DNA from: Candidatus Yanofskybacteria bacterium RIFCSPHIGHO2_01_FULL_43_32 | GTDB lineage: Bacteria > Patescibacteriota > Minisyncoccia > 2-02-FULL-40-12 > GWA2-44-9 | Direction: 5' to 3' | NCBI GenBank assembly: GCA_001794125.1 | Contig: MGJF01000002.1 | Location: 172,514-236,513 of the forward strand | DNA: 64,000 nt | Part shown: piece by piece, positions 1 to 64,000 of the stretch | Position numbering within the stretch: the stretch's first letter is position 1 | How the letters are laid out: each line of letters starts with the position of its first letter | Made by a program: the position numbers and the translations under genes | Notes under the pieces: generated by a model | Told to the model about the DNA's origin: nothing | The model's input: the letters and a program-made list of their open reading frames with translations, nothing else | The model's database searches: none

Positions 1-1
1 A

Positions 2-271
2 CAAATAGATATAGAAGCGTGGATGCCAGGACAGAATCGCTATCGTGAAACTCACACCGCAGACCTCATGACCGATTATCAGGCAAGGCGTCTCGGGATT
101 AAAGTAAAACGAGCCGGTGGAACAGAGTTTGTCCACATGAACGATGCTACGGCTTTGGCTCTTAGTCGAACCCCGATTGCCATCATGGAGAATTATCAAA
201 CTAAGAAAGGTACTATTGAGATTCCTAAAGTTCTTCGCAAATACATGGGCGGGATTAAAGAGATTAAATAA
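2..271 (+). CDS. serS: seryl-tRNA synthetase, C-terminal fragment (5' end lies outside the window)
   Basis: Translation ends ...TPIAIMENYQTKKGTIEIPKVLRKYMGGIKEIK, the class II SerRS C-terminal signature (ENYQ...G.IEIP.VL..YMGG). The frame is open to the window edge. Confidence 0.75.
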   Translation, partial: QIDIEAWMPGQNRYRETHTADLMTDYQARRLGIKVKRAGGTEFVHMNDATALALSRTPIAIMENYQTKKGTIEIPKVLRKYMGGIKEIK

Positions 272-507
272 TCGCTCCGCCCGACACCTTATTTCAGCCC
301 GTTCCGATTGCTCCAGCGATTGGCTCCACTTGTCCTCACGACGGCGGGTCCAGCCTGCCATATCATGATGTTTATTGAATAGCATTACTCATCTGACGGA
401 AAGCCTAAAGCTTGAATAGCTTCTCTCGCGAACTATGGCATGGACACCAAGCCCGCCTGTTCGGACGGGCTTCAATAAGATGCCGGGCTGCGCTTACTAT
501 TTTAGGC

Positions 508-649
508 AAACAAAAAGGGCCACATTGGCCTCTAAAAACGATGAACCCCGTGTTGCAACACGGGGGGGCTTTTGACGCAGGCATCTGTCCGTGAGGGGAC
601 CAGATGTGCAGTTCCTGCCGCCGGGCCTGCCCATGAACCCGGTCTCACG
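508..649 (-). ncRNA. candidate small RNA (~140 nt) bounded by a promoter and a terminator on the minus strand; identity unknown
   Basis: The minus strand carries TTGACA, an 18-nt spacer and TATACT (plus coords ~657-686). A GC hairpin ggccaatgtggcc followed by cuuuuuguuu lies at plus ~508-531. The segment between them is GC-rich with nested helices (GCAGGC/GCCUGC, CAUCUG/CAGAUG, CGUGAG/CUCACG). The ORFs here look like junk. Confidence 0.3.
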
Positions 650-956
650 ATATAACCAGTATATCATACTCGAATTAATATGTCAAGAGGGCGCAGTCCT
701 GTTGCTTTTATGTCACTTTGATGAGACGACAGATGTAGTTTAAGCGAGCCAGCCATATACCCCCAGGGAGAACTTGCGCAGGCATTTCGGCTTGGTTCTG
801 CGAAATGCCGAGCATGTAGATAGCGCCGAGCCGCTGGAGCGAGGCGACTATCGGTCGAGTCGGGGGTATGTGGCTGGGGGCGAATTAGAAAAATGATGGG
901 ACAGAGCGAAGTCACAGATATATAGTTGAAGTCTAAATTTTTGATATAATAATGCT

Positions 957-1778
957 ATGCGACCCGTAAATATGAAAAAGTTAAATTACAAAGATGAGGT
1001 GGCGCAGCGGCATCGCCGGGCTCTTATTTTAAAGATTGCGGTAATGGCGCTTGGGACGATTGCTGTCGTGGCCGGGCTAATTTATCTTTTATTTTTCTCG
1101 CGGCTCTTTGACATACGGGAAGTAAGTTTTAACGGTTTGGATACGATGAGTTCCGATGAGTTCCGAAGGAAAATAGACAATACGCTTAACCAAAAGATAC
1201 TTAAATACCTGCCCCGGAAAAACAATATTTTTTTCGTGAATATTCGTAATTTTGAAAAAGAATTCGCTTCGGCTCACCCCGTCTTTAAATCGGTGAATAT
1301 TCAAAGAAAACCGCTTCACGGTCTGGTGTTAAATTTCTTGGAGAGAAAGCCGGCCGGGGTGTGGTGTTTCACTTCGACAAGCTCAGTACAAGTAAGCCAC
1401 TGTTCTTATTTTGATAGCGATAAGGTTCTCTGGGGCCAGCCAGCCAGGTCATCGGGCTTTATATTTCTGACCATTGAAGATCAAAGAAGAGGAACTGAAA
1501 GGAAGATAGATGATGAATTTTTCAAGCCAATAATGGAAGTGGCAAAAAGCATGGTCGGAGAAATAAAGAGCATAGTAATACAAACGGACTCGTTTAATGA
1601 ATTCCGGGTTTATACGACTGATTACTATATTATTTTTTCCGCCGATTCTGATATCCAGAATCAGCTGGATATCCTGAAAATATTTATGAACGAGAGAAAC
1701 AAAGACACTCAGCCAACTGGCGGATTCCATCCGCAATACATTGACCTGCGAATCGACGGCAGAGTTTATTATAAATAA
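957..1778 (+). CDS. ftsQ: cell division protein FtsQ/DivIB-like (N-terminal TM, POTRA-like region)
   Basis: One N-terminal TM helix, then a motif like FDIREVSFNGLDTMSSDEFRRKI typical of the FtsQ POTRA start. The gene sits next to murB. A candidate -10 box TATAAT is at 943-948. Confidence 0.5.
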   Translation: MRPVNMKKLNYKDEVAQRHRRALILKIAVMALGTIAVVAGLIYLLFFSRLFDIREVSFNGLDTMSSDEFRRKIDNTLNQKILKYLPRKNNIFFVNIRNFEKEFASAHPVFKSVNIQRKPLHGLVLNFLERKPAGVWCFTSTSSVQVSHCSYFDSDKVLWGQPARSSGFIFLTIEDQRRGTERKIDDEFFKPIMEVAKSMVGEIKSIVIQTDSFNEFRVYTTDYYIIFSADSDIQNQLDILKIFMNERNKDTQPTGGFHPQYIDLRIDGRVYYK

Positions 1779-2099
1779 CCCGCTCAACCCTTCCCATTTT
1801 CGACCTGCTTTCTAAAGCTAAGCTCACGCCTCATCCCGCCTTTTCATCTTATTCCTAAGTTTGAATAAATGGCCGATAATCAACAGGGGAGTATCGCTAT
1901 TAATGATTAAGGCGAAGGATAACCGGCTTAGAGGAACGACCCGCAGGCGCTTGGGCTTGGTTCCTCCAAGCGCCGAGGGAGAAGAAATTTTTATCGCTGG
2001 AATAAAAATATTCTGGTTCCGAGAAGCCGGTTAGCTCTCGCCTTTGGTTAACAAAAAATCAAGTATTTTGCGAAACACTGAATATGATATATTTAAAAT

Positions 2100-3089
2100 A
2101 TGGAAATCAGAAAAAACATAATCCTTGCGCCGTATACGACCCTTGGGATTGGCGGGCCGGCGAGGTATTTTTGCGAAGTTGGGAGCGTTGATGACCTAAA
2201 GAGCGCGCTGAAATTTTCAAAAGAAAATAGTTTGCGTTTTTTTATTCTGGGCGGAGGAAGCAACATCCTGATTTCCGATAAGGGATTTGACGGGCTGGTT
2301 ATCAAGATGGAAATTAAGGGTCGGGAATTTAAAGACGAACTTTTAATCGTTGGAGCCGGTGAAAATTGGGACGAAGTTGTTGTCGCGGCCGTGGAGCGAG
2401 GTCTTGGTGGCATAGAAAATCTGTCATTGATTCCTGGCACGGCCGGAGCGGCGGTTTGCCAGAATATCGGCGCTTATGGTGTTGAGCTGAAAGATGTTCT
2501 TGAAAGTTGCGAGGTTATGGATGCCAACTTCGGCAAGACCAAAATCCTGACCAACGCCAATTGTTGTTTTGGTTACAGAGACAGTGTGTTTAAAAGCGAC
2601 AGCAGTTTAATGGTTTTGAAAGTGATTCTTAAATTATCAAAAAATTATAAGTCGAATATCGAATATCCGGATCTGGCCAATTTGTTTGACGGGAAGACGC
2701 CGGCAATATCGGAGGTCAGGGAAGCTGTTATAAAGATAAGGAGAAGCAAACTTCCTTACCCGGACGAAATCGGAAATGCCGGTTCGTTTTTCAAAAATCC
2801 GGTTGTAGCGGCAGAACATTTTGAAAAGATAATCCTGAACCACCCCGGCTTAAAAGGGTTCAGATTGCCAGACGGGTCAGTAAAATTATCTGCCGCCCAG
2901 TTGACAGAAAAATGCGGCTGGAAAGGAAAAATATGGGGCAATGTCGGAGTCTCAAATAAACACTCTTTAGTTCTGGTCAATTATGGCAAGGGAACAGCGG
3001 GAGAGGTGGCTAATCTCGCCGAGGATATAAAAAGGTCGGTAAAAGATGGGTTTGGGGTGAAATTGGAGCCGGAAGTTGAGGTGATTTAA
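2100..3089 (+). CDS. murB: UDP-N-acetylenolpyruvoylglucosamine reductase
   Basis: LAPYTTLGIGGPARYF ... FILGGGSNIL ... GAYGVEL and a C-terminal MurB domain (SAAQLTEKCGWKG). Confidence 0.9.
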   Translation: MEIRKNIILAPYTTLGIGGPARYFCEVGSVDDLKSALKFSKENSLRFFILGGGSNILISDKGFDGLVIKMEIKGREFKDELLIVGAGENWDEVVVAAVERGLGGIENLSLIPGTAGAAVCQNIGAYGVELKDVLESCEVMDANFGKTKILTNANCCFGYRDSVFKSDSSLMVLKVILKLSKNYKSNIEYPDLANLFDGKTPAISEVREAVIKIRRSKLPYPDEIGNAGSFFKNPVVAAEHFEKIILNHPGLKGFRLPDGSVKLSAAQLTEKCGWKGKIWGNVGVSNKHSLVLVNYGKGTAGEVANLAEDIKRSVKDGFGVKLEPEVEVI

Positions 3090-3096
3090 GGTGGGC

Positions 3097-3125
3097 TTGA
3101 CTTTATGGTCTGACTTTGCTATACT
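3097..3125 (+). promoter_or_regulatory. sigma70-type promoter (TTGACT, 17-nt spacer, TATACT)
   Basis: -35 TTGACT at 3097-3102, a 17-nt spacer, and -10 TATACT at 3120-3125. It sits just after the murB stop and is read directly from the sequence. Confidence 0.45.
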
Positions 3126-3131
3126 GTATAG

Positions 3132-3815
3132 ACAATCAGTTCTTTACATAGGGCCTCATAAAAAGGGCCCGAAAAAAACCAGTAAATACCTCATTATCCA
3201 GGCATTCAAGTAAGATATATTTGGCCTTTAAGGACATAGACATTTGTAGAAGTATTTCATGATTAGTTCTCAAGTTGTATGATTTGCTGGTTTTTTTCGG
3301 GCCCATCTATGCCCAACAAGATGGCCCGGCGCAGTCCTTATACCCAAGACGGGACATGCGGAAGGAGTTAACATGCTCCTCTGTGTGTGACTGCGCCGCG
3401 GCCTCAGTATCGGCAGGACAAAGTTGCCTGCCGACCCTCGGCGGAAAGTGGTGTTGACGAAGAGGGCAACAACAAAACCACACCGCCGCCAGGCGCCGAC
3501 TGGGGGAAAATACCCGGCCGGTCTTAGACGGCCGCTCCGCGCCGCGAAAATTCGCGCGAAGCGGCCGTCATCCACGTCAGCATTCCGGGAATGGTGGATA
3601 ACCCGGGTCTCGCCGACCAATAAGTGCGGGATTTTCAACCACTCGGGAGAGGCGTATCGTCTCTCCCGTCCAAACCTTTCTCGCCCAGGCATAACGCAAA
3701 GAAGGGAGGGTGAGCGGTTGGAAACTTAGCGGGGAAGCCCGCGGTAAAAATACTTCGCTTTGGCAAGGTGTGCGATACACCTTCCACGGGCCCTAACGGG
3801 CCTGTTTTCTTTTGT
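3132..3815 (+). ncRNA. candidate large structured non-coding RNA (~680 nt), identity unknown
   Basis: Bounded by the 3097-3125 promoter and the 3789-3815 terminator. The segment 3270-3800 is ~60% GC in a ~40% GC genome, and every ORF on both strands translates to Arg/Pro-rich junk. An 18-bp long-range inverted repeat pairs 3165-3182 with 3287-3304. Strong GC helices are present, e.g. gacggccgctccgcg...cgcgaagcggccgtc with a cgcgaaaattcgcg apex, and cggcgg...ccgccg. Confidence 0.3.
3789..3815 (+). terminator. intrinsic terminator (ggccc-taac-gggcc then a U-run)
   Basis: A 5-bp GC stem with a taac loop followed by tgttttcttttgttt. It is oriented for a plus-strand transcript even though the next gene is on the minus strand. 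Confidence 0.5.
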
Positions 3816-3822
3816 TTAAAAA

Positions 3823-5595
3823 TTACTGTGTAATATGCCAGACGAAGATGGAGTTGCCGATGTCGGCGACGGGTTTGCAAGAATCAAGCCAGGCGTAACT
3901 GGTTTCCGGTTTTTCTCTTGAGCCCATGAAAAACGATTTAGAAACGGCAATATATCCGCCGCCGGGATTATCCGCGAGAAATTCTCGCGCGTTTTTGTAC
4001 CTGCCGGCGTTTATCCAGACATATTTACTTCCAAGGTAGAAACCGGCGTCAGCCCAGCCGAAATAATCCAAACTGATCTTGGTGATTTTATTCTTATCTA
4101 CCCAATCGGCAAGACGCTTTGCATCTTGTCCCCAATCCACATTTGAATCTACTGCGTATAAGTATCCGCCTTTGGGTCCGCCTGCGGCCTGATTGAAATA
4201 AGTGAGATAATGGGGAAAAACATTTAAGTTTTCAAACAAATACCAACCGAGCAAAACGGCAATTAACCAGCAGGTCGCAACATATTGTTTGCGGCTTATA
4301 TTTTTTAACCCGTTTTCAATGCTTGTAAGTTGTCCGGCAAGAAGAATGTAAACAAAACCGTATATCGGCATCAAATGCCTTACGCCGATGTTTAAGTTGG
4401 CTTTTATGCTGGCATACCAATAGATGGCAAGCCAAACAAGCATTGAAAATTCGGTAAAATGGTTTTTTAGCCAGTGTGTCAATTTGTATCTGTTCGGTTT
4501 AAAAATAACCGCTAAATTCAACAAAACCATTACAGCCAGTCCCCAGAACGCCAATGGTTCTTTTATGAAATAAACGACAGGGAAGTATTTCTTCCAGGCG
4601 GTTTGTTTGATTTCTCCTAAAAAATAAGTCGTGTTTCCGCCGACACTTCTTTGGGTTACCATCAACAAACCCAGGCTGTATTGGCTTAGAGCGCGTATAT
4701 AAGGTTTGTCCGAAGCCCACACTACTTTATCGGCAATAGACCTGTTTCCGTAACTGTTAAGATAATAAGTTGTGTCGGTTTTTTGTCTTGCCACCGGGTA
4801 ATTTATCACATGAAGGCCGTATACCGGCCAGACAACCGCCAGATAGCCCAGAACAATAATTGCGACAGTAAAAAATAAAGTTTTGGCAACAGAATATATT
4901 TTATTATGCATGGCTCGTCCTGAATTTATTGAATGGATTAGTCCCCAAGAAATTGCGAGAATAATAAACAGAGGATTTAAAAGGAACAATGAAAATTTGG
5001 TCAGTTGCGCAATTCCAAAAGCAATCATGGCTATGGTAAAATTGGTTTTAGTTTGGTTTTGGAGAAACCGTATAAAAAAATAAGTCCCTAATAATATTCC
5101 GAATAATGCCGGGACGTCAGTGGTCACAAAACGGCTGTGGGCCATAACGGTGGGGGAAAAAGAAAACATAAAAACGGCAATCAGCGCCGCCTTGTCGCCG
5201 TATAGTTTCCGAGTCCAATAAAAAATAATTATCGCCGAAAGAATAAAGAACAAAACCATCGGAAGTTTGGCGATTCTTGTCATCAGGATAGCGTCATTTC
5301 CGGAATTAAAAATAAGGTTTCTTCCGAAATTCCATTGGCCGTTGATGTCGCCGGTCCAGAACTGTGTTTTAAATGCTGACTGGTTTAAAGATAAAAAGCT
5401 CAAGGCAAACCCGGCCAGATCCTTGACTAAGGGAGGATGCTCCGGGTTTAATCGAAAATCACCTTTCTGAACATAAGAATATCCCGCTCCGATGTGGGGA
5501 ATTTCGTCTACTATGGGCGAGTCGTTCCAGACGCTAATAACCGCCAGGATGGCGGCTGAAACAATTATAGTTATCGCTATAAATTTTATTCTCAT
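3823..5595 (-). CDS. integral membrane glycosyltransferase, family 39/83 (ArnT/PMT-like)
   Basis: Many TM helices. It has the N-terminal conserved motif DEIPHIGAGYSYVQ...NPEHPPLVKDLAGFALSF, matching the DE...HPPL signature of GT-C mannosyl/arabinosyl transferases. Confidence 0.7.
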   Translation of the reverse strand: MRIKFIAITIIVSAAILAVISVWNDSPIVDEIPHIGAGYSYVQKGDFRLNPEHPPLVKDLAGFALSFLSLNQSAFKTQFWTGDINGQWNFGRNLIFNSGNDAILMTRIAKLPMVLFFILSAIIIFYWTRKLYGDKAALIAVFMFSFSPTVMAHSRFVTTDVPALFGILLGTYFFIRFLQNQTKTNFTIAMIAFGIAQLTKFSLFLLNPLFIILAISWGLIHSINSGRAMHNKIYSVAKTLFFTVAIIVLGYLAVVWPVYGLHVINYPVARQKTDTTYYLNSYGNRSIADKVVWASDKPYIRALSQYSLGLLMVTQRSVGGNTTYFLGEIKQTAWKKYFPVVYFIKEPLAFWGLAVMVLLNLAVIFKPNRYKLTHWLKNHFTEFSMLVWLAIYWYASIKANLNIGVRHLMPIYGFVYILLAGQLTSIENGLKNISRKQYVATCWLIAVLLGWYLFENLNVFPHYLTYFNQAAGGPKGGYLYAVDSNVDWGQDAKRLADWVDKNKITKISLDYFGWADAGFYLGSKYVWINAGRYKNAREFLADNPGGGYIAVSKSFFMGSREKPETSYAWLDSCKPVADIGNSIFVWHITQ

Positions 5596-6677
5596 TTAAA
5601 GTACCTCCAGTATTCCATAAATCCGACAGAAAACAGGAAAATAATCATAACCAATGCGGTTATGGCATGAGCCTCGTGTTTAGAATGGGTGTCACGCATT
5701 CCGTACCATGAGCTTAATTTGTTGAAGAACCACCAGATCCCCCGAGCGGTGAAAATCATTACTACCGGCAGAGCTCCGATAGTCAACAAGGCATCAGGCG
5801 CCGTGGCGGACAAAAATCCGGGGATAAGCGTCACAAAAAACCACGCAAATAAAAGAGTGTGGGCGGTTGAAAAATGGCCATGTTTGCGTTTTAGCCAATG
5901 GATAAATTCGTTAATAAAACCAACTGCAAAAAATACCCCTATCGGCCAGGGAAGCATGGGGCTCGGAGTGGTTTCCTGGCTGTGCTTTAGCCAGCCGAGG
6001 AACTCTGTAGAGCCGGTGGTATTGTGGGCCGGATTCCAGTCGCCGGTGAAGTTGAACATTCCTAAAGTTTTAACAACGTTATTTATTGTCAGCGAGTTCG
6101 GAATCCTTGCCAATAATTCTTCTTGATGCTGCCAGAAGTATATTCCGAGAGGCAGGGCAACAATAAAAATCGTGAAAGCAAAAACAACGAACCCTTGAAG
6201 AAGTTTTGTCTTGGCGTATTCGTATTTATCATGGCTAAAGTCTTTTTTCAGATACCACCAGTAGTTTAGGAATAAAAATATGGTGATGATCGGGGCGACA
6301 CAAAGGCTGTTTGTATAAAACCCAAGCCCTCCGAAAATGCCGGCTACAAAAAAGTAAGGCAAGCTGGCTTTTTTGAGCCCCTTCCCAAGAAGATAGAAAG
6401 AGTAAACAAGCGTAAACGGAATTATTATTGCCGCAGATTCCATTCTTGAAAAATTAACGTGCCAGAAAGATGTTGCCGTCAAAAAGCTTGCGATGGCCGC
6501 TAAACGCCACTCAAACAGTTCTTTGACTAAAAAATAAAGCCCGATAACAGTGAGGATTCCCACGGTTGCCGAGGATATTCTTAAGGTGTCCAATTGATAC
6601 AGACGAAAAAAGGCCGCAACGCCGACGATAATTAAAAAAATGGCCAACTCTTGTTTTTTTGTCTTTAGCATACCCAT
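5592..6677 (-). CDS. polytopic membrane protein, possible GT-C glycosyltransferase paralog or N-terminal module
   Basis: A 361-aa protein with ~10 TM helices. Its stop overlaps the start of the downstream GT39 gene (ATGA overlap at 5592-5595), which suggests translational coupling. No DE motif is seen. Confidence 0.45.
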   Translation of the reverse strand: MGMLKTKKQELAIFLIIVGVAAFFRLYQLDTLRISSATVGILTVIGLYFLVKELFEWRLAAIASFLTATSFWHVNFSRMESAAIIIPFTLVYSFYLLGKGLKKASLPYFFVAGIFGGLGFYTNSLCVAPIITIFLFLNYWWYLKKDFSHDKYEYAKTKLLQGFVVFAFTIFIVALPLGIYFWQHQEELLARIPNSLTINNVVKTLGMFNFTGDWNPAHNTTGSTEFLGWLKHSQETTPSPMLPWPIGVFFAVGFINEFIHWLKRKHGHFSTAHTLLFAWFFVTLIPGFLSATAPDALLTIGALPVVMIFTARGIWWFFNKLSSWYGMRDTHSKHEAHAITALVMIIFLFSVGFMEYWRYFK

Positions 6678-6742
6678 TTATTCTATCAGAAATTTATTAA
6701 AGTTTTATCAACAAACCGTAAATTGGTGGCATTTTATACCAT

Positions 6743-6772
6743 TGACAAAGTGCCATTAAATATGCTATACTT
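6743..6772 (+). promoter_or_regulatory. sigma70-type promoter (TTGACA, 18-nt spacer, TATACT)
   Basis: TTGACA at 6743-6748 and TATACT at 6767-6772, about 60 nt upstream of the 6833 ORF. Confidence 0.45.
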
Positions 6773-6832
6773 ATACCATCAGTTCACTTACAACCAATTC
6801 AATTCCGCATTTCGCGGGCAAGGAGAAAAGAA

Positions 6833-7261
6833 ATGTCCGACAGAAAGTTAATTATAATCATGACCTGTATCCTTGTTGTACCGTCAGTGGCCTTAGTAGC
6901 GATTATGGTTCTTATAGGCTTGGGTCGTGGCGACGGCATCGAACCCGGCAAGACATACGCCCTCGCTTACTCTTACAAGGCCACGATCAAGGGCGGGACG
7001 CCGGCTCGCGTGTTTGACTTCTCGGACAGGAGCCTTCCACGGACTTCCGTCGTGGTTCCGCTTCGTGATGACCGTGGCATGCCGCTGGTTGAAGAAATCT
7101 CGAGCATGCCTCAGAGCACGGTTCGGAAGGTCGTCGCCAGTGTTCCAACTCGGACAGTAGAAGGTGTGACCTATCCCGGCTACACTTACGTGGTGTGGCA
7201 ATACCACCTTAGCGTGGTTGGGTCGCAGAGCGTGGTCCCCGAAGTCATTCCCGGCAAGTGA
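6833..7261 (+). CDS. hypothetical small membrane-anchored protein carried on a GC-rich (probably foreign) segment
   Basis: N-terminal TM helix (IIIMTCILVVPSVALVAIMVLIGL). The ORF is ~60% GC, unlike the flanks. It has its own promoter and a multi-hairpin terminator. Overlapping ORFs on the other strand reflect the GC-rich composition. Confidence 0.4.
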   Translation: MSDRKLIIIMTCILVVPSVALVAIMVLIGLGRGDGIEPGKTYALAYSYKATIKGGTPARVFDFSDRSLPRTSVVVPLRDDRGMPLVEEISSMPQSTVRKVVASVPTRTVEGVTYPGYTYVVWQYHLSVVGSQSVVPEVIPGK

Positions 7262-7269
7262 GCGCAATC

Positions 7270-7326
7270 GCCCCGGAGGGCGTAACCAGAAATCGTGGTT
7301 ACGCTTCCTCCGGAGGCGGTTTTTTG
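7270..7326 (+). terminator. cluster of three GC hairpins ending in a T-run
   Basis: cgccccggagggcg, gtaaccagaaatcgtggttac and cctccggagg are followed by cggttttttg. Confidence 0.45.
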
Positions 7327-7363
7327 ATACTTTGAACTTTTATTGCCAATCATCATTTATCAT

Positions 7364-7452
7364 TTAAGCAACCGGCGGAGGGTGTATGTCTTTTTAAAAT
7401 TAGCAAATTTTTAAAAGGCATACCCCGCAGTATGCATGGAGGTTATGTGAGC
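7364..7452 (+). repeat. copy A of a ~90-nt structured intergenic repeat family (copies at 7364, 28755 and 29622)
   Basis: Shares ttaaRcaaccggcggaggg ... aaaattagYaaRatttt ... gcatRgagSttRtgtgaRc with the other copies. The central stem differs between copies but stays complementary: gtatgtcttttt/aaaaggcatac here versus gtgccccttt/aaaggggcac in copy B. Confidence 0.6.
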
Positions 7453-7516
7453 TGTTAAAAATGATGAGGCAGAGCTTGTGGAATATTGGTTTTTATTTTT
7501 GTGCTACAATTAAACC

Positions 7517-7921
7517 ATGACAGAATCAGGAGCTACAATTGAACAGGAGATAGCCCAACTGGAAAAACAGCTTCAGGAGAAGAAGGCGGGTTTAGAGCAA
7601 CAACCGGAACAAAAAGAATCATTGCCTGACAAGGAAGTTTTAAGAGAAGTTGTCGGCGAGAAGATTCAGCAGAACTCTCCCGCTTATATTCCCAAATCAG
7701 TACCACAAACGCAGACCGACGACACGAACTCTATTCCATCAGAACTCAAAGATAAGATTCAAGAACTTATTAATCATGTTTTTCAAAATAGTTTAGAACA
7801 GGGAATCAAGGAAGCCGTTAAATCAAACAACCCCGCCCTGATTGACGCTTTTCATGATGTTTTGGTTGACCAATTATACGACACGCTTTTAGAAAGAAAA
7901 AAACTTGACCCTATTAGCTGA
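7517..7921 (+). CDS. hypothetical coiled-coil protein (Gln/Glu-rich)
   Basis: A 134-aa ORF whose ATG directly follows a TACAAT -10 box. Its stop lies 5 nt before the downstream ATPase gene, so they are probably in one operon. Confidence 0.45.
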   Translation: MTESGATIEQEIAQLEKQLQEKKAGLEQQPEQKESLPDKEVLREVVGEKIQQNSPAYIPKSVPQTQTDDTNSIPSELKDKIQELINHVFQNSLEQGIKEAVKSNNPALIDAFHDVLVDQLYDTLLERKKLDPIS

Positions 7922-7926
7922 AGAAA

Positions 7927-10293
7927 TTGTCGATATTCATTCTGATAATTTATCTTGTGGTCGTGGCGATAATATTCATTGCCGGGTTAGTGTTGGTCGG
8001 TTCATTCAGAACAAAGGGCGGTATTGCCAGAGCGTTGAATATGTCCTTATTTTTAATCAGCGTTCCGCGGGAGGACCCTTCGGCAGGCTCAGGGCAAGCT
8101 CAAAGGACAGAGAAAGAGATAATATCGGTCATGGAACAGCTTTATTCCTCGTTTACCAATCTTCACGCTAAGGGCTGGAACAAATTTATTTACGGGGAAC
8201 CGTATATTTCTTTGGAAATGGGAGTTCACCATGTGGGCGAGGAAATAAATTTTTACATGGCGGTGCCCCGAAGCTATGAGCAGATTTTTGAGAAACAGGT
8301 GAACGGATTTTTTCCCGCGGCTCAAGTGGAGAGAATTAAAGACTACAATATTTTCAATTCCCAAGGAGTTTCTTTGGGGGCATATTTAAAATTAAAAAAT
8401 AATTCAATTCTGCCCTTTAAAACATACCAATCGCTTCAGTCCGACCCTCTTAGCGGACTGGCAACGGCTCTTTCCAAGCTTCAAAAAGAAGGCGAAGGAG
8501 CGGCAATCCAGATACTCATCAGACCTACGCATCAGGACGATTTAAGAAAATTAGCGCAGAAGACCGCCAAAGAAATGCAATCGGGGTTTAATTTCTCCAA
8601 AGCATTGTCTTTAGCAAAGAATCCGCCCAAGAAACTTAAAGCGGGCGAAGCGGAACCGGAACGGCCCAAGGCCATAACGCCTTTTGAAGAGGAGGTCGTC
8701 AAGGGAATTCAAAGCAAGGCATCCAAGCCGTTATTTGACGCTAATATCAGAATAATAGTTTCCGCTCCTGATGAAGGACGGGCGAGCCAGCTCCTCAACG
8801 ATTTGTCCGGCGCTTTTGTCCAATTTTCGTCCAATGATATGAATAGTTTGCAGCTCATGAAATTAAAAGGAAGCGCTCTTGAAAAATTCCTGTTTAATTT
8901 TTCTTTCCGGCTTTTTGACAATTATCAGACGGCTCTTTTATCCAGTGAAGAAGTAACCAGTTTGTTTCATTTTCCTTTAGGCACTACTTTGGCGCCGAGA
9001 ATTAAGTTTTTGAAATCAAAACCGTCGGAACCCCCGCCGAACCTGCCCCAGGAGGGAATAATATTGGGCAGAAATATTTTCAGAGGCATCGAAAGCCCGA
9101 TAAGGATGACCGAAAGCGACCGGAGGAGGCATTTTTATCTGTTGGGACAGACCGGAACCGGCAAATCAACCTTGATGGAGAACATGATCTATCAGGATAT
9201 TTTGAACGGCGATGGAGTTGCTTTTATTGACCCTCACGGCACCGCGATAGAGAGGATTTTGGGACTAATACCGCCGGAAAGAATAAACGATGTTATAATT
9301 TTTGACCCGGCCGATGTGGCAAGACCCTTGGGTTTAAACATGCTGGAATTTGATCCCAATTTCCCCGAACAAAAAACCTTCATCGTGAACGAAATACTCG
9401 GGATTTTCCAAAAATTATTTTTGGCTGAAACAATGGGTCCGATGTTCGACCAGTATTTCAGGAACGCGATGCTTCTTTTGATGGATGATTACGCCAACGA
9501 AATTCCGACATTGGTGAATATTCCCCGTGTTTTAACAGACGATGTTTATAGGCGGGATAAATTATCAAGAGAAACGAATCCAATTGTTAAAAATTTCTGG
9601 GAATTGGAGGCCGAGAAAGCCGGAGGCGAAGCCGCTTTAGCCAACATGGCTCCTTATATCACCTCCAAAATAAACGGCTTTATCGCAAATGAATTTTTGA
9701 GGCCCATTCTGTCTCAGCAAAAAAGCGCTTTTAATTTCCGCGAACTGATGGACTCAAGGAAAATTCTGCTTGTAAATCTTTCAAAAGGAAGAATAGGCGA
9801 TATCAACGCCGGTTTACTGGGCATGATTATTGTCGGTAAGATATTGATTGCCGCTTTGTCGCGTGTTAACGCGCCTGAAAACCAGCGGCCCGATTTTTAT
9901 CTGTATATTGACGAGTTTCAGAATTTTACGACTGACAGTATTTCCACGATTTTAGCCGAGGCCCGTAAATACCGGCTGAACCTTACTATTGCCAATCAAT
10001 TCATCAAACAGCTGGTTGATAAGATTCGCGATGCCGTATTCGGAAATGTCGGTTCAATGGCCGTATTCAGAGTAGGCACCGATGACGCTGAATTTTTGAA
10101 AAATCAATTTGAACCGGTTTTCAGTCCCCAAGACCTTTTGAATATTGATAACTTCAACTGCTATGTTAAATTATTGATTAATAATCAGACAGCGCGGCCG
10201 TTTAACGTTAAAATAGACCCGCCGCCTGCGGCGAATCCGGAATTAGCGTCGCAACTGAAAGAAATGTCGCGGCAGAAATATGCGATTCACTAA
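7927..10293 (+). CDS. VirD4/TraD/TrwB-like type IV coupling protein family ATPase with an N-terminal TM anchor
   Basis: N-terminal TM helix. The C-terminal half has a Walker A (FYLLGQTGTGKSTLMEN) followed by AFIDPHG, matching the TrwB GATGTGKS...IVDPNGD pattern, then a Walker B-like YLYIDEFQNF. The ~380-aa N-terminal domain is of unknown type. Confidence 0.55.
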   Translation: MSIFILIIYLVVVAIIFIAGLVLVGSFRTKGGIARALNMSLFLISVPREDPSAGSGQAQRTEKEIISVMEQLYSSFTNLHAKGWNKFIYGEPYISLEMGVHHVGEEINFYMAVPRSYEQIFEKQVNGFFPAAQVERIKDYNIFNSQGVSLGAYLKLKNNSILPFKTYQSLQSDPLSGLATALSKLQKEGEGAAIQILIRPTHQDDLRKLAQKTAKEMQSGFNFSKALSLAKNPPKKLKAGEAEPERPKAITPFEEEVVKGIQSKASKPLFDANIRIIVSAPDEGRASQLLNDLSGAFVQFSSNDMNSLQLMKLKGSALEKFLFNFSFRLFDNYQTALLSSEEVTSLFHFPLGTTLAPRIKFLKSKPSEPPPNLPQEGIILGRNIFRGIESPIRMTESDRRRHFYLLGQTGTGKSTLMENMIYQDILNGDGVAFIDPHGTAIERILGLIPPERINDVIIFDPADVARPLGLNMLEFDPNFPEQKTFIVNEILGIFQKLFLAETMGPMFDQYFRNAMLLLMDDYANEIPTLVNIPRVLTDDVYRRDKLSRETNPIVKNFWELEAEKAGGEAALANMAPYITSKINGFIANEFLRPILSQQKSAFNFRELMDSRKILLVNLSKGRIGDINAGLLGMIIVGKILIAALSRVNAPENQRPDFYLYIDEFQNFTTDSISTILAEARKYRLNLTIANQFIKQLVDKIRDAVFGNVGSMAVFRVGTDDAEFLKNQFEPVFSPQDLLNIDNFNCYVKLLINNQTARPFNVKIDPPPAANPELASQLKEMSRQKYAIH

Positions 10294-10903
10294 AAAAGAT
10301 TTTTATTTCAGTGTTATTACCGGTTGTATTACCGGTTTTTCGGCTTGGAGAATTTTTGAATATTTAGCAATAAGCGAATTCGGGGGGCACTCTTTTGTCT
10401 GGTTTTTGCTGATTGTGCCGGTCTTATGGATATTAGGCGTTAATTTCGGATATTTTCTCGGCGGATGGTTCGGATTTTTTAATCAATTCGGCAAATTCGC
10501 CGCCATAGGATTTACCAACGCGGCGGTGGATTTCGGTGTTCTGAACCTCTTGATTGCCAATACGGGAATATCGTCCGGAGGGTGGTATCCTGTTTTCAAG
10601 GGAATATCTTTTATGTCTGCCATTATCCCGAGTTATTTTTGGAATAAATACTGGGCGTTTGAGGGCAGTCCTTCGACTGGCTCAGAATCTTCGAGCGGAG
10701 GATTTGAATTTGCCAAATTCATGAGCGTTGCCGTTGTGGCTATATTCATAAATATAGGTACCGCGTCCTTGATTGTGAACTATGTTAATCCGTTAGGAGG
10801 ATTAAGTCCTGCGGTCTGGGCAAATGCCGGAGCCGTCGTCGGTTCGGCAGTTGCTCTGATATTTAGTTTTGTCGGGTTTAAATTAGCCGTCTTCAAAAAA
10901 TAA
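10280..10903 (+). CDS. GtrA family membrane protein
   Basis: Four TM helices and the motif KFAAIGFTNAAVDFGVLNLL...YFWNKYWAF typical of GtrA-like flippase-associated proteins. Confidence 0.6.
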   Translation: MRFTKKDFYFSVITGCITGFSAWRIFEYLAISEFGGHSFVWFLLIVPVLWILGVNFGYFLGGWFGFFNQFGKFAAIGFTNAAVDFGVLNLLIANTGISSGGWYPVFKGISFMSAIIPSYFWNKYWAFEGSPSTGSESSSGGFEFAKFMSVAVVAIFINIGTASLIVNYVNPLGGLSPAVWANAGAVVGSAVALIFSFVGFKLAVFKK

Positions 10904-10975
10904 CCTCTTCCAGGAAACTTGACATAAATTACTAAGGGTGATATCTTGTTTTTAGTTCTGAATAAAGGAGGCGCC

Positions 10976-11203
10976 ATGATACTACACAAGAGGTTTCGCG
11001 GGTTGCATGTCTTTATTCTCGCGATATGTGTTCTTTTTGCAGTATCTCTCTGGAAGACATGCTTCAACGGTTCCGATCTGTCCGGATGGTGGATGGCTGG
11101 GTTGTGGTATAGCATGTTTCAAGGGGCTGTTGCCATTGCTCACTTGGTAGACCTGGCGGAAGGTAACCTATGCGTGTGGTTGGGTCCAGAGAATACCCTT
11201 TAG
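10976..11203 (+). CDS. hypothetical small membrane protein
   Basis: An AGGAGG RBS sits 6 nt before the ATG at 10976, chosen over the 10946 start. Two predicted TM helices. A terminator hairpin cgcacttcgtcttgtgcg plus a T-run follows at ~11228-11262. Confidence 0.35.
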   Translation: MILHKRFRGLHVFILAICVLFAVSLWKTCFNGSDLSGWWMAGLWYSMFQGAVAIAHLVDLAEGNLCVWLGPENTL

Positions 11204-11284
11204 TTTTACCTCGCATATGATAATCCTCGCACTTCGTCTTGTGCGGGGCTTTTTTATTTTTATAAATTGGGATAAGATAGCGGT

Positions 11285-12337
11285 ATGTTGTATCGGAAAT
11301 ACAGGCCGCAGACATTTGCCCAAGTCGTCGGGCAGGAGCATGTAGTCAAAACACTGAAGGGAGCGTTATCAACTGGCCGGATAGGCCACGCTTATTTATT
11401 TACCGGACCGAGGGGGACGGGCAAAACAACTTTGGCAAGGATTTTTGCCAAGGCATTGAACTGCGCCAAGCGCGATAAAGACGGCGACCCTGATAATTCC
11501 TGTCCAAGCTGTCTCACGACCAACGAAGGCCGTTCTTTGGACTTGATAGAAATAGATGCCGCCTCAAATAGAGGCATAGACGAGATAAGAAATCTTAAAG
11601 AATCGGCTCTTGTAGCGGCTCCGTCGGGGGGGTACAAGGTTTTTGTCATTGACGAGGTTCACATGCTTACCAAAGATGCTTTTAACGCTTTACTGAAAAT
11701 TCTTGAAGAACCGCCAAGCCATGTTGTCTTTGTTCTTGCCACCACCGAACCGCACAAAATTCTGCCGACAGTTCTTTCTCGTGTCCAACGATTTGATTTC
11801 AGACGCCTGACACCGAGCCAGATTTTCACAAAACTTAAAGAAGTAGCCATGGCCGAAAAAATCAATATAGAAGACGAGGGCCTGAAAGCGATTGCCGTTT
11901 CTTCCGACGGCGCGCTACGAGATGCGGAAGTTTCTCTTTCAAAACTTCGTTCATATCAGGGCAAAATAACCGTTGACGATGTAACCAGCGCTCTCGGATT
12001 GGTTCCTTTCAGATATCATTCCGAATTTATGGGTTATCTCGTTGCCGATGACAAAGTTTCAGCTCTCAACTTTATTCAAAGAATTCACGAGTCGGGAGTT
12101 GACTTAGAACATTTCACAAAAGATTTTATTGAATACGTCAGGAGGGTTTTGATGTTTAAAATAAACCCGGCAGTTTTAACGGCAATCGGGGAAGAGTCTG
12201 TTCAAAACTGGCAGATTGACGGATCTAAACTTGTAAAAATAATGAATCTTTTTATTTCGGCCCGGAACGAAATTAAAACTTCGCCGGTGGTTCAACTGCC
12301 GCTGGAATTAGCGGTATTGGAATTATTGCAACCTTAA
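11285..12337 (+). CDS. dnaX: DNA polymerase III subunit gamma/tau (short form)
   Basis: YRKYRPQTFAQVVGQEHVVKTLKGAL...GHAYLFTGPRGTGKTTLARIFAKALNC, a Zn-finger CPSC, and VFVIDEVHML. Confidence 0.9.
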   Translation: MLYRKYRPQTFAQVVGQEHVVKTLKGALSTGRIGHAYLFTGPRGTGKTTLARIFAKALNCAKRDKDGDPDNSCPSCLTTNEGRSLDLIEIDAASNRGIDEIRNLKESALVAAPSGGYKVFVIDEVHMLTKDAFNALLKILEEPPSHVVFVLATTEPHKILPTVLSRVQRFDFRRLTPSQIFTKLKEVAMAEKINIEDEGLKAIAVSSDGALRDAEVSLSKLRSYQGKITVDDVTSALGLVPFRYHSEFMGYLVADDKVSALNFIQRIHESGVDLEHFTKDFIEYVRRVLMFKINPAVLTAIGEESVQNWQIDGSKLVKIMNLFISARNEIKTSPVVQLPLELAVLELLQP

Positions 12338-13032
12338 TGATTTCGGATAAAAACGCTCAACCGAATATATCTTGCGTCATTCCTGTTTACAACGAAGGCC
12401 GGAGGGCGCTTGATGTGATAAATGCCGTTTTGGGGCACGATAATGTTGATGAGGTTATTGTTGTTAATGACGGATCTACCGATAATTCCGAATTCGCGCT
12501 CAAAGAAATAAAAGGAATTGAATTAATCTCCTATCCTCAAAACAAAGGGAAAAGCCATGCGGTTATGCTGGGCTTTAAAAAGGCCAAAAACAACATGGTT
12601 CTCATGCTTGATGCCGATTTGACCGGATTGGACAAAGAAAGCATAACCGCTCTTATTAAACCGGTGCTGGAAAACAAAGCGGATATAAGCATCAGCTTGC
12701 GCCGCAATAGTCTGCTTTTCTACAGATTATTGGGTCTGGATTTTGTTTCGGGCGAGCGAATTTTTAAAAAAGATATCATAGAAGACCTCGATGAGCTTGA
12801 TAAGCTGAGCGGATTTGAACTGGAGAGTTTTTTAAATAAAATAATAATCCGCAAAAAGATGCGAATCAGGGTTGTTAAATGGAACAAGGTGGGAATAACC
12901 AGAAAATCTGATAAGGTTGGTTTTTGGCGCGGAGTTGCCGGAGATTTTAAAATGGCTATGGAGATAATTTGCTTCCTGAAGATAATAGGCCCGGTCAAGC
13001 AGATTGCGTCGATGATTTCTCTGAAAGTTTAA
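12337..13032 (+). CDS. glycosyltransferase family 2 (dolichyl-phosphate sugar synthase-like)
   Basis: CVIPVYNEGRRALDVINAV...VIVVNDGSTDNS, the GT2 DxD region. Its start overlaps the dnaX stop. Confidence 0.8.
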   Translation: MISDKNAQPNISCVIPVYNEGRRALDVINAVLGHDNVDEVIVVNDGSTDNSEFALKEIKGIELISYPQNKGKSHAVMLGFKKAKNNMVLMLDADLTGLDKESITALIKPVLENKADISISLRRNSLLFYRLLGLDFVSGERIFKKDIIEDLDELDKLSGFELESFLNKIIIRKKMRIRVVKWNKVGITRKSDKVGFWRGVAGDFKMAMEIICFLKIIGPVKQIASMISLKV

Positions 13033-14045
13033 GACGTGCGGATCGGCGTCAAATTCGCCAATAAATTCTCGGACCAACTGTCAGATGAATATTTGAGAGC
13101 TTTTTCTCTGCAATTTTCCGGATTTAACCCCAAACATTTAACGGCGTTGTTTTGCAGATCATCTCCCACACAGCCGTCTGTTCCCTGTGTGATAATATCC
13201 CGCGGCCCCGGTTCATCAAAAGCGGCTATCGGCAAACCACAGGCCAAAGCCTCAAGCATAGCAATACAGAAAGTTTCGGTTCTGGACGGGAGCACAAAAA
13301 CATCGCAAACCGAAAGCAAATCTACGAGTTCTTGGCCCTTTTTATATCCGACAAATTTTGCTCGGCCGGCAAAATTCCGCTCGAGCGATTGCCTGTTCGG
13401 ACCGTCTCCGATAACAAGTTTGCGGCCCGGAAGGTCGCATCTTAAAAAGGCTTCCAGATTCTTCTCGGACGCGAGTCTTCCCAAATAAACAAAAATAGGT
13501 TTTTTTAAACCGGCGGGGATTGCGGCATTTGGATTTCTTTTGAATAAATTCGTGTCTACGCCCAAGGGCAAGACCGTCAGATGTTTGAAGCCGTTCTCTT
13601 TTAAGGTTTTTTCCAAAGAAACTGTGGTTACAAAAGTTCTTTGGCTGGCGTTATGAAACCACCTTAAATATTTGTAGGCCAAATCTTTAAATGTTCCTGT
13701 TCTGATCTGAATATATTCCGGCCACTGGGTATAGTAATACGAAGTGAATTTCCAATTATTCTTGACGCAGATCATCCTTGCCGCAAGTCCCAACGGCCCT
13801 TCCGTGGCGATATGGATATAATCGGGCCTTTCTTTTTGAAGAATGTCTTCCATCTGCTTTCGCGTTAAAAGAGAAAGTTTGATTTCCGAATAGGTCGGCA
13901 GGGGCACTGTTTTAAATTCGCCGGGGTGTATCACTTTTACGTCAAACCTTTTTGACATAAGATATTTTTGGACCTGCAAAAGACTTGTGACTACGCCGTT
14001 AACGCTGTCGCTCCAGGTATCGGTTACGATTACTATTTTAGGCAT
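13029..14045 (-). CDS. glycosyltransferase family 4 (GT-B, RfaG-like)
   Basis: C-terminal EX7E-type region VFVLPSRTETFCIAMLEALACGLPIAAFD. Confidence 0.8.
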   Translation of the reverse strand: MPKIVIVTDTWSDSVNGVVTSLLQVQKYLMSKRFDVKVIHPGEFKTVPLPTYSEIKLSLLTRKQMEDILQKERPDYIHIATEGPLGLAARMICVKNNWKFTSYYYTQWPEYIQIRTGTFKDLAYKYLRWFHNASQRTFVTTVSLEKTLKENGFKHLTVLPLGVDTNLFKRNPNAAIPAGLKKPIFVYLGRLASEKNLEAFLRCDLPGRKLVIGDGPNRQSLERNFAGRAKFVGYKKGQELVDLLSVCDVFVLPSRTETFCIAMLEALACGLPIAAFDEPGPRDIITQGTDGCVGDDLQNNAVKCLGLNPENCREKALKYSSDSWSENLLANLTPIRTS

Positions 14046-14061
14046 TTTATGTTTGACCGGT

Positions 14062-14751
14062 TTAAATTTTTTCTATTTTGTCGGCGATGCGGCAAGATAT
14101 TTTCTTGTAAACGCGGAAAGCGACAACAGCCAAAATAATAATGAAAATTACGGCAAAACCATAATTGCCGTAGTAAGCGATTAAATCGTACAAATTGCCG
14201 AAATAGTAGCCCATTGCGATGAAAAAAATAGATTTGGGCAGGGTGATGGACAAAGATGTCGCGATGAATTTTCTTAACGGCATTTTGGTGGAGCCGACAA
14301 GCATTAATCCGGGAGCGGGGGTTATCGGATTTAACTTTAAAGCGAGGAGAGTTTTAACGGGGTGGTTGTTAAGAAGCTTATCAATTTTTTCAAGACGTTC
14401 TTTTGATAATCCGAATTTGTGGCCGAAACGTTCCACTAATTTCATTCTGCCCCAGTAGCCCATGGCATAATAAATAGTGTCTCCTATTGCGTCTCCGAGG
14501 AGAGAAAGAATAAAAATATAAAACAGATTAAAGTAGCCCGATACGGCCGCAAATGCCGCCGCCGAGGCGATAATCGGCCCCTCGATCACCATCGCTATTA
14601 AAATAATCCAATAGCCGTGGTCCGATGTCCATTGAACTGCGCCGGAAAAATTGCTTGAGTTAAATAAAATATCCATTTGCTGCGGGGCTTGGATTCGGAC
14701 CAAGATAAACGGCTTCAAAGGCCGCTGTCCTACCATTAGACGACCCCGCAA
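14062..14751 (-). CDS. DedA/VTT-domain (SNARE-associated) membrane protein
   Basis: GYWIILIAMVIEGPIIASAAAFAA...LLGDAIGDTIYYAMGYWGR matches the DedA family signature. Confidence 0.75.
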   Translation of the reverse strand: MRGRLMVGQRPLKPFILVRIQAPQQMDILFNSSNFSGAVQWTSDHGYWIILIAMVIEGPIIASAAAFAAVSGYFNLFYIFILSLLGDAIGDTIYYAMGYWGRMKLVERFGHKFGLSKERLEKIDKLLNNHPVKTLLALKLNPITPAPGLMLVGSTKMPLRKFIATSLSITLPKSIFFIAMGYYFGNLYDLIAYYGNYGFAVIFIIILAVVAFRVYKKISCRIADKIEKI

Positions 14752-14871
14752 AACTAATCAAGCGCTGAGCTATTTTAACACGAAATTTGCCCCTTTCCAA
14801 ATAAACCGAGGCTTCCGGTCCCTTATCCACAGCTTAGATTTTTACCGCCTTTTTTGTGTTAAAATTAAAAT

Positions 14872-15312
14872 ATGAACAATCAATTAAAAATGGCGGTGTT
14901 TTTATCAAGAGTCGCACTTGGCGTATTATTTTTTTACGCCGGAATAACAAAAGTCCTGAATCCCAACTGGTCGGCTGCGGGATATTTGAATAGCGCTAAA
15001 ACATTCCCCGGCCTTTTCCAATGGTTCGCAAGTGCGGGCAATCTTGGCTGGATCAATTTTGTTAATGAATGGGGGCTAACTCTTATCGGCTTGGCTCTTC
15101 TTGCCGGCTTGTTGGTAAGGTGGGCATCGCTCGGAGGCATACTTTTGATGATTTTATACTACCTGCCCATATTGCAATTTCCATACGCGGGCGAGCATTC
15201 GTTTCTGGTGGATGAACACATAATTTACATGACCGCTCTTTTTGTTCTTTTTGCTTCAAATGCGGGTACTTTCTGGGGATTGGATTCTTTCCTCCCAAAG
15301 CGCGGTAAATAG
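14872..15312 (+). CDS. DoxX family membrane protein
   Basis: MAVFLSRVALGVLFFYAGITKVLNP... with four TM helices. Confidence 0.65.
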   Translation: MNNQLKMAVFLSRVALGVLFFYAGITKVLNPNWSAAGYLNSAKTFPGLFQWFASAGNLGWINFVNEWGLTLIGLALLAGLLVRWASLGGILLMILYYLPILQFPYAGEHSFLVDEHIIYMTALFVLFASNAGTFWGLDSFLPKRGK

Positions 15313-15321
15313 TATCAAACA

Positions 15322-15819
15322 ATGATATTAAGACCATCTTCTGCTGTAAGGAATTTCGTTTTCGGGGTTGAGGATGGTTTGGTTTCAACGGTCGGGTTGT
15401 TGTCCGGAATAGCGATCACGGGAATTTCCAGAAACTATGTAATAATGACCGGAGCTATTTTGATATTCGTTGAAGCGTTCTCAATGGCGGTCGGAAGCGT
15501 TTTGTCGGAATATTCAGTAGAGGAATATGAAAAGCGTAAAGAAACATCAATCAAAGGCTCAACTAAAAGCGGGCTGATAATGTTTTTCTCATATTTTATA
15601 TCAGGACTTATTCCGCTTTCTCCCTATGTTTTTTTGCAGAATAATAACGCTCTTACAATATCAATAGTGTTCTCAATAACAGCTCTCGGGTTTCTCGGGA
15701 TATTCAGCGGAAAAATATCGGGAACGAGTGTTTTTAGCAATATGTTGAAAATGGTAGTTCTGGGAGGCGTTGCGATAATCGTCGGTGTTGTTGTCGGCAA
15801 TGTCCTGAATGTGCCATAA
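15322..15819 (+). CDS. VIT1/CCC1 family membrane protein (Fe/Mn transporter-like)
   Basis: FGVEDGLVSTVGLLSGIAITG near the N-terminus, plus C-terminal TM helices. Confidence 0.55.
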   Translation: MILRPSSAVRNFVFGVEDGLVSTVGLLSGIAITGISRNYVIMTGAILIFVEAFSMAVGSVLSEYSVEEYEKRKETSIKGSTKSGLIMFFSYFISGLIPLSPYVFLQNNNALTISIVFSITALGFLGIFSGKISGTSVFSNMLKMVVLGGVAIIVGVVVGNVLNVP

Positions 15820-16609
15820 TAAGATAATTAACCTATTTCACATGTTTGAACTTAAAGACAAAGTCGTGTTGATTACCGGCGCGCGCCAAGGGATGGGCAA
15901 GGCCCATGCTTTGATTTTGGCGGGGCAGGGAGCGAAGGTCGTAGTGACCAACAGAACAATCGAAGGGTGTCAGACTGTTGTTGACGAGATAATTTCAAAA
16001 GGTGGCGAGGCGGTATGTTTTGGAATGGATGTCACCGATAAAGCCGAGATTGACCGGGTTTTTGATGAAATTATAAAAAAATACGGCCGGTTGGACATTC
16101 TTGTCAATAACGCCGGAATATTTGTGCCTAAACCGGCATTGGAAATTACAGAAGAAGAATGGAACAAAATGATAGACATAAACCTCAAGGGCCAATTTCT
16201 CTGCACGCAAAGAGCCGCCAAAGAGATGGCAAAAAATAAGTGGGGGCGAATCATTAACATATCTTCCATTGCTTCAGGTGGTGCCGGGATTGGTTTTTCG
16301 GGCGCGGCTCATTATTCTGCCTCAAAAGGAGGTATAATCGGCATGACGGAGACATTAGCCGCCGAATGGGCGGAGTTGGGTATCAATGTTAATGTTATTG
16401 CCCCCGGAGCCATCGATACTCCTATGGTCCGCGAGCCGGGCAAGGAACTTGGCAAGGAAATCAACGAAGAAATTATGCTCCGGGTTCCGCTCAAAAGAAT
16501 CGGCAGACCCGAAGAGGTCTCGGCGATGGTAGTGTTTTTAGCTTCTGAAGAGGCGAGTTACGTCACCGGCGCGACTTTCTATGTAGACGGCGGCTGGTTA
16601 GCCAGTTAG
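15809..16609 (+). CDS. SDR family oxidoreductase (FabG-like)
   Basis: VVLITGARQGMGKAHA (TGxxxGxG), NNAG, and the YSASKGG catalytic YxxxK. Confidence 0.85.
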   Translation: MCHNKIINLFHMFELKDKVVLITGARQGMGKAHALILAGQGAKVVVTNRTIEGCQTVVDEIISKGGEAVCFGMDVTDKAEIDRVFDEIIKKYGRLDILVNNAGIFVPKPALEITEEEWNKMIDINLKGQFLCTQRAAKEMAKNKWGRIINISSIASGGAGIGFSGAAHYSASKGGIIGMTETLAAEWAELGINVNVIAPGAIDTPMVREPGKELGKEINEEIMLRVPLKRIGRPEEVSAMVVFLASEEASYVTGATFYVDGGWLAS

Positions 16610-16615
16610 AAAACC

Positions 16616-17008
16616 ATGGGATACGTAACAAACATTGAAAAAGATTCGTTAGAAAATAAAAACTTTAGGAAGGTTTTGTATACCGCTAAAAACAGCCAAT
16701 TGGTGGTAATGTCCCTGCTTCCAAAGGAAGAGATAGGCGAAGAGGTTCATGAGCTGGATCAATTTATAAGAGTGGAAAAAGGGCAAGGCAAAACTATTTT
16801 GAATGATGTTGAGCATGAATTAGCTGACGGTTTTGCCGTTGTGGTCCCCGCCGGAACCAAACACAATGTCGTCAATACTTCTGAAACTGAAGAAATGAAA
16901 CTCTACACTATTTATTCTCCGCCTAACCACAAGGACGGCATTATCCATGCCACTAAAGCAGAGGCAGAAACCAACGAAGAACACTTCGACGGCAAAACAA
17001 CAGAGTAA
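16616..17008 (+). CDS. cupin domain protein
   Basis: HELDQFIRVEKGQGKTILNDVEHELADGFAVVVPAGTKHNVVN matches cupin motifs 1 and 2. Confidence 0.65.
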   Translation: MGYVTNIEKDSLENKNFRKVLYTAKNSQLVVMSLLPKEEIGEEVHELDQFIRVEKGQGKTILNDVEHELADGFAVVVPAGTKHNVVNTSETEEMKLYTIYSPPNHKDGIIHATKAEAETNEEHFDGKTTE

Positions 17009-17040
17009 TTAGGTGAACTCTCATTGCAAGCCGACTAACA

Positions 17041-17069
17041 TTGACAAAAAAGCTGTTTTGATATATACT
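17041..17069 (+). promoter_or_regulatory. sigma70-type promoter (TTGACA, 17-nt spacer, TATACT)
   Basis: A consensus -35 and near-consensus -10. It implies a ~150-nt structured 5' UTR ahead of the helicase gene. Confidence 0.4.
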
Positions 17070-17188
17070 GTATACATAACTAAATCTCTTCGGGTTTTAT
17101 TAGGGGATTGTCCCTAACGGCAAAGTTCTCAACCCCGCCCTTGAGGTCAAGAGCGGGGCAAGCTTTTTCTAAAAACTCATGAGACGAT

Positions 17189-18445
17189 ATGGTCTGTATT
17201 TTAATTTTGACCATTGTTAGAAAAAGCATGTCTACAAGAAATTTCAGCAACAGGGGATTCAAAACAAGAGCTTCCGGCAGACCGGCATTCAAAAGAGGAG
17301 GAAACTCTTCGCGTTTTGGCGGACGGAGCAGGAATCAGGGCGAATATATCGATCCGGCCCGGTTTATCAACAAAGCGGTCATAACTGAAGAGGTTGAACA
17401 TTTCGTTCCTGAACATAATTTTCAGGATTTTAATGTTGACCAGACAATAAAGAGAGCCATCGCATCTAAGGGTTACATTACCCCGACTCCGATTCAGGAC
17501 AGAGTTATCGCTCATATTTTGAATGGTTCCGATGTGGTCGGAATCGCAAATACCGGTACAGGCAAGACTGCCGCATTTTTGATTCCGTTGATAAATAAAG
17601 TCATTTTAAACCGCAAGGAAATGGTCTTGGTGGTGGTTCCGACCCGCGAACTTGCGTTGCAGATAGAAAGCGAATTGCAGGGTTTTACCCGCGGGATGAG
17701 AATCTTTTCTGTCTGTTGCGTCGGCGGGGCCAGCATGGGCCGCCAGATATCGCAGTTGAGAAATCAATATAACTTTATAATCGGCACTCCGGGACGATTG
17801 AAAGACCACATTGAACATGGCTTTATCCGCCTTGCAGAATTCAAGACCATTGTTTTGGATGAAGCGGACAGGATGCTTGATATGGGATTCATCAATGACA
17901 TGCGTTTTGTGATGGCCGGAATGCCCAAGGAACGGCAGACCCTTTTCTTTTCGGCCACTCTTTCCCGCGACATAGATAACCTTATCTATGAATTTCTCAG
18001 CCAGCCGGTCAAAATTTCCGTTAAGACAAGAGATACCGCAAAGAATGTGGAACAGGATGTTGTCCGCATGGACGGCAAAGACAAGCTGGAAGTTCTCCAT
18101 GATTTATTGGTTAAAAAGTCGGAATTCTGCAAAGTGCTTATTTTTGGAAGAACAAAACACGGTGTGGAACGCCTCTCAAGAAATCTTGCCCAGCGTGGAT
18201 TTAAATCCGAATCTATTCATGGCAACAAGACTCAGTCTCAACGTCAAAAAGCGCTTAATTTGTTCAAAAATAGCTATGTCCAGATTTTGGTCGCGACAGA
18301 CGTCGCCGCCCGCGGCCTTGATATCGCCGATGTCAGCCATGTCATCAACTACGACTTGCCCGCGACATACGACGATTATGTTCATCGCATCGGCCGGACC
18401 GGCCGCGCCGACAAACGCGGCAAAGCTCTCACGTTTCTCGAGTAA
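17189..18445 (+). CDS. DEAD-box ATP-dependent RNA helicase (the start may instead be the ATG at 17228)
   Basis: Q-motif TPIQ, Walker A ANTGTGKTAAF, DEAD (VLDEADRMLDMGF), SAT, and HRIGRTGRA. It has a Gly/Arg-rich N-terminus. Confidence 0.9.
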   Translation: MVCILILTIVRKSMSTRNFSNRGFKTRASGRPAFKRGGNSSRFGGRSRNQGEYIDPARFINKAVITEEVEHFVPEHNFQDFNVDQTIKRAIASKGYITPTPIQDRVIAHILNGSDVVGIANTGTGKTAAFLIPLINKVILNRKEMVLVVVPTRELALQIESELQGFTRGMRIFSVCCVGGASMGRQISQLRNQYNFIIGTPGRLKDHIEHGFIRLAEFKTIVLDEADRMLDMGFINDMRFVMAGMPKERQTLFFSATLSRDIDNLIYEFLSQPVKISVKTRDTAKNVEQDVVRMDGKDKLEVLHDLLVKKSEFCKVLIFGRTKHGVERLSRNLAQRGFKSESIHGNKTQSQRQKALNLFKNSYVQILVATDVAARGLDIADVSHVINYDLPATYDDYVHRIGRTGRADKRGKALTFLE

Positions 18446-18463
18446 TCATGTTAAAATTTATTC

Positions 18464-19264
18464 ATGAAGAAATCTTCTGCATATTTGACGGCGGGTGTTG
18501 TAATTGCCGCAGTTGCGGCGGGCTATTTTGTTGTTACAAAAATAATTCCTTCTATCAATAATCCGCTTCCGGAAATCACACTGACCGGATTTACGCCGGT
18601 TCCCGGTTTTACAACCAGTCCTTCGCCATTGCCTTCTCCGGACACCACCCCCAAGGCGACCGGCACAACCGAACCGGCAAGTTTAATACTGATACGCAAT
18701 GTTCCGTTTACGCCGCAGGCGCCGTTGGCAAACTGGAGCGACCCCAGACAGGAAGACGGCTGCGAGGAAGCTACTGCATTAATGGCCACGAGTTGGGCGA
18801 AAGGCAAACAATTGACTCCGGCCGGAGCAGAACGGGACATTGTTGCTATTTCTGATTATGAAGCCAAGAATTACGGCAGTTTTTATGATACCTCTGTCCA
18901 GGATATTATAGACAGAATCTATAAGGACTATTTTCGTTATAATAATGTTGAAGCAAAATACGACATTATGGCAAACGATATAAAAACAGAACTAATAAAA
19001 GGAAATTTAGTCGTCGTGCCGGCCAACGGCAGACTGCTTAACAATCCTTACTATAAGCCGCCGGGACCGCTTCGGCATATGCTGATAATCAAAGGATACG
19101 ACCCCAATACTGACGAATTTATTACCAATGACCCGGGCACCAAGAGAGGAGAGCAATACCGTTATCCCGCCCGGATTATAATGGACGCCATTTATGATTA
19201 TAAGACCGGTCACGGCGAGCCCGTTACTTCAATAATCAAGGCGATGATCGTGGTCCGTCCGTAG
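18464..19264 (+). CDS. secreted protein with a C39-like (BtrH-type) cysteine peptidase domain, putative
   Basis: Signal/TM segment, a Pro/Thr-rich linker, then DGCEEATALMATSW...HMLIIKGYDPNTDEFITNDPG, which resembles papain-like C39_2. The assignment is from memory and is weak. Confidence 0.35.
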   Translation: MKKSSAYLTAGVVIAAVAAGYFVVTKIIPSINNPLPEITLTGFTPVPGFTTSPSPLPSPDTTPKATGTTEPASLILIRNVPFTPQAPLANWSDPRQEDGCEEATALMATSWAKGKQLTPAGAERDIVAISDYEAKNYGSFYDTSVQDIIDRIYKDYFRYNNVEAKYDIMANDIKTELIKGNLVVVPANGRLLNNPYYKPPGPLRHMLIIKGYDPNTDEFITNDPGTKRGEQYRYPARIIMDAIYDYKTGHGEPVTSIIKAMIVVRP

Positions 19265-19316
19265 TGCCAACTGCCATTGCGGTTTGTTATTGTTAAACTT
19301 AAAATAAGGACATATC

Positions 19317-20327
19317 GTGTTAATGTTTTATCTCGTTCTTGTTCTTGGGTATCTTGTCGGCTCTTTATCGCCGGGTTATTTTTTTGGCCGCTTGGTTAAG
19401 GGAATCGACATCAGGGATTATAAATACCATAACACCGGAGCGACTAACACATACTTCATTGTTGGACCTGTTTATGGCATCATTGCCGGCCTTTTTGATT
19501 TTTTAAAAACGCCGGCGGTTTATTACCTGAGTCTTAATTGGCTAAGTCCTGATACGGCTATTCTTGTCGGGTTAGCCGGAGTAGCCGGCCATATCGCGCC
19601 GTTTTATCTCGGATTCCGGGGCGGAAGAGGAGTGGCTTCATTGGCGGGGTTGTGTTTTATCGCGCTTTTTTATACGCGTTCAACGTATGCATTGTTATTG
19701 ATTGCCGGGTTTGTCGCATATAGCATCAACGTATCCGCGGTTAAAATGAAATTGCCTGTGAGGCACTTATTGAAACTCGGCGCTTTGGCATTTCCTTTAG
19801 GTTTGCTCGTGGCGCCAAAAATAACCATTATCGCGATAGTAGCCGTTCTTCTGGGAATCGCTCTTTTTGTTGACGCCGTTCGCCTGACAACCCCGTCTTT
19901 TAATGAAAAATATTTTAAATTAAAAGCGCTTGCGAGAGAAAAAGAGAAGAGGCGTTTATCGGGCTATAGTATTTTCTTGTCCAGCGCCTTTATAATAATC
20001 AGTTTGTTTTCCACGGAAATTGCGGTGGTAAGTTTGTCATTTTTTATTTTGGGCGATACCTTTGCCCCGTTCAGCAAGATAATCCGCTTCCTGCCGCAGA
20101 AGCTCATACTTGGCGAAAAAACTCTTGCCGGGGCTGTAGTTATATTTGTGATTTCTTTTGTTGCCGGACTATTTCTCCAATCTTTAACACCGCTTGTTTT
20201 GCCGCTGAAAACAATACTTATCGGGGCATCGTTAGCGGCCGTATTGGACCAATTCTCTTTTTTGTTGGACGACAATATTCTCGTTCCTCTCGGCAGCGCG
20301 ATATTGTTGAGTGCCATACAATATTAA
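19317..20327 (+). CDS. plsY: glycerol-3-phosphate acyltransferase PlsY-like with a ~130-aa C-terminal membrane extension
   Basis: The N-terminal ~200 aa carry GSLSPGYFFG...HNTGATN...GHIAPFYLGFRGGRGVA (PlsY motifs). The added C-terminal TM region (GEKTLAGAVVIFVISF) is of unknown type. Confidence 0.55.
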   Translation: MLMFYLVLVLGYLVGSLSPGYFFGRLVKGIDIRDYKYHNTGATNTYFIVGPVYGIIAGLFDFLKTPAVYYLSLNWLSPDTAILVGLAGVAGHIAPFYLGFRGGRGVASLAGLCFIALFYTRSTYALLLIAGFVAYSINVSAVKMKLPVRHLLKLGALAFPLGLLVAPKITIIAIVAVLLGIALFVDAVRLTTPSFNEKYFKLKALAREKEKRRLSGYSIFLSSAFIIISLFSTEIAVVSLSFFILGDTFAPFSKIIRFLPQKLILGEKTLAGAVVIFVISFVAGLFLQSLTPLVLPLKTILIGASLAAVLDQFSFLLDDNILVPLGSAILLSAIQY

Positions 20328-20380
20328 TTCTGTTTCTGGAAAATATCGTCAGAAAATGTATAATATGCAGTGTAACTAAA

Positions 20381-20803
20381 ATGACCAGACTTATTAAGGA
20401 CAATATCTTATATATAGCTTGGATAACGGCCGTGGTTTCAATGGCGGGGAGTTTGTATTTTGGCGAGATTTTGGGTTTTACTCCCTGTGTCCTTTGCTGG
20501 TACCAGAGAATTGCCATGTATCCCCTTGTTCTGATTATTGGTGTCGGAATCATCAAGAAAGACAGGAATTTCCTTAACTATGCATTGCCACTAAGCGTAA
20601 TAGGCGGCGCTATTGCTTTTTATCAAAATTTGTTGTATTATAGTGTTATACAAGAGAGGTTAATACCCTGCACTTTTGGCATATCCTGCGTTACCAGATA
20701 TATAAATTTGCTTGGTTTTATAGACATACCCCTTCTGTCGCTATTCTCTTTTATTATCATCACGACTGCATTATTAATCCACAAAAAATCAAACCATGTC
20801 TAA
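20381..20803 (+). CDS. disulfide bond formation protein B (DsbB/BdbC family)
   Basis: FTPCVLCWYQRIAMYP matches the CxxC plus WYQR signature. Four TM helices. Confidence 0.7.
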   Translation: MTRLIKDNILYIAWITAVVSMAGSLYFGEILGFTPCVLCWYQRIAMYPLVLIIGVGIIKKDRNFLNYALPLSVIGGAIAFYQNLLYYSVIQERLIPCTFGISCVTRYINLLGFIDIPLLSLFSFIIITTALLIHKKSNHV

Positions 20804-21434
20804 AGAAACTAAAATTATTTCAGGCATCGGAATCCTCCTTTTCGCATTATTTGCGTTTTTAATTTACAAGACAAACACCGGATCTCAAGTCGTTGCCGAT
20901 TCTAATTTATTGATTGGCCAAATAAGCCACATGACCGGCACAAAAGATGCCAAAGTTAACGTTGTTGAATTCGGCGATTACCAATGTCCGGCTTGCGCGT
21001 ATGCCAACCCTATTGTCCGGCAGCTCGTTGAGGCGTACAAAGACAATCCGAACGCAAATTTTGTTTACAGGAATTTTCCTCTTCCCCAACACTCTAACGC
21101 CATGATTTCCGCAGAAGCAGCCGAAGCCGCGGGAGTCCAAGGAAAGTTTTGGGAGATGCACGACATGCTTTATGAAGGCCAAAAAGAATGGTCAGGAAAT
21201 CCTAAGGCCCTGGAAATATTTGCCGGATATGCCCAAAAACTCGGACTTGACGTCAAAGCGTTTACCGATGCAGTCAGTCAGGAGAAATTCAAGGATACTA
21301 TTCTCAAAGACCGCTCCGACGGCCAAGCGCTTGGCATTAACAGCACTCCAACTTTCTTTGTAAATGGAGAAAAACTAAACGGCATACCGAGCCTTGAAGA
21401 ATTTAAGAAGCTCATAGACAGTAAACTGCAATAA
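20796..21434 (+). CDS. DsbA-like thioredoxin-fold thiol:disulfide oxidoreductase
   Basis: N-terminal TM anchor, EFGDYQCPACAY (CPxC), and cis-Pro region INSTPTFFVNGE. It overlaps the dsbB stop. Confidence 0.75.
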   Translation: MSKETKIISGIGILLFALFAFLIYKTNTGSQVVADSNLLIGQISHMTGTKDAKVNVVEFGDYQCPACAYANPIVRQLVEAYKDNPNANFVYRNFPLPQHSNAMISAEAAEAAGVQGKFWEMHDMLYEGQKEWSGNPKALEIFAGYAQKLGLDVKAFTDAVSQEKFKDTILKDRSDGQALGINSTPTFFVNGEKLNGIPSLEEFKKLIDSKLQ

Positions 21435-21622
21435 TGCACCATCTTTTCGATGAGGAATTAGTTCGTCAATATAAAACCACAAAGGACGAACGCGTTCTGG
21501 AGGTTTTAATTAAGCGATACCTCCAGCAAATATATGGTTTCGCAAGAAATTATACAGGCAATGAAGACAATGCTTCTGATATAACTCAAGAAGTATTCGT
21601 TAAGGTCTGGAAAAATAAATAA
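21434..21622 (+). pseudogene. truncated ECF sigma-70 family fragment (region 2 only)
   Basis: The 62 aa read LVRQYKTTKDERVLEVLIKRYLQQIYGFARNYTGNEDNASDITQEVFVKVW, which is sigma-70 region 2.1-2.2. The ORF stops where a full ECF sigma (~170 aa) would continue. A convergent gene abuts it. Confidence 0.4.
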
Positions 21623-22306
21623 TTAAAGCCCTAAATTTTTCAGAAACATATTCAGTTCCTCTCCGCCGATAGCTCTGTGGCTGCCGGCAGGCAAGTTGCC
21701 GAGCTCTATGTTCAATATCCTTGTCCTCTTGAGATCCTTAACCTCATTGCGCAGGGCAACACACATCCTCCTGATTTGATGTTTCTTGCCCTCGGTCAGG
21801 GCTATTTTGAAAGTAAAATTGTTTAGTATTTCAACTTTGCATTTTTTTGTTTTATAGCCCTCAATATCTACGCCTGCCTCCATTTTTTGTTTGAAGTTGG
21901 GTCTCAACTTTTCTTTAATAACAACGATATATTCCTTTTCATGAGCGTATTCCGGATTCAAAAGCCGATCGGTAACTCTGCCGTCGTTGGTCAGAAGCAT
22001 CAGGCCGTGGGAGTCCTTATCTAATCGGCCTAATGGAAATATGTCTTTATTGAGAAAAATAGGCGTATCGGTCGTTTCTCCCGCTGGTTTATTGTAGGCA
22101 AAATAGAGATAGCTTTTCGGCTTCTTACTTTTTAAAACCTCCACAACATCTTTTTCGTTGACCTTGTCTCCAAGCTCTGCAAATCTTCCATTGATAAGAA
22201 CCTGCTTTTTCTGGACAAGCTCATCTCCGCCCCGGCGGGTAGAGTGTTTTTGCCAGGCAAGATACCGGTTTATTCTCATCGGAAATTTGGGATTTTTCAT
22301 ACGCAT
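21623..22306 (-). CDS. rRNA pseudouridine synthase, RsuA/RluB family (S4 domain plus PseudoU_synth_2)
   Basis: MRINRYLAWQKHSTRRGGDELVQKKQVLINGR (S4 domain) and PLGRLDKDSHGLMLLTNDG (catalytic Asp motif). Confidence 0.85.
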   Translation of the reverse strand: MRMKNPKFPMRINRYLAWQKHSTRRGGDELVQKKQVLINGRFAELGDKVNEKDVVEVLKSKKPKSYLYFAYNKPAGETTDTPIFLNKDIFPLGRLDKDSHGLMLLTNDGRVTDRLLNPEYAHEKEYIVVIKEKLRPNFKQKMEAGVDIEGYKTKKCKVEILNNFTFKIALTEGKKHQIRRMCVALRNEVKDLKRTRILNIELGNLPAGSHRAIGGEELNMFLKNLGL

Positions 22307-22321
22307 TAGTTTACCATAAAG

Positions 22322-22350
22322 TTGGCATTAAATATTATTTTGGGTATAAT
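22322..22350 (+). promoter_or_regulatory. sigma70-type promoter (TTGGCA, 17-nt spacer, TATAAT)
   Basis: Upstream of the copper locus, read directly from the sequence. Confidence 0.35.
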
Positions 22351-22656
22351 TAGATTTAAGATTATTAAAGCCTAAGAAATGCCTAAATTACTGATATTTT
22401 TATTGATTACTTTATTTTTAGTCGCACCATTAGTGGTTCTTTTGGGTTTTCATGACGATTGCTCCAGACAAGCCTGCCACATGCTAATGATTAATTTTTT
22501 TATACTGACTTCAACGATAATTGTATCTACAATATTTATAATCACACAGCTAACCAGCGAGGTGTTATTATTTGAAACACTTTATTCGACAGAAGTTTTT
22601 CTTCCGCCCCGCTTACCTTAGGAGGGGGATTCTCTTTTCAGTCAGACCTAACACTT

Positions 22657-22674
22657 TTGTCCTAAATAGGACAA
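22657..22674 (+). promoter_or_regulatory. perfect 8-bp inverted repeat TTGTCCTA-AA-TAGGACAA, a candidate repressor operator upstream of the copper locus
   Basis: An exact palindrome 12 nt upstream of the ATG at 22686. Confidence 0.35.
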
Positions 22675-22685
22675 TCCAAAATAAA

Positions 22686-24023
22686 ATGAATAAAAAGACA
22701 TATAACGTAAGAGGCATGCATTGTCGTTCCTGCGAAATACTCATTGAAGATAATATTATCTCAAAAGTTCAGGGAGTTAAAAAGGTGAACGTTAATCATA
22801 GAAAAGGTCTTGTCCAGGTTTACTACGACCGACAAACTCCTTCAGACGGACAAATTAGAAAGGTAGTAGAAGATGCCGGATATAGCATGGGAATAGATTC
22901 AAAGAAATCACTTTTCTCTAAGGATTCAATGATTTACATAGAGCTTCTATTTGCGGGCGGTGTTTTGCTATTTATTTATTTCTTGATGCAGATATTCGGG
23001 ATATTTAATTTGAATTACGGATTCGGCAACTCGCCGGGATTAATTGCGGTTGTTTTAATCGGTTTAACTGCCGGAATTTCTACCTGCATGGCTTTGGTTG
23101 GCGGAATTGTTCTCGGCATCTCCACCCGGCACTCTGCTCTGCATCCGGAAGCTACACCGGCTCAAAAATTTCGTCCCCATCTGTTCTTTAATGCGGGAAG
23201 ATTGTCCTCATATTTATTTTTGGGAGGAGTAATCGGCTTGGTCGGTTCGGCATTTCGTTTTTCAAGTTCAGTTCTGGGGACACTGATAGTGGTAGCGGGA
23301 ATTGCCATGTTCTTTCTCGGATTAAAACTTATTGAAGTCTTTCCGCGCTTGGAAGGTCTGGTTTTGCCTAAAAGTATCAGCCGGCTCTTCGGTGGTAACC
23401 GTGAAATTAAAGAATACAGCCACAAAGACTCTTTTCTCTCAGGAGCCGCAACATTTTTCTTGCCCTGCGGTTTTACCCAAGCGATGCAGTTATATGCGGT
23501 AAGCACCGGCAGTTTTACCAGAGGAAGTTTAATTATGGGCTTGTTTGCTTTGGGGACAATGCCGGGGCTTTTGGGTATAGGAGGAATAACATCAGCGGTA
23601 AGAGGATGGTTTAGGGGATATTTCTTTAAATTTGCGGGATTGATAGTCATAATTTTAGGATTATTGAATATTTCTTACGGCTATAATCTGACCGGAATTG
23701 CTTTTGGTGGTTTTAGTATCCAAAATCAGGATAAAATAAGCGGTACATTTGAGGACGGCAAGCAAGTTATAAGGATAACTCAATCCGTCCGCGGATACTC
23801 TCCGGATAAGATTACCGTAAAAAAGGGCATTCCTGTTAAACTATTGGTAAACGCGACAAATCTGTATTCTTGTTCGGCAAGTTTGGTGATTCCGAAGTAT
23901 AATATCTTTACCGGCCTGAAAGAAGGAATTAACGAATTTGAGTTTACACCTGAAAGCACAGGTCCGGTTAAATTCAGTTGTTCCATGGGCATGTATACGG
24001 GAGTAATAAATGTAATTAACTAA
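22686..24023 (+). CDS. HMA-domain membrane protein: N-terminal heavy-metal-associated domain, a polytopic permease and a C-terminal cupredoxin-like domain
   Basis: N-terminal GMHCRSCEILIED (MxCxxC HMA). The central region has ~8 TM helices with paired Cys (GISTCMAL, FFLPCGF). The C-terminal KFSCSMGMYTGVINV is a cupredoxin-type Cu site. Confidence 0.55.
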   Translation: MNKKTYNVRGMHCRSCEILIEDNIISKVQGVKKVNVNHRKGLVQVYYDRQTPSDGQIRKVVEDAGYSMGIDSKKSLFSKDSMIYIELLFAGGVLLFIYFLMQIFGIFNLNYGFGNSPGLIAVVLIGLTAGISTCMALVGGIVLGISTRHSALHPEATPAQKFRPHLFFNAGRLSSYLFLGGVIGLVGSAFRFSSSVLGTLIVVAGIAMFFLGLKLIEVFPRLEGLVLPKSISRLFGGNREIKEYSHKDSFLSGAATFFLPCGFTQAMQLYAVSTGSFTRGSLIMGLFALGTMPGLLGIGGITSAVRGWFRGYFFKFAGLIVIILGLLNISYGYNLTGIAFGGFSIQNQDKISGTFEDGKQVIRITQSVRGYSPDKITVKKGIPVKLLVNATNLYSCSASLVIPKYNIFTGLKEGINEFEFTPESTGPVKFSCSMGMYTGVINVIN

Positions 24024-24147
24024 TCATGTGAATCCCGCACTTATTGAGCATATGCAGCGTGATAGGTGTCGTCAAAGATGCGGGATATAATGAATTAATT
24101 AAATAATCGAGGATTGTGCATCTAAAACAGCTGCATAGGAAAGCCCA

Positions 24148-24525
24148 ATGCTCGATAAGTGCGGGATGAACGAAACAATTGTTACTATATCTGGAATTAT
24201 CGGTATAATCTTTGTGTTTTGGTTTTTCCTTATGAAAAAAGAAAAAAAAGAAGTGGCAGTCATTGGTTCCGTTGACATTATCGTTGAGGGCGGATACTCG
24301 CCGGAGGCAATATCTATTCCCAAAAATAAAACAACGAAATTAAATTTTATACGCAAAGATTCTTCAAGTTGTTTGGAAGAAGTAGTCTTGCCTGATTTTA
24401 AGATACGCAAACATCTTCCATTTAACGAAAAGGTGGTCATTGAGATTACTCCAAAGCAAACAGGAGAATTTAAGTATTCCTGTGGAATGAACATGTTTCA
24501 CGGTAAAATTATCGTAACTGATTAA
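24148..24525 (+). CDS. cupredoxin-like copper-binding protein with a TM anchor (the start may be 24166)
   Basis: EFKYSCGMNMFHGKIIV matches the C-terminal domain of the upstream fusion protein (Cys/Met/His ligands). Confidence 0.5.
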   Translation: MLDKCGMNETIVTISGIIGIIFVFWFFLMKKEKKEVAVIGSVDIIVEGGYSPEAISIPKNKTTKLNFIRKDSSSCLEEVVLPDFKIRKHLPFNEKVVIEITPKQTGEFKYSCGMNMFHGKIIVTD

Positions 24526-24537
24526 CAAAATATCACC

Positions 24538-26862
24538 ATGAATAAAATTAAAAAAACCTTCTCAATTAAAGGGATGCACTGCGCATCCTGTGTGCTGATA
24601 ATTGAGCAATCATTAAAAAAGGTTGATGGCGTATCGGAGGCGAATGTTAACTTGGTGACTGAAAAAGCCACGGTTGCATACGATTCGGATAAGGTAACGG
24701 ACGATAAATTAAATTCAGCGGTAGCTAATGCCGGTTATAAGGCATTTATTAAAGAGGAACTTCAATCTGAAGACAAAGAGCGTGCAGAAAAACAAAAAGA
24801 ATTAAAAGATTTGAAATTTAGGGTTGTGATTAGTTTAACTCTTGGCGCGCTTGTTTTGTGGGGAGGGTTTCCGACTTTGATGGACACTTCCCCCTCAATT
24901 TTAAAGAATTTTTGGATTCAATTGCTTTTGGCAACCCCCGTTCAATTCTGGGCGGGCTGGGTTTTTTACAGAGCGGCAATTCCTGCGTTGAGGCACCGAA
25001 CCGCAAACATGGACACTCTTGTTGTTATTGGGACTACGGTTGCTTACGGCTATTCGGCTTTTGTTACAGCATTTCCACAAGTGGTTCAACGAATAGGCAC
25101 TGAACCAATGCCATACTTTGACGTGGCCACAATCATTATTGGTTTAATTCTTCTTGGGCGGTATTTTGAGGCCAAAGCCAAAGCTGGAACTTCTGAAGCC
25201 ATTAAAAAATTAATAGGGCTGCAGGCCAAAACCGCCAGAGTTGTAAGGGATAATAAAGAAATAGATATACCAATCAGCGAAGTGGTTATTGGCGATTTAA
25301 TTAGAGTACGGCCGGGAGAAAAGATACCTGTTGACGGAATGATAACCGAAGGGGATTCGTCTATTGATGAATCTATGATAACCGGAGAAAGTATGCCGGT
25401 AGACAAAAAAAACGGGGATACGGTTGTTGGCGCTACCATAAATAAAAGCGGAAGCTTTGTTTTTGAGGCAACAAAGATTGGACAAGAGACAATGCTTGCC
25501 CAAATCATCAAACTTGTTCAGGAAGCCCAAGGCAGTAAGGCTCCTATTCAGCGTCTGGCTGATTTGGTCTCTTCTTATTTTGTTCCGATTGTTATTATGT
25601 TGGCCATAGCCACATTTGTTGTGTGGTATAATTTGGGGCCTGAGCCAGCTTTGCTCTATGCCATTCTGAATACTGTCGCCGTCTTAATAATTGCTTGTCC
25701 GTGCGCGATGGGTTTGGCAACACCTACAGCCATCATGGTTGGCACCGGTAAAGGAGCGGAGCATGGCATATTAATAAAAGATGCAGAAAGCTTAGAGATT
25801 GCTCATAAGGTTAAAACGATAATCTTTGATAAAACGGGAACACTTACAAAGGGCGAACCATCGGTAACTGATGTTATTGCTTTTGATAACGGCAAAGAGA
25901 ATGAAGTTTTGCGATACGCGGCTTCTCTTGAAAAATTTTCAGAGCATCCGGTTGCCATGGCAATTGTGGCCTTTGCGGCAAGTCTTGGTAAATCATCATC
26001 TCATCCACTGGATAAAGCGATAAGAGAAAAAGCGGAGACCGAAAAAACCGAACTCTTTGCGGTAGATAAATTTAAGGCCAATACAGGAAAAGGACTGGAG
26101 GGAGAGATAATAATTGTAGGTAGTCCTAAAAAGTTTTATTTTGGAAATAGGGCTTTAATGAAAGATATATCCATTGACCTTGGCGCTCACGAAATAGAAA
26201 TAGAAAAACTGGAAAATGAGGGTAAGACGGTAATGATTTTGGCATCGGACTCCGATCTTTTGGGCGCCATTGCGGTAGCTGATACTGTTAAAGAAAATGC
26301 CCGGCAGGGGATAGAAGAACTTAAAAAACTTGGTATTGAGCCGGTAATGATTACCGGTGATAACTTTAAAACAGCTATGGCGATAGCCAATAAAGTCGGC
26401 ATTACAAGAGTTTTAGCTGAAGTGCTTCCGGACCAAAAAGAGGCTGAAGTAAAAAAAATTCAAGCTGAAAATAAAATTGTAGCTATGGTGGGCGACGGTA
26501 TAAACGATGCCCCGGCTTTAGCTCAAGCCGATGTCGGAATTGCCATGGGCACGGGAACGGACGTGGCCATAGAAGCAGCCGATATTACTCTCATCAATAA
26601 AGACCTTAAATCAGTGGCCGCTACAATCCGATTGTCCAAAATGACCATGAAAACCATAAAACTCAACCTCTTTTGGGCTTTTGGGTACAATATCATTCTT
26701 ATCCCGGTTGCTATGGGAGCTCTTTACCCATCCTTCCACATTTTGTTGAATCCGATATTTGCTTCCATCGCTATGGCTACAAGTTCGATTTCGGTTGTTT
26801 CCAGCTCGCTTTTACTCAAACGCTTCCGGTTGAATGGAACTCAAACTAAAAGTTTGGTATGA
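24538..26862 (+). CDS. copA: copper-translocating P1B-type ATPase
   Basis: [16 protein letters not shown], the CPC motif ([12 protein letters not shown]), DKTGTLT, and GDGINDAP. Confidence 0.92.
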
Positions 26863-26871
26863 TATAAACAT

Positions 26872-27345
26872 ATGGATTTCTTAGCAATAATCCAAAGTAA
26901 GCCTGTTCTCATAGGTTTTCACCTTGGTTTTGCGATTGTCGGAATCGATGCGTTTTTATGGTTATTGGGAAAACTAAGAAGCGACGGGGGTTCGCAAAAA
27001 AGCACGATTGCTACGGCAGTAATCGGCGTGACTGCTTTTATCGCCAGCTGGATTGCCGGGGGATATTACTACGTGGTTTATTACGGCGGGCTTGTAAAAC
27101 CGGTTATTCAAAAGGGCCTGACGCCGTGGGCTCACAATATTATTATGGAAACCAAAGAACACGTTTTCTTGTTTATTATTCCGGTTGCGATGACCACGCT
27201 CTTCATTGCTTTGCTTGATAAAAAAGATATGGAACAGCTTAAAATTCGCCGGCTGGCATGGTTGCTTTCCGGAGCTGTTGCCGTACTGGGACTTCTTATC
27301 GGCGCGATGGGATTTATAATTTCCGCCGCAGCCCGGTGGGGATAA
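26872..27345 (+). CDS. hypothetical membrane protein (4 TM helices)
   Basis: A hydrophobic ORF directly after copA with a compact arrangement. Confidence 0.4.
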   Translation: MDFLAIIQSKPVLIGFHLGFAIVGIDAFLWLLGKLRSDGGSQKSTIATAVIGVTAFIASWIAGGYYYVVYYGGLVKPVIQKGLTPWAHNIIMETKEHVFLFIIPVAMTTLFIALLDKKDMEQLKIRRLAWLLSGAVAVLGLLIGAMGFIISAAARWG

Positions 27346-27352
27346 AAATTTT

Positions 27353-27673
27353 ATGAATAAACCACGACTTATTTTTGCATCTGCTCTTGCGGCTATCACC
27401 ACTATCGTATTTGTGGTGGTAATTACTGTTTGGGCGGAACTTTCAATCCCGCTGAAGAATTGGCTTAAAAGTTTTTCCGGCCATCATTGGACTTCCAAAA
27501 GTATTTTTTCTGCGCTGCTGTATGCGGTCGCTACGACGATATTTTACGGGAGTTTTCGTAATCCAAGCGAAATTATTATCCGGAAGTTGTTAGTTTTTCT
27601 TTTAGTGTTTATGGTTCTCGGCATCCTTAGTATCACGGCATTTTTCACGGGACACTATTTGGGGTTTTTCTAA
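27353..27673 (+). CDS. hypothetical membrane protein (3 TM helices)
   Basis: A hydrophobic ORF 8 nt after the previous stop. Confidence 0.35.
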   Translation: MNKPRLIFASALAAITTIVFVVVITVWAELSIPLKNWLKSFSGHHWTSKSIFSALLYAVATTIFYGSFRNPSEIIIRKLLVFLLVFMVLGILSITAFFTGHYLGFF

Positions 27674-27723
27674 CTTATTCATAACGGCTACGGGGGTTTA
27701 CCCTTAAAATTCAAAGTGGTAGG

Positions 27724-28743
27724 ATGTGGTCATTGATGAAAAAGCCGATAATCGTCAAAAAAAGTCCGGTAGTGATCGTCAAGAATTTTATTTTGCTTCA
27801 AATCGGAGCGATTGTCGCCTTTTTTATAGTTAGCGCGCTTGCCAACTATGCCGCAATCTACCGTTCTCTGACAATCTCTCACGCCATTTCGTTCCGTATT
27901 GCCGAGGCTTTGTTTATTTTTTCGACTGAAACGGCTATGGTATTTTTCATATTTTTCCGATGGTATAAAGAATCTTATCACATTCGCAATAACGAAATTA
28001 TTCATACCTATGGTGTTTTTTACAGCCATGAAACAACAATCCCCATGGAACCTGTTACTTCGGTAAGCTACCGTCAAAGCCCGCTCGGAAAACTTACGAA
28101 ATACGGGACAATAGAATTGACCGGCAGCAACATAAACAAGAAAATCCGGTTGAAAAACATTCCCTCTCCGGAAGAATATGTCGGCTTGATTTTAAAATTT
28201 TCCGCCAGAGGCGAATCCGCTTTTGACGGAAAGAATAAAACCGGAACGCCGCCGGTTTTAGCGGAGCTTCTTAATCATAGTGAGCACGAAAACTTGGAGT
28301 TTAAGAGTACATTCCGTTGGGACACAAGACAGAACGCGGTAAACCGCGTTCTTGAAAAATCGGCAATGAAAACCATTGCCGCATTTCTTAATTCTCGGGG
28401 CGGGCATTTGGTGATGGGAGTTGACGATAACAAAGCGGTTGTAGGATTAGCTTCGGATTTCGGCTCTCTTGTCAGGAAAGACGCCGATGGTTTTGAGAAT
28501 CATTTCACTCAAATTTTTCACAATATGATCGGTGCCGAATTCAGGCAGTTTGTGAAATTGAATTGGTCGCAAGCGGACGGCAAAGAATGCTGTATTATAA
28601 GCGTTTCACCAAGCCACAAACCGGTATATTTAAAAAGCGATAACAGTAACGAAGAGTTTTATATCAGAACCGGCAACGGAACTACGGCTCTAAAATTATC
28701 CGAGACCAACGCCTATATCGACTCCCGTCGGAACAGGTTTTAA
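27724..28743 (+). CDS. membrane protein with an N-terminal bacterial PH-like (YdbT-type) domain and a C-terminal Schlafen/AlbA_2-like domain
   Basis: Two N-terminal TM helices followed by a PH-like region. The C-terminal ENLEFKSTFRWD...KTIAAFLNSRGGHLVMGVDDNKAVVGL matches the AlbA_2 (divergent AAA, Schlafen core) signature. Confidence 0.5.
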   Translation: MWSLMKKPIIVKKSPVVIVKNFILLQIGAIVAFFIVSALANYAAIYRSLTISHAISFRIAEALFIFSTETAMVFFIFFRWYKESYHIRNNEIIHTYGVFYSHETTIPMEPVTSVSYRQSPLGKLTKYGTIELTGSNINKKIRLKNIPSPEEYVGLILKFSARGESAFDGKNKTGTPPVLAELLNHSEHENLEFKSTFRWDTRQNAVNRVLEKSAMKTIAAFLNSRGGHLVMGVDDNKAVVGLASDFGSLVRKDADGFENHFTQIFHNMIGAEFRQFVKLNWSQADGKECCIISVSPSHKPVYLKSDNSNEEFYIRTGNGTTALKLSETNAYIDSRRNRF

Positions 28744-28754
28744 TAAATTTTATA

Positions 28755-28844
28755 GTTCACACAAGCTCTATGCGTACGGAGGGAGACGCCTTTTTAAAAA
28801 TTTACTAATTTTGTAAAAAGTGTCTCCCTCCGCCGGTTGCTTAA
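28755..28844 (-). repeat. copy C of the ~90-nt structured repeat, in inverted orientation
   Basis: On the minus strand it reads ttaagcaaccggcggagggagacactttttacaaaattagtaaatttttaaaaaggcgtctccctccgtacgcatagagcttgtgtgaac. The stem is extended relative to copy A (cggagggagac/gtctccctccg). Confidence 0.6.
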
Positions 28845-28915
28845 GTGGTTGGTGGCAACTGGCAATAAAAGTTCAAACTCTCTTCGAAACTGGCTTAAAA
28901 AGCCAGTTTTTGGTC

Positions 28916-28944
28916 TTGCAATTTCATTTTGAGTGTGGTATAAT
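28916..28944 (+). promoter_or_regulatory. sigma70-type promoter (TTGCAA, 17-nt spacer, TATAAT) for the NADAR gene
   Basis: It follows the terminator hairpin ctggcttaaaaagccag plus a T-run at ~28890-28915. Confidence 0.4.
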
Positions 28945-29050
28945 TAAATAGTTAGTAATCCGTTCTTTTCATTTTTGGAGGTGTGATGAGAGGTTTCTTT
29001 TTCTTCTTTATCTTCGGTCTGTTGAGCGGAAAAAAAAGAGGAGGTAGAGA

Positions 29051-29515
29051 ATGCCAGTCTTGAATATCGGTAGCAAGTCAGACGACTGGCGTGCCTGTCG
29101 CTTGAGCAATTTTTCAGCCGATGCTTTTGTGCTTGATGGAGAAAGAATGGCTTCTGTTGAGGGGTTCATTCAGGGGACGAAATTTCCTGATGGACACCCG
29201 ACTCGACAGCAGATATTTCAATCCGTCGGCGTAGAGGCAAAGCGGTTCGGAAAAAAGGCCGAGCGAAAGTTCGTCTGGTGGAATGGTCGAGCCATCTCCT
29301 ACGGCTCACCTGAACATCACGAACTCATCGAGAGGGCTATCCGTGCAAAGTTCGAACAGAATACAACCGCAATGGATGCTCTTCTGGCAACCAGGGGAAT
29401 GATACTAACGCATGACCTTGGCCATCCAGACCCGCCGAACACATCACTTCCAGCCAAAGTCTTCTGCGACATCCTGACCAGGATTCGTGAGGAGACTCTC
29501 CGGGCCCGTAAGTAG
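29051..29515 (+). CDS. NADAR (YbiA/DUF1768) domain protein
   Basis: RLSNFSADAFVLDGERMASVEGFIQGTKF matches the NADAR motif LSNF...F.LDG....S.EH..Q..KF. The ORF is ~58% GC, well above the flanks. Confidence 0.6.
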   Translation: MPVLNIGSKSDDWRACRLSNFSADAFVLDGERMASVEGFIQGTKFPDGHPTRQQIFQSVGVEAKRFGKKAERKFVWWNGRAISYGSPEHHELIERAIRAKFEQNTTAMDALLATRGMILTHDLGHPDPPNTSLPAKVFCDILTRIREETLRARK

Positions 29516-29621
29516 CGAAAGCGAAAGCGGGCTTTGTCATTTTAATATTAAGCAAGCGTAGCTCTTGCAACTTTATTTCATTTCTACCTTGAATCTTGCT
29601 TATTAATTATCAGCTATAAAC

Positions 29622-29711
29622 TTAAACAACCGGCGGAGGGTGTGCCCCTTTATAAAATTAGCAAGATTTTAGAAAGGGGCACACCGCAGCACGCATGGAG
29701 GTTGTGTGAGC
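29622..29711 (+). repeat. copy B of the ~90-nt structured repeat
   Basis: ttaaacaaccggcggagggtgtgcccctttataaaattagcaagattttagaaaggggcacaccgcagcacgcatggaggttgtgtgagc. A TATAAT box follows, immediately upstream of the next ATG. Confidence 0.6.
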
Positions 29712-29763
29712 AATTGAAATAAGGTGCTGGGTGGAGCGATTTTTTTTATGATATAATGAACCA

Positions 29764-30039
29764 ATGGGATTTTTCTTTAATACAAAACCGAAGGCAACAA
29801 AAGAGGAGTTCCAAAAAGTCAGGAACTATCTTTATTCGATGGGCTTTACTCACAAAGAACTGGAGCGAATCAAGGAGATTTTCCGTTCGGATCTGGATGA
29901 GTCCGCGAGTTATGAGCGAGGGATTTCCGGCGAAGAAATTGACAAAGGAATCCAATGGATGAGAGCCAATGTGAATATCCATCACATCTCTGCGTCTAAA
30001 ATAGATATTTTAGAGAAAGCCCTCAAGTCAAAGTTGTAA
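29764..30039 (+). CDS. hypothetical small protein (91 aa)
   Basis: An ORF directly after a TATAAT box, possibly leaderless. A palindromic terminator follows. Confidence 0.4.
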   Translation: MGFFFNTKPKATKEEFQKVRNYLYSMGFTHKELERIKEIFRSDLDESASYERGISGEEIDKGIQWMRANVNIHHISASKIDILEKALKSKL

Positions 30040-30044
30040 TAAAT

Positions 30045-30069
30045 CCCTCACCTTTCGGAAAGGTAAGGG
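30045..30069. repeat. palindromic element ccctcacctttcggaaaggtRaggg (family copy 1 of 3), a bidirectional terminator between convergent genes
   Basis: The same palindrome recurs at 37788-37816 and 51980-52008. Here a second hairpin ccccgccatggcgggg follows it. Confidence 0.5.
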
Positions 30070-30095
30070 ATAAAAATCCCCGCCATGGCGGGGTC

Positions 30096-31205
30096 TTATT
30101 GAATGGCAAGCATTCTCTCTATCGGTATACGGGCTTGTCTGGCAAGTTCGGGGTCAACGGTTATCTCATGTTTCATATCCCGCAGCGATTCGTATAGGTT
30201 GCGCAAAGTGTTCTGTTCCATGAAAGCGCAGCGGGCTTCCGGATTGGCAGGAATGAATTCTTTGTCCGGAGCAACTTTGGACATTGGATAAATATTTGTC
30301 ACCGTAGTTGCAACTATGATTTTTTTCTGGGGAGTTTTCTTTAGGAACTCCATCATGCCCCAAGTTGAACGAAGCTGCATCATCTCTTCTGTGACAAGTC
30401 CTTGGTCAAGCAGGGTCATGCATTTTGATACACAACCGCATTCCATGTGGGCGACAACGGCGGCATCGGGATGAAGCGCTCTTTGCCTCATGACCTGGTG
30501 GGCGGTTATCTTTTCATGGACATGGCAGGCGCCCATCATAAGGTAGAGACGGTCTGTTGTTTGACCCACCTTCTCAAGAGTTTTGGCGGCATAATAACCC
30601 AGAAAAACATCGGGCAGAAAAAGCAACGGACTTTCTGGATAAAGCTCTGCCATATACCGGATTACCTTAGCCGCATTTGCGGAAGCGCAGCAAATATCGC
30701 TTATAGCCTTGATATCTAAATAAGTGTTGACATAGCTTATGACCTTTCCGTCCGGATGGGCCTCTTTCCATGCTTTTACTTTATTTACATCGGCATGAGC
30801 GGCCAGAGAACAAAGGGCTTTTAAACTTGGGGCCAGCACTTTCTGATGCGGTTTTTTCATGACCGCCAATATCTCATTCATGAAAAGCACGGATGCTTCT
30901 ATCAAAACATCGGCATCGGAATCTCTGCCTATCTTGGCAAGGTGAAGCGAATCGCCAATAAAATCTGCCGCATCTTGTACATCCGGCGGTTCGTAATTGT
31001 GAGCCAGAATAAGGACATTTTTTTCTTTTTTCAGACGCTTAATCTCGCCATTTAACAACGCCCGTTCATCAAATGAAACATTTGCAGGATTGGCACAGGT
31101 TGGGATAGGAGGCACTTCAATTGGCGGTCCCAAATCTACTCCGGAGATCATTTCAATAGCCTCTCTTGCCGGAAGAATATCGCCCGGCAATACCAATTTA
31201 TTCAC
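30096..31205 (-). CDS. nadA: quinolinate synthase
   Basis: NVLILAHNYEPPDVQDAADFIGDSLHLA, VISYVNTYLDIKA, and MGACHVHEKI match the three NadA repeats. Confidence 0.85.
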   Translation of the reverse strand: MNKLVLPGDILPAREAIEMISGVDLGPPIEVPPIPTCANPANVSFDERALLNGEIKRLKKEKNVLILAHNYEPPDVQDAADFIGDSLHLAKIGRDSDADVLIEASVLFMNEILAVMKKPHQKVLAPSLKALCSLAAHADVNKVKAWKEAHPDGKVISYVNTYLDIKAISDICCASANAAKVIRYMAELYPESPLLFLPDVFLGYYAAKTLEKVGQTTDRLYLMMGACHVHEKITAHQVMRQRALHPDAAVVAHMECGCVSKCMTLLDQGLVTEEMMQLRSTWGMMEFLKKTPQKKIIVATTVTNIYPMSKVAPDKEFIPANPEARCAFMEQNTLRNLYESLRDMKHEITVDPELARQARIPIERMLAIQ

Positions 31206-31335
31206 AGACCCACTCCATTGTTAGTGTGCTATTTGTGCAATATCATGAATTAATAAAAGAGTAATGTCAAACACGAATTGACAATAAATTTAAGTTTGAG
31301 ATACTCTATTCAGATTTTTTGAAAAAGGACGAAAC

Positions 31336-31887
31336 GTGAATAAAAAGTCAGCTTCTTCCGCAAAATTGAATAATCAGGAGATCTTGTACCTGCTTCTTTA
31401 TTTTGCTACAGATGAAGGCAGAGAACTGTTGCCTGAAAGATGGCAATTTCTTACTTCAGAGGTAGCCGGCGGATTGGTGGAATATTTAACTAATCAAGAG
31501 TTTAAGGCTACTTACGCCCGTTCTCGTGGCATGGAAGATTGGGGCTCGTATGTTAACAAAGAAGTAGAAAAAGCCATTGCCGAACACGGAGACAAGATAT
31601 GTCCGGAACTTGCTTCGGTTTTGAAATCAATGCTTCGTTTTGAATGGAGTCATGACCATGGCGAAAGTTGGAGTGATAATCAGATTAGGAATATTATGCT
31701 TTTTGGGCGAGGACCAATAATGTCCAGAACATTTGCTTTGACCGTTCCCGATGCTGCCGACGTTAAAGACAAGATCGTTCCCTTGCTGGGTCCGGCAATT
31801 CTGGAACCATGCCGTCAGATTGCTGAACTTATGAAAAAATATATCAAGCAAGATCTGGAGTTCATGGATGAACACCGCATGTCTTAA
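31336..31887 (+). CDS. hypothetical protein
   Basis: A 183-aa ORF followed by the terminator ccacatcaaggtgg plus T7 (31889-31912). Confidence 0.45.
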   Translation: MNKKSASSAKLNNQEILYLLLYFATDEGRELLPERWQFLTSEVAGGLVEYLTNQEFKATYARSRGMEDWGSYVNKEVEKAIAEHGDKICPELASVLKSMLRFEWSHDHGESWSDNQIRNIMLFGRGPIMSRTFALTVPDAADVKDKIVPLLGPAILEPCRQIAELMKKYIKQDLEFMDEHRMS

Positions 31888-31939
31888 TCCACATCAAGGT
31901 GGATTTTTTTGTTTTTAAGATGAATGTTATACTTAATGT

Positions 31940-32896
31940 ATGGAATTTACAGAATCTATTAAAAGTTTACAAAAACAGCTTCAATATCAGCCGGAATTGG
32001 TCAATGGTAATAAGTTGGGAAAGTATGAGAGATTTATTTTTGTGGGTATGGGCGGGTCGGCTTTGGGGCCGGATCTGTTAAGAATTTCCAATCCTGAACT
32101 GGATATTTTAATTCACAGAGATTACGGCTTGCCTGACCTGCCCGATAAGGTGCTCCAAAATAGTTTAATAGTTTTAAATTCTTATTCCGGGAATACGGAA
32201 GAGGTTTTGGATGCATTCAAATTGGCGCTGGGTAAAGGCCTCTCTGTGGTGGCAGTTTCCGTCGGCGGCAAGTTGCTTGAACTGGCCCGCCAGAATTCAT
32301 TTCCTTATGTAAAGATGCCTGATTGGGGGCTTGAGCCGAGATTGGCTTTAGGACTTAATTTAAGGGCCTTGCTGAAGGTGTTGGGACAGGATGAGGTGTT
32401 AGATACTATTCCCAAGATTAGAATGGAAGATTTTGAAAAAAAGGGTAAAAAACTGGCTGATAAATTAAGAGGATTTGTACCGATTATTTACTCATCAAGA
32501 AAAAATGGTCCAATTGCCTATGCCTGGAAAGTTAAAATCAACGAAACAGCAAAGAAACCGTCATTTTCAAATGTTTTTCCGGAATTAAATCACAACGAAA
32601 TGGCGGGTTTTCACGTCAACAATGTATCCAAGCTTCTTTCCCAAAATTTCCACTTTGTTTTTTTTAGAGATGAGACCGATAATCCAAGAATTTTAAAGAG
32701 AATGGAAGTAACGGCCGAGTTGTTTCAAAAACATAAATTAAACGTGGAAACCGTAGAACTGGCGGGGGACGATGTCTTCACTAAAATATTTTCTTCTCTG
32801 CAACTGGCCGACTGGGTCTCATATTACATCGCCAAGGAATACGGCATTGACCCGGCGGACACCTCCGCCATTGAAGAGTTCAAAAAATCTATTTAG
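31940..32896 (+). CDS. bifunctional phosphoglucose/phosphomannose isomerase (SIS domain, archaeal-type PGI/PMI)
   Basis: YERFIFVGMGGSALGPDLL (SIS) and the length/pattern of the PGI/PMI family. Confidence 0.7.
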   Translation: MEFTESIKSLQKQLQYQPELVNGNKLGKYERFIFVGMGGSALGPDLLRISNPELDILIHRDYGLPDLPDKVLQNSLIVLNSYSGNTEEVLDAFKLALGKGLSVVAVSVGGKLLELARQNSFPYVKMPDWGLEPRLALGLNLRALLKVLGQDEVLDTIPKIRMEDFEKKGKKLADKLRGFVPIIYSSRKNGPIAYAWKVKINETAKKPSFSNVFPELNHNEMAGFHVNNVSKLLSQNFHFVFFRDETDNPRILKRMEVTAELFQKHKLNVETVELAGDDVFTKIFSSLQLADWVSYYIAKEYGIDPADTSAIEEFKKSI

Positions 32897-33323
32897 GACA
32901 CACCAGTTTGCATTGGGAAGGGATGTTGGTGGGGTCGGGTTGGGGCGTTGCGTTTAAATTGAGGACTTTGTCTATAAGAGATTCGACAATGCCTTTGTCG
33001 TCTTTTTCCAGAGTTGCAAGGTTGGTTATCAAACTTTTAGAACCGTTGAAAGCCTCAACGGCTTTTTGGATAATTGCTTTGTTTGCCGGTGAAATTGTTT
33101 CTGAGCTCAACAGCGCCGGAGCGGTTTCAGAAAAAAATTTATCCATGTTCTGATAATCGGAGCTGATATTGTCTATAAGAATTTCTCGGGCGGTTTTGGG
33201 AAACAAGGTCTGGTTGACCTTTTCTTTTGCCTGGCCCAAAAAGTCGCCGACAATATTACTCCCGCCGCCAAAGGACGAAAATATTACGGCCAAAATCAGG
33301 AATAAACCTATAATATAAGGCAT
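32889..33323 (-). CDS. hypothetical membrane-anchored protein
   Basis: An N-terminal TM helix then a hydrophilic domain. It is convergent with the PGI gene. Confidence 0.4.
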   Translation of the reverse strand: MPYIIGLFLILAVIFSSFGGGSNIVGDFLGQAKEKVNQTLFPKTAREILIDNISSDYQNMDKFFSETAPALLSSETISPANKAIIQKAVEAFNGSKSLITNLATLEKDDKGIVESLIDKVLNLNATPQPDPTNIPSQCKLVCPK

Positions 33324-33341
33324 AAAAAATTTTCACTGCGT

Positions 33342-34856
33342 TTAAAATGCCGGTCTGTAATCAGCAGGACATGTAGGCGCATTTGGACAAGCGGTTGCCC
33401 TCCATGTCGGAGTATTTGCGCCACCCCCGTCAATCAAAACGTCATATATATAACCGTCGGGAAAAGCAATGATATCCGTGGCAAAACCCTGGCACATATT
33501 ACCTCCTGATTTACTTAGAAGCCCGGCTCCTAATCCTTTAGCTGCTTCGTTCACGATTGCAAATGCTCCGCAAGGGCCCGATAGGTCAATGCCTTGTGTC
33601 TGCAAATTAGCTTTTGCTTGTGCTATTACAGCAGTACCATCGCCATGCTTAGTTCTGGCATCTGCCGGCGGAAATGAACCCGCTCCGCCAGTTGTTGGAG
33701 TCGATGCAGACGGAGCTTTCCCCAACCCCGGCAAGTTAAAAGTGTTTTTAACAAAGTCGGGGTTAATGGTGTATAAAATCAAATAGGAAGACAAGAGGAG
33801 AATTGCCCCGAATATCGCATTAGTCATATGCTGTCTTGCCTCGCCGGTCTTAACGGTGTTTCCCGCGGCTGTCAGATATAAAAATCCGGAATAGAAAAAC
33901 ATCACGAATACCGAAATGCCCAATATACCCAAAGACCAGGTGAATATCTGCTGGATAAGCTGTCCCAGATTAGTCGGAAGGCCCTTGGTTGGAACAGGGG
34001 GCGAAACCGGGTTTAAAAAGGGCGGACCTCCCACTTTGACGGTCAAACTCTGAGTTGAAGTCGCGGTACCCTTGGAATTGGTAACGCTTATTTTATAAGT
34101 CCCTTGGGCAATATCCGAAGGCACTTCAAAAGTGCTTGTGGTGAGCTGATTATCAGCCGAACTTTCCACATCTCTGCTCGTGCTTCCGGCCACAAGTTTT
34201 ATCTTATTGCTTAGATTTGTGCCATATACTTCAACGCTCTGACCCGGAACGGCTGAAGTCGGATTGAACCCTGTTATGACCGGCGGAACGGCGGGCACTG
34301 TCGGAAGGTTCGAAGGTTGAATTGGCGGTTGAGTCCCACCACCTCCACCGGAACTATAAGGCCAAGTAACGACTACTATATCGGAACGTTCTGTCACTGT
34401 TCGGACATCGTCCCGAGCCCGAGCGCTCATCATAAAACCAATTTGGTCGCCTTGTTGGGGAACCCAGGAAGAATCCAAGGGTGGAATACGAATCTGGTCT
34501 TTGCCTATTTCAATAGCAGTCATTCCTTTGCATTGCTGGCCGACGCGGAGCCAGTCCCATGTGGCGCCATGCCATTGGCCGTTGATCTTTGCAAAAATCC
34601 AAGGATTGCCTTCTATCTGAATTGTGTCGAATTGTGAAGGCGGCCATTGCCCGGCTTTTGTGTGGTAGATGCAAATAGTGTCGGAGGTAATGTCTACTTT
34701 GGTGATAGTTGAGGTCACGCTCCAGCCACCGACGTTAGTGTGAAGCCAGTTGATGCTTGCGGGGCTAATATCGTCCGCAAGAACAACAGGTGTGTTTAAA
34801 ACATAAAAAACACCCGACAAGACCAGAAGAGACAAAAGAAAAATTTTCTTATTCAT
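33342..34856 (-). CDS. secreted surface protein with an IPT/TIG-like domain and a C-terminal pilin-like double-TM segment (TrbC/VirB2-like, as seen in CPR)
   Basis: Signal peptide, a Gly/Pro-rich linker, and PVITGFNPTSAVPGQSVEVYGTNL (IPT/TIG). Then LIQQIFTWSLGILGISVFVMFFYSGFLYL...AIFGAILLLSSYLILY, a pilin-like helix pair. Confidence 0.5.
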   Translation of the reverse strand: MNKKIFLLSLLVLSGVFYVLNTPVVLADDISPASINWLHTNVGGWSVTSTITKVDITSDTICIYHTKAGQWPPSQFDTIQIEGNPWIFAKINGQWHGATWDWLRVGQQCKGMTAIEIGKDQIRIPPLDSSWVPQQGDQIGFMMSARARDDVRTVTERSDIVVVTWPYSSGGGGGTQPPIQPSNLPTVPAVPPVITGFNPTSAVPGQSVEVYGTNLSNKIKLVAGSTSRDVESSADNQLTTSTFEVPSDIAQGTYKISVTNSKGTATSTQSLTVKVGGPPFLNPVSPPVPTKGLPTNLGQLIQQIFTWSLGILGISVFVMFFYSGFLYLTAAGNTVKTGEARQHMTNAIFGAILLLSSYLILYTINPDFVKNTFNLPGLGKAPSASTPTTGGAGSFPPADARTKHGDGTAVIAQAKANLQTQGIDLSGPCGAFAIVNEAAKGLGAGLLSKSGGNMCQGFATDIIAFPDGYIYDVLIDGGGANTPTWRATACPNAPTCPADYRPAF

Positions 34857-34936
34857 ATTGGCTATCCAAATTATACAAGATTAGCGGCGCAAAGTCATTA
34901 GGTAATTATCCACTTTTTTGGTATTATTTTATAAAG

Positions 34937-36334
34937 ATGATTTTTGGGAAACCTCTCAATTTTTTTGTAATTTTGGCGGCTGTTTTAGCGGCCACTTTGT
35001 GTTTTGGCACGGCCAGTGCGGTTCTCGGAGTGGGCTCCCGCATCGCCGTGATAGCGGCGACAACAAGCGGAAATTCTGTCGTACAGGACGAGATACGGGA
35101 ACGCAATAAGCAGATAGAGGAACTTCAAAGACAAATAGAGGAATACCAGATCCAAGCCGACAGCTCGAGGACTAAATCCAAGACTCTGGAAAACGAGATT
35201 GCCCGTCTGAATGCCGAGATCAATCAGGTTCAGCTTGAGATAAGGTCCCTCAATCTATCCATCAACAAGACAGGCGCGGAGATAGGGGAAACGGAAAGAC
35301 AGATCAACGAAGCTACGGCCAAAATGGAGAAGCATAAGCAGGCATTAGCCCAATATCTCAAGCTTGCTTACGAAAATGACCAGAAAACGCTTACAGAAAT
35401 ACTCTTAAAGAACGAAAACATTTCGGATTTTTTCAATGAGCTAAATAATTTAAGCGCGACCCAAGATAATCTCCAGATGACCATCAAAGACATCAAGGGA
35501 TTGAGGGCCGAACTGAATGACCATCAGGAGCAGTTGGAAGACAAGCAGACCGAGCTTGAACGAGCCAGGCGGTTGCAGGAAATAGAGAAGCGCTCTCTCG
35601 ATTCGACCAAATCTGGACAAAATAAGCTTTTGAAGGAAACTAAGGGCCAGGAATCCAAATATCAAGATTTGGTAAAAAAAACTCAAAAAGATATTGAGGC
35701 ATTAAAAAACCAGATTAGCTATTTGATACAAAACGGGGTTTCGGCGGAAGAGGCGGTAAAATATGGTCATCTTGCTGCTATCGGAGCCGGTATTCGCCCG
35801 GAGTATCTTCTTGCTGAACTTGAATTGGAAAGCGCAACGGGAAACAACGTCGGAAAATGTTACATAATAGATACCACCAGCGGTTCTACGCGGAGCATAG
35901 TGAACGGACACGTTTATTCTAAAGGGATACATCCGACCAGAGACTTGGCTTTGTTTTTAAATATTACATCTGAACTTGGCAAAGATCCGTTTCAAACACC
36001 GGTTTCTTGTGCTCAGGGTTGGGGAGGTGCTATGGGTATAGCCCAGTTTATTCCGTCTACTTGGATGGGGTATCGGGATGTGGTTTCTCGAATTACCGGA
36101 CATGATTTACCGAATCCATGGAATATTGAGGATGCTATTACTGCTGCTGCAGCCAAACTTTCAAAAGATGGAGCCAGCAGCAAGACCGTTACCGGTGAAA
36201 TAGCAGCATCAAGGAGATATTATTGCGGGAGTTCCGTGAAAACAAGCTTGATGAGCTCATCGCGTTGGGCGAGTTGTGTTAATTACGCCAACTCTGTTCA
36301 GCGTCTCGCCACGGAAATCGCCAAAAATTTGTAA
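34937..36334 (+). CDS. membrane-anchored coiled-coil protein with a C-terminal lytic transglycosylase (SLT)-like domain
   Basis: TM helix, a long coiled coil (EnvC-like), and C-terminal GWGGAMGIAQFIPSTW matching the SLT GxMQxxxxTW signature. I take the start at 34937 (MIFGKPL) to avoid overlap with the upstream gene. Confidence 0.5.
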   Translation: MIFGKPLNFFVILAAVLAATLCFGTASAVLGVGSRIAVIAATTSGNSVVQDEIRERNKQIEELQRQIEEYQIQADSSRTKSKTLENEIARLNAEINQVQLEIRSLNLSINKTGAEIGETERQINEATAKMEKHKQALAQYLKLAYENDQKTLTEILLKNENISDFFNELNNLSATQDNLQMTIKDIKGLRAELNDHQEQLEDKQTELERARRLQEIEKRSLDSTKSGQNKLLKETKGQESKYQDLVKKTQKDIEALKNQISYLIQNGVSAEEAVKYGHLAAIGAGIRPEYLLAELELESATGNNVGKCYIIDTTSGSTRSIVNGHVYSKGIHPTRDLALFLNITSELGKDPFQTPVSCAQGWGGAMGIAQFIPSTWMGYRDVVSRITGHDLPNPWNIEDAITAAAAKLSKDGASSKTVTGEIAASRRYYCGSSVKTSLMSSSRWASCVNYANSVQRLATEIAKNL

Positions 36335-36406
36335 TTTAACATTATTAAAAATTATGGTAGTTTGGTTCTATGTAATTTAACAATTTTAAGGTAGAATAAA
36401 ACGGTA

Positions 36407-37735
36407 ATGAGCATGAATTCAAAACTTAACCTCCTTCTTTTTTTGTTGGCTATTTTTGGCGTCGCCGTGTTTTCCCAAAAACTAAATGCCGGAAACATAA
36501 TTCCCGACAAAACAATAATCGTCAGCGGGTCGGTTTTTTCTATTGTCCAAAATTGGAACCTGTCTGAAAAAATAGAAGAAGGCAAAAAACTTCTGGAAAA
36601 TTCTCCGCTACTGCAATTTGAAGAGTCGCCGCAAAACGATAAAAAGGGCAGGGTTATAAAGAAAAAAGGTCAACCCGTCATGGAAATGGTTAGAAAACAA
36701 ATTGCGCTGGCTGTACTGGATACCGAAACAGGGGAAGTGTTTGAAAAAAGATACTGGCTTAATATAACCGAAATAAACAAAGCAAGCGAATTAAGAAAAA
36801 AATATCTGGATAATCCGGAAAAACTTCCAAGATTTCAGTCCGAAAATTCCGATGAAGAATTCATAGCCGTTAGCAATTGGTGGAATAGCTTCAACTCCGA
36901 TATTTCAGTAGCCAGAAAGGGAACCGTAAGCGGCCGTTATGTGGTTGTAGTTAATAAATATCTGATGGCCAATGATGACCTGGTTTATCCGGAAGAAAGA
37001 ACTGGCGCAAAATATTCCGACATCGTTTATGCGCCGCACTCCAAAGATATTCAGGATTTGATGATAATCGCTTCCGGAAAGGATTTTATAAACAAGAGCG
37101 TTCAGCAGGCGTTTAATGAATTGACTCAAGCAGGCGTTATGTCAAGAGCTTTCCCCGGCAAATTGGTTACCGATACCATCAGTCCGACATTCGTCAAAAA
37201 CATACTTATCAACGAGCAGGCCGATCCAAAATTGACTTTGGCATCCGCCGATAGCGCTAAATATCAGGCAGAAAGGGTTTTGGTCCGTTATGGTGCGAAT
37301 AAAGAAAAAACTTTTCGATATACCGTCTCAAAAACAGGCGCATCCGGTCCCGCCCAGATTATGCCTCAAACTTATTCTTATCCAAAAAAGGGAACGGGCG
37401 TATTGCAAGCATATATCGGTGCGAACTTAATAAAAGACATAGATATCGGCAGAGTGGATATGGTTAACGCCATTAAAGCTCAAATCCTTGTGTTTGACGA
37501 CCACATGGTTTATGTGATCCAAAAAGTTAATAACAGCGGATCAAAGGCTAAAAAAGTGTTTGCCGGCTTATCTCCGGACCAATTAGATGAGGTTAGGGCC
37601 ATGATATATAACGGCGGGCCGAATAAATATAACACTGCCACCGGAGGATTGAATTTGAAAGCCCGGGGAATAAAGGAAACACTCCCGTTTGTTCAAAAAT
37701 TCAGAGCAATCAGGGAACTAAACCTTTTTCAATAA
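36407..37735 (+). CDS. secreted protein with a C-terminal SLT-like (lytic transglycosylase) motif
   Basis: Signal peptide. TGASGPAQIMPQTY resembles the SLT A.G.MQ.MP.T motif. Confidence 0.4.
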   Translation: MSMNSKLNLLLFLLAIFGVAVFSQKLNAGNIIPDKTIIVSGSVFSIVQNWNLSEKIEEGKKLLENSPLLQFEESPQNDKKGRVIKKKGQPVMEMVRKQIALAVLDTETGEVFEKRYWLNITEINKASELRKKYLDNPEKLPRFQSENSDEEFIAVSNWWNSFNSDISVARKGTVSGRYVVVVNKYLMANDDLVYPEERTGAKYSDIVYAPHSKDIQDLMIIASGKDFINKSVQQAFNELTQAGVMSRAFPGKLVTDTISPTFVKNILINEQADPKLTLASADSAKYQAERVLVRYGANKEKTFRYTVSKTGASGPAQIMPQTYSYPKKGTGVLQAYIGANLIKDIDIGRVDMVNAIKAQILVFDDHMVYVIQKVNNSGSKAKKVFAGLSPDQLDEVRAMIYNGGPNKYNTATGGLNLKARGIKETLPFVQKFRAIRELNLFQ

Positions 37736-38341
37736 CAAATCATGGATTTCTTTCCAAGATTTAACTCTGGCATAGCCGGAGTTTTTATACCTCACCTTTC
37801 GGAAAGGTGAGGTATTTTTAAATACACCTAAAGGATCAAAAAGTATCTTATTTGGTACAGAACGGAGTACGTCTAAAACTTTTTGTTCATCGTCTATGTA
37901 GTGGGTGATTCCAAGTGCTTTGGCTTTTATTTCCTTATCTTCCGGTTCCAACACGAAAAAAGTATTTTGTCTATTAAAGTATTTGGGCCAAAGACCATGC
38001 TTAGTTAAAAGTGTTATTGCAGTTTCTTCTTTTTTGCGTCTGGATATTAAAAAATAGGGGATTTTTAATTTTTGTATTTTAGTCAGGGTAACTTTAACTC
38101 CCGGCATAAGGGGTGAAAACAAAGCCGTCTTGGGCTCATCGTATAAAACTCTTTGAAAATTCCGATAGGTTGCTAAGGGGGTTATAAGTTTTTTGATTAT
38201 TTCTGAAGGAGTTTCCGTTTTTTTTATTTTGAAACCAAAATTTTTGGCCAAATCAACCTTTCTCTGGGCATGGTCAACAATAACCCCGTCCATATCGAAT
38301 CCTATTATTTTTTTATCCACTTGTGATTTCATGGTTATCAC
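37718..38341 (-). CDS. HAD superfamily hydrolase (5'-nucleotidase/phosphatase-like)
   Basis: Motif I FDMDGVIVD, motif IV YIDDEQ. Its 3' coding region runs through palindrome copy 2 (37788-37816), which is translated as KNTSPFRKVRY. Confidence 0.6.
   Translation of the reverse strand: MITMKSQVDKKIIGFDMDGVIVDHAQRKVDLAKNFGFKIKKTETPSEIIKKLITPLATYRNFQRVLYDEPKTALFSPLMPGVKVTLTKIQKLKIPYFLISRRKKEETAITLLTKHGLWPKYFNRQNTFFVLEPEDKEIKAKALGITHYIDDEQKVLDVLRSVPNKILFDPLGVFKNTSPFRKVRYKNSGYARVKSWKEIHDLLLKKV
37788..37816. repeat. palindromic element atacctcacctttcggaaaggtgaggtat (family copy 2 of 3)
   Basis: A near-perfect 29-nt palindrome. It terminates the upstream plus-strand gene and lies inside the 3' end of the minus-strand HAD ORF. 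Confidence 0.5.
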
Positions 38342-38382
38342 ATATACTAAACAAAGTTTTGCTTTTTTACAACGAGGTTGCT

Positions 38383-39108
38383 ATGGAAAACTTTTTTGAA
38401 CAAAGAGCCAAGAAGGTTCTGAAGTATCTGAAAGTTACCGAAAGGTATGATGAAAAACATCGTCCCAGACCCTTCTTTGTTGAATTTACCGGTTCTCCCG
38501 ACTCTGGGAAGACCACAACCATTGATGAACTCTATAAATTCTTCAAGGCCCTCGGATTCAAGACCAGAAGACCGCAGGAAGGCGCTGAGGTCATTCAGAT
38601 TCCAAGAACAACGCCGCTTTACAATATCAGAACCTGCGATTACGCCAGGACGCAGCTGATTGACCAGGCCAATGATCCGGAATGTGATCTGATGATATTT
38701 GATCGTTGTGTTTTCGATGCTTACTGCTGGATGTTGTATTGGCGGGCCAAAAATCTTTTGACCGACGAAGAGGTTGAACTTTATCAGCAATTCTTTTTAT
38801 CCGAATTCTGGGTGAATAAACTCGATGCTGTCTATTTTGTTGTATGCGCCCCGGAAGTTGCGATGAAAAGAAGCAAGGCCGTGTCTTTGACAGATCGTCT
38901 TGGTAATTTTACCAATCCCCAAACTATCAAAGTACTGGTAGATAGATTTCAGCTGGCCTATAATATTTTGTCACCGAGATTTCCTCAGTTGAGAATTATA
39001 GACACTTCAAAAATGGATAAACAGGAGATGGTTGAGTATTTTGCAAATGAGACTTTGGCTGCGATGGAGAAAAAAATCGCCGCCGAAGGAGTGGTTAAAG
39101 CCGTTTAA
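38383..39108 (+). CDS. P-loop NTPase, kinase-like (deoxynucleoside/nucleotide kinase family?)
   Basis: Walker A FTGSPDSGKTTTIDEL and Walker B-like DLMIFDRCVFD. I take the start at 38383 (MENFFEQ). Confidence 0.4.
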   Translation: MENFFEQRAKKVLKYLKVTERYDEKHRPRPFFVEFTGSPDSGKTTTIDELYKFFKALGFKTRRPQEGAEVIQIPRTTPLYNIRTCDYARTQLIDQANDPECDLMIFDRCVFDAYCWMLYWRAKNLLTDEEVELYQQFFLSEFWVNKLDAVYFVVCAPEVAMKRSKAVSLTDRLGNFTNPQTIKVLVDRFQLAYNILSPRFPQLRIIDTSKMDKQEMVEYFANETLAAMEKKIAAEGVVKAV

Positions 39109-39171
39109 AAACGGCTTTTTAATTGTTATCATACCACTTGGAAGCTCGGCTTCCAAGTTAAATATTCCGCT

Positions 39172-40230
39172 ATGAAGGTGTTAAAAAATAAAAAATTAAA
39201 AAAATTAATATATGTAGCCATGTCGGGAGGTGTTGATTCATCAGTAGCCGCCGCCTTATTGAAAAAGCGGGGTTTTGATGTTGTTGGAGTGTTTATGAAA
39301 CCCTGGAGTCCGACACGCCGTGTCGGACATGTGGATAACTGTATATGGAAAGAAGACAGAAAGGATGCGATGCGGGCGGCTTCGGCATTGGGCATACCGT
39401 TTGAAACTTGGGATTTTTCTAAACAATACAAAAAATCGGTGACTGATTATATGGTTAGAGAATACAAAGCAGGAAGAACACCAAATCCGGATGTGATGTG
39501 TAATAAAGAAATTAAATTCGGATTATTTTTTAAGAGGGCCATAAAAGAAGGCGCCGATTTTATTGCCACGGGCCATTATGTCAGAGTGAAAAAAGGCAGG
39601 CTTTTTGTTGCTAAAGACAAAAACAAAGACCAGTCATATTTTTTATGGACTTTGAAACAAAAACAACTGACGAAGTGTCTTTTTCCGGTCGGGGATTATA
39701 TCAAGCCGGAAGTAAGAAAATTAGCCAAGAAGTTTGGTCTACCCAACCACGGCAAAAAAGACAGCCAAGGGGTTTGTTTTATCGGACCGCTGGATATGAA
39801 GGGCTTTTTACAAACTAAAATTAAAACCAGAACAGGCAAAATTATTCATTTAGACGGCAGGGTCTTGGGAGCCCACGACGGAGTTTATTATTACACAATC
39901 GGTCAAAGGCACGGTTTGGATATAAGTATCGGAAGCGGGCCTTATTATGTTGTTTCCAAAGATATCAAAAAAAACATTATTTATGTCGGAAAAGAAAAAA
40001 ATCTCTACTCTAAAAATCTCAAGATTTCAGATATAAGCTGGATTGGTGAAAAGTTGAAACTACCAGCCCGACTGGATGTCCGTCTGCGCTACCGGGTCGG
40101 CTTAAAAGGGGCTGTTCTTAAAAAAAACGGCGAACTTGAATTAAAAACATCCGAAAGAGCGGTCACCTCCGGCCAATCGGCGGTATTCTATAGAAAAGGA
40201 GAACTTCTTGGCGGAGGAATAATAAAATAA
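39172..40230 (+). CDS. mnmA: tRNA-specific 2-thiouridylase
   Basis: VAMSGGVDSSVAA (PP-loop) and CNKEIKFGLFF... typical of MnmA. Confidence 0.9.
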   Translation: MKVLKNKKLKKLIYVAMSGGVDSSVAAALLKKRGFDVVGVFMKPWSPTRRVGHVDNCIWKEDRKDAMRAASALGIPFETWDFSKQYKKSVTDYMVREYKAGRTPNPDVMCNKEIKFGLFFKRAIKEGADFIATGHYVRVKKGRLFVAKDKNKDQSYFLWTLKQKQLTKCLFPVGDYIKPEVRKLAKKFGLPNHGKKDSQGVCFIGPLDMKGFLQTKIKTRTGKIIHLDGRVLGAHDGVYYYTIGQRHGLDISIGSGPYYVVSKDIKKNIIYVGKEKNLYSKNLKISDISWIGEKLKLPARLDVRLRYRVGLKGAVLKKNGELELKTSERAVTSGQSAVFYRKGELLGGGIIK

Positions 40231-40248
40231 TTTTAGAAATTAGAATAA

Positions 40249-41790
40249 TTAGGCCAACTGCCTCAACAGAGATTCCCCGGTCATTTCGGCCGGCTTTTCT
40301 ATGCCCATTAGTTCCAAAACCGTGGGGGCGACATCAGCCAAGAGACCCGATGCCTTAGTCATGGATAATTCTATTTCGTCATCCCGTCTCATTCTTTCAA
40401 ATTGTCTGCCGATTAAGTAAAACGGCACAGGATTGTCATTATGCTTGGTCTCGCTTTCCCCGGACGACTTGTATGTCAATGATTCCGCGTTGCCGTGATC
40501 GGCCGTTATCATCATAATTCCGTCCCTTTCCAATATTGCTGATTTTATTTTACCCACAGCTTCATCTATTGCCTGAATTCCTTTTACGGTAGCCTCAAAA
40601 TTTCCAAAATGGGACAAAATGTCCCCGTTGGCAAAATTAATCACAAAAAAATCATACCTGTCTATTTCCGATAAAACCTTTTCTGCGATATCACCCGCTT
40701 TCATTTCCGGATTTTCTGTCGGATTTTTAACGGATTCGGATAAAAAGTCCGTTTCACCGTCGAAGGGCGCGTTTTTAAGGCAGTTAAAGAAATAAGTTAC
40801 ATGGGCGTATTTTTCGGTTTCGGCGATGTGATATTGCTTTCTGCCGTTTTTACTTAATGTTTCAGCAAGGCCGTTTTTTATCTCGGGAATGGGGAACGCC
40901 ACATGAAGATTCGGATTTTCAAGATACTGGGTCAAGGAAGCGACATAAAGATTGTTTAGTTCTTTTTTCTCAAATATATCGAACTCTTTGTCCACAAAGG
41001 CCTCGACAAGCTGTCTCATGCTGTCTTCTCTGAAATTAAAAAATATCAAAGCATCGTTTTCTTTGATTGTTCCGGTATCGTCAATCACTGTGGGAAGAAT
41101 CTTTGAGTCGTTTTGGCCGCTTAAATAATATTCGTCGAGTTTCTTATAAATATCCGGGGCTTTTTCTCCGGCGCCGGCCGCTAAAAGCTCATATGCCGTT
41201 TTGGTTAAATTCCAATTTTTGCCTCTGTCCATGGCAAAATCCCTGCCTATGATTGTTGAAATTTTACCCACGCCAACCTGGGACAGATAATCCTCAACTT
41301 TTTTAATAAGCGCCGGAGCTTCTTTCAGGCCAGAATCCTTTCCGTCGGCAAAAAGGTGGATTTTTAAATTTATAATATTATTTCTCTTAGCCATGTCTAT
41401 CAGCGCAAAAAGATGCCTTAAATACGCATGGACCGAACCTGATGTCAGGAGACCGGCTAAATGAAGAACAGAATTGTTCTCGTGGACATGTCCGATGGTT
41501 TTGGTCAGGACTTCGTTTGAAAAAAAATCTTCATTATCTATCGCTTTGTTTATCCTTGATAAGTATTGAAAGATAACTCTTCCCGCGCCGATTGTAAGGT
41601 GTCCAACCTCGCTGTTTCCTGATTCTCCCCAAGTCATGCCCGCAGCTTTTCCGGAGGCCTGAAGCAACAATGAGGGGTAGTTTTGCTGAATGGAATCAAT
41701 GTTGGGAGTCTTCGCGTTTAAAATGGCATTGCCGAGCTTTTGTTTTGAATATCCCCACCCGTCTAAAACTGCCAGAACAATAGGTTTCAT
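40249..41790 (-). CDS. gpmI: 2,3-bisphosphoglycerate-independent phosphoglycerate mutase
   Basis: PIVLAVLDGWGY, SEVGHLTIGAGR, and ITADHGN. Confidence 0.9.
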   Translation of the reverse strand: MKPIVLAVLDGWGYSKQKLGNAILNAKTPNIDSIQQNYPSLLLQASGKAAGMTWGESGNSEVGHLTIGAGRVIFQYLSRINKAIDNEDFFSNEVLTKTIGHVHENNSVLHLAGLLTSGSVHAYLRHLFALIDMAKRNNIINLKIHLFADGKDSGLKEAPALIKKVEDYLSQVGVGKISTIIGRDFAMDRGKNWNLTKTAYELLAAGAGEKAPDIYKKLDEYYLSGQNDSKILPTVIDDTGTIKENDALIFFNFREDSMRQLVEAFVDKEFDIFEKKELNNLYVASLTQYLENPNLHVAFPIPEIKNGLAETLSKNGRKQYHIAETEKYAHVTYFFNCLKNAPFDGETDFLSESVKNPTENPEMKAGDIAEKVLSEIDRYDFFVINFANGDILSHFGNFEATVKGIQAIDEAVGKIKSAILERDGIMMITADHGNAESLTYKSSGESETKHNDNPVPFYLIGRQFERMRRDDEIELSMTKASGLLADVAPTVLELMGIEKPAEMTGESLLRQLA

Positions 41791-41807
41791 GTTATACTTA
41801 TTTTAAT

Positions 41808-43040
41808 ATGAGAACGCCGATTTCACAAGAAGAAACAAACGATCGCAAGCACAAAGAAGAGGTCGTTTTACGCGAACAATCGCTGTCTATTTTTCACGAA
41901 CTTGCTAATTCCGTGATTGCTTCAAATGATACGGCCGAGGCTTTAAAAGAGATAGTAAAAATTATCTGCCAGTTCACTGAATGGCAGGTGGGAGAAGTGT
42001 GGATGCCGAGTCCGGACGGCTCGCGGCTCGCGCATATTTTTCAATGGTCGAAATCAGACGGCGAACAATTTTCTAATTTTTTAAAAACAACGCAAAACAT
42101 CACTTTTGCCCAGGGTATCGGTCTGCCCGGAAGAGTATGGAAGAATCAGGCTGTGGAGTGGATAACGGACGTAAAGAAGGAGTCGCCGGAAATATTCCTG
42201 CGGGTTCAAGCCGCGCAAAAAGCAGGACTTTCGGCGGCGGCGGGATTTCCGGTGCTGACCCAAGGAAAAGTTATAGCGGTCATCGTCTTTTTCATGCTAA
42301 AGCCCAGGGAAAAAGACGAGGATACGGTAAACTTTGTCAGTAGCTTAGTACAAAAATTAGAAATCTTTTTTGAAAATAAAAATAAAAATCAATTTCGGGA
42401 GCAGTTCATTTCCGTGCTTGGGCATCAAACCCGCAACCCCTTAACAGCCGTAAGGTGGATGCTGGAGAACCTTCTGGCCAATTCTAATCTTAAGGAAGTG
42501 GAAAAACAGGAATTGAAAAAAGTCTATAAGGAAAACCTGAACCTGATGAAACTGATCAGCGATTTACTGCTCCTTTCACGCGTAGAGAACCCCGTCCCGC
42601 AAACTGAAACGATTGATTTGGGAGAGGAAATAAAAAACGCGATTGAATCAGTCCGAAAAAAACAACCCGATGTTCTTGTCACATTTGAAAATGAAGCCGG
42701 TCCCGCGACGATCAGTACCGTTAAGTCATTGGCGCTCCAAGTGTTTCTCAATATTCTCCATAACGCAGCCGAACACGCGGATAAAGAACAGGGAAAAGTT
42801 GCGGTCAAACTGCAAAGTTCAAAACAAGGCATTCTCTTCTCCTGCTACAATAATGGAAAGCCGATACCGGAAGAAATGAGGCCTCTAATATTCACAAAGG
42901 TCGTCAGCACCGCCGGAGGAGCGGGCCTCGGGTTGTTTATCGTAAAAATGATATCCGATTATTTCGGATGGCAGGTATCGTTTGATACAGGGGAAGGAGG
43001 CACGACATTTTATGTAGCAATACCCCGGCCGGACCGATAA
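41808..43040 (+). CDS. sensor histidine kinase (GAF-like N-terminal domain, HisKA, HATPase_c)
   Basis: H-box LGHQTRNPLTAVRWMLENL, N-box LNILHNAAEHA, and G-boxes GAGLGL. Confidence 0.8.
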   Translation: MRTPISQEETNDRKHKEEVVLREQSLSIFHELANSVIASNDTAEALKEIVKIICQFTEWQVGEVWMPSPDGSRLAHIFQWSKSDGEQFSNFLKTTQNITFAQGIGLPGRVWKNQAVEWITDVKKESPEIFLRVQAAQKAGLSAAAGFPVLTQGKVIAVIVFFMLKPREKDEDTVNFVSSLVQKLEIFFENKNKNQFREQFISVLGHQTRNPLTAVRWMLENLLANSNLKEVEKQELKKVYKENLNLMKLISDLLLLSRVENPVPQTETIDLGEEIKNAIESVRKKQPDVLVTFENEAGPATISTVKSLALQVFLNILHNAAEHADKEQGKVAVKLQSSKQGILFSCYNNGKPIPEEMRPLIFTKVVSTAGGAGLGLFIVKMISDYFGWQVSFDTGEGGTTFYVAIPRPDR

Positions 43041-43179
43041 TTATTGGGCAAGAATATTTGCATAAAATCAAAGTGTTTGATATAATAAAGAAGTACTTTA
43101 TTTAATTTTAATATTTAGTTAAAAATCGTTAGCTTCGCAAACTAAGTTTTACGAGCAATGTACTTAACTTTCAAACAAC

Positions 43180-44712
43180 ATGATTTCAGGATTAAGCCCG
43201 CTAATAGCGGCAATTTCAGCATTACTTCCGGGACTGGTAATAGGTTATCTCGTCAGGCATTTAGTCGCCAGCAGGAAAGTCACTCTCGCTGAATCAAGGG
43301 CGGAGGCGGTACTGGCAGATTCTAAGGCAAAGTCTCAAAACATACTTCTTGAAGCCAAAAACAACGCTTTTAAGATACTTGAGGAGGCGAAAAAAGAAGA
43401 GAAGGAAAGAAATTCCCAGCTTTCAAGAATAGAGAATCTCCTGACCAAAAAAGAGAACGAACTTGAACAAAAAGGAAAGGAGATTTTTTCCGAAAAAGAA
43501 ATTCTCAAACATAAGGCAGTTGAACTGTCGGCTCTTAAGGGCGAACTTGAACAATCAAAAGAAAAACAGTTGAAAGAATTGGAGAGAATCTCCGGATTGG
43601 ACAGAGAAAAAGCCAAAATTGAGCTGGTTGTTAAAACCGAGGAAGAATATAAAGACGATTTATATAAGATGACGAGGAAGCTTGAGCAGGAGAACAGAGA
43701 GGAGCTTGAAAAAAAAGCCCGGGAAATCCTTACAACGGCGATACAAAGATATTCCGCTTCTCACATCGCGGATGCCATGACTACGGTCGTAAGTCTGCCT
43801 TCGGATGAGGTTAAGGGTAAAATTATAGGTAAGGAGGGAAGGAACATTAAGGCAATCGAAAGATTGACCGGAGTAGATATTATTATTGATGACACTCCGG
43901 AAGCTCTCGTCGTATCCGGATTTGATCCGGTCAGGCGCCAGATAGCCAAATTGGCGATTGACAAGCTGATAGCCGACGGAAGGATACATCCGGCTAAAAT
44001 CGAGGAAATGGTTGAAAAGGCCAAGAACGAAATCAATGAAAAAATAAAAGAAGCGGGGGAAGCGGCGCTTTTTGAAACAGGAGTGGGTCCGGTAGACCCG
44101 AAGCTTACATATTTATTGGGCCGCTTAGCTTTCAGAACAAGTTTTGGACAGAATGTTCTACTTCATTCCGTTGAAATGACCCATATTGCCGGAATGCTCG
44201 CATCTGAACTCGGCGCGGATGTTTCTATCGCGAAAAAGGGCGCTTTGTTCCACGACATAGGCAAAGCCGTAGATCACGAAGTCCAGGGAACCCATGTTGA
44301 AATAGGCAGGAAATTGCTTTCAAAATTCGGAGTAGACCCGAAAGCAATTCTTGCAATGGAAGCCCATCATGATGAATATCCTTACGCCATATTGGAAGCC
44401 CGAATAGTCACCGCGGCCGACGCAATTTCGGGAGCAAGGCCGGGAGCCAGAAAAGACACCGTTGAGATATATTTAAAACGTCTTGAAGATTTGGAAAGAA
44501 TTGCCGGTTCGTTTGACGGTGTAGAAAAGTCCTATGCCATCCAGGCCGGAAGAGAATTAAGGATATTTGTTACACCAACTAAAATTGACGATCTGAGCGC
44601 GCTTAAAATGGCAAAGGATATAGCTAAGAAAATAGAGGAGGAGATGAAATATCCTGGAGAAATCAGGGTAAATGTTATTCGGGAAACACGAGCCATAGAA
44701 TACGCCAGATAA
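43180..44712 (+). CDS. rny: ribonuclease Y
   Basis: N-terminal TM helix, coiled coil, KH domain (GKIIGKEGRNIKAIERLTGVDIIIDD), and HD domain (HSVEMTHIAGMLASELG...FHDIGKA). Confidence 0.9.
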   Translation: MISGLSPLIAAISALLPGLVIGYLVRHLVASRKVTLAESRAEAVLADSKAKSQNILLEAKNNAFKILEEAKKEEKERNSQLSRIENLLTKKENELEQKGKEIFSEKEILKHKAVELSALKGELEQSKEKQLKELERISGLDREKAKIELVVKTEEEYKDDLYKMTRKLEQENREELEKKAREILTTAIQRYSASHIADAMTTVVSLPSDEVKGKIIGKEGRNIKAIERLTGVDIIIDDTPEALVVSGFDPVRRQIAKLAIDKLIADGRIHPAKIEEMVEKAKNEINEKIKEAGEAALFETGVGPVDPKLTYLLGRLAFRTSFGQNVLLHSVEMTHIAGMLASELGADVSIAKKGALFHDIGKAVDHEVQGTHVEIGRKLLSKFGVDPKAILAMEAHHDEYPYAILEARIVTAADAISGARPGARKDTVEIYLKRLEDLERIAGSFDGVEKSYAIQAGRELRIFVTPTKIDDLSALKMAKDIAKKIEEEMKYPGEIRVNVIRETRAIEYAR

Positions 44713-44838
44713 TGAATAATCAACAAGGAGGCTTGCAAAATTAGCATAAAACCTTGATAATTGAAAAAGCAACAGGTTTAGCGGTTCCAAAAGGGTCGAT
44801 TTGGACCTTTTAAATAAACTAATTAGAATTATAAAAAC

Positions 44839-45117
44839 ATGCCAGTAAAAAAAGCTGAATTAGCAGGAAGATTAGCTGAAAAAATGGGAGTGACCAAGAA
44901 GCAAGGCGTGGAATGGTTAGACGCTTTTGTTGACGAAGTCACCAAGGTCATGAGATCGGGCGACAAGGTTAACATAACCGGATTTGGCATCTTCAAGGTT
45001 TCCGACAGGAAAGCCCGAGAAGGCCGAAATCCAAGAACCGGCGAGTCCATTCACATTGCCGCTTCTAAGAAGCCAAGATTTACCCCAGGTAAATTATTGA
45101 AAGAAGCAATCAAATAG
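44839..45117 (+). CDS. HU family DNA-binding protein
   Basis: GFGIFKVSDRKAREGRNPRTGESIHIAASKKPRFTPGKLLK (HU arm). A terminator aaaaccggtatttgccggtttttt follows at 45140-45170. Confidence 0.85.
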   Translation: MPVKKAELAGRLAEKMGVTKKQGVEWLDAFVDEVTKVMRSGDKVNITGFGIFKVSDRKAREGRNPRTGESIHIAASKKPRFTPGKLLKEAIK

Positions 45118-45211
45118 TTTTTTGAAACATAAAAACAAAAAACCGGTATTTGCCGGTTTTTTGTTTTTATTGTATAGATGAGACATAAACGCTCTTTGAC
45201 AAGAGGATACT

Positions 45212-46468
45212 ATGCAAGAATGGGCATTGTGTCTGCCCGGTACGTTTCCAAGATTAGGGCCTCATGCCGGCGCTTTGCATGCTTTTCATGACGCCGCATC
45301 ACAGGGGTTGTTGGAAAAAGAACCCTCTTTTATATCCACCAGTTCGGTTTCATTCATTCCGGCGTCCATATATGTCCAAGGATCAGAAAGGGAACATGTG
45401 GAGTTTGAAGAAAAACTCATCAATCTAAGAAAAAGACATTTTGTGAGCCTGCATCCTGATTTAAAAAAGAGAGCTTTTGTTGACTTCTTGTCTATTGCGG
45501 GATTGTTAATTGCCGCTCACGAAACCGGCAAGATAAAAAACCGGTTAATCAGCCGCATGGCTTTGCTGGCGTTGGGGTTTCCGGCTTATAAAATAGCCGA
45601 AAAAACAGTAAAAGACATTTTTTCCGTTGAATCTTTTCTCGTTTACGACAATCTGAGAGAACTCTTGCTCCAGACCCTGAAATTTGACCTTATCTTTAAA
45701 TCCTCGATAAAAATCGAGGTGCCGGCAGTAAACTTAAACACAGCCGGCTGGACGCTTGACCAGATACTTTCCAATCCGCCTCTTTATTTGAACGGGTGGC
45801 GGAACCGGGGCTGGGTTTCCGTTACTAATTTCCGGCCGGAAGACATTAATTTGGAAGAAGAGGTCAGAAACGCAAGATATGTTGAAGGGGGAATTAACGG
45901 ACTTCGGGTATTCGGTCACTTTGGACCCGGAAAGCATGATGGCAAGGGCCAGATAGTTGACACTGCGGCTTTAAGCAATCTCCCGATCCATTTCGCCGTT
46001 AAGGAAGGCTATTCCAATATAGTGGTTCTCCATTACAATTCCAGAGCGGAAGGACCGCTCGACAGATCGTTTGCAAACTGGGTGGGGTTGCTTAGCCGTT
46101 GTTTTGACATAACAATATCTGAAAATACCAGAAAAACTATTCTTGGCCATTTGAGAGTTAACAACGATCTTGAACAATTAGCCAAGCAAAGGGAGGATTT
46201 GAAAAGAATTGAGGAATTGCTCCATGCTCAAAAGTTAGATGCCGAAACCCAGCAGGCGATAAGCCGGCATATTCAGAATATTAGACAAACCATGCAAAAC
46301 TTGTCCTATGCTCAAAAGAAAATAATCAAGTTCATATTCGTCGGTTCCGATCCGATACCGGATGCGCATTTCAATGATTTTACCAAGGATCAGATGCTGG
46401 AAGGAATAAATAAAGGCTGGAAAGCGGGTTGGGATACGGTTCCTAAAATAAATAAAATGATTGCATAA
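45212..46468 (+). CDS. hypothetical protein, possibly a divergent patatin-like phospholipase
   Basis: The N-terminal LCLPGTFPRLGPHAGALHAF loosely resembles the patatin GGGxRG region, and YVEGGINGL resembles the DGG box. The catalytic motifs are degenerate, so this is a weak call. Confidence 0.3.
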   Translation: MQEWALCLPGTFPRLGPHAGALHAFHDAASQGLLEKEPSFISTSSVSFIPASIYVQGSEREHVEFEEKLINLRKRHFVSLHPDLKKRAFVDFLSIAGLLIAAHETGKIKNRLISRMALLALGFPAYKIAEKTVKDIFSVESFLVYDNLRELLLQTLKFDLIFKSSIKIEVPAVNLNTAGWTLDQILSNPPLYLNGWRNRGWVSVTNFRPEDINLEEEVRNARYVEGGINGLRVFGHFGPGKHDGKGQIVDTAALSNLPIHFAVKEGYSNIVVLHYNSRAEGPLDRSFANWVGLLSRCFDITISENTRKTILGHLRVNNDLEQLAKQREDLKRIEELLHAQKLDAETQQAISRHIQNIRQTMQNLSYAQKKIIKFIFVGSDPIPDAHFNDFTKDQMLEGINKGWKAGWDTVPKINKMIA

Positions 46469-46532
46469 TCCCTCATCTCTCCGCGCTCACGCGTGAGCGC
46501 GGAGAGCAAACAAAATCCCCCGATTGGGGGAT

Positions 46533-47489
46533 TTATCTTAATTCATTATCCTTCAGAAAATTTTTGATATCTTTTGAAGAAATGGCGTAAACGAAATTTT
46601 TGGACATCGCGCTGATTATTCCGACGACCTGCCCTTTAGCGTTCATGACCAGCCCTCCGGAATATCCGGGCTCGGCGCCGTCGCGCATCCGGTACATAAG
46701 ACTGATGCCGTTCTTGTTGACCGGCATACCCTCTATTTTAGCCGTAATTTCGGCGGGGAAAGTGAAATTTATCAGGTCAACGTAAATCGAGGTGATATTA
46801 TTATTTTTGTCCGGAAGCTGCGTCAATATCGGCGCATATCCGGAAATAAAAACCTTTTCCCCCAAACTGGCATCGGCAAACTCGAAGGTGCGCATCAGTA
46901 TGCCGAGCGGATTGGGGCTCTTGATGTCTCCTGATATCAAGGCTTGCTCTATTGTCCGGATGCCGACTTTAAGAGCCATCATATCCTTTAAAGTGCCCGC
47001 TTCTCCCGCGGCGGCAAGCGTAAGCGGAAAGTCAATCCAACTGTCACGGGTAATAATGGTCCCCTTGAACGTGTAGGTATAATCAAAACCGGGATTGGTC
47101 TTGATCCTTTCTGCTTTCAGGACATCCATGTCCCGGATGGTCTCCGAGAGTAGGTGTCTGGCAGTTATGATAACCCCGGGCTGGTCGGTGGTAAAACCGG
47201 TGCCGATTCCGGAAATGATTTCGTTATTTGTGCCTTTTTCCGAAAAAATGACACTGATAACGAATTTACGCTTCTGGGCTTCATAAACCTTGTCGGGTAG
47301 CGGCTCCGTGGCGATAATGACCCGTCCAAAACGATACATCTCCTCGGTCCGGTTCCTCATGTCCTGGGCTAATATATCGGAAGGGTGTAAAAGAACAAAA
47401 AGAAGAAGCAGCGCGGTTTTTTGAAACATTGACTTACTCTTCTTTGAAAAACTTAAATTTATAATATGAATATTGAGAACGAACGTCAA
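46533..47489 (-). CDS. secreted trypsin-like serine protease (S1 family, no PDZ domain)
   Basis: Signal peptide, GTGFTTDQPGVIITARHLL (His region), and GYSGGLVMNAKGQVVGIISA (catalytic Ser). Confidence 0.7.
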   Translation of the reverse strand: MTFVLNIHIINLSFSKKSKSMFQKTALLLLFVLLHPSDILAQDMRNRTEEMYRFGRVIIATEPLPDKVYEAQKRKFVISVIFSEKGTNNEIISGIGTGFTTDQPGVIITARHLLSETIRDMDVLKAERIKTNPGFDYTYTFKGTIITRDSWIDFPLTLAAAGEAGTLKDMMALKVGIRTIEQALISGDIKSPNPLGILMRTFEFADASLGEKVFISGYAPILTQLPDKNNNITSIYVDLINFTFPAEITAKIEGMPVNKNGISLMYRMRDGAEPGYSGGLVMNAKGQVVGIISAMSKNFVYAISSKDIKNFLKDNELR

Positions 47490-47544
47490 CTGTGATAAAA
47501 TACATGCCAGTGAACCGTAAACAAGTTTCCGATCAGCCTCATTC

Positions 47545-47615
47545 GCGGGTATAGTACAGTGGTAGTACGACTCCCTTCCAAGGAGTAGACACGAGTTCGA
47601 ATCTCGTTACCCGCT
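47545..47615 (+). tRNA. tRNA-Gly (anticodon TCC)
   Basis: Hand-folded cloverleaf. Acceptor gcgggta/tacccgc, D-arm gtac-agtggta-gtac, anticodon arm actcc-cttccaa-ggagt, T-arm acgag-ttcgaat-ctcgt. A strong hairpin cacttcttcg...tgaagaagtg follows. Confidence 0.85.
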
Positions 47616-47695
47616 CACTTCTTCGCCCTCGGTGAAGAAGTGCCCTGCGTAGCTCCATAGGAGCGAAGCATGGGCCAGTCATCGAGGATTAACGT

Positions 47696-47971
47696 TTGGC
47701 TACGAAGTGCAAGCCGTTTGTTTTTTTTATGTATTACGTCTACATCTTAAAAAGTGTCGCTAATCCAAACCAAATCTACATTGGCTCTTCATCTGATATT
47801 GAAAAACGCTTGGAATCTCACAATTCGGGAGCCAATAAACATACGAGCAAGTTTAGGCCTTGGAAGGTTATTTGGTATTGTGCGTTTGCTACACAAGAAA
47901 AAGTTCTCGCTTTTGAACAATACCTAAAGTCTGCTTCGGGGATAGCGTTTCGTAGAAAGAGGCTTGTCTGA
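47696..47971 (+). CDS. GIY-YIG nuclease superfamily protein (YhbQ/UPF0213-like); the start may be 47729
   Basis: YYVYILKSVANPNQIYIGSSSDIEKRLESHNSG matches the GIY-YIG motif. The size and the C-terminal RKRL tail fit the YhbQ family. Confidence 0.65.
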   Translation: MATKCKPFVFFMYYVYILKSVANPNQIYIGSSSDIEKRLESHNSGANKHTSKFRPWKVIWYCAFATQEKVLAFEQYLKSASGIAFRRKRLV

Positions 47972-48135
47972 CCTTGTTTTCCAGAGGTCCGAACCTAAAT
48001 AAAAAACCGTTTTAGACCCTACCGCTATCTTGTGTTTATAGGTAAAGGATAGATTAGGACATCAAACCTTGACATATAATATCTAATAATTTATACACTA
48101 AACAGCAGTCGCTTAATAATTGGGGGGATAAACTA

Positions 48136-48573
48136 ATGCTTCAGGAGTTTTATGTCGTAACTGCTACTTCGGTATATCATGTTGAATATGATAAGAAATT
48201 TAATCAAGCCAAGGCTACAAAGATAGACCTTAGGGGTAAGAGCAAGGTTGATGTTGGTCAGGAATTAACTGGTCCGATGGTATCAGTATGTAAGTGGCTT
48301 CAATTTTACATCCCTGAAGGTGGCAACTTTACCTTTTCCCTTCAAAGAAAGATTGAGATGGTTAATACAAGATATTGGCTTGGTGGAACTTCGGAAATCG
48401 TCGGATTATTTTTAGAGAAACAAGGTGCGCTTGACTGTTTAAACGACCATCAAGATTTAACTTCTTGTGACCGGCGATGGCTTGATGCTACAAAAAAGGT
48501 AATTTGTGCCATCGGTCACGAACATCCTGTTTTTGAAGTCTGTGAATGGGAAGGATTAAGACTTGTCCGCTAA
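48136..48573 (+). CDS. hypothetical protein
   Basis: A 145-aa ORF with a possible RBS GGGGGAT upstream and a terminator ctagccatagggctag plus T-run after it. Confidence 0.4.
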   Translation: MLQEFYVVTATSVYHVEYDKKFNQAKATKIDLRGKSKVDVGQELTGPMVSVCKWLQFYIPEGGNFTFSLQRKIEMVNTRYWLGGTSEIVGLFLEKQGALDCLNDHQDLTSCDRRWLDATKKVICAIGHEHPVFEVCEWEGLRLVR

Positions 48574-48693
48574 TCTAGCCATAGGGCTAGATTTTTAATT
48601 GATTTTCGCCCCTTCCAAAGATAGAATTGGTATATAAATAAGTCACCGGTATTCTCCCAATCCCGCTCAAAAATTAAAAACGGCATTTAGCCG

Positions 48694-50985
48694 TTATTGA
48701 TTCAATAATCTCTGCAACTCTGCTTCGACTGCCGGAGAGAACTCAATTTTTTTTCTTTCCGCGTATATTCTGTCAACTATTCTCCGAACCAGCGGGCCGG
48801 CAACCCAGCCGCCAGAGACCTGCATATCGGTCTGGCCGCTGACCTTAGCCATGTATTCTGGAAGTTCGATAATCCGGTAGTCATCCATGCCGAATCTGAC
48901 AGCTATAACCAGCTCGGGCGTTCCGCACCACATGGAGACGTCTCTGGGGCCGTCAGAAGTCCCGGTTTTACAGGCAACCTGTTGTTCAATACCCCGCATC
49001 GATATTTTGGAGGTTCCGATTTTTGTAACAGCCCGCATCAGAGCCAGTATCTTGTTTGAGGTACTTTCGGATAAAATTATTTTCCCGGTCGGAGGCTCGG
49101 CTCGGAATATAGTTTCGTCGCCATAAGCACTCTTTATCTCCCGGACAAGTGTCGGTCTGACGTATGTTCCGCCCCGAAAGAAAACCGCGTAAGCATTCGC
49201 CAACTCAATTAGGTTTACATCGGAGGCGCCGATGGCTGTCGGCAAAAGAGGAACAAGCCCGCCTTTTATTTCATAGCCCGGCTTTTTGAACCAGATCTCC
49301 CCGTCAGAATCTCTGATCATTCCGGGATTGCCGTGAACGCCCATGTTATTGGACAGCTGAACTATTGCTTTCATTCCTATCTCGCGAGCCAGATTCAAGG
49401 TGGGAAGGTTTACCGAACGGATAAGGCCGGTGGAAAGGGGGATATAACCGTAAGGCACAGGATTTTCTTCACGGAAATTCTGCGGTGCCCAGGTCTTTCC
49501 GCCCCCGCCTCTCATGGCGAACGGACAGTTGCATATCTGGTCGAAGAAATCCTTGTGGAGATACTCGATAGCCGCCGCATAAGTGAACGGCTTGAAGCCC
49601 GAACCGGGGGAACGGGATGCCATGGCCCGATTATATTGTGTCTCATTGAAATCATTGCCACCGGACAGGGCCAGTATGTTTCCGGTTTTTACCTCAATCG
49701 CGACAAAAGCACCATTTAACCGGTCCTCCGGCTTTTTGCTTTGATTCAGAAACGCAAGATGCCTTTCGAACTCTTCAGAAGCTATTCTTTGAAGGACCGG
49801 ATCGAACGTTGTGTAGATGCGAAGCCCGCCGTAATACAACAGGTCTTCATCGCTGTATCCCCAGCTTAGAAGCATTTCTTTGACCAGGCGGTTCGAATAA
49901 CCATAAGCAGGGTTTTTCCATGGACTTAAGCGGGCTAATTCTTCCGTGTTGGGATTTTTGTCTTTTTGGAACAAATTTTCTTCGTATTCTTTCAAGGAAA
50001 TAGACCCGTTATTCCTCATTCGTTCAAGGACAAAATTATACCGGTCTTTGGCGGTTGCCATTCGAATGGTTTCTCTTGCTAATTTTTCTTCGTATTCTTC
50101 TTGTAACTTTGCGGCTGCTTCGGGAGCGGTATTCTTGTCTATTTTTGGTTCGAGAGGCCTGTGAAATACCGGGTCATAAAGAACGGGGTATTTATTAATG
50201 CTTGCAAGTATGGCGGCTTCTCTGATAGAAAGCGGTTCTTTACGGATATTTTTCCCCCAATAGCGCATGGATCCGGAAACAACGCCATGAGCGCCATGGC
50301 CAAGCCAGATATAGTTCAAATAAGTTCCGAATATCTCTTTTTTTGAGTAGCGTTTTTCAAGCCGTATCGCCAATCTCGCTTCTTTTAACTTTCTGCTTAA
50401 TGTCTGGGCCCTGGTCTTAAAATCGGATACTTCATCCGCAAACTCTAATCTTGCCAACTGCTGGGTTATAGTGCTTGCTCCACCGGATCTTCTCCATATA
50501 TTTATGCCCCGCGAACGCAATCCGTTGCCAACCGCAGCTGACACAATAGCCGTTATGTCAATTCCGGAGTGCTGATAAAACCTTTTATCTTCAGCAGCCA
50601 GGAATGCGTTTTGGAGGAGTTTGGGAACCTCGTCCAATCGGACCGGATCTCTTATTTCTTCAAAATATTTTCCGGTTTCTTCCCCGTTCTTGGCGTAGAC
50701 ATATGACGCTTTTTTGAACTCGGATCGGGCCAATTTCTCCAAATCAAGCGGCTGTCCCTTGTCATCGGTCAAACAGCCGAGGTTAAAAAAACATCCGTCG
50801 TACTTAAACATATACCACCATCCGAACCCAAAACTTGCAGTTCCGGCAAGCAAGGACAAAAATAAAGCCAAAAATACCCATTTTGGCCAAGACCGGCGCT
50901 TAAAGACAATTATCCAATAGTCGGTTCGGAGGCTTTCAGGAATGAAATCAAGCAACTCTCTTGATTTCGACCATAAACGTTTCAT
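48694..50985 (-). CDS. class A penicillin-binding protein (GT51 transglycosylase plus transpeptidase)
   Basis: GT51 motifs EDKRFYQHSGID and GASTITQQLAR. Transpeptidase motifs SGFKPF (SxxK) and KTGTS. Confidence 0.9.
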   Translation of the reverse strand: MKRLWSKSRELLDFIPESLRTDYWIIVFKRRSWPKWVFLALFLSLLAGTASFGFGWWYMFKYDGCFFNLGCLTDDKGQPLDLEKLARSEFKKASYVYAKNGEETGKYFEEIRDPVRLDEVPKLLQNAFLAAEDKRFYQHSGIDITAIVSAAVGNGLRSRGINIWRRSGGASTITQQLARLEFADEVSDFKTRAQTLSRKLKEARLAIRLEKRYSKKEIFGTYLNYIWLGHGAHGVVSGSMRYWGKNIRKEPLSIREAAILASINKYPVLYDPVFHRPLEPKIDKNTAPEAAAKLQEEYEEKLARETIRMATAKDRYNFVLERMRNNGSISLKEYEENLFQKDKNPNTEELARLSPWKNPAYGYSNRLVKEMLLSWGYSDEDLLYYGGLRIYTTFDPVLQRIASEEFERHLAFLNQSKKPEDRLNGAFVAIEVKTGNILALSGGNDFNETQYNRAMASRSPGSGFKPFTYAAAIEYLHKDFFDQICNCPFAMRGGGGKTWAPQNFREENPVPYGYIPLSTGLIRSVNLPTLNLAREIGMKAIVQLSNNMGVHGNPGMIRDSDGEIWFKKPGYEIKGGLVPLLPTAIGASDVNLIELANAYAVFFRGGTYVRPTLVREIKSAYGDETIFRAEPPTGKIILSESTSNKILALMRAVTKIGTSKISMRGIEQQVACKTGTSDGPRDVSMWCGTPELVIAVRFGMDDYRIIELPEYMAKVSGQTDMQVSGGWVAGPLVRRIVDRIYAERKKIEFSPAVEAELQRLLNQ

Positions 50986-51106
50986 TTAACTGCCTTTGTA
51001 TTTTTAATGAACAACTACCACAATATGTAGCACAACTGAATTCAACTGTAAAATTATGGACTAAAGTCGTTTTTTATAGTAAAATTCCATAGTATTTATT
51101 TAATTT

Positions 51107-51178
51107 GCCCCTGTAGTTCAACGGATAGAACACCTCCCTTCTAAGGAGGGGATCTAAGTTCGATTCTTAGCGGGGGCA
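51107..51178 (+). tRNA. tRNA-Arg (anticodon TCT); CCA is encoded at 51179-51181
   Basis: Acceptor gcccctg/cgggggc (one G-U pair), D-arm gttc-aacggata-gaac, anticodon arm cctcc-cttctaa-ggagg, T-arm ctaag-ttcgatt-cttag. Confidence 0.8.
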
Positions 51179-51305
51179 CCACGGGATGTAGTGTAACGGT
51201 AGCACCCCGCACCAACCTTATCCGCTGACCGCCATTCAAAAAGAGGGCGGGGTTGATATGGGGCAGGCGAGACGTTCTTGTCCAAAACAGAGTTCGGCCC
51301 TTTGT

Positions 51306-51376
51306 CGGGCTGGCGTATGACGGTGGTACGACTGATTTGGGATCAGTTAGACTGGGTTCGACTCCCAGCAGCCCGA
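51306..51376 (+). tRNA. tRNA-Pro (anticodon TGG)
   Basis: Acceptor cgggctg/cagcccg, D-arm gtat-gacggtg-gtac (one G-U pair), anticodon arm actga-tttggga-tcagt, T-arm ctggg-ttcgact-cccag, discriminator A. Confidence 0.7.
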
Positions 51377-51625
51377 AATTGTGGGCTGAACTCTATTTTG
51401 GATGGGATGCTTGAATCGGAAAGAAAATATGAACTGCTTCATGTTTTCTCGATTCAAGTGCCGGAACGATGTTTCATAAGTAATTGGCGAGTGAAACCGT
51501 GAGGCGGGCCTGCAACCTGACCGACGGAAGGAGGTCAGAGTTGTAGGTTAGTTCAATTCTCGGCATCCCGACATCGGAAACAAAAATCAGACCAAAGGGT
51601 CTGATTTTTGTTTTTACAATTTTTC

Positions 51626-51850
51626 TTAGAAACCGGGGTGTTCTTTTTCGTCTTCGTCTATTATCTCGTCCGCTTTCTCAATCGTTTCTTCCGCTTCGGC
51701 GGGAGTCGTATCGTCTACGTCGTCTCCGTAATCACTGGTATTCACGGTTGAATCCTCCGGCTCTTCTTTTTCAAGCTCGTCTAAACTGATAATTTCTACT
51801 GGCGCATCGTCATTTGTTTTTTTGTTGTTCATAAAAACATTATAGCACAC
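51626..51850 (-). CDS. hypothetical small acidic protein
   Basis: 74 aa, very Asp/Glu-rich. The bidirectional terminator aaaatcagaccaaagggtctgatttt (51583-51618) lies just downstream. Confidence 0.3.
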   Translation of the reverse strand: MCYNVFMNNKKTNDDAPVEIISLDELEKEEPEDSTVNTSDYGDDVDDTTPAEAEETIEKADEIIDEDEKEHPGF

Positions 51851-51979
51851 TTTTGGGGGATTAGAGAGAGTTGAACTCTCGCCCGCAGTTCCACAAACTG
51901 CTGTGCTAACCGTTACACCATAATCCCCATATCATAAACATTATACTCTTTTTTATTGAAAAATCCAGCTAAAACAAAA

Positions 51980-52008
51980 ATCCCTTACCTTTCTGAAAGG
52001 TGAGGGAT
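51980..52008. repeat. palindromic element atcccttacctttctgaaaggtgagggat (family copy 3 of 3), the terminator of the minus-strand deaminase gene
   Basis: It is followed on the minus strand by a T-run and abuts the stop codon of the 52008..53045 ORF. Confidence 0.5.
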
Positions 52009-53045
52009 CAAAATATGTGTTCCTTCCGGTTGCCGAATCTTGTCAGCCATGGATTTTGCAACAATTTTTGCTTTTCTTCGTCGGTAAACCGATACGCGTC
52101 GTCGCACATTTGGAAAACTTCATTCAGTTCCGGCTGAAAAAAATCATCATCCGGATTCATTGACCAAAGAACCTCTCGGCGAAGCATTTCTCTGATTTTC
52201 AAAACTTTCAAATCGGGAATATTTCGTCCTTGAAGATTGGAGCCGGGACAGCCCGTCACACCTATCTGCTCATCGGCAATAAATTTCATTGACTCGGAGT
52301 CATAAGGCAGAGCAATTCCGTGGCCGAGCCGCCTTTTTGCTTTGGATTTGAACTTTTTGAACAGACCCAGAACGACCCTTAAATTTTTAATAAGCATCAA
52401 CAGGTCTCTCTGGAAATCCGGGGCTTGTTTTGGCCTGCGGACCCATTCGCTGACATGAACTTCAAGATTGATTCCGGCATTGAGCGCGTATTCAATGGTT
52501 TTCCGGTGTCTTTCCGGCGGAAATTTGTTTTCATCGCAAACGATGTTTGCTCCTACAACATAATTCCGGTCGCATTGCTCGAGAACTTTTAACAATTTGA
52601 CGGCCCTGTGGGACTTAAGTTCACGACCGATGGCAAACAGCAGGTTTGTTTCCGTATCCGGATATCCTTCCTCGGCTTTTTTTATTCCGGCGACAAGCGC
52701 CTCGACAACTCTTTTTGGCGTTAACTTGCCGAAACAGTGGTATTGGGGAGCAAACATTATTTCATTATAACGAAAACCTTGCTTCGCCCTGACAACGACA
52801 TGATTCCATGCCGCTAAATACAAAGCGTCCCAGGTCTGAAGAAGTTTATTTATATGAGAGAATGCCTCAATTATGTTGGAATGAACGTCTAAAAATCTCT
52901 GTCGGTAAATTTGCGTGTAGTCCCGTCTTGGATCAACCCTGATATCGGCCATCATTTGCAACTGCGCCAGTATGTCGCCTAAAGGCTTGGCTCCGTCTCC
53001 GTGGTCATGCAAAAGAGCCGTCTGCGGCCAATACGGTACCGGCAT
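52008..53045 (-). CDS. adenosine/AMP deaminase family metallohydrolase
   Basis: LHDHGDG (HxH-type N-terminal metal site), GVTGCPGSN (CPxSN), and SMNPDDDFF (the DDP region) match adenosine deaminase family motifs. Confidence 0.65.
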   Translation of the reverse strand: MPVPYWPQTALLHDHGDGAKPLGDILAQLQMMADIRVDPRRDYTQIYRQRFLDVHSNIIEAFSHINKLLQTWDALYLAAWNHVVVRAKQGFRYNEIMFAPQYHCFGKLTPKRVVEALVAGIKKAEEGYPDTETNLLFAIGRELKSHRAVKLLKVLEQCDRNYVVGANIVCDENKFPPERHRKTIEYALNAGINLEVHVSEWVRRPKQAPDFQRDLLMLIKNLRVVLGLFKKFKSKAKRRLGHGIALPYDSESMKFIADEQIGVTGCPGSNLQGRNIPDLKVLKIREMLRREVLWSMNPDDDFFQPELNEVFQMCDDAYRFTDEEKQKLLQNPWLTRFGNRKEHIF

Positions 53046-53161
53046 TCGGGTTCCTTTTTAAATAGCAATATTAAAATGATTCTACTCGCTCTTGATTATT
53101 TATGCAAAATAGTTTAAAATTTAACCGTCTTTCTTTTCTTCGTGTGTAAAGGAGACGGAAC

Positions 53162-53305
53162 TTGCGCATAATAAAAAATTTTATTGCATGCTGGAAAATA
53201 CGTTTCCGCCAAAGACCGGAAAATCAAAAGCTTGAAAAACTTAAGAAACTGCAGAAAAAGAAACACGGACTCGAAGAGTTAAAAAAGAAGATAGATGGGG
53301 CATAG
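53162..53305 (+). CDS. candidate unannotated small basic protein (47 aa, TTG start)
   Basis: An AAAGGAGA RBS lies 6 nt before the TTG at 53162. The ORF LRIIKNFIACWKIRFRQRPENQKLEKLKKLQKKKHGLEELKKKIDGA ends just before the terminator ggggcatagcacccc plus T7 (53295-53320). It is under 60 aa and absent from the ORF track. Confidence 0.25.
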   Translation: MRIIKNFIACWKIRFRQRPENQKLEKLKKLQKKKHGLEELKKKIDGA

Positions 53306-53346
53306 CACCCCTTTTTTTATTACTTTATTTCTGTTAAATTACCAAG

Positions 53347-55131
53347 ATGACACATGGCGAGATTCGCGAAAAATTCCTCAAATTTTTTGAAGACAGGGGA
53401 CACAAAATAGTCCCGTCTTCGTCGTTGCTTCCGGCCGACCCGTCGGTTCTTTTTACCACGGCCGGAATGCAGCAGTTCAAGCCGTATTTTTTGGGAGACG
53501 CGGACCCGGTAAAAGATTTTGGCGGCAGAAGGACTGTGTCAATTCAAAAATCAATGAGAACTTCCGACATAGACGAGGTCGGGGACGAATCGCACCTCAC
53601 ATTCTTTGAGATGCTCGGCCACTTTTCTTTCGGCGATTATTTTAAAAAAGAGACGATAGAGTGGACTTACGAATTTCTAACCGATGTTCTTAAAATTTCC
53701 AAAGACAGGCTCTCGGCAACGGTTTTTGCCGGAGACGATAAAATTCCGTTTGACGAAGAGTCCTACAATGCCTGGTCCCGGTTCCTGCCGGCCGACCGTA
53801 TCCGCAAAGGGCCGCGGGAAGATAACGTATGGGGACCGCCCGGCCCCGAAGGCCCGTGCGGCGCCGCAAATGAAGTTTATGTAGATGACATGGAGGTCGC
53901 CACACTGGTTTTCATGGAATATAACTGTGATAAAGACCAGAATCTGACACCTTTGCCCCAAAAGGGGGTTGATGTCGGGTGGGGATTGGAAAGGATCGTA
54001 ATGATAACCCAGGGCAAAGGTAATATTTTTGAGACCGATTTGTTTGAACCGATTATGAAACTCCTTTTAGATTCTCCAAATAAATGGCTGGGAAGAATAA
54101 TAGCTGACCATGCACGAGCCGTTGTTTTTCTAATTGCCGATGGTGTCACTCCTTCAAATAAAGAACGGGGTTATGTCCTCCGGCGCTTATTGCGACGAAT
54201 GATTATTCAACTTTCCAGCTATACTGACGATTTTCTCGCCCCTATTTCAAAGGTTGTGGACTTATACGGTTCATATTATACCTTCGATAAACAAATGATT
54301 ATCGATGTTGTTGAGTTAGAAGCAGATAAATTTCAAAAAACCCTTACTCAGGGACGCAAAGAATTAGAACGTTTGGAATCCATAGATGCAACTAAAGCAT
54401 TCATGCTGTATGAATCATATGGTTTGCCCTTTGAGGTCATAAAAGATTTGGGTAGAGAAAAGGCCAAAGGACTTACTCGAGAGGCGTTTGATGAAGAATT
54501 TAAAAAACACCAGGAAAAATCCCGTGCCGGAGCGGAGAAAAAATTCGGCGGTCACGGATTGCTCATGGATACAGGTGAATTAAAAGCTGGAAACGAAGAA
54601 GAATTAAAGAAAGCCACACGACTTCACACAGCAACACATTTATTGCACGCCGCGTTGAGAAAAGTTCTGGATCCGCCAGCTGGCGGAGAAGTCCAACAAG
54701 CCGGTTCGGATATTACTGCAGAAAGATTGCGATTTGATTTCACCTTTCCTCGCAAAATGACCCCTGAGGAAATAAAGCAGGTTGAGGATATGGTAAACGA
54801 AGCGGTTCAGAAAGACTACAAAGTTACAAAAGAAGAAATGTCTTATGAAGATGCGGTCAAATCCGGCGCGATGGCATTTTTCAAACTTAAATATCCTAAT
54901 CGTGTAAATGTTTACACGATTGGCCCTGAGTCTTTCGACCCTGAGCTCAAGACCGAAGGGCCTGTCGAAGGGCATAATCCTTCGTCATCAAATTTCTCAG
55001 GACCTCCTTTCAGTCGGGAGCTTTGCGGAGGCCCTCATGTATCCCACACTGGCGAGATTGGCCATATCACTATTACCAAAGAAGAAGCCGTCTCCGCGGG
55101 GGTCCGCAGGATTAGGGCGGTTGTAGAGTAA
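53347..55131 (+). CDS. alaS: alanine--tRNA ligase (short form lacking the C-Ala domain)
   Basis: FLKFFEDRGHKIVPSSSLLP...LFTTAGMQQFKPYF, and the editing-domain HxxxH (HTATHLLHAAL). Only 594 aa. Confidence 0.9.
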   Translation: MTHGEIREKFLKFFEDRGHKIVPSSSLLPADPSVLFTTAGMQQFKPYFLGDADPVKDFGGRRTVSIQKSMRTSDIDEVGDESHLTFFEMLGHFSFGDYFKKETIEWTYEFLTDVLKISKDRLSATVFAGDDKIPFDEESYNAWSRFLPADRIRKGPREDNVWGPPGPEGPCGAANEVYVDDMEVATLVFMEYNCDKDQNLTPLPQKGVDVGWGLERIVMITQGKGNIFETDLFEPIMKLLLDSPNKWLGRIIADHARAVVFLIADGVTPSNKERGYVLRRLLRRMIIQLSSYTDDFLAPISKVVDLYGSYYTFDKQMIIDVVELEADKFQKTLTQGRKELERLESIDATKAFMLYESYGLPFEVIKDLGREKAKGLTREAFDEEFKKHQEKSRAGAEKKFGGHGLLMDTGELKAGNEEELKKATRLHTATHLLHAALRKVLDPPAGGEVQQAGSDITAERLRFDFTFPRKMTPEEIKQVEDMVNEAVQKDYKVTKEEMSYEDAVKSGAMAFFKLKYPNRVNVYTIGPESFDPELKTEGPVEGHNPSSSNFSGPPFSRELCGGPHVSHTGEIGHITITKEEAVSAGVRRIRAVVE

Positions 55132-55396
55132 CCGCTCCGCCCCATTACCTCTCTCCAACCGTTCGCATTCCCCCGCGAGGAATGCTCACTTCATTCTCTG
55201 TCCGGATTTTGTCAAGTCCTTCGACAAGCTCAGGACTATGACAATCCGTGCAATCCGGATTCGAAAGATTGTCGAGAGGCAATGGGGCTGCGCGTTTACT
55301 AACCAAATATGAGCGAGGCCATTGCCATAAAAAGACATTTGAGACCCGGCCTTTTGCAGGGACGAGGCAGTATAATTATTCTGCACTGTCGAGAAT

Positions 55397-56401
55397 ATGA
55401 ATAATTTTTGGCAAAAACTTAATAGGCCGTTTTTTATTTTGGCTCCGATGGCCGATGTAACCGATTCCGCTTTCAGACAGATAATTTTGTCATGCGGTAA
55501 GCCCGATATTTTTTATACTGAATTCGTTTCGGCAGATGGTTTATGTTCCGAAAAGGGTAAATTAAAATTAGTGCCCCACTTGGCATTTAAAAAGAATGAA
55601 AAGCCGATTGTGGCTCAATTTTTCGGTGCCAATCCCGAGAATTTTTATAAATGCGCCCAACTCGCTGTGGAGTTTGGCTTTGACGGCATAGACGTAAACA
55701 TGGGCTGTCCGGCGGGAAAAATAGTAAAGCACGACAGCGGAGCGGGACTCATATTAAACCCCGAACTGGCCAAAGAAATAGTCCGTGAAACAAAGCGCGG
55801 AGCGGCATCCGCCGGCTGGCGGATGCCTGTATCCGTCAAAACCCGCATCGGCTACAACAAAATTATTACCGAAGAATGGATTTCACATCTTATTGAAGCA
55901 AAACCAGACGCAATAATTATTCATGGCAGGACAATGAAAGAGATGTCCAAAGTCCCGGCTCATTGGGACGAGATAGGCAAAGCCGCTGTACTCTGCCGGA
56001 AAGCCGGGATATCCATAATCGGCAACGGCGATATTGCCACTTATGAAGAAGGAGTTAAAAAAGCTGAGCAATATGGGCTGGACGGCATTATGGTCGGCAG
56101 AGCGATATTTTCCAACCCCTGGTTTTTTGACCCAACCATAGACCCGGCCGCAAAAACGCCCAAAGAAAGGATAGAACTGCTTAAAAAACATCTGGGATTA
56201 TTTACGGAGTTGTGGGGGAAGGATAAACATTTTGATGTCATGAAGAAGTTCTTCAAAACCTATATTTCCGGTTTTGACGGCGCCAAGGAATTAAGAACAG
56301 AATTAATGAAGACAAGAAATGAACAGGGCGTAATGGAAGCTCTAAGAAAACATGCTATAATTGAGTTAAATGGCATCTACCAAGATAATCAACGTCCTTA
56401 A
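55397..56401 (+). CDS. dus: tRNA-dihydrouridine synthase
   Basis: FILAPMADVTDSAFRQI, DVNMGCPAGKIV, and catalytic-region homology to DusB. Confidence 0.88.
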   Translation: MNNFWQKLNRPFFILAPMADVTDSAFRQIILSCGKPDIFYTEFVSADGLCSEKGKLKLVPHLAFKKNEKPIVAQFFGANPENFYKCAQLAVEFGFDGIDVNMGCPAGKIVKHDSGAGLILNPELAKEIVRETKRGAASAGWRMPVSVKTRIGYNKIITEEWISHLIEAKPDAIIIHGRTMKEMSKVPAHWDEIGKAAVLCRKAGISIIGNGDIATYEEGVKKAEQYGLDGIMVGRAIFSNPWFFDPTIDPAAKTPKERIELLKKHLGLFTELWGKDKHFDVMKKFFKTYISGFDGAKELRTELMKTRNEQGVMEALRKHAIIELNGIYQDNQRP

Positions 56402-58205
56402 AGACGATAAATTTGAGGAAATTTTGGATTTATTCAAGAATACTGCCGCAAAAGAAGTCATCTTTGTCCTGCCGAAAACGTCAAAAGCTTTCAAAAACGA
56501 AGAACACTTTATCATTCTTGACAATGAAGCCAAAAAGTCGGACAAGAAAATCTCGCTCCTGTGTTCCAGTCCTGACACAAACAAACTCGCAAAGAAATAT
56601 AAATTTGACGTCCTGTTGGCCAAGAGCGGGGACGAAAAACCCTTGATTACCGCTGTGAATCAATTTGATTCCGAAAAGGATGATGAGGAAAAAGAGGAGG
56701 ATACTGAAAAGTCGGAAACGGAACAAGAAGATAAAAATCAGGAAGACAACGACCGAGCGAAGAGCGAGGAAGTACTGAAGCCAGCAGGCCGAATGTACGA
56801 CGATAACGACGAGTTTCAAGTTATGACAGTTTCCAAAATGAGAAGAAGTCTTGAAGGTATCGTAAAACAGGGCGGAAAACCCCTTAAAATAAATCCCCCT
56901 AAAGAACGGCCCGTAAGCCTTTCCGTAAAGAAAAAGCCGGCACATGAATACCAATCCGTGGATGATATTAAAAATGTCTGGAAAGACCAGAACGAGCGTA
57001 TCCGCGTTCCGAGCGAGAGTATCTGGACAGGCATAAACAACAGAACGAGAAAATCCCTCAGAAATTTTCCCAGAAAGTCATTGATCGGCCTTGGCGTAAT
57101 TTCGGTTGTCCTGCTTGGAACCATAATTTACATATCCGCGGGAAACGCCAAAATAGATATAATGCCCAAAAAACAACCCCTTGATATTCAACTGAAGGTT
57201 TCCGCCTCGGATAAATTTTCATTTGTCGACGCCGGATTGAACAAAATCCCCGGCCAATTATTCAGCGTGGAAAAGAATGCCGCTCAAACCTTCCAGACAA
57301 CCGGAGAAAAAGAAGTCGCCCAGAAAGCCAGAGGAACAATCACGGTATTTAATGAATATGGGACTACGCCCCAAGTCCTTATCGCCACCACCAGATTTCA
57401 AACCCCGGACGGACTTATTTTCAGAACACTGAAAAGCATAACGGTTCCGGGAACAAAAGTGGAAAACGGCAAAATAATTCCGGGCAGTATAAGCGTGGAG
57501 GTCGTAGCCGATAAACCGGGGCAGTCATACAATATTCCGGCAGACAAATTCGGCATACCGGCTTTTAACGAACGGGGTGATGCCGGAAGATACGAAAAAA
57601 TATACGGAAAATCCGATGAAACCATGAGGGGCGGAGCTATCGGCAAAGCAAAAGTGGTTACCGATACGGATTTCAACGCCGCCAAACAAACCCTGTCGAA
57701 TCAGGTCACAAAAGACATTCAGGATTCCCTCAAGGCCCAAACCTCCGGATTAAAAGTGCTCAACGCTTCCGCCATTAAACTGAAAGAGCCGGAGTCCACT
57801 GCGAAAGTTGACGAAGCGGCCAATGAATTTATGATGGCAGTGAGCGCCGCGATAAAAACAGTGGGCTTCAAGGAAGACGACTTGAAAGGCCTTATCAGAC
57901 AATATATCGATAAAACTAAAAACCTTACCGCCATTCCCGAAAAACTTTCTACCAGCTATGACAACATAATCCTTGATGAAACCACCGGCATATTGACGTT
58001 CACCGTGAACATCAAAGGCAACGGCTATGCCAAAGTGGATGCCGATAAAATAAAGACGGATCTGGCCGGCAAAAATGAGACGGAGATAAAGAGCTACTTT
58101 AAGGAGGCCGCCGGCGTGGACACGGCCAAGGTGGTGTTATCGCCGTTCTGGGTTAAGAGAATCCCGCAGGATAAGGAGCGAACAAAACTCCAGATAAACT
58201 ATTGA
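56370..58205 (+). CDS. hypothetical membrane-anchored protein with an acidic low-complexity linker
   Basis: 611 aa. The N-terminal domain is followed by a D/E/K-rich stretch, one TM helix (~res. 230), and a large extracytoplasmic C-terminal domain. Its start overlaps the dus 3' end. Confidence 0.45.
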   Translation: MASTKIINVLKDDKFEEILDLFKNTAAKEVIFVLPKTSKAFKNEEHFIILDNEAKKSDKKISLLCSSPDTNKLAKKYKFDVLLAKSGDEKPLITAVNQFDSEKDDEEKEEDTEKSETEQEDKNQEDNDRAKSEEVLKPAGRMYDDNDEFQVMTVSKMRRSLEGIVKQGGKPLKINPPKERPVSLSVKKKPAHEYQSVDDIKNVWKDQNERIRVPSESIWTGINNRTRKSLRNFPRKSLIGLGVISVVLLGTIIYISAGNAKIDIMPKKQPLDIQLKVSASDKFSFVDAGLNKIPGQLFSVEKNAAQTFQTTGEKEVAQKARGTITVFNEYGTTPQVLIATTRFQTPDGLIFRTLKSITVPGTKVENGKIIPGSISVEVVADKPGQSYNIPADKFGIPAFNERGDAGRYEKIYGKSDETMRGGAIGKAKVVTDTDFNAAKQTLSNQVTKDIQDSLKAQTSGLKVLNASAIKLKEPESTAKVDEAANEFMMAVSAAIKTVGFKEDDLKGLIRQYIDKTKNLTAIPEKLSTSYDNIILDETTGILTFTVNIKGNGYAKVDADKIKTDLAGKNETEIKSYFKEAAGVDTAKVVLSPFWVKRIPQDKERTKLQINY

Positions 58206-58241
58206 CAAAAATATAGCGATGTATTAGGATTCAGGAGGTTC

Positions 58242-58445
58242 TTGTTCTTAGAAAAGGGAAAGGTCATGGATTCATTGCTAAATTCAGCTCCAGTAAGAAG
58301 TGCTGTTTCTCAGGTTAATCCGGCCAATCAGAAAGACAAGAAAGACATCCCGTTTATTCTCGGCTTTCTGGAGTATCGCAAGGGTGCGTGCTCGGCCACA
58401 TCAACCGGCTACTGGAACGATCCAGACGCTCTCGACAATACATAG
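58242..58445 (+). CDS. candidate graspetide (microviridin-like) precursor peptide; the start may be the ATG at 58266
   Basis: Leader segment DIPFILGFLEYRKG resembles the microviridin PFFARFL leader motif. The C-terminal core ACSATSTGYWNDPDALDNT is rich in Ser/Thr and Asp. A terminator gcggtccaactggaccgc plus T-run follows. Confidence 0.5.
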   Translation: MFLEKGKVMDSLLNSAPVRSAVSQVNPANQKDKKDIPFILGFLEYRKGACSATSTGYWNDPDALDNT

Positions 58446-58549
58446 TTTACGCGGTCCAACTGGACCGCTTTTTGTTTTGACAGATTAACATTTTAGTGCT
58501 ACGGTATCGGCATCTCTTTTACAAGTAGAACGCGATGAGGTGAGCCAAG

Positions 58550-59515
58550 ATGATATTAGCTATAGGCAACTCTGGGATTCATGAGGTGGATGCATTTAAG
58601 GCCGTTGCTGAATCTTTACAGAGACGGGGCTGCGACCGGGTAGTTCTTTTCAAGCAAGATAAATGTTTGGAAGGCGAATATTTTAATTGTGACGCAAGCA
58701 ATAGTAGATTCGCATATTCAGTCACAATAGACGGTAAGCAGTATAACGTAGAAGATTTTTCGGCTGTTTGGTATCTGAAACCCCATCTGCCACGAGAGCT
58801 GATGACCTATGAACCTGCAAAATACAGGCAACTGCTACAAAGACAGTTTCAGGAAATGCGGCAGGCGGTTTGGACGATATTTAGCCACAAGAAATGGGTA
58901 AACGACCCATGGCAGGAACTAAAGGTCGACAACAAGGCCTTTCAGCTTAATCTTGCCGTTCAAACCGGGTTCAAAATTCCTGATACATTGATAACATCCG
59001 ACCCGGAAAGAGTGAGAAATTTCTTCAATGCTCATAATGAAGATGTAATCTTCAAACTCTTGGCAGCCAGTCCAATCCAGGACGAAGTTATGTATACTAA
59101 TCGGTTGACCAGAGATTTTCTCAAGAATATCGAAAGAATCAAATCCTCGCCGACCATTTTTCAGGCATACGTACCCAAGGCCTACGAACTTAGAATAACC
59201 ATCGCCGGGGATAAAATATTTCCTGCTAAAATCTATTCGCAGGATGATTCAGGAACAGCCCTCGATTGGAGAAGGCGGCCTAAGCTAAATGACTTTGAGG
59301 CAAAGATGGAGATAACAGAACTCCCGCTCCATATCGAGCAAAGTATCAGAAGCTTTATGCTGGCGGCTAAACTTGACTTTGGCTGTTTCGATATGATAGT
59401 AACGCCGGACGGGGAGTATGTATTCCTTGAAATAAATCCCAGTGGCCAGTGGTATTTTGTCCAACTGCGGACAGAAGCTAAAATAGGAGAGGCAGTCGCG
59501 GATCTGCTTGTATAA
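58550..59515 (+). CDS. ATP-grasp enzyme, RiPP (graspetide) maturase-like (MdnC/MvdD family)
   Basis: An ATP-grasp fold. C-terminal FGCFDMIVTPDGEYVFLEINPSGQWYFVQ matches the LEINP.GQW signature of the peptide ligase subfamily. EDVIFKLLAASP is the ATP-binding Lys region. Confidence 0.65.
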   Translation: MILAIGNSGIHEVDAFKAVAESLQRRGCDRVVLFKQDKCLEGEYFNCDASNSRFAYSVTIDGKQYNVEDFSAVWYLKPHLPRELMTYEPAKYRQLLQRQFQEMRQAVWTIFSHKKWVNDPWQELKVDNKAFQLNLAVQTGFKIPDTLITSDPERVRNFFNAHNEDVIFKLLAASPIQDEVMYTNRLTRDFLKNIERIKSSPTIFQAYVPKAYELRITIAGDKIFPAKIYSQDDSGTALDWRRRPKLNDFEAKMEITELPLHIEQSIRSFMLAAKLDFGCFDMIVTPDGEYVFLEINPSGQWYFVQLRTEAKIGEAVADLLV

Positions 59516-59574
59516 AAAGTGGGGGAAAGGCATAATTAAGCCCGGTACCCCTTTTAAATCCCAATTTTAATAGA

Positions 59575-59979
59575 ATGAATAAACTTTTAGAAAAACAGAT
59601 AATACAGATGAAGGAGATAGAACAAGAGCTTCGCCTTAATGCAAAGCCTGGCAAAGACCCGGCTAACTATCTTATATATGCTGTTGATATCGGCCACAAC
59701 CAAATGATTTGGCGCATCATTGAGCAGTACGGATATCCGACAAAGAAGATGATAGGCGAAAAAGGAATGAAAGCGTTTTGGTTGTTGATCCAGCATCAGG
59801 ATTATGACCTTGAACTTCAGAAGCAGTGCTTAAAAAACTGCGATTTTGACGTTGAATCAAAACAGCTTTTAACAGACAGAGTGCTGATTAATAGCGGTGA
59901 AAAGCAGATTTATGGAACCCAGCATATGAGATTGCCGGACGGGAAAATAGTGGTGGCTCCTGTCAAAAAGCGAAAATAG
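59575..59979 (+). CDS. hypothetical protein adjacent to the ATP-grasp gene
   Basis: A 134-aa ORF 60 nt downstream on the same strand. Confidence 0.4.
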   Translation: MNKLLEKQIIQMKEIEQELRLNAKPGKDPANYLIYAVDIGHNQMIWRIIEQYGYPTKKMIGEKGMKAFWLLIQHQDYDLELQKQCLKNCDFDVESKQLLTDRVLINSGEKQIYGTQHMRLPDGKIVVAPVKKRK

Positions 59980-60017
59980 CAACGATTGCATGCGACACAG
60001 AATACCCACAGAATCTG

Positions 60018-60046
60018 TTGACATTTAAAGGCGGTTTTGATAAAAT
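60018..60046 (+). promoter_or_regulatory. sigma70-type promoter (TTGACA, 17-nt spacer, TAAAAT) for the infA ribosomal cluster, implying a ~230-nt structured leader
   Basis: Consensus -35 and a good -10. The leader holds mutually exclusive helices ggtcg...cgacc and ccgac...gtcgg. Confidence 0.4.
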
Positions 60047-60283
60047 GAGAGGGCTTTAAAATATCATGTGTTTAGGCGGGTCCCATGATTCCTAAGTGGT
60101 GGACCTTCCGCCTACGGTAGTATTAAACCACTTGTTTTTAGTAGCGGAGTGCTGGTCGTGCTTTAGCCGACCGATGCTCTCTGTCGGGAGAAATTCATTT
60201 TGAACCCCGCCCTTGAAAAGCATATCAATATTTCTAACGGGAAGGGTTTCAAATAATAGTTAAGCATTGGAACTAAACAGCCG

Positions 60284-60511
60284 ATGCTTTTCAAGAGCGG
60301 GGTGAAAGAACAAAAAGAAAAATTTAACGGCACAGTAGTAGAGTCATTACCCGGCACGACCTTTACCGTTGAGCTGGAAGATGGCCGTAAAATTTTAGCA
60401 TATCTTGCGGGAAAGATGAGATTAAACTATATAAAGGTAATGCCCGGCGACAAAGTTGCGGTAGAATTAAGCCCCGACGGGTTAAGGGGAAGAATAACGT
60501 TTAGATTCTAA
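60284..60511 (+). CDS. infA: translation initiation factor IF-1
   Basis: [61 protein letters not shown] (S1-like OB fold). Confidence 0.92.
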
Positions 60512-60512
60512 T

Positions 60513-60626
60513 ATGAAAGTACGAGCATCGGTCAAAAAAATGTGCATAAACTGCAAATTGGTAAGGCGAAAGGGCCGTCTTTATTGCATATGCAAGAATC
60601 CGAAGCATAAACAGCGACAGGGCTAA
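60513..60626 (+). CDS. rpmJ: 50S ribosomal protein L36
   Basis: [37 protein letters not shown], a Zn-ribbon L36. It is under 60 aa so absent from the ORF track. Confidence 0.85.
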
Positions 60627-60637
60627 TTTTAAATTAT

Positions 60638-61024
60638 ATGGCGCGTATTTTAGGAATAAACATTCCCGACAACAAAAAAATATTATATTCGCTGACCTAC
60701 ATATACGGGGTGGGCCGGCCTTCAAGCAAAATTATTTTGAGATCCTCAAATATATCCGCCGATAAACTGGCCAAAGATCTTACCACTGAAGAATTGAACA
60801 AGATACAGAAGATTTTGGAAAAGAGCTACAAGGTTGAAGGGGATTTGCGCAAAGACATCGGTCAGAATATTAAACGCTTAAAAGAGATCGGGAGCTGGAG
60901 GGGGTTAAGGCATGCCAGAAAACTGCCCATCCACGGACGTTCCAAAACAAATTCCAGAACTTTGAGGGGAAATGTGAGAAAAACGATGGGTTCGGGAAGA
61001 AAGTCGTCATCGGATAAGACTTAA
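60638..61024 (+). CDS. rpsM: 30S ribosomal protein S13
   Basis: MARILGINIPDNKKILYSLTYIYGVGR...WRGLRHARKLPIHGRSKTNSRT. Confidence 0.92.
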   Translation: MARILGINIPDNKKILYSLTYIYGVGRPSSKIILRSSNISADKLAKDLTTEELNKIQKILEKSYKVEGDLRKDIGQNIKRLKEIGSWRGLRHARKLPIHGRSKTNSRTLRGNVRKTMGSGRKSSSDKT

Positions 61025-61028
61025 TCAT

Positions 61029-61469
61029 ATGGGACAGAAAAAAATAATAACAAAAACAGAAGAAGACATAAAACCCGTTACAGAAGGGGTTGTTAGCGCT
61101 TCCAAGAAATCAACCAAGAAGCAGGTCATCAACGGAGTCGCCCACATCAACATTTCATACAATAATACGCTCATCGACATCAGCGACCTTAAGGGCGATA
61201 TTCTCGCCTGGTCTTCCTCTGGTTTACTTGGATTTAAAGGAGCAAGAAAATCAACTCCATATGCCGCCAACATGGTGGCTAAGGATGTTTTTGAAAAGGC
61301 AAAAAAATACAATTTAATGAATATCAAAGTTGTTGTTAAAGGTATCGGTCCGGGCCGTGAATCGGCTATCCGAGGATTAGCCGGAACCGGATTAAACCTT
61401 ACTTCGATACAGGATGCGACCCCGATTGCGCACAACGGCGTCCGCAGATCTAAACCACGCAGAGTTTAG
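61029..61469 (+). CDS. rpsK: 30S ribosomal protein S11
   Basis: GVAHINISYNNTLIDISDLKGDILAWSSSG...TPYAA. Confidence 0.92.
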   Translation: MGQKKIITKTEEDIKPVTEGVVSASKKSTKKQVINGVAHINISYNNTLIDISDLKGDILAWSSSGLLGFKGARKSTPYAANMVAKDVFEKAKKYNLMNIKVVVKGIGPGRESAIRGLAGTGLNLTSIQDATPIAHNGVRRSKPRRV

Positions 61470-61503
61470 TATTTAGGTATTAGAATTTAGAAATTATAAA
61501 TAT

Positions 61504-62139
61504 ATGGCACGTTACACAGGACCAAAAGAAAAAATAGAAAGAAGGTTAGGCGAAAAGCTTTACTTAAAAGGCGAGAGATCATATTCCCAGAAATCCGCTA
61601 TGACCAAAAAACCGTATCCGCCCGGAATGCACGGCCAGAAGGGTTCCAGAAAAGCATCGGAATTCGCCCAACAGTTAAAATCCAAACAGAAAATAAAGAA
61701 CATTTACCGACTGCTGGAAAAACAATTCAAGAATTACATTAAAGCTTCCATCAATTCCAAAAAAGAACCGTACGAATTTATTCTGAAAGAGCTTGAGAAC
61801 CGGTTGGATAATGTCGTTTTCCGGATGGGATTCGGCCAATCAAGAGATCAGGCCAAACAGCTTGTGAATCATGGACACATCCTGGTAAACGGAAAAAGGG
61901 TCACGATCCCTTCTTTCAAAGTCAAAATAGGCGATGAGCTCAAGATAAGAGAAGGAAGCCTGAAAAGCCCCTTCTTTATGAATCTTATGCCGGTATGGCT
62001 CAAAAAATACGACGCGCCCGCATGGATTCAACTGGACAAGGAAAAGATGACGGCAAAAATAAAGGGTCAGCCGACGCTTCCGGAAAGCGGAATAAACGTC
62101 GGGGACCTGCAGGCAATAATTGAGTTTTATTCAAGGTAA
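61504..62139 (+). CDS. rpsD: 30S ribosomal protein S4
   Basis: MARYTGPKEKIERRLGEKLYLKGERSYS ... S4 domain NHGHILVNGKRVTIPSFKVKIGDEL. Confidence 0.92.
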   Translation: MARYTGPKEKIERRLGEKLYLKGERSYSQKSAMTKKPYPPGMHGQKGSRKASEFAQQLKSKQKIKNIYRLLEKQFKNYIKASINSKKEPYEFILKELENRLDNVVFRMGFGQSRDQAKQLVNHGHILVNGKRVTIPSFKVKIGDELKIREGSLKSPFFMNLMPVWLKKYDAPAWIQLDKEKMTAKIKGQPTLPESGINVGDLQAIIEFYSR

Positions 62140-62187
62140 TTAATATGTGTCATGTGCTGATTATTAAGGCGCATTACATAAAACAAA

Positions 62188-62928
62188 ATGATACAGATAC
62201 CGGAACAAATTAAAGTGTTGTCGAAGGAGGGTTCAAAAACCACGTTTGAAATATCTCCATTGATGCCGGGCTACGGAGCCACGATAGCAAACCCGTTAAG
62301 GAGGGTGCTGTTGTCGTCTTTGGAGGGAGCCGCTATCACCTCGGTTAAAATAAAAGGCGTCGACCATGAGTTCTCAAGCATCTCCGGGGTTTTGGAGGAT
62401 GTCGTCGAAGTCATTTTGAATATCAAAAAAATCAGATTTAAGCTTCACGGAGACGGTCCGGTCAAACTGACCTTGGATGTCAAAGGAGAAAAAACCGTCA
62501 CAGCCGCGGATATCAAGCTTACCTCTGATATTGAATTGATAAACGAAGACCAGCACATTGCCACCATTACCGACAAGAAAATGGGCTTGAGCATGGAATT
62601 GGAAGTGGAAAAAGGCGTCGGCTACGTGCCGGTTGAGCAGAGACAAAAAGAAAAACTCGCCATCGGAGTTATCGCCGTTGACGCTATTTTTTCACCCGTT
62701 AAACTCGTCAACTTCAAGATAGAAAACGTCCGCGTGGGCCAGAGAATCGATTTCAACAAGGTTGTAATGGAAATAGAAACGGACGGTTCCATAGAACCGG
62801 AGGAAGCAATGAAGAAAGCTTCTGAAATTCTTGTTGACCACTTTAAGTTGATTTCGGATGTTAAGACGGAAGAAAAGACGGCAAAGCCGAAGAAAACCAA
62901 AGCAACTGCCAAGAAAAAGTCCAAATAA
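62188..62928 (+). CDS. rpoA: DNA-directed RNA polymerase subunit alpha (N-terminal domain only; the alpha-CTD is absent and a Lys-rich tail replaces it)
   Basis: The alpha-NTD is present (GYGATIANPLRRVLLSSLEGAAIT...). The protein ends ...ILVDHFKLISDVKTEEKTAKPKKTKATAKKKSK at 246 aa, with no HhH-containing CTD. Confidence 0.88.
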   Translation: MIQIPEQIKVLSKEGSKTTFEISPLMPGYGATIANPLRRVLLSSLEGAAITSVKIKGVDHEFSSISGVLEDVVEVILNIKKIRFKLHGDGPVKLTLDVKGEKTVTAADIKLTSDIELINEDQHIATITDKKMGLSMELEVEKGVGYVPVEQRQKEKLAIGVIAVDAIFSPVKLVNFKIENVRVGQRIDFNKVVMEIETDGSIEPEEAMKKASEILVDHFKLISDVKTEEKTAKPKKTKATAKKKSK

Positions 62929-62931
62929 AAT

Positions 62932-63279
62932 ATGAGAAGGGGCAAACATCGAAAATTCGGAAGAGAGGCGGGACAAAGAAAGGTGCTTTACCGGGCTTTG
63001 GCGACAGCGTTGATAGAACACGGCAAAATAAAAACCACTTCCGCCAAAGCCAAATCGTTGACCGTCTACATCGCCAAACTGATAACTACGGCTAAGAAGC
63101 AGGATTTGGCCGCGCGAAGATCGGTTCTAACGCAGATAGGCGAAAAAGCCGCTAAGAAACTGATGTCCGAGATAGCTCCCGATTTTGCTTCGCGAAACGG
63201 CGGATATACCAGAATACTGCGATTGGGCCAGAGAAGGTCCGATAGCGCCGAGATGGTTATTATAGAATTTACTAAATAA
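62932..63279 (+). CDS. rplQ: 50S ribosomal protein L17
   Basis: MRRGKHRKFGREAGQRKVLYRALATALIEHGKIKTT. Confidence 0.92.
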   Translation: MRRGKHRKFGREAGQRKVLYRALATALIEHGKIKTTSAKAKSLTVYIAKLITTAKKQDLAARRSVLTQIGEKAAKKLMSEIAPDFASRNGGYTRILRLGQRRSDSAEMVIIEFTK

Positions 63280-63280
63280 T

Positions 63281-63625
63281 ATGAAGACCGTTGAAATAGA
63301 CGCAACAAATGAAACATTGGGAAGATTGGCATCAAAGATCGCCGTACTTTTGCGCGGTAAGAATTCAGCTTCATATCAGCCCGAGGTTTTGCCCGAGGTT
63401 GAGGTCACGGTAAAGAATGCCGATAAGATCAGATTTACCGGTTCCAAATTCGCTACCAAGACCTACTATCACTATTCCGGATACCACAGTGGCATCAGGG
63501 CAAGGAAACTGTCCGAACTCTGGGAAACAAGGCCGACCGAAGTTATCAGAGACTGCGTTTACAGAATGCTTCCCAAGAACAAGACCAGAGATAAAATAAT
63601 TAAAAATCTTAAATTCGCAAAATAA
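63281..63625 (+). CDS. rplM: 50S ribosomal protein L13
   Basis: IDATNETLGRLASKIAVLLRGKN...YYHYSGYHSGIRARKLSEL. Confidence 0.92.
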   Translation: MKTVEIDATNETLGRLASKIAVLLRGKNSASYQPEVLPEVEVTVKNADKIRFTGSKFATKTYYHYSGYHSGIRARKLSELWETRPTEVIRDCVYRMLPKNKTRDKIIKNLKFAK

Positions 63626-63627
63626 CA

Positions 63628-64000
63628 ATGGCACCAGTTAAAAAAACAACCAAAAAACCGGCTGTCAAAAAAGCTGCCGTAAAACATAAGGCCGTAGCCA
63701 AACCGAAACCTGTCGTCAAAGAAGAGGAGATTTTGGTTGAAATAGCTCCCGTTGAAGTAGCTGAAGTCGCCAATGGCAACGGCAAAGAAAAATATTTCCA
63801 GGCCATCGGACGAAGAAAAGAGTCCATTGCCCGAGTGCGTTTGTATACTAAAAAGTCCACCGATACCGTTGAAGGAGAAAAAGCCCTTGTTGTCGTAAAC
63901 GGCAAGGACTACAGAAGCTACTTCTCCGATGTTAACCTCTGGAGCATTGTTGAATCGCCCTTGAGAAAGCTCAAATCATTAAACCGCTTCAAGGCCACGG
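63628..64000 (+). CDS. rpsI: 30S ribosomal protein S9 (3' end beyond the window); it has a Lys/Ala-rich N-terminal extension
   Basis: ...KYFQAIGRRKESIARVRLYTKKSTDT...VVVNGKDYRSYF. The frame is open to the window end. Confidence 0.85.
   Translation, partial: MAPVKKTTKKPAVKKAAVKHKAVAKPKPVVKEEEILVEIAPVEVAEVANGNGKEKYFQAIGRRKESIARVRLYTKKSTDTVEGEKALVVVNGKDYRSYFSDVNLWSIVESPLRKLKSLNRFKAT

Follow-up and report, generated by a model that had tools for sequence, protein, structure and literature searches.

Multi-copy hairpin-bounded repeats make up most of a GC-rich island between serS and ftsQ in a Patescibacteria genome

RESULTS

The bulk of the island between serS and ftsQ consists of two hairpin-bounded, multi-copy structured repeat elements, and repeats of this kind form a superfamily that populates the genomes of Yanofskybacteria-like Patescibacteria. 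The island is probably a recent insertion of non-coding dispersed repeats of the non-autonomous, strand-specific MITE/REPIN kind. It occupies positions 272 to 956 (685 bp, no strand assigned) of the window, that is, of the whole 64-kb stretch of DNA analyzed here, between the stop codon of serS (269 to 271) and the start codon of ftsQ (957). Its GC content is ~52% (0.50 to 0.54 in 200-nt intervals) versus 0.434 for the whole window, in agreement with the GC-rich island described in an earlier note on this DNA. A Pfam search gave no match for any ORF of the island, which supports its non-coding nature and bears out the view of these ORFs as junk; a pseudogene was rejected on the same ground.

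The island is organized in four parts. The first, elC (272 to 498, minus strand), is a 227-nt rod-like hairpin repeat. It is followed by a unique middle segment of 190 bp (499 to 688, no strand assigned) with a promoter and terminator-like hairpins, and by a full-length el unit (689 to 908, plus strand) composed of an outer helix (P0), a 5' extension, a core, and a tail. The two repeats thus stand back to back, in opposite orientations, around the unique segment. The last part (909 to 956, plus strand) is the putative promoter region of ftsQ, with an extended −10 element, TGATATAAT, read from the sequence at 942 to 950. A similar motif, TGATATAMT, follows the elements at 29745 to 29765 of the window and at L120:6150.

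The earlier note had named a lack of conservation of the serS-ftsQ spacer in related genomes as evidence against its small RNA, and the spacer is indeed not conserved. In the relatives L047 to L050, whose FtsQ is 76 to 79% identical, the spacer measures only 3 nt (...TAG CCC ATG...), which points to the whole island as a recent, lineage-specific insertion. In L001 to L004 the spacer is of 0 nt or 82 nt or is taken up by an unrelated small gene (113 aa); this gene is conserved in L002 and L003, and tblastn found no trace of it in the window, a further ground against a pseudogene in the island. Contigs of the same species are 99.9 to 100% identical over the portions of the island that they cover. 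Besides the source contig (L039), only L040 spans it whole, and the remaining ones break inside it, at 274, 286, 768, and 835. The 60-nt spacer seemingly present in L043 and L046 was rejected as a strain polymorphism, as both contigs begin inside the el1 element. No pair of empty and filled sites was found at the strain level: an element is present in all same-species contigs that extend to it, and for this reason mobility is deduced from the distribution of the copies only. The insertion would have separated a once-contiguous serS-ftsQ pair. With it would have come hairpins able to stop the transcription of serS, a promoter that faces outward on the minus strand, and, for ftsQ, a new promoter of the extended −10 type.

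The elC element is closed by a terminal helix (AGCGCAGCCCGGCAUCUUAUU / GAAAUAAGGUGUCGGGCGGAGCG), and 2 nt separate its 3' end from the stop codon of serS. A full-length copy in another genome and a different context (L120:5914-6144) shows 91% identity over 231 nt, both ends of elC match L030:4794-5119, and its end motif is found again at 29720 to 29745 of the window. The L120 copy and elC have 64 predicted pairs in common, and nearly all of their differences fall in loops; the two that touch paired columns retain the pair. The minus strand of elC contains many G-U pairs.

In the el unit, P0 is formed by 691 to 709 pairing with 889 to 907 (16 of 19 positions paired), with compensatory differences among eight copies, and is followed by the 5' extension (710 to 744). 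Similarity to other copies by blastn runs from 691/695 to 898, the 5' extension and the tail being common to them. TTGAC-like motifs that precede el cores were rejected as promoters, since their spacing is inconsistent and they belong to the conserved 5' extension. The core of the unit (745 to 882, plus strand; el1 subtype) is a 138-nt three-way junction that scores 160 bits with the covariance model of the family. It is composed of helix P1 (749 to 764 with 862 to 877), hairpin P2 (781 to 809) with the invariant loop GCUUGGUUCUK, and hairpin P3 (819 to 852) with an apical C[GCNG]G and a bulged A. The hairpin ggcatttcg...cgaaatgcc, singled out in the earlier note among hairpins at 760 to 900 that it left unexplained, is P2; these hairpins are real, with segment 735 to 905 folding far better than its shuffles (z = −4.0), and they correspond to the el core of a repeat family supported by covariation. 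At unrelated loci, copies 93 to 98% identical to the el1 core are found.

A second el core, of the el2 subtype, is located in the ftsQ-murB spacer (1910 to 2044, plus strand; z = −5.2; 76 bits with the covariance model). Its P2 stem is fully compensated with respect to that of el1 (GGCGCUUGG/CCAAGCGCC against GGCAUUUCG/CGAAAUGCC), and P1 covaries without being conserved in sequence between the subtypes. In two alignments, the share of paired cells is 93.0% and 93.8%, versus 31 to 46% with the partners slid; these percentages are inflated because the alignments were fitted to the structure of the model, and the low values with slid partners speak for a real effect. Of 42 pairs, 36 show double changes in one alignment and 40 in the other, values reached by none of 500 shuffles. 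The structure is also strand specific, with 102 G-U and U-G pairs versus 18 A-C and C-A. While the stems covary freely, no variation is seen in the loops and junctions (GGCUUGGUUCU, C[GCNG]G-A, AGRGAGRAAC, and GGUCGAGUC). A pseudoknot between J1 (AGAAC) and L2 (GUUCU) is possible, both sides being either invariant or, in subtype 3, inconsistent. Both elC and the el unit end in a long terminal helix bearing the common end motif 5'-AGCG(A/C)...GGAGCG-3', and the outer helix is conserved between elC and the P0-type elements (AGCGCAGCCCC.../...GGGGCGGAGCG).

The el family comprises more than 100 copies in groundwater Patescibacteria. One sequence pattern retrieved ~25 copies from Patescibacteria genomes, where a single genome carried up to nine or more. 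Applied to metagenomes, it matched more than 113 times; among these matches the covariance model recovered 85 copies. Among the cores, 76 pairs are at least 96% identical within unrelated flanks, and the FtsQ proteins of the hosts are only 60 to 79% identical. Elements of different families adjoin or nest in one another, and many contigs end inside an element. Nearly all el copies are intergenic (93 of 95), and only 2 of 95 overlap a called ORF. The gene at the 3' side is convergent in 46 cases and codirectional in 31, and a single contig, L063, contains both orientations. In 21 of the 46 convergent cases the 3' end of the element falls between −9 and +6 nt relative to the neighbor's stop codon. 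L001 to L003 contain no el copies. When the 367 neighboring ORFs were clustered, no recurrent protein emerged, only housekeeping genes and an artifact ORF that reads through the element, as fits non-autonomous elements. Searches beside the copies revealed no gene for a transposase, recombinase, or reverse transcriptase, and there was no Y1 transposase (RAYT) among the neighbors of the copies or the ten small ORFs of the window. The terminal end motifs bound no gene-sized insert within 5 kb, the flanks of ~95 copies revealed no target-site duplication, and there is no consistent promoter or terminator around el copies. Phage, plasmid, and viral collections yielded nothing; a single viral match was not confirmed by the covariance model. 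Literature searches turned up no account of repeats like these in Patescibacteria.

The unique middle segment contains a sigma-70-type promoter on the minus strand (658 to 686), with TTGACA at 686 to 681, TATACT at 663 to 658, and an upstream TG. The promoter reported in the earlier note is therefore present and matches 11 of 12 consensus positions, with a spacer of 17 nt and not 18. Matches of at least 11/12 number five in the 64 kb versus 1.6 expected in shuffles, and each of the four others is situated upstream of codirectional genes, so that the match is beyond chance; the promoter is probably functional. The segment has no homology to the other strong promoters of the window, and a shared promoter cassette was rejected accordingly. 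The terminator-like hairpin that the same note had placed on the minus strand was located at 508 to 530 (GGCCAAUGUGGCC then CUUUUUGUUU; stem and tract, GGCCAATGTGGCC + CTTTTTGTTT). It is a weak site with a 5-bp stem, of a type no commoner here than in shuffles (2 found versus 2.6 expected), and a comparable hairpin and T-run also precede the elC copy in L030. A perfect 8-bp palindromic hairpin, CCCCGTGTTGCAACACGGGG (548 to 567, no strand assigned), is read from the sequence and recurs in computed folds; with T-rich sequence beyond it on both strands, it could be a bidirectional terminator.

From the predicted transcription start to the U-tract, the small RNA proposed in the earlier note would span 508 to 651 on the minus strand (144 nt). 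Its bounding signals are present as consensus matches, and a unit of ~105 to 140 nt, running from the TTGACA-17-TATACT promoter to either of the two suitably distant hairpin/U-tract sites, can be drawn. That this is a genuine species-specific small RNA is rather unlikely, even though so strong a promoter match is rare in the window and the segment is conserved among same-species contigs. The fold of the 144 nt is unexceptional (z = −1.3; equaled or bettered by 21 of 200 shuffles), no homolog of it or of the middle segment occurs in 935 kb of related loci or among phage and plasmid collections and viral contigs, and the segment is missing from every syntenic locus of the relatives. Identity is confined to contigs of the same species, and neither conservation nor covariation is seen among relatives. 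Mobile elements often carry outward promoters, and the promoter alone is therefore insufficient to define a gene. The unit of ~140 nt probably reflects incidental transcription from inserted DNA and not a conserved small RNA.

DISCUSSION

We favor, with some reserve, the reading of elC and el as non-autonomous mobile DNA of the MITE/REPIN kind. Such elements would spread through, or be recognized as, a strand-specific single-stranded fold and would pile up at the small number of sites where a compact genome tolerates them, abutting stop and start codons and nesting side by side. Like REPINs and REP sequences, which depend on RAYT, an IS200-like Y1/HUH transposase, they are short, non-coding, multi-copy, and intergenic, form long imperfect hairpins, lack target-site duplications, and occur as near-identical copies in unrelated flanks, in families that evolve within and between genomes; recognition as a strand-specific single-stranded fold would be a further likeness, and the strong covariation and G-U excess seen here are those of a strand-specific hairpin repeat. 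However, they are larger (138 to 230 nt) and branched, with invariant loops, and display several structurally unrelated interiors under the same outer helix; their end motif is AGCGA...GGAGCG, whereas that of REPINs is GTAG or CGTC, and no RAYT gene was found in the DNA examined. The comparison with bacterial MITEs (the Correia elements of Neisseria, ERIC/IRU, and Rickettsia palindromic elements) is similar. These are also non-autonomous elements of 100 to 250 bp, with terminal inverted sequences that fold into a hairpin, which insert beside genes and can rewire them through the promoters and terminators that they carry. The repeats studied here are likewise small, non-coding, and multi-copy at unrelated loci, but they differ in having no TA or other target duplication, a core terminal helix that covaries, strong G-U asymmetry, few overlaps with called ORFs, and a host with a streamlined genome of the ~1-Mb class. 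Against a mobile nature weigh the negative searches for a transposase, recombinase, or reverse transcriptase beside the copies, for target-site duplications, and for a pair of empty and filled sites. In addition, the invariant loops, covarying stems, and G-U excess are equally expected of a functional RNA family, P1 is unlike the classical inverted repeats bound by transposases in that its sequence is not conserved between subtypes, and the unique middle segment is not accounted for by the model.

The invariant loops, covarying stems, and G-U excess are the core of another explanation, in which el and elC are multi-copy, expressed, structured small RNAs (protein binding, regulatory, or catalytic), each a selected gene, and the island is two such genes. 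The three-way junction resembles those of known functional RNAs, its loops and junctions stay fixed while its stems covary, the G-U excess falls on one strand, and core identity stays at 96% or more between genomes with diverged proteins. We consider it doubtful nonetheless, as the copies share no flanking promoter or terminator and lie in mixed orientations relative to their neighbors, and as their number, nesting, association with contig breaks, and absence from close relatives (L001 to L003) resemble selfish spread. More speculative still is a combination of the two explanations, in which the 138-nt core would be an undescribed class of structured RNA, possibly a catalytic or protein-recruiting scaffold, that rides on, or itself is, a new strand-specific mobile element at gene boundaries, often abutting or supplying the TAG stop codon of a convergent gene. 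The families with AGCGA...GGAGCG ends would then represent a new mobilization system in ultra-small genomes.

The proximity of many 3' ends to the stop codon of a convergent gene also recalls the attC sites of integrons, which keep their structure while varying in sequence and have branched interiors (the variable terminal structures). On this account the elements would be single-stranded recombination sites, folded opposite the adjacent gene, directly after its stop codon, and used by some recombinase. In the 21 of 46 cases concerned, the folded G-U-rich strand is indeed the bottom strand of the gene, and structure is likewise kept over sequence around a branched interior. This origin is nevertheless very improbable: the elements begin with AGCGA... 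and end with ...GGAGCG, without the RYYYAAC/GTTRRRY core sites (R''/R') of attC, they form no cassette arrays of alternating ORFs and sites but are dispersed among housekeeping genes such as serS, orientations vary within a single contig, and no integrase is found among the neighbors.

There is hardly any probability that the island holds an RNase P RNA in degenerate or minimal form, or any other universal RNA (tmRNA, 6S, or SRP), a proposal favored by just two short G+C-rich strings that resemble P4 strands and refuted as far as sequence and structure models can test, since the island has no model match, lacks the conserved regions CR-I to CR-V of bacterial RNase P RNA (RNaseP_bact_a/b), has the wrong spacing, and is missing from relatives. 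The earlier note had itself called the resemblance superficial, rightly so, and had suggested an Rfam search. This search detected no RNase P, tmRNA, 6S, or SRP RNA in the whole window at the gathering score or in positions 150 to 1100 at an E value of ≤10, and ARAGORN found no tmRNA. None of the covariance models of Rfam 15 matched elC, the el core, or the middle segment, and at the gathering score and at permissive E values nothing relevant appeared in the island, the el2 spacer, two other GC-rich islands, or seven related loci. The string likened to the 3' strand of P4, CAGCCCGGCAUCUUAUUG, in fact forms the 5' side of the helix that closes the elC repeat, where it pairs with 273 to 300.

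The Patescibacteria, or candidate phyla radiation, have a reputation for extreme streamlining. The genomes studied here nonetheless contain several families of structured repeats of 100 to 230 nt, one of them with nine or more copies per genome and more than 100 in groundwater metagenomes, and these repeats account for the GC-rich intergenic islands of the window. They can rewire operons, as they would have done here by parting serS from ftsQ and giving ftsQ a putative promoter of its own. Should the core prove to be a functional RNA, or a mobilizing enzyme be found, a new class of RNA or a new transposition system would be added to an understudied branch of the tree. The repeats also break metagenome assemblies and generate spurious ORF calls, and a covariance model of the family would allow such regions to be masked or labeled, avoiding their miscalling as small RNA genes. 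Gene callers place spurious ORFs of 41 to 43 aa inside el1 and el2. In an unrelated non-coding island, at 3090 to 3822, they place one of 140 aa (237 aa in L001).

Composition and conservation of the serS-ftsQ spacer

The host genome belongs to the Patescibacteria, and its FtsQ homologs carry the labels Yanofskybacteria or Paceibacterota. In the window, serS ends at position 271 and ftsQ starts at 957. The 685-bp spacer between them has a GC content of 50 to 54% versus 43.4% for the whole window, and none of its ORFs, dismissed as junk in the earlier note, has a Pfam match. Contigs encoding FtsQ homologs revealed that the gene order Asp/Lys-type tRNA synthetase, serS, ftsQ, murB, and PMT is conserved in relatives, whereas the serS-ftsQ spacer is not. 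It measures 3 nt (TAG CCC ATG) in L047 to L050 (FtsQ 78 to 79% identical to that of the window), 0 nt in L001 (76%), and 82 nt in L004 (62%); in L002 and L003 (74% and 69%) it holds a conserved gene of 113 to 114 amino acids that has left no trace in the window. A spacer that is absent or different in relatives speaks against the candidate minus-strand small RNA (651 to 508) proposed earlier.

Same-species contigs show 99.9 to 100% identity over whatever parts of the island each covers. Apart from the source contig, L039, only L040 spans it whole, and the others break off inside it at 274, 286, 768, and 835, a pattern that repeats would be expected to produce. Because same-species contigs carry the spacer while relatives do not conserve it, the entire segment 272 to 956 is, judged by sequence comparison, an insertion specific to this lineage. 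In one same-species contig (L044:1-1510), the island, from position 274, is joined to a minus-strand class II tRNA synthetase and not to serS, a junction due either to rearrangement through repeats or to faulty assembly at the end of the rod-like element elC.

At the gathering score, Rfam retrieved only five tRNAs in the whole window. A permissive Rfam scan of 150 to 1100 (E ≤ 10) returned no RNase P, tmRNA, 6S, or SRP, ARAGORN found no tmRNA, and no Rfam family matches the repeat elements of the island.

Structure of the island elements

Over 231 nt, element elC (272 to 498, minus strand) shares 91% identity with L120:5914-6144, which lies in a different context in another genome. Both ends of elC are found again in L030, and the motif at its 3′ end also occurs at window positions 29720 to 29745. 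It folds as a rod with 64 pairs common to the window and L120 copies, in which nearly all differences lie in loops and the two that touch paired columns leave the pairing intact. This strand has frequent G-U pairs. The string CAGCCCGGCAUCUUAUUG, previously likened to RNase P P4, is the 5′ arm of elC and pairs with 273 to 300. A distance of 2 nt separates the 3′ end of the element from the stop codon of serS.

The hairpins noted earlier at 760 to 900 are real and belong to a repeated core, el, at 745 to 882; segment 735 to 905 folds better than shuffles (z = −4.0). Positions 777 to 812 recur between ftsQ and murB (1942 to 1977), where the stem is fully compensated, and the two regions share a common folded architecture. 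In this architecture, P1 (16 bp) is followed by the junction AGRGAGRAAC, a 3-bp helix and an internal loop (GCA/GA), P2 (9 bp, loop GCUUGGUUCUK), P3 (14 bp, apical C[GCNG]G and a bulged A), and the junction GGUCGAGUC leading back to P1. The loops are essentially invariant. Standard pairs fill 93.0% of cells in the genome set and 93.8% in an independent metagenome set versus 33 to 44% and 31 to 46% with the 3′ partners slid; 36/42 and 40/42 pairs, respectively, are changed on both sides, and 0/500 shuffles attained the observed values in either set. These alignments were fitted to the model and are biased toward the structure, but the slid controls, together with the large number of pair types, speak for a genuine signal. 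G-U and U-G pairs (102) outnumber A-C and C-A pairs (18), and therefore selection acts on the fold of one strand, either as RNA or as single-stranded DNA.

A 5′ extension (∼55 nt) and a 3′ tail (∼25 nt) are common to many copies, and the outer parts of the two pair as a further helix, P0 (691 to 709 with 889 to 907; 16 of 19 positions paired), with compensatory differences among eight copies. The el unit in the window thus comprises 689 to 908. Elements whose interiors differ widely are likewise closed by the P0 end sequence, AGCGCAGCCCC...GGGGCGGAGCG, among them a 40-nt “empty” hairpin, elC, and a 162-nt minus-strand element in a GC-rich spacer at 55133 to 55294 (terminal helix CGCGCAGCCCC...GGGGCGGAGCG). 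Upstream of the second core, 51 nt at 1820 to 1870 match L001:116-166 in inverted orientation at 92% identity; they resemble the 5′ arm of a P0-type helix without its partner and are probably a solo half-element.

Distribution and interpretation of the el family

By blastn, 742 to 885 is 93% identical to a site at a different locus in L004, where the flanking genes are only 66 to 77% identical. A degenerate pattern derived from the conserved hairpin found ∼25 true copies among genomes of Patescibacteria (single genomes having up to 9 or more), more than 113 matches in groundwater metagenomes, and 9 chance matches in GC-rich bacteria. A covariance model trained on 11 copies detected exactly two in the window (745 to 882, 160 bits; 1910 to 2044, 76 bits), none in L001 to L003, and 85 in metagenome loci. 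Of 95 copies, 93 are intergenic, in mixed orientation relative to their neighbors. With a convergent gene as 3′ neighbor, the element ends −9 to +6 nt from its stop codon in 21 of 46 cases, and among stops within 40 nt TAG is overrepresented (19 TAG, 11 TAA, and 1 TGA versus a background of 141, 317, and 65). No recurrent neighboring protein or transposase was found beside the copies, nor any long element bounded by el-type ends. Two other repeat families, el-B and el-D, adjoin these elements.

This distribution points to nonautonomous mobile elements of the REPIN/MITE type, which would act through a strand-specific fold, given the many near-identical copies at unrelated sites (76 core pairs share at least 96% identity and have unrelated flanks), the absence from close relatives, the nesting, and the assembly breaks. 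A functional RNA core is the alternative, drawing on loops that do not vary and on the asymmetry in G-U pairs. The finding falls among bacterial dispersed hairpin repeats, of which no description in Patescibacteria was found in the literature; it is rather unlikely that the core represents a structured RNA class that is new or belongs to a new mobilization system. At this locus the insertion parts serS from ftsQ. It places hairpins downstream of serS and would offer ftsQ an extended −10 promoter (TGATATAAT, 942 to 950), both with possible regulatory effects.

The middle segment and its candidate transcript

Segment 499 to 688 contains a minus-strand promoter at 686 to 658 (TTGACA, TATACT, upstream TG; 11/12 matches), which is as noted before except that the spacer is 17 nt and not 18. 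This promoter is probably real, since the 64 kb contain only five matches of 11/12 or better versus 1.6 in shuffles and the other four all lie upstream of codirectional genes. The terminator-like hairpin at 530 to 508 is likewise present, though weak; it is closely preceded, in minus-strand direction, by a stronger, perfect hairpin that is also terminator-like (548 to 567). No better folding than in shuffles was seen for the candidate 144-nt RNA (z = −1.3). The segment has no counterpart in 935 kb of related DNA, nothing similar among phage or plasmid records or viral contigs, and no likeness to the window's other strong promoters. A transcript is plausible, and the segment gives no sign of being a conserved gene.

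Other repeats and a conserved noncoding region

Family el-B is a ∼130-nt structured repeat (AAGCAACCGGCGGAGGGUGU...loop UUAGCAA...GGAGGUUGUGUGAGC) with covarying stems, present at 7331 to 7459 (+), 28748 to 28877 (−), and 29622 to 29719 (+), and in L002, L015, L021, L032, and L120. Between the latter two, inverted window copies lies a GC-rich 154-aa ORF (29051 to 29515) matching Phage_30_3/NADAR (E = 1.7e−29), so that 28748 to 29745 resembles a cargo gene flanked by repeats; after the pair comes a solo elC-type 3′ end (29720 to 29745). The first copy directly follows a 142-aa ORF (6833 to 7261, +; 55% GC) with a strong RBS, an N-terminal hydrophobic segment, and no Pfam match, preceded by a promoter (TTGACA-18-TATACT, 6742) and followed by a terminator (7270 to 7325). 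Family el-D (∼110 nt, ends CCCUAAUCCAUU...AAUGGAUUAGGG) often adjoins el cores, with copies at L004:1733-1852 and in L008, L072, L099, L122, and L148.

Between murB and the PMT gene, a single-copy, noncoding region of 60% GC (3090 to 3822, +) has no Rfam match, and a 140-aa minus-strand ORF called within it lacks a Pfam match and looks spurious. The region presents a strong promoter (3098 to 3126, TTGACT-17-TATACT), a 23-bp long-range helix (3165 to 3187 with 3282 to 3304), and a terminator (3787 to 3815). In at least eight related genomes it is conserved block-wise and in synteny, and it is a candidate conserved ncRNA of ∼690 nt.

Follow-up and report, generated by a model that had tools for sequence, protein, structure and literature searches.

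Large structured noncoding RNAs (ncRNAs) of bacteria whose function has not been established are rare, and each one found so far, including OLE, GOLLD, and ROOL, has opened new biology. OLE RNA (Rfam RF01071), ROOL, raiA, and HEARO are large, ornate, lineage-restricted RNAs with many covarying helices, conserved over most of their length, and each was found as a GC-rich or conserved ORF-less intergenic region. OLE also sits in a conserved gene neighborhood that includes membrane proteins. GOLLD RNA (RF01998) is linked to phages and tRNA genes and has one well-conserved half and one half that differs between subgroups. Among the housekeeping RNAs, 6S RNA (RF00013) forms a rod in which the paired 5′ and 3′ ends enclose a large central bubble, binds the RNA polymerase holoenzyme, and templates product RNA, and tmRNA (ssrA) is defined by a tRNA-like domain formed by its two ends and by a tag reading frame. 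To our knowledge, and in the papers that could be searched, almost nothing is reported about ncRNAs of the Candidate Phyla Radiation (CPR), whose genomes are very small. We analyzed a 64-kb stretch of Candidatus Yanofskybacteria DNA (hereafter the window), in which a sequence-only reading had proposed a stand-alone large structured ncRNA of some 680 nt, matching no recognized family, downstream of murB.

The observation was confirmed, as each element listed in that reading is present in the sequence (Table 1). The promoter is the only strong promoter-like site between positions 2800 and 4100, and the hairpin of the intrinsic terminator is followed by TTTCTTTTGT on the plus strand. The GC content is 0.575 to 0.625 in 200-nt intervals between 3301 and 3800, against 0.434 for the whole window, although the GC-rich part starts at about 3305 rather than at 3270 as first proposed, because 3270-3304 still belongs to an AU-rich stem. 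The long-range inverted repeat, first described as 18 bp, is real and longer, with 23 nt that are 96% complementary. The very stable stem noted near 3520-3565 corresponds to the hairpin GACGGCCGCU..CGCGAAAAUUCGCG..AGCGGCCGUC. The 686-nt unit folds at -301 kcal/mol, compared with -225 ± 6 for dinucleotide shuffles (z = -12).

Table 1. Features of the locus, in window coordinates. L numbers denote homologous loci of the family.
Feature	Position	Strand	Description	Supporting observations
murB	2100-3089	+	Upstream gene	Pfam FAD_binding_4 and MurB_C
Promoter	3097-3125	+	Sigma-70-type, extended -10: TTGACT (3097-3102), 17-nt spacer, TATACT (3120-3125), TG at 3117-3118; inferred transcription start near 3131-3133	10 of 12 matches; same promoter at the same distance in homologs: TTGACTTT...TGCTATAMT in L011, L013, L014, L020, L022, L024, L039, L043, L046 and others; TTTACA-17-TACACT in the second clade
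Transcription unit	3131-3815	+	Inferred independently transcribed RNA
Conserved core	3136-3304	+	AU-rich 5′ domain, about 170 nt
5′ leader	3136-3150	+	UCAGUUCUUUACAUA; one clade reads AAGUUCUUUACAUA and the others read AAGUACCUUUUAUA	Alignment of 31 sequences
P1	3151-3170	+	GGGCCU (3151-3156) can pair with GGGCCC (3165-3170); mutually exclusive with the base of P2	Helix of 6-10 bp in all 26 sequences tested; in ten of them its loop holds hairpin inserts of 18-73 nt
P2 and three-way junction	3165-3304	+	23-bp closing stem, 3165-3187 with 3282-3304; contains an A7:U7 tract	23 pairs, 94.8% of cells paired over 31 sequences, 7 pairs changed on both sides; common U·G and G·U pairs (for example UG:21, GU:17, GU:14)
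P3 hairpin	3196-3235	+	P3a, AUCC (3196-3199) with GGAC (3232-3235); P3b, AGGC (3200-3203) with GCCU (3224-3227); 20-nt loop L3 (3204-3223), first 16 nt (AUUCAAGUAAGAUAUA) nearly invariant	Invariant alignment columns; pair 105-142 reads CG:17, UA:6, UG:5; P3a 96% and P3b 91% paired
P4	3238-3269	+	Variable third arm; GAC (3239-3241) with GUU (3266-3268), further irregular pairing inside	79% paired, 2 pairs changed on both sides; weakest helix
ORF	3270-3692	-	140 codons; called in one GenBank annotation (GCA_001795855.1)
Module A	3305-3434	+	3′ domain; long-range helix 3320-3336 with 3389-3405 enclosing hairpin 3354-3367 with 3376-3388; hairpin UCGGCAGG..CCUGCCGA follows	Shared with L054, L022, L088, L039, L072 and L011 at 74-85% identity; RNAalifold predicts 29 pairs, 7 with compensatory changes
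Terminator-like site	3496-3480	-	Inside the 3′ domain
Terminator-like site	3534-3515	-	Inside the 3′ domain
Hairpin	3527-3569	+	GACGGCCGCUCCGCGCCGCGAAAAUUCGCGCGAAGCGGCCGUC, with a GAAA-like apex	Conserved in L011, L019, L054, L046 and L022
Module C	3584-3668	+	3′ domain; S1, UCCGGG (3584-3589) with CCCGGG (3602-3607), closes loop AAUGGUGGAUAA; GGUGG (3593-3597) in that loop pairs with CCACU (3639-3643), giving an inferred H-type pseudoknot that encloses hairpin 3608-3613 with 3626-3631; hairpin 3644-3654 with 3658-3668 follows	Most widely shared module, in at least 15 family members; S1 covaries: CCGGG/CCCGG, CCGGAG/CUCCGG, CGGGU/ACCCG, CAGGU/ACCUG, CAGGGU/ACCUUG; RNAalifold predicts 23 pairs, 10 with compensatory changes; pseudoknot inferred from two overlapping conserved helices
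Module D	3698-3785	+	3′ domain; hairpins GCGGGGAAGCCCGC and AAGGUGUGCGAUACACCUU	90% identical to L019; shared with L039 and L020
Terminator	3786-3815	+	8-bp GC-rich hairpin (3786-3805), ACGGGCCC-UAAC-GGGCCUGU, followed by UUUCUUUUGU; ends 8 nt before the stop codon of the convergent PMT gene	GC-rich hairpin with a U tract ends the RNA in 24 of the 26 other family loci that held enough downstream sequence
PMT gene	3823-5595	-	Convergent glycosyltransferase gene	Pfam PMT/PMT_2

We next searched for homologs and recovered about 35 distinct ones, all from Candidatus Yanofskybacteria-type loci, a group of ultra-small groundwater bacteria within the Patescibacteria/CPR. They lie between ftsQ/murB and a convergent pair of PMT-family glycosyltransferase genes, and in 24 of the 25 loci whose fetched sequence reaches the next downstream gene, that gene is a convergent PMT1 homolog, even where murB is missing upstream; in L089 it is a PMT2 homolog. 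A covariance model scored 150 bits on the plus strand of the window and 43 bits on the minus strand, and it found a single copy in the 64 kb. Three related murB loci, two keeping the greA-aspS-serS-ftsQ-murB order and one partly rearranged, none with a PMT pair downstream, gave no match to the covariance model with filters off in the 9 to 11 kb searched in each of those genomes.

Comparison of the homologs showed that the RNA has two parts that evolve differently. The conserved core is the AU-rich 5′ domain, in which a leader and the P2 stem lead to a three-way junction, one arm of which carries an almost invariant 16-nt core (CAUUCAAGUAAGAUAU) of a 20-nt loop. In contrast, the GC-rich part that had attracted attention in the sequence-only reading is the variable part, a mosaic of hairpin and pseudoknot modules that are shared in different combinations between species. 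It is nearly absent in some species, with 30 nt in L013 and 116 nt in L050, and reaches 672 nt in L011. The minimal RNA of the L013 type is about 235 nt long.

Covariation supports the helices. Over 31 distinct sequences of the 5′ domain, 93% of cells are paired and 11 pairs changed on both sides (36 cells); 0 of 500 shuffles reached any of the five measures, and a slide control peaked sharply at 0. Similar results were obtained in two further covariation analyses of this domain, and compensatory changes were also found in the 3′ modules. The sequences are related and the alignment was fitted to the model structure, so these statistics are optimistic. The common G·U pairs of P2 would be mismatches on the minus strand, which fixes the plus strand as that of the RNA.

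A protein-coding function was rejected. The longest stop-free stretch, 140 codons on the minus strand, is reached by 16% of dinucleotide shuffles. Substitutions fall 58/73/61 by codon position, 17 of 20 indels are not multiples of three, tblastn matches jump between frames, and no Pfam family matches. Long stop-free stretches do occur in many homologs, but the plus strand is T-poor (AT skew of +0.24 to +0.28 in two 200-nt intervals of the domain), which depletes stop codons on both strands.

Searches for recognized families or records returned nothing relevant. Scanning against Rfam 15 (OLE, GOLLD, ROOL, HEARO, raiA, IMES, and all other 4227 families) gave no match at gathering thresholds in the window, only miRNA and sRNA noise at E ≤ 10 in 3000-3900, and nothing relevant at E ≤ 1 in eight homologous loci. 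ARAGORN identified five tRNAs and no tmRNA in the window. No family member was found in phage or plasmid records or in viral contigs, and literature searches on ncRNAs of CPR, Patescibacteria, and Yanofskybacteria found nothing relevant. An RNase P RNA, which is marked by the P4 pseudoknot with the conserved CR-I, CR-IV, and CR-V sequences, was not supported, as no RNase P model matched at E ≤ 10, and the GGAAAGUCC seen in L024 is only the top of a local hairpin. The locus does not have the position of a riboswitch or T-box leader, because the next gene is convergent, and no aptamer or T-box model matched; a switch of another kind is not excluded, however, since mutually exclusive helices exist. 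A MITE or other repeated mobile element, which would have several copies per genome and terminal inverted repeats flanked by target duplications, is also not supported, as the region is single copy in the 64-kb window, the locus is the same in all species, and the 23-nt inverted repeat covaries as an RNA helix with G·U pairs.

Other possibilities were examined and rejected. A small GC-rich ORF that precedes the RNA in other species has no nucleotide or protein similarity to it and no Pfam match, arguing against a relic of that ORF. Pairing of L3 with the leader was excluded because a change in L3 in one clade (GUAAGA to GUUAGA) is not compensated in the leader. A dif site or replication origin was rejected by inspection: the reverse complement of the leader resembles a XerD arm over only 8 to 9 bases, has no second arm, and is not conserved in the other clades, and no skew change is seen at the site. 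With respect to antisense targets, no complement of L3 or of the leader exists in the window beyond chance, and RNAduplex predictions against 93 translation-initiation regions were no better than with shuffled probes.

Thus, the proposal of a stand-alone large structured ncRNA outside the described families is supported, by the Rfam scan, the homolog and covariation analysis, and the coding analysis that had been named in advance, with the refinement that the unit is not uniformly conserved. We propose with reasonable confidence that 3131-3815 is an independently transcribed, noncoding, highly structured RNA gene, the first described member of a lineage-specific family not present in Rfam 15, with the 5′ domain as its functional core. 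The analysis itself demonstrates that a conserved sigma-70-type promoter and an intrinsic terminator delimit the unit, that the conserved core comprises the leader, P1, P2, and the three-way junction presenting L3, and that the 3′ domain is a fast-evolving mosaic that can shrink to 30 nt. The transcript, its ends, and any processing are inferred from sequence alone, as is the mechanism. Most likely, the RNA acts in trans and L3 is recognized sequence-specifically by a conserved partner, a protein or another RNA, much as the conserved loops of housekeeping ribonucleoprotein RNAs are, while the 3′ domain would be an accessory scaffold or stability domain rather than the active part. The constant location of the RNA next to the same genes, and its absence from the three related loci that also lack the PMT genes, fit a local function as well as a trans function. 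The competing GGGCYC boxes may allow P1 to form between the first and second boxes, together with pairing of the third and fourth, or to give way to a full-length P2, which could represent a four-way junction or a conformational switch; that P1 and full-length P2 alternate is inference. The near-perfect P2 is also a plausible RNase III substrate, and cleavage there would release the junction RNA of roughly 100 nt.

A more far-reaching reading is possible, although it remains tentative. In this view, the RNA represents a previously undescribed class of large bacterial ncRNA from the CPR, in which four interchangeable GGGCYC boxes flank a small AU-rich three-way-junction core presenting the nearly invariant loop and form either a four-way junction or a long rod, in effect an RNA switch by branch migration. 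The core would be fused to a freely exchangeable GC-rich array of hairpin and pseudoknot modules, and the RNA may act together with the neighboring membrane glycosyltransferases on the cell envelope of these ultra-small epibionts.

The main rival, which we consider unlikely, is that the RNA is functionally tied to the convergent PMT operon. It might be a cis-antisense or transcriptional-interference element, with PMT transcripts running antisense into the 3′ domain or RNA transcripts reading through the terminator into PMT, or the 5′ domain with its competing helices might act as a sensor that sets how much read-through occurs. The constant PMT neighborhood, the absence of the RNA from the three related loci without a PMT pair, the proximity of the terminator to the PMT stop codon, the minus-strand terminator-like sites in the 3′ domain, and the mutually exclusive helices are in line with this view; in addition, the terminator has no A tract on its upstream side, so it would not stop the PMT transcript. 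However, in many species 300 to 900 nt of unrelated sequence separate the terminator from the PMT stop codon, so overlap is not conserved, and the terminator is strong and conserved. An antisense role would not explain a nearly invariant loop core and a conserved three-way junction far from the PMT gene, and because gene order is conserved across this whole region in this lineage, adjacency may be only inheritance.

It is also improbable, to a slightly greater degree, that only the 5′ domain is functional and that the GC-rich 3′ part is passenger sequence, such as inserted structured or mobile modules or horizontally acquired GC-rich DNA, carried without a function of its own. The variable length and mosaic content of the 3′ domain would fit, as would the small GC-rich ORF that the same junction collects in eight loci, the unassigned inserts after the terminator, and the small hairpin and AT-rich inserts inside the 5′ domain of some species. 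Nevertheless, the modules keep their helices through compensatory changes, the pseudoknot module occurs across clades, and none of the modules is repeated elsewhere in the window, which is not what active mobile repeats would show.

A very diverged 6S, RNase P, tmRNA, or SRP RNA that the Rfam models no longer recognize is very unlikely. The strong promoter and terminator, the long helix with conserved unpaired sequence, the variable number of pseudoknot-like modules, as in tmRNA, and the variable inserts after the 3′ end, as at ssrA genes, could be cited in its favor. However, none of these models matched even at E ≤ 10, and there is no tRNA-like domain, no P4/CR-I motif set, and no SRP domain IV motif. 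The RNA is also missing from the corresponding loci of related Patescibacteria that share the upstream genes, within the 9 to 11 kb searched in each of those genomes, and a universal RNA would not be expected to be so narrowly distributed. A protein-coding gene or decayed pseudogene is less likely still given the substitution, indel, and ORF-length results.

A 250- to 900-nt RNA kept at one locus across a whole lineage, at a GC content 15 points above the genome, is likely to do something important for these cells. The family also offers a natural experiment, as the same conserved core occurs with almost no 3′ domain or with up to 670 nt of it, and the helices already mapped by covariation define constructs from which probing, pull-downs, and structure work could start.

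Compared with the described systems, the RNA resembles 6S RNA in being a stand-alone gene with a strong promoter and a long helix enclosing conserved unpaired nucleotides, with a core of about 170 to 190 nt. Unlike in 6S RNA, its ends do not pair, the leader and a long 3′ extension lie outside the closing stem, and the core is a three-way junction with a 20-nt hairpin loop rather than a rod with a central bubble. It shares with tmRNA its own promoter and terminator, a variable set of pseudoknot or hairpin modules, and variable DNA just after the 3′ end, but it has no tRNA-like domain, no acceptor pairing of the ends, no CCA end, and no plausible tag reading frame. Its size is similar to that of GOLLD, and it likewise has a conserved and a variable part, but it is chromosomal and sits at one fixed locus. 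With OLE, ROOL, raiA, and HEARO, it shares large size, lineage restriction, and an origin as an ORF-less intergenic region with covarying helices, without detectable similarity in sequence or structure, and no dedicated partner-protein gene was identified next to it. Whereas those RNAs are conserved over most of their length, only about 170 nt are conserved here and the rest varies from 30 to 672 nt.

The sequence-only reading had described a promoter, an intrinsic terminator, a GC-rich interior, a long-range inverted repeat and very stable helices between murB and a convergent gene, and this observation was confirmed in every element; the one correction is that the GC-rich part begins at about 3305 rather than 3270. 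The murB gene (Pfam FAD_binding_4 and MurB_C) and a convergent gene for a PMT-family membrane glycosyltransferase (Pfam PMT and PMT_2) are separated by a gap of 733 nt. A consensus scan revealed one strong promoter-like site in this gap and a plus-strand terminator. While the window as a whole is 43.4% GC, the GC fraction is 0.575 to 0.625 in the 200-nt windows between 3301 and 3800. As RNA, the unit folds at -301 kcal/mol, compared with -225 +/- 6 for dinucleotide shuffles (z = -12), and the other strand folds nearly as well (z = -11), as expected for Watson-Crick helices.

Coordinates of the features of the locus and of other elements observed in the window and in homologous loci (designated L plus a number)
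Feature	Position	Strand	Description
Putative minus-strand small RNA	window 510-690	-	about 130 nt, in the ORF-less serS-ftsQ spacer (272-956); promoter TTGACA-17-TATACT with TG at 686-658; terminator-like hairpin with a T tract at 530-518
GC-rich element	window 741-884; L072 3395-3535; L022 498-632	+ (window)	about 145 nt
murB	window 2100-3089	+	
Promoter	window 3097-3125	+	TTGACT-17-TATACT, 10 of 12 matches, TG before the -10
5' domain	window 3136-3304	+	leader, P1, P2, three-way junction with P3 and P4
P2 (inverted repeat)	window 3165-3187 with 3282-3304	+	23 nt, 96% complementary
P3	window 3196-3203 with 3224-3235	+	AUCC-AGGC with GCCU-nnnn-GGAU
3' domain	window 3305-3785	+	481 nt
Shared segment of the 3' domain	window 3311-3434	+	shared with L054, L022, L088, L039 and L072
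Shared segment of the 3' domain	window 3527-3679	+	shared with L019, L054, L011 and L046; core 3585-3668 also in L072, L089, L015, L101, L014 and L039, parts of it in L022
Shared segment of the 3' end	window 3698-3815	+	shared with L019 and L039 by BLAST, with L020 by inspection
Terminator hairpin	window 3786-3805	+	8 bp, followed by TTTCTTTTGT
PMT-family gene	window 3823-5595	-	convergent
Hairpin element around GUGCUUUAGCC	window 5967-6008 and 60143-60184; L020 5133-5176		about 42 nt
GC-rich ORF	window 6833-7261	+	142 aa, about 60% GC
Intergenic repeat family	window 7326-7460, 28752-28882 and 29620-29719		about 90-130 nt, 75-83% identity, direct and inverted
GC-rich small ORF	L028 5258-5542; L030 5228-5443; also L035, L043, L082, L087, L095 and L101		70-94 aa, about 65% GC
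Sequence between RNA terminator and PMT stop codon	L011 6460-6868; also L022, L023, L024, L027/L028 and L030		300-900 nt, species-specific

We next asked whether the unit belongs to a known RNA family. A covariance-model scan of the window against all 4227 Rfam 15 families found only five tRNAs, and a permissive scan of positions 3000-3900 listed only miRNA and sRNA noise, at 11.5 to 21.2 bits against gathering scores of 40 to 268 bits. Eight homologous loci were equally negative, and ARAGORN found no tmRNA. Phage and plasmid records gave no match, a scan of viral contigs for the conserved motif of the family gave only chance hits, and literature searches on CPR ncRNAs returned nothing relevant.

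The exact MurB protein occurs on Rifle-aquifer metagenome contigs and in two MAGs (GCA_001795855.1 and GCA_001794385.1), and its relatives are labelled Candidatus Yanofskybacteria. The intergenic region is 100% identical in nine contigs of this population, and loci of MurB orthologs at 62 to 73% identity carry a recognizably homologous intergenic region, from which we derived the near-invariant motif AGGCAYTCAAGTAAGATAT. A scan of one genome per GTDB species found this motif in five Yanofskybacteria MAGs and in one MAG labelled Saccharibacteria, whose locus is otherwise of the same type. A metagenome scan added about 25 more distinct members, the remaining hits, mostly from human gut, being a coding sequence that matches by chance. 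In total, about 35 distinct sequences were obtained.

The promoter is conserved in the family, reading TTGACTTT..TGCTATAMT in one clade and TTTACA-17-TACACT with TG in another, and a GC-rich hairpin with a U tract ends the RNA in 24 of the 26 other loci that held enough downstream sequence. The 5' domain is conserved throughout. It comprises a leader (AAGUUCUUUACAUA or AAGUACCUUUUAUA), a short helix P1, the 23-bp P2, and a three-way junction with P3 and P4. P3 caps a 20-nt loop, L3, whose core CAUUCAAGUAAGAUAU is almost invariant, although the species involved have MurB proteins that are only 55 to 70% identical. AT-rich inserts of 60 to 200 nt interrupt this domain at different points in L047, L093, L095 and L054. 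Those of L047, L093 and L095 share motifs (UUUCGUAACGAAAUU in L093 and L095, and GAAUAGUU..ACUAUUC in L047 and L093, L047 having only the variant UUUUCGUUGAGAAAAUU of the first), which recalls the inserts known in CPR ribosomal RNA genes.

Covariation supports the helices of the 5' domain. On an Infernal alignment of 31 distinct sequences, 93% of cells form standard pairs, and 11 of 35 pairs (36 cells) changed on both sides. None of 500 shuffles reached any of the measures, and sliding the 3' partners by one column dropped pairing to 56 to 57%. Counts based on MAFFT alignments agree. These statistics must be read with the caveats that the sequences are related, that the alignment was fitted to the model, and that P4 is weak (79% paired). 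P2 holds many U·G and G·U pairs, which would be A·C mismatches on the other strand, and the covariance model scores 150 bits on the plus strand and 43 bits on the minus strand. The RNA is therefore read from the plus strand.

In contrast, the 3' domain is not conserved as a whole. Its length is 30 nt in L013, 116 nt in L050 and 311 to 672 nt in most members, and its GC content is always 56 to 63% wherever it exceeds 100 nt. The domain of the window is a mosaic of segments shared with different sets of loci. The modules nevertheless keep their helices, with 29 predicted pairs, 7 of them compensatory, in module A, and 23 predicted pairs, 10 of them compensatory, in module C. Module C contains a hairpin whose loop AAUGGUGGAUAA is closed by a covarying stem (CCGGG/CCCGG, CCGGAG/CUCCGG, CGGGU/ACCCG and CAGGU/ACCUG), and the GGUGG in that loop is complementary to a conserved downstream CAACCACU, which implies an H-type pseudoknot. 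This module occurs in at least 15 members of several clades.

Four GGGCYC-type boxes flank the core, of which boxes 2 and 3 form the base of P2. Box 1 pairs with box 2 over 6 to 10 bp in all 26 sequences tested, with hairpin inserts of 18 to 73 nt sitting in that loop in ten of them, and box 3 pairs with a downstream box 4 over 5 to 10 bp, with U-A versus C-G compensation. These helices exclude the basal 7 to 10 bp of P2, so that the arrangement could be a four-way junction or two alternative conformers, between which covariation cannot decide because boxes 1 and 3, and boxes 2 and 4, resemble each other. A hairpin element around GUGCUUUAGCC occurs twice in the window, one copy lying inside the second PMT ORF, and similar hairpins are inserted in the P1 loops of L014, L019, L020, L039 and L067. 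This may be a small mobile hairpin.

Analyses of coding potential rejected a protein-coding gene. A 140-codon minus-strand ORF, annotated in one MAG, is no longer than expected, as 16% of dinucleotide shuffles reach this length, because the plus strand is T-poor. Substitutions between the window and seven homologous segments fall 58, 73 and 61 on the three codon positions, and 17 of 20 indels are not multiples of three. tblastn matches jump between frames, and Pfam finds nothing.

We then examined the genomic context. In 24 of 25 loci whose fetched sequence reaches the next downstream gene, that gene is a convergent PMT1 homolog, and in L089 it is a PMT2 homolog. Upstream, the RNA follows murB, ftsQ where murB is absent, or a GC-rich small ORF that eight loci carry and the window lacks. 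The latter ORF family sits between murB or ftsQ and the RNA, has a good Shine-Dalgarno site, often shares the motif DPLRRFxPLDEV and the ending RAxPR, and has no Pfam match. Three related loci (MurB 51 to 54% identical) lack the PMT pair downstream. Two of them keep the greA-aspS-serS-ftsQ-murB order and the third (L029) is partly rearranged, and none matches the covariance model, even with filters off. The RNA and the PMT pair therefore appear and disappear together at this locus, although this is based on only three negative loci and could reflect shared ancestry alone. In several species, unassigned sequence separates the RNA terminator from the PMT stop codon, and the junction looks like a hot spot for insertions.

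Other elements were observed in the window. The serS-ftsQ spacer holds a near-perfect minus-strand promoter and a terminator-like hairpin, which together suggest a small RNA without an Rfam match. The GC-rich element of about 145 nt folds into a three-way junction closed by GCCAGCCAUAUACCCCC/GGGGGUAUGUGGCUGG (MFE -73 kcal/mol, z = -4.9). It is 91% identical in two other species, L072, whose MurB is about 62% identical, and L022, and sits at different positions there. It is either mobile or under strong constraint; it has no Rfam match and is absent from viral contigs. The 142-aa ORF has a Shine-Dalgarno site, a hydrophobic N-terminus and no Pfam match, and is conserved in the near-identical contigs. 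A repeat family is also present in intergenic regions of the window.

The interpretation of the sequence-only reading, that of a stand-alone large structured ncRNA matching no known family, was supported. The analysis establishes a conserved, plus-strand, non-coding, structured unit, present once in the 64-kb window, with conserved transcription signals and belonging to a family absent from Rfam, its expression being inferred from those signals. It is also an inference that the conserved 5' domain is the functional core and that L3 is a sequence-specific recognition element for a conserved partner, that the 3' domain is an accessory, exchangeable scaffold or stability domain, and that P2, as a near-perfect 23-bp duplex, may be an RNase III site. 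Searches of the window revealed no target for L3 or the leader. We thus consider it highly probable that this is a genuine ncRNA of a new family, whereas the specific reading as a trans-acting ribonucleoprotein is no more than tentative. Among the alternatives, a local role tied to the PMT operon ranks first, followed by a functional 5' domain with passenger 3' sequence, and then by a diverged housekeeping RNA. A coding gene is the least likely. This family, and its build of a small conserved core plus a hypervariable GC-rich module array, is not described in Rfam 15 or in the literature that we could search, but large, lineage-restricted structured bacterial ncRNAs are known as a general kind.

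Follow-up and report, generated by a model that had tools for sequence, protein, structure and literature searches.

The attC sites of integrons are folded single-strand recombination sites for integron integrases, with boxes that read RYYYAAC and GTTRRRY. REP sequences are about 20-40 nt long, carry a GTAG head and come as doublets in inverse orientation, and inverted REPs stand on both sides of RAYT genes. IS200/IS605 elements carry a hairpin at each end, both on one strand, and lack target duplications and terminal inverted repeats; the PATEs derived from them insert 3' of a fixed tetra- or pentanucleotide. Correia elements are bounded by terminal inverted repeats of 26 bp and come with a TA duplication, and mobile insertion cassettes (MICs) end in IS-type terminal inverted repeats with target duplications and have a known cognate IS. 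Intergenic hairpin repeats have been covered in a general review (PMC3184786). In the dif (pdif) modules of Acinetobacter plasmids, accessory genes lie between inversely oriented sites with no internal transposase, and movement is ascribed to an enzyme of the host (PMC7399989, PMC13141974, PMC6449649).

The three repeat copies in the 64-kb stretch of Yanofskybacteria DNA that we analysed (the window) are members of a large, undescribed hairpin-repeat family of groundwater CPR bacteria. With a little more than even confidence, we take the family to consist of non-coding, non-autonomous mobile or recombination elements that have a hairpin folded from one strand. It behaves as a non-autonomous family that spreads horizontally and in which the selected feature is that one-strand hairpin. 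The CPR bacteria (Patescibacteria) have tiny, streamlined genomes, and how they acquire and trade accessory genes is, to our knowledge, poorly understood; the hairpin family could be a vehicle of such exchange or could at the least mark it. The family has no Rfam model and no description came up in our literature searches, and its paired, two-type architecture is unusual. It is abundant, is common to MAGs labelled as different CPR classes and marks insertion hot spots, and the accessory genes that it brackets include restriction-modification-like, phage-like and cell-wall genes. Its strand-biased covariation, its two types of end and its lack of duplications point to a folded-strand mechanism. 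A covariance model of the repeat offers a means to find cassette boundaries in CPR metagenome bins and, since many copies are placed at the ends of contigs, may also shed light on assembly breaks.

The repeat unit is about 130-135 nt long and is composed of a 38-nt unpaired 5' block (TTTGAAC-N-TATTGCCAA) followed by an imperfect hairpin of about 95 nt. The ERIC/IRU, Correia (NEMIS) and RPE-type repeats of Enterobacteria, Neisseria and Rickettsia are comparable: they too are imperfect non-coding palindromes of ~100-150 nt, present in multiple copies between genes in either orientation, with optional internal insertions at fixed points and with long hairpins. The CPR family differs from them in having the 5' block and heterotypic pairs, has no sequence similarity to them and belongs to another phylum; the terminal inverted repeats and TA duplication of the Correia elements are both missing from it. 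REP/REPIN sequences and the IS200/IS605-derived PATEs resemble it in being hairpin-based and strand-specific and in having neither duplications nor terminal inverted repeats, but the CPR unit is one 95-nt hairpin (130 nt with the 5' block) and its pairs lie on opposite strands, 0.2-3.5 kb apart. The inverse orientation of the flanking sites is shared by the CPR pairs and the pdif modules. However, a pdif site is a plasmid-borne XerC/XerD site of 28 bp that is double-stranded, whereas those of the CPR family are 130-nt chromosomal hairpins whose partners are of two types. The MICs and MITE-flanked composites also have transposase-less passengers between inverted short repeats, but for the IS-type terminal inverted repeats, target duplications and cognate IS of the MICs we found no counterpart in the CPR family.

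A covariance model run with its filters off found exactly three copies of the unit in the window (A, B and C). They and their neighbouring features are the following.

7303..7325, plus strand: intrinsic terminator of the upstream 142-aa ORF, a hairpin (cctccggagg) with a T-run
7331..7458, plus strand: copy A, which stands alone and has a type I-like stem; covariance-model match of 98 bits
7331-7368, plus strand: unpaired 5' block of copy A
7363-7458, plus strand: imperfect hairpin of copy A (P1+P2)
7459..7480, plus strand: 3' tail of copy A (aaaaatgatgaggcagagc), resembling the tail motif ..AAAAGTGATGGGGCGGAGCG that is found after a subset of copies
28749..28877, minus strand: copy C, with the non-type-I stem GAGACAC/GCGTCTCC and with CCTCCGTACGCAT; 87.9 bits; left cassette end
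28888..28912, no strand assigned: terminator-like bidirectional hairpin (aaaaactggctttttaagccagttt) adjoining the 5' end of copy C
29051..29515, plus strand: cargo gene between copies C and B; its 154-aa product matches Pfam Phage_30_3 (E=1.7e-29) and, weakly, NADAR
29550..29581, plus strand: left arm (aagcaagcgtagctcttgcaactttatttca) of an outer inverted repeat around copy B; duplex of -21.1 kcal/mol
29588..29717, plus strand: copy B, with the type I stem GTGTGCCCC/GGGGCAC; 99 bits; right cassette end
29715..29747, plus strand: right arm or tail (ttgaaataaggtgctgggtggagcga), then a T8 run
29764..30039, plus strand: 91-aa ORF with no Pfam match, in a block of ~1.35 kb that is missing from the related loci L160 and L161

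A preliminary description of this DNA had listed the same three copies, and we recovered them at its positions and with its sequences. The part of ~90 nt that it quoted as the repeat is genuine but is not the full length: the unit begins about 35 nt further 5' and is about 130 nt long. The 5' block, the status of C and B as one inverted pair around a cassette, and pairing as a rule of the family had all been missed. A 19-nt 3' motif occurs three times in the window, against 0.04 occurrences expected by chance, and there are three exact occurrences of a 14-nt 5' motif. The RNA-folding z-scores of the three copies are -2.9, -6.9 and -6.5; folds with DNA parameters are similar, and long hairpins are formed by both strands. 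Copy A starts 5 nt past the T-run of the terminator at 7303..7325, while the 3' end of copy C lies 7 nt beyond the stop codon of a 339-aa bPH_2/SLFN_AlbA_2 gene. The cargo gene at 29051..29515 has a promoter of its own (TTGCAA-N17-TATAAT). The -10 box and ATG that had been noticed downstream of A and B are indeed there, as TACAAT at 7505-7510 with an ATG at 7517 for copy A and as TATAAT at 29752-29757 with an ATG at 29764 for copy B.

The consensus of the 5' part is (A)GTTTGAACYTCTATTGCCAATYRTCAYYTAnnnACCnAAGCAACC GGCGGAGGG, after which the variable stem begins; that of the 3' part is AAAATTAGYAA, the returning strand of the stem, then CCCCGCAGTCATGCATRGA GGTTGTGTGARCTATT. From its base upwards, the hairpin starts with the helix CAACC/GGTTG and continues through an asymmetric internal loop, which is conserved, to a stem of at least 16 base pairs whose sequence varies and covaries; at the top is an AT-rich tip with the conserved apical loop AAAATTAGYAA. 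The apical region, CCTTTTTAAAA-TTAGCAA-TTTTTAAAAGG, is made of inverted arms around an asymmetric spacer. Conservation drops sharply at both ends of the unit, with the 3' limit at ..CTATT. Optional modules occur at fixed points, and each has compensatory changes of its own:

one or two extra hairpins after AAAATTAG
a hairpin of ~40 nt between CCGGCG and AGGG (TGCCG..CGGCA in one form, TGCGG..CCGCA in another)
insertions in the 3' strand

Upstream of the unit, the motif TTTCAGA is present at some copies but not at others, and the flanks did not yield a fixed tetranucleotide. An outer inverted repeat such as the one around copy B encloses only ~10% of the copies. A long-range closing helix was considered and rejected: the flanks of one copy paired with each other at a mean of -12.5 kcal/mol, compared with -12.4 kcal/mol for flanks taken from different copies. 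A pseudoknot between TATTGCCAAT in the 5' block and the apical ATTAGCAATA was also discarded, as it showed no covariation and TTACC occurs with both AGCAA and AGTAA. A likeness between the 3' tail and twister ribozymes, and another between the upstream CAGANGAG and the hammerhead core, found no support in any Rfam match, and both were dropped.

Scans yielded more than 200 copies of the family. A pattern scan of one genome per species gave ~20 true copies, all in Patescibacteria MAGs: by their labels, two Saccharibacteria, one Yanofskybacteria, one 'Patescibacteria group' and one unclassified MAG. The 'Patescibacteria group' MAG alone has copies on at least 11 contigs, and ~80% or more of the sequence is common to copies from the Saccharibacteria-labelled and the Yanofskybacteria-labelled MAGs. 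The other matches of that scan lay in other phyla and in two further CPR records and arose by chance. When metagenomes were scanned with another anchor, more than 117 groundwater loci were found, which is a minimum. The window itself stems from a population of the Rifle aquifer; MAGs with the label Yanofskybacteria are among the records that have its proteins, and close homologues of these proteins bear the same annotation. Across the scans made, true copies were limited to Patescibacteria records and groundwater metagenomes, and three pattern scans of viral contigs gave no real copy. The covariance model, which the preliminary description had proposed as a follow-up, found 162 matches in 717 kb of loci from these scans. 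The two conserved blocks are nearly always together, and every 5' block found has the hairpin after it. The Rfam comparison, proposed at the same time, matched the repeat to no family. Rfam 15 found five tRNAs and nothing else in the window at gathering thresholds, and eight related loci gave only tRNAs; at permissive E-values the region of copy A drew only generic miRNA-hairpin matches, the best at 24 bits against a cutoff of 160. Literature searches on CPR repeats, MITEs and integrons returned no description of such a hairpin family.

The base pairs of the hairpin are maintained while its sequence changes. That the stems of the three copies differ and yet stay complementary had been noted at the outset, and it holds for each of them; the proposal that selection acts on secondary structure and not on sequence is now borne out by covariation far stronger than three copies could show. 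We used two alignments, one of 56 copies made with MAFFT and blind to structure and one of 134 distinct copies aligned to the model, and in both of them compensatory changes were far above the level in shuffles. Paired cells made up 94.8-95.6% (the lower value from the 56-copy MAFFT alignment), compared with 46-62% when the partners were slid. Among the 56 copies there were 57 double-sided changes against 9.2 in shuffles, and none of 500 shuffles reached the observed value. Among the 134 copies compensatory change was seen at 15 of 25 pairs, and in 204 cells against 31.8 in shuffles. The sense strand gave the better fold in 96 of 107 distinct stems, G.U cells outnumbered A.C cells by 236 to 48 in the structural alignment, and stem positions could be seen to pass from one Watson-Crick pair to another by way of G.U. 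The strand bias in folding and the excess of G.U mean that the folded molecule is one particular strand, either of RNA or of single-stranded DNA. Tolerance of G.U fits RNA and single-stranded DNA alike. Strand-biased C-to-T mutation could add to the asymmetry between G.U and A.C.

Related genomes differ in whether they have the element at a given site. At the site occupied by C and B in the window, two relatives (L160 and L161, whose neighbouring gene is 79-81% identical to that of the window) have the SLFN_AlbA_2 gene and nadA converging on one bidirectional terminator of 21-37 nt, with no element; the window has instead ~1.35 kb made up of copy C, the gp30.3-like gene, copy B and the 91-aa gene. 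A third relative (L162) has another inverted pair at this site, around a different, 97-aa gene, and keeps the ancestral terminator just outside the right-hand copy. At the site of copy A, a relative with a neighbouring gene 89% identical (L166) has the GC-rich ORF (62% GC) and its terminator and no element. Copy A is thus a solo insertion of ~150 nt that includes a short tail, and the tail at 7459..7480 falls within the segment that is present in the window and missing in L166. These comparisons divide a claim of the preliminary description, which had placed a GC-rich and probably foreign ORF upstream of both A and B. Both ORFs have a GC content above that of their surroundings. The one upstream of B is real cargo, missing at the same site in relatives, whereas the one upstream of A is retained by a relative without the element and so is not tied to it. 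A solo element also accounts for a difference in presence between L045 and L102, and at several further sites relatives are empty or have a unit of another size, presumably with different content. The intergenic spacers of the relatives are too diverged for insertion junctions to be placed to the base.

At sites where relatives have cassettes, three loci (L058, L099 and L074:4310-4440) have palindromic chimeras joined 3' to 3'. Two inverted copies have arms in direct repeat, and recombination between such arms is the best account of these chimeras. At L155 the apical loop is inverted.

The most distinctive property of the family is the way in which its copies are paired. Among distinct copies for which 1.5 kb or more of sequence was available on the 5' side, 61 of 128 have an inverted partner inside that distance; on the 3' side only 2 of 132 do, and direct partners number three on each side. 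The 5' blocks of a pair face inward and the hairpin ends outward, across a gap that is mostly 0.2-1.0 kb and reaches 3.5 kb (L155). The two partners are, as a rule, of different types. Type I stems have GTGTGCC.. with CCCCGCAGTCATGCAT, and the non-I stems have GAGACAC.., GAGCATGC.. or TAGCGTGC... Type I is combined with non-I in 26 of 33 distinct pairs, and only two pairs are I+I, for an expected I-I share of 0.49 (P=2e-6). In the stem region partners are 0.70 identical, compared with 0.79 for random copies, and none of 29 pairs has like partners. The solo form is mostly type I, and a pair represents the two unlike ends of single-gene cassettes. In the window, copy C (non-I) and copy B (type I) form such a pair around the ORF at 29051-29515.

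The cargo of the pairs is varied and lies on either strand: it includes gp30.3/NADAR-like proteins, an M15 D-Ala-D-Ala dipeptidase, a SAM methyltransferase, DUF218 and uncharacterised small proteins. The 3.5-kb pair at L155 holds genes for a C5 DNA methyltransferase-like protein, a candidate matching restriction enzyme, a Vsr-like protein and a fourth ORF, identities that were read from the translated sequences with no Pfam run. One pair surrounds a housekeeping gene, rpsT (ribosomal protein S20). Two other genomic contexts have the gp30.3-like gene, at 86-89% nucleotide identity, and no elements, so the cargo is mobile in its own right, by other routes.

Three ideas on the pairs were rejected. 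Independent insertions beside terminators would produce many direct neighbours, but there are 3 direct neighbours and 61 inverted ones and the heterotypy is not random. Integration of the attP x attB type with crossover in the loop would, on reasoning, leave equal stems, and the stems are almost never equal. No autonomous version with a transposase between its ends was found; the 5' block always leads into the hairpin, and the large pairs hold restriction-modification-like or housekeeping genes.

How might such elements move? A trans-acting enzyme may recognise the folded hairpin, which is formed from one strand and is the part under selection, and move or recombine the element. The parallel is with the folded single strands that integron integrases use at attC and that HUH enzymes use at IS200/IS605 ends and REP sequences. 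The element takes two forms: it stands alone, as copy A does beside a terminator, or makes up an unlike-ended pair around an accessory cassette, as C and B do. We infer movement driven by an enzyme from the analogy with attC, IS200/IS605 ends, REP/RAYT and Xer-dependent dif modules, and the folded molecule would be DNA rather than RNA. Of the three options that the preliminary description had offered, a recombination site or REP/MITE-like element provides the best fit. The element is MITE-like in being small, non-coding, present in many copies and polymorphic for presence, but the absence of target duplications beyond chance and of terminal inverted repeats makes it unlike a classical DDE-type MITE. 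On inspection of the consensus, the 5' end (TTTGAAC..) is unlike the reverse complement of the 3' end (AATAGYTCACAC..). The flanks of a copy matched each other no better than those of different copies (means of 4.91 and 4.92; permutation p=0.57), and their longest common substrings were also equivalent to those of controls (5.61 vs 5.54). A single 9-bp flank match, at L045, stands on its own. Pfam scans of the 63 ORFs of the window and of the 150 ORFs nearest to elements revealed no recurring transposase or recombinase family. No Y1/HUH or RAYT gene recurs among those 150, no integrase was found among them or among the top families of the window, and no transposase-like gene lies inside any pair. 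The points that count against our preferred explanation are the absence of an enzyme gene in the vicinity, the absence of duplications and of inverted repeats at the ends of the unit, the divergence of the spacers in relatives, the rpsT pair, the cargo found elsewhere without elements, and a tolerance of G.U that would suit RNA equally well.

A bolder version of the same explanation, which we put forward only tentatively and think somewhat doubtful, is that CPR bacteria have a gene-cassette system in which two diverged types of 130-nt hairpin site serve as cassette ends and a host or other trans-acting enzyme acts on the folded single strand. Such a system would parallel attC or Xer/dif modules in function while being structurally unrelated to them, and it would account for the shuffling of accessory genes between ultra-small genomes in which the ORFs nearest to the elements showed no recurring transposase or recombinase.

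The first rival to be weighed is that the sense strand is transcribed into a structured RNA, either from a family of small RNA genes or as a cis-acting module, which binds a protein or acts on transcripts. We think this unlikely as the principal explanation. It is nonetheless a live rival, and it and the mobile-element reading are not mutually exclusive. Covariation with many G.U and few A.C pairs, together with stem paths through G.U, is what an RNA would be expected to show; optional covarying helices at fixed junctions and at the apex are found in many structured RNAs; and the conserved TTGAAC, often placed after a terminator, resembles the beginning of a transcription unit. Terminator-like hairpins with a T-run do lie directly 5' of the 5' block in 20 of 110 cases, about four times the 5-6 of 110 in controls; on the 3' side there are 5 of 110, which is the background level. 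However, no U-tract or T-run follows the hairpin in the consensus. A table of base frequencies gave no A(-11)/T(-7) pattern of a sigma-70 -10 element 16-20 nt past the conserved TTGAAC, and no conserved -10 emerged when the spacing from TTGAAC or TTGCCA was varied. A sigma-54-like promoter was rejected on inspection of the consensus, where the spacing TTGAAC-N5-TTGC exists and the invariant GG is missing.

The orientation of the copies adds to the case against an RNA. They are always intergenic, in short spacers at gene ends, and stand in either orientation to neighbours that are ordinary core genes, among them those for Hsp70 (DnaK-type), MreB, a HolB-type DNA polymerase III delta' domain, FtsW and translation-factor GTPases. 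In 8 of the ~20 cases looked at the 3' end lies against a convergent stop codon, and a position 45-100 nt before a co-oriented start is also common. Copy C faces the end of a convergent gene and has no downstream gene on its own strand. The suggestion of a novel ncRNA or cis-regulatory element loses ground with the unconserved -10 and the position of copy C. Close relatives that differ by presence or absence, a high copy number and heterotypic pairing with no obvious RNA rationale, the absence of an Rfam match and the lack of covariation between the loop and the 5' block all speak against this rival as well.

A passive dispersed repeat could also have produced part of this picture: it would supply portable homology for RecA-mediated exchange of cassettes after DNA uptake, and gene conversion from arm to arm would keep the hairpin symmetrical. 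The occurrence of different cargo at the same site in related genomes agrees with this, the 3'-3' chimeras and the inverted loop of L155 look like the results of homologous recombination between arms, and no enzyme was found among the 63 window ORFs and 150 nearest ORFs. Gene conversion would not favour G.U over A.C, however, and the observed 236 to 48 shows such a preference. The clean solo insertions by terminators, the sharp boundaries, the conserved internal loop, the 5' block and the avoidance of like with like are also left unexplained, and we regard this account as improbable.

We give very little credence to an integron reading, in which the copies would be attC sites (or form a CALIN-type cluster) and the flanked genes would be integron cassettes. 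The likeness is one of design: both are folded single-strand sites that fold in a strand-specific way, with a conserved base (an AAC...GTT basal helix), a top or terminal structure of variable length and bulged bases, and both go with single accessory genes, whether promoter-bearing or promoterless. The CPR sites differ in forming inverted brackets instead of arrays in one direction (61 inverted vs 3 direct), and they have a conserved apical loop and a 38-nt 5' block, features that attC sites lack. AAC and GTT are present, but AAGCAAC and GTTGTGT depart from the R-box consensus RYYYAAC and from GTTRRRY at two and one further positions, respectively. The copies are, moreover, scattered among core genes, and neither an integrase nor an attI site was found near them.

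It is just as hard to credit that the copies are transcription terminators or insulators sharing sequence by chance, as their position at gene ends, the 3' ends set against convergent stops in 8 of ~20 cases and the hairpins formed by both strands might suggest, for they have no U-tract, ordinary terminators adjoin them and are kept in relatives without the element, and neither conservation across MAGs labelled as different CPR classes nor conserved unpaired segments would be expected. Hairpins that closely resemble the one beside copy C (AAAAACCGGCCTTTTGAGCCGGTTTT) adjoin the 5' ends of copies at many unrelated loci, and the tail that follows copy B also closes other, unrelated structured inserts.

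The arm motifs that enclose copy B, one of the ~130-nt hairpin repeats (the main family) in the window, also close two structured-looking non-coding inserts near its start, and arms of the same kind bound a third insert, whose interior is unrelated to those of the others. Further repeats that end in a shared tail, and an aberrant copy of the main element, were found in related loci fetched for comparison (L-numbers).

Window 270-497, minus strand: structured-looking non-coding insert, ~230 nt, arms AAGCGCAGCCCGGCATCTTATT ... AAATAAGGTGTCGGGCGGAGCGA
Window 684-915, plus strand: structured-looking non-coding insert, ~230 nt, arms GCGCAGTCCTGTTGCTTTTATGTCAC ... AGAAAAATGATGGGACAGAGCGA
Window 55133-55297, minus strand: third insert, ~165 nt, arms cgcgcagccccattgcctctc ... 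gagagaggtaatggggcggagcg
L008 ~2450-2640, minus strand: example of a tail-sharing repeat
L029: two copies of tail-sharing repeats
L010 6270-6400: tail-sharing repeat
L155 35-130, minus strand: element copy with inverted apical loop

The first two inserts, each closed by a G.U-rich helix of ~14-20 bp, lie head-to-head with ~190 nt between them, the same layout as the main-family pairs; neither matched Rfam, and L088 carries homologues of the first. The common tail (..CAGAAAAGTGATGGGGCGGAGCG or ..CTGAAATAAGATGCTGGGGCGGAGC) ends further repeat families in L008, L015, L098, L106, L126 and L083, and in L029 and L010, one with the interior CCAAAACAATAGGTCGAACGCC...GAGACGAGGAACCGTGAC, and these families also had no match in Rfam. 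Another of these families takes the place of one element copy's 3' half in L010. These observations suggest that one pair of terminal arms is common to a set of unrelated interiors. The hairpin loop of the L155 copy reads AAAAGTTTGCTAATTTT, whereas all other copies have AAAATTAGCAAACTTTT, as if its tip had been flipped by arm-to-arm recombination.

Other features concern genes and transcription.

Window 500-720, minus strand: consensus promoter (TTGACA-N17-TATGAT) and downstream structured-looking stretch
Window 6833-7261, plus strand, and L166 3024-3443: conserved, predicted membrane-anchored protein of 139-142 aa
Window 7505-7519: -10-like hexamer (TACAAT) and start after copy A
Window 29752-29766: -10-like hexamer (TATAAT) and start after copy B
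L170 2870-2945: tRNA-like sequence next to a homologue of the gp30.3-like cargo gene

The promoter at 500-720 is followed by ~150 nt of GC-rich, structured-looking sequence and two terminator hairpins; this may be a small RNA gene, and it returned nothing from Rfam at E<10. The protein encoded upstream of copy A matched nothing in Pfam, and its coding GC is 55-62% in both the window and L166, in genomes of ~42% GC. The genes downstream of copies A and B start 6 nt past the hexamer, and the related locus L166 has a matching arrangement (TATACT-N6-ATG), a layout that suggests leaderless mRNAs. In L170 the tRNA-like sequence (GCGGGGTCGTCTAATGGTAGGAC...CCAAGCCCCGCA) immediately precedes the cargo homologue, which has its own TTGACA promoter.
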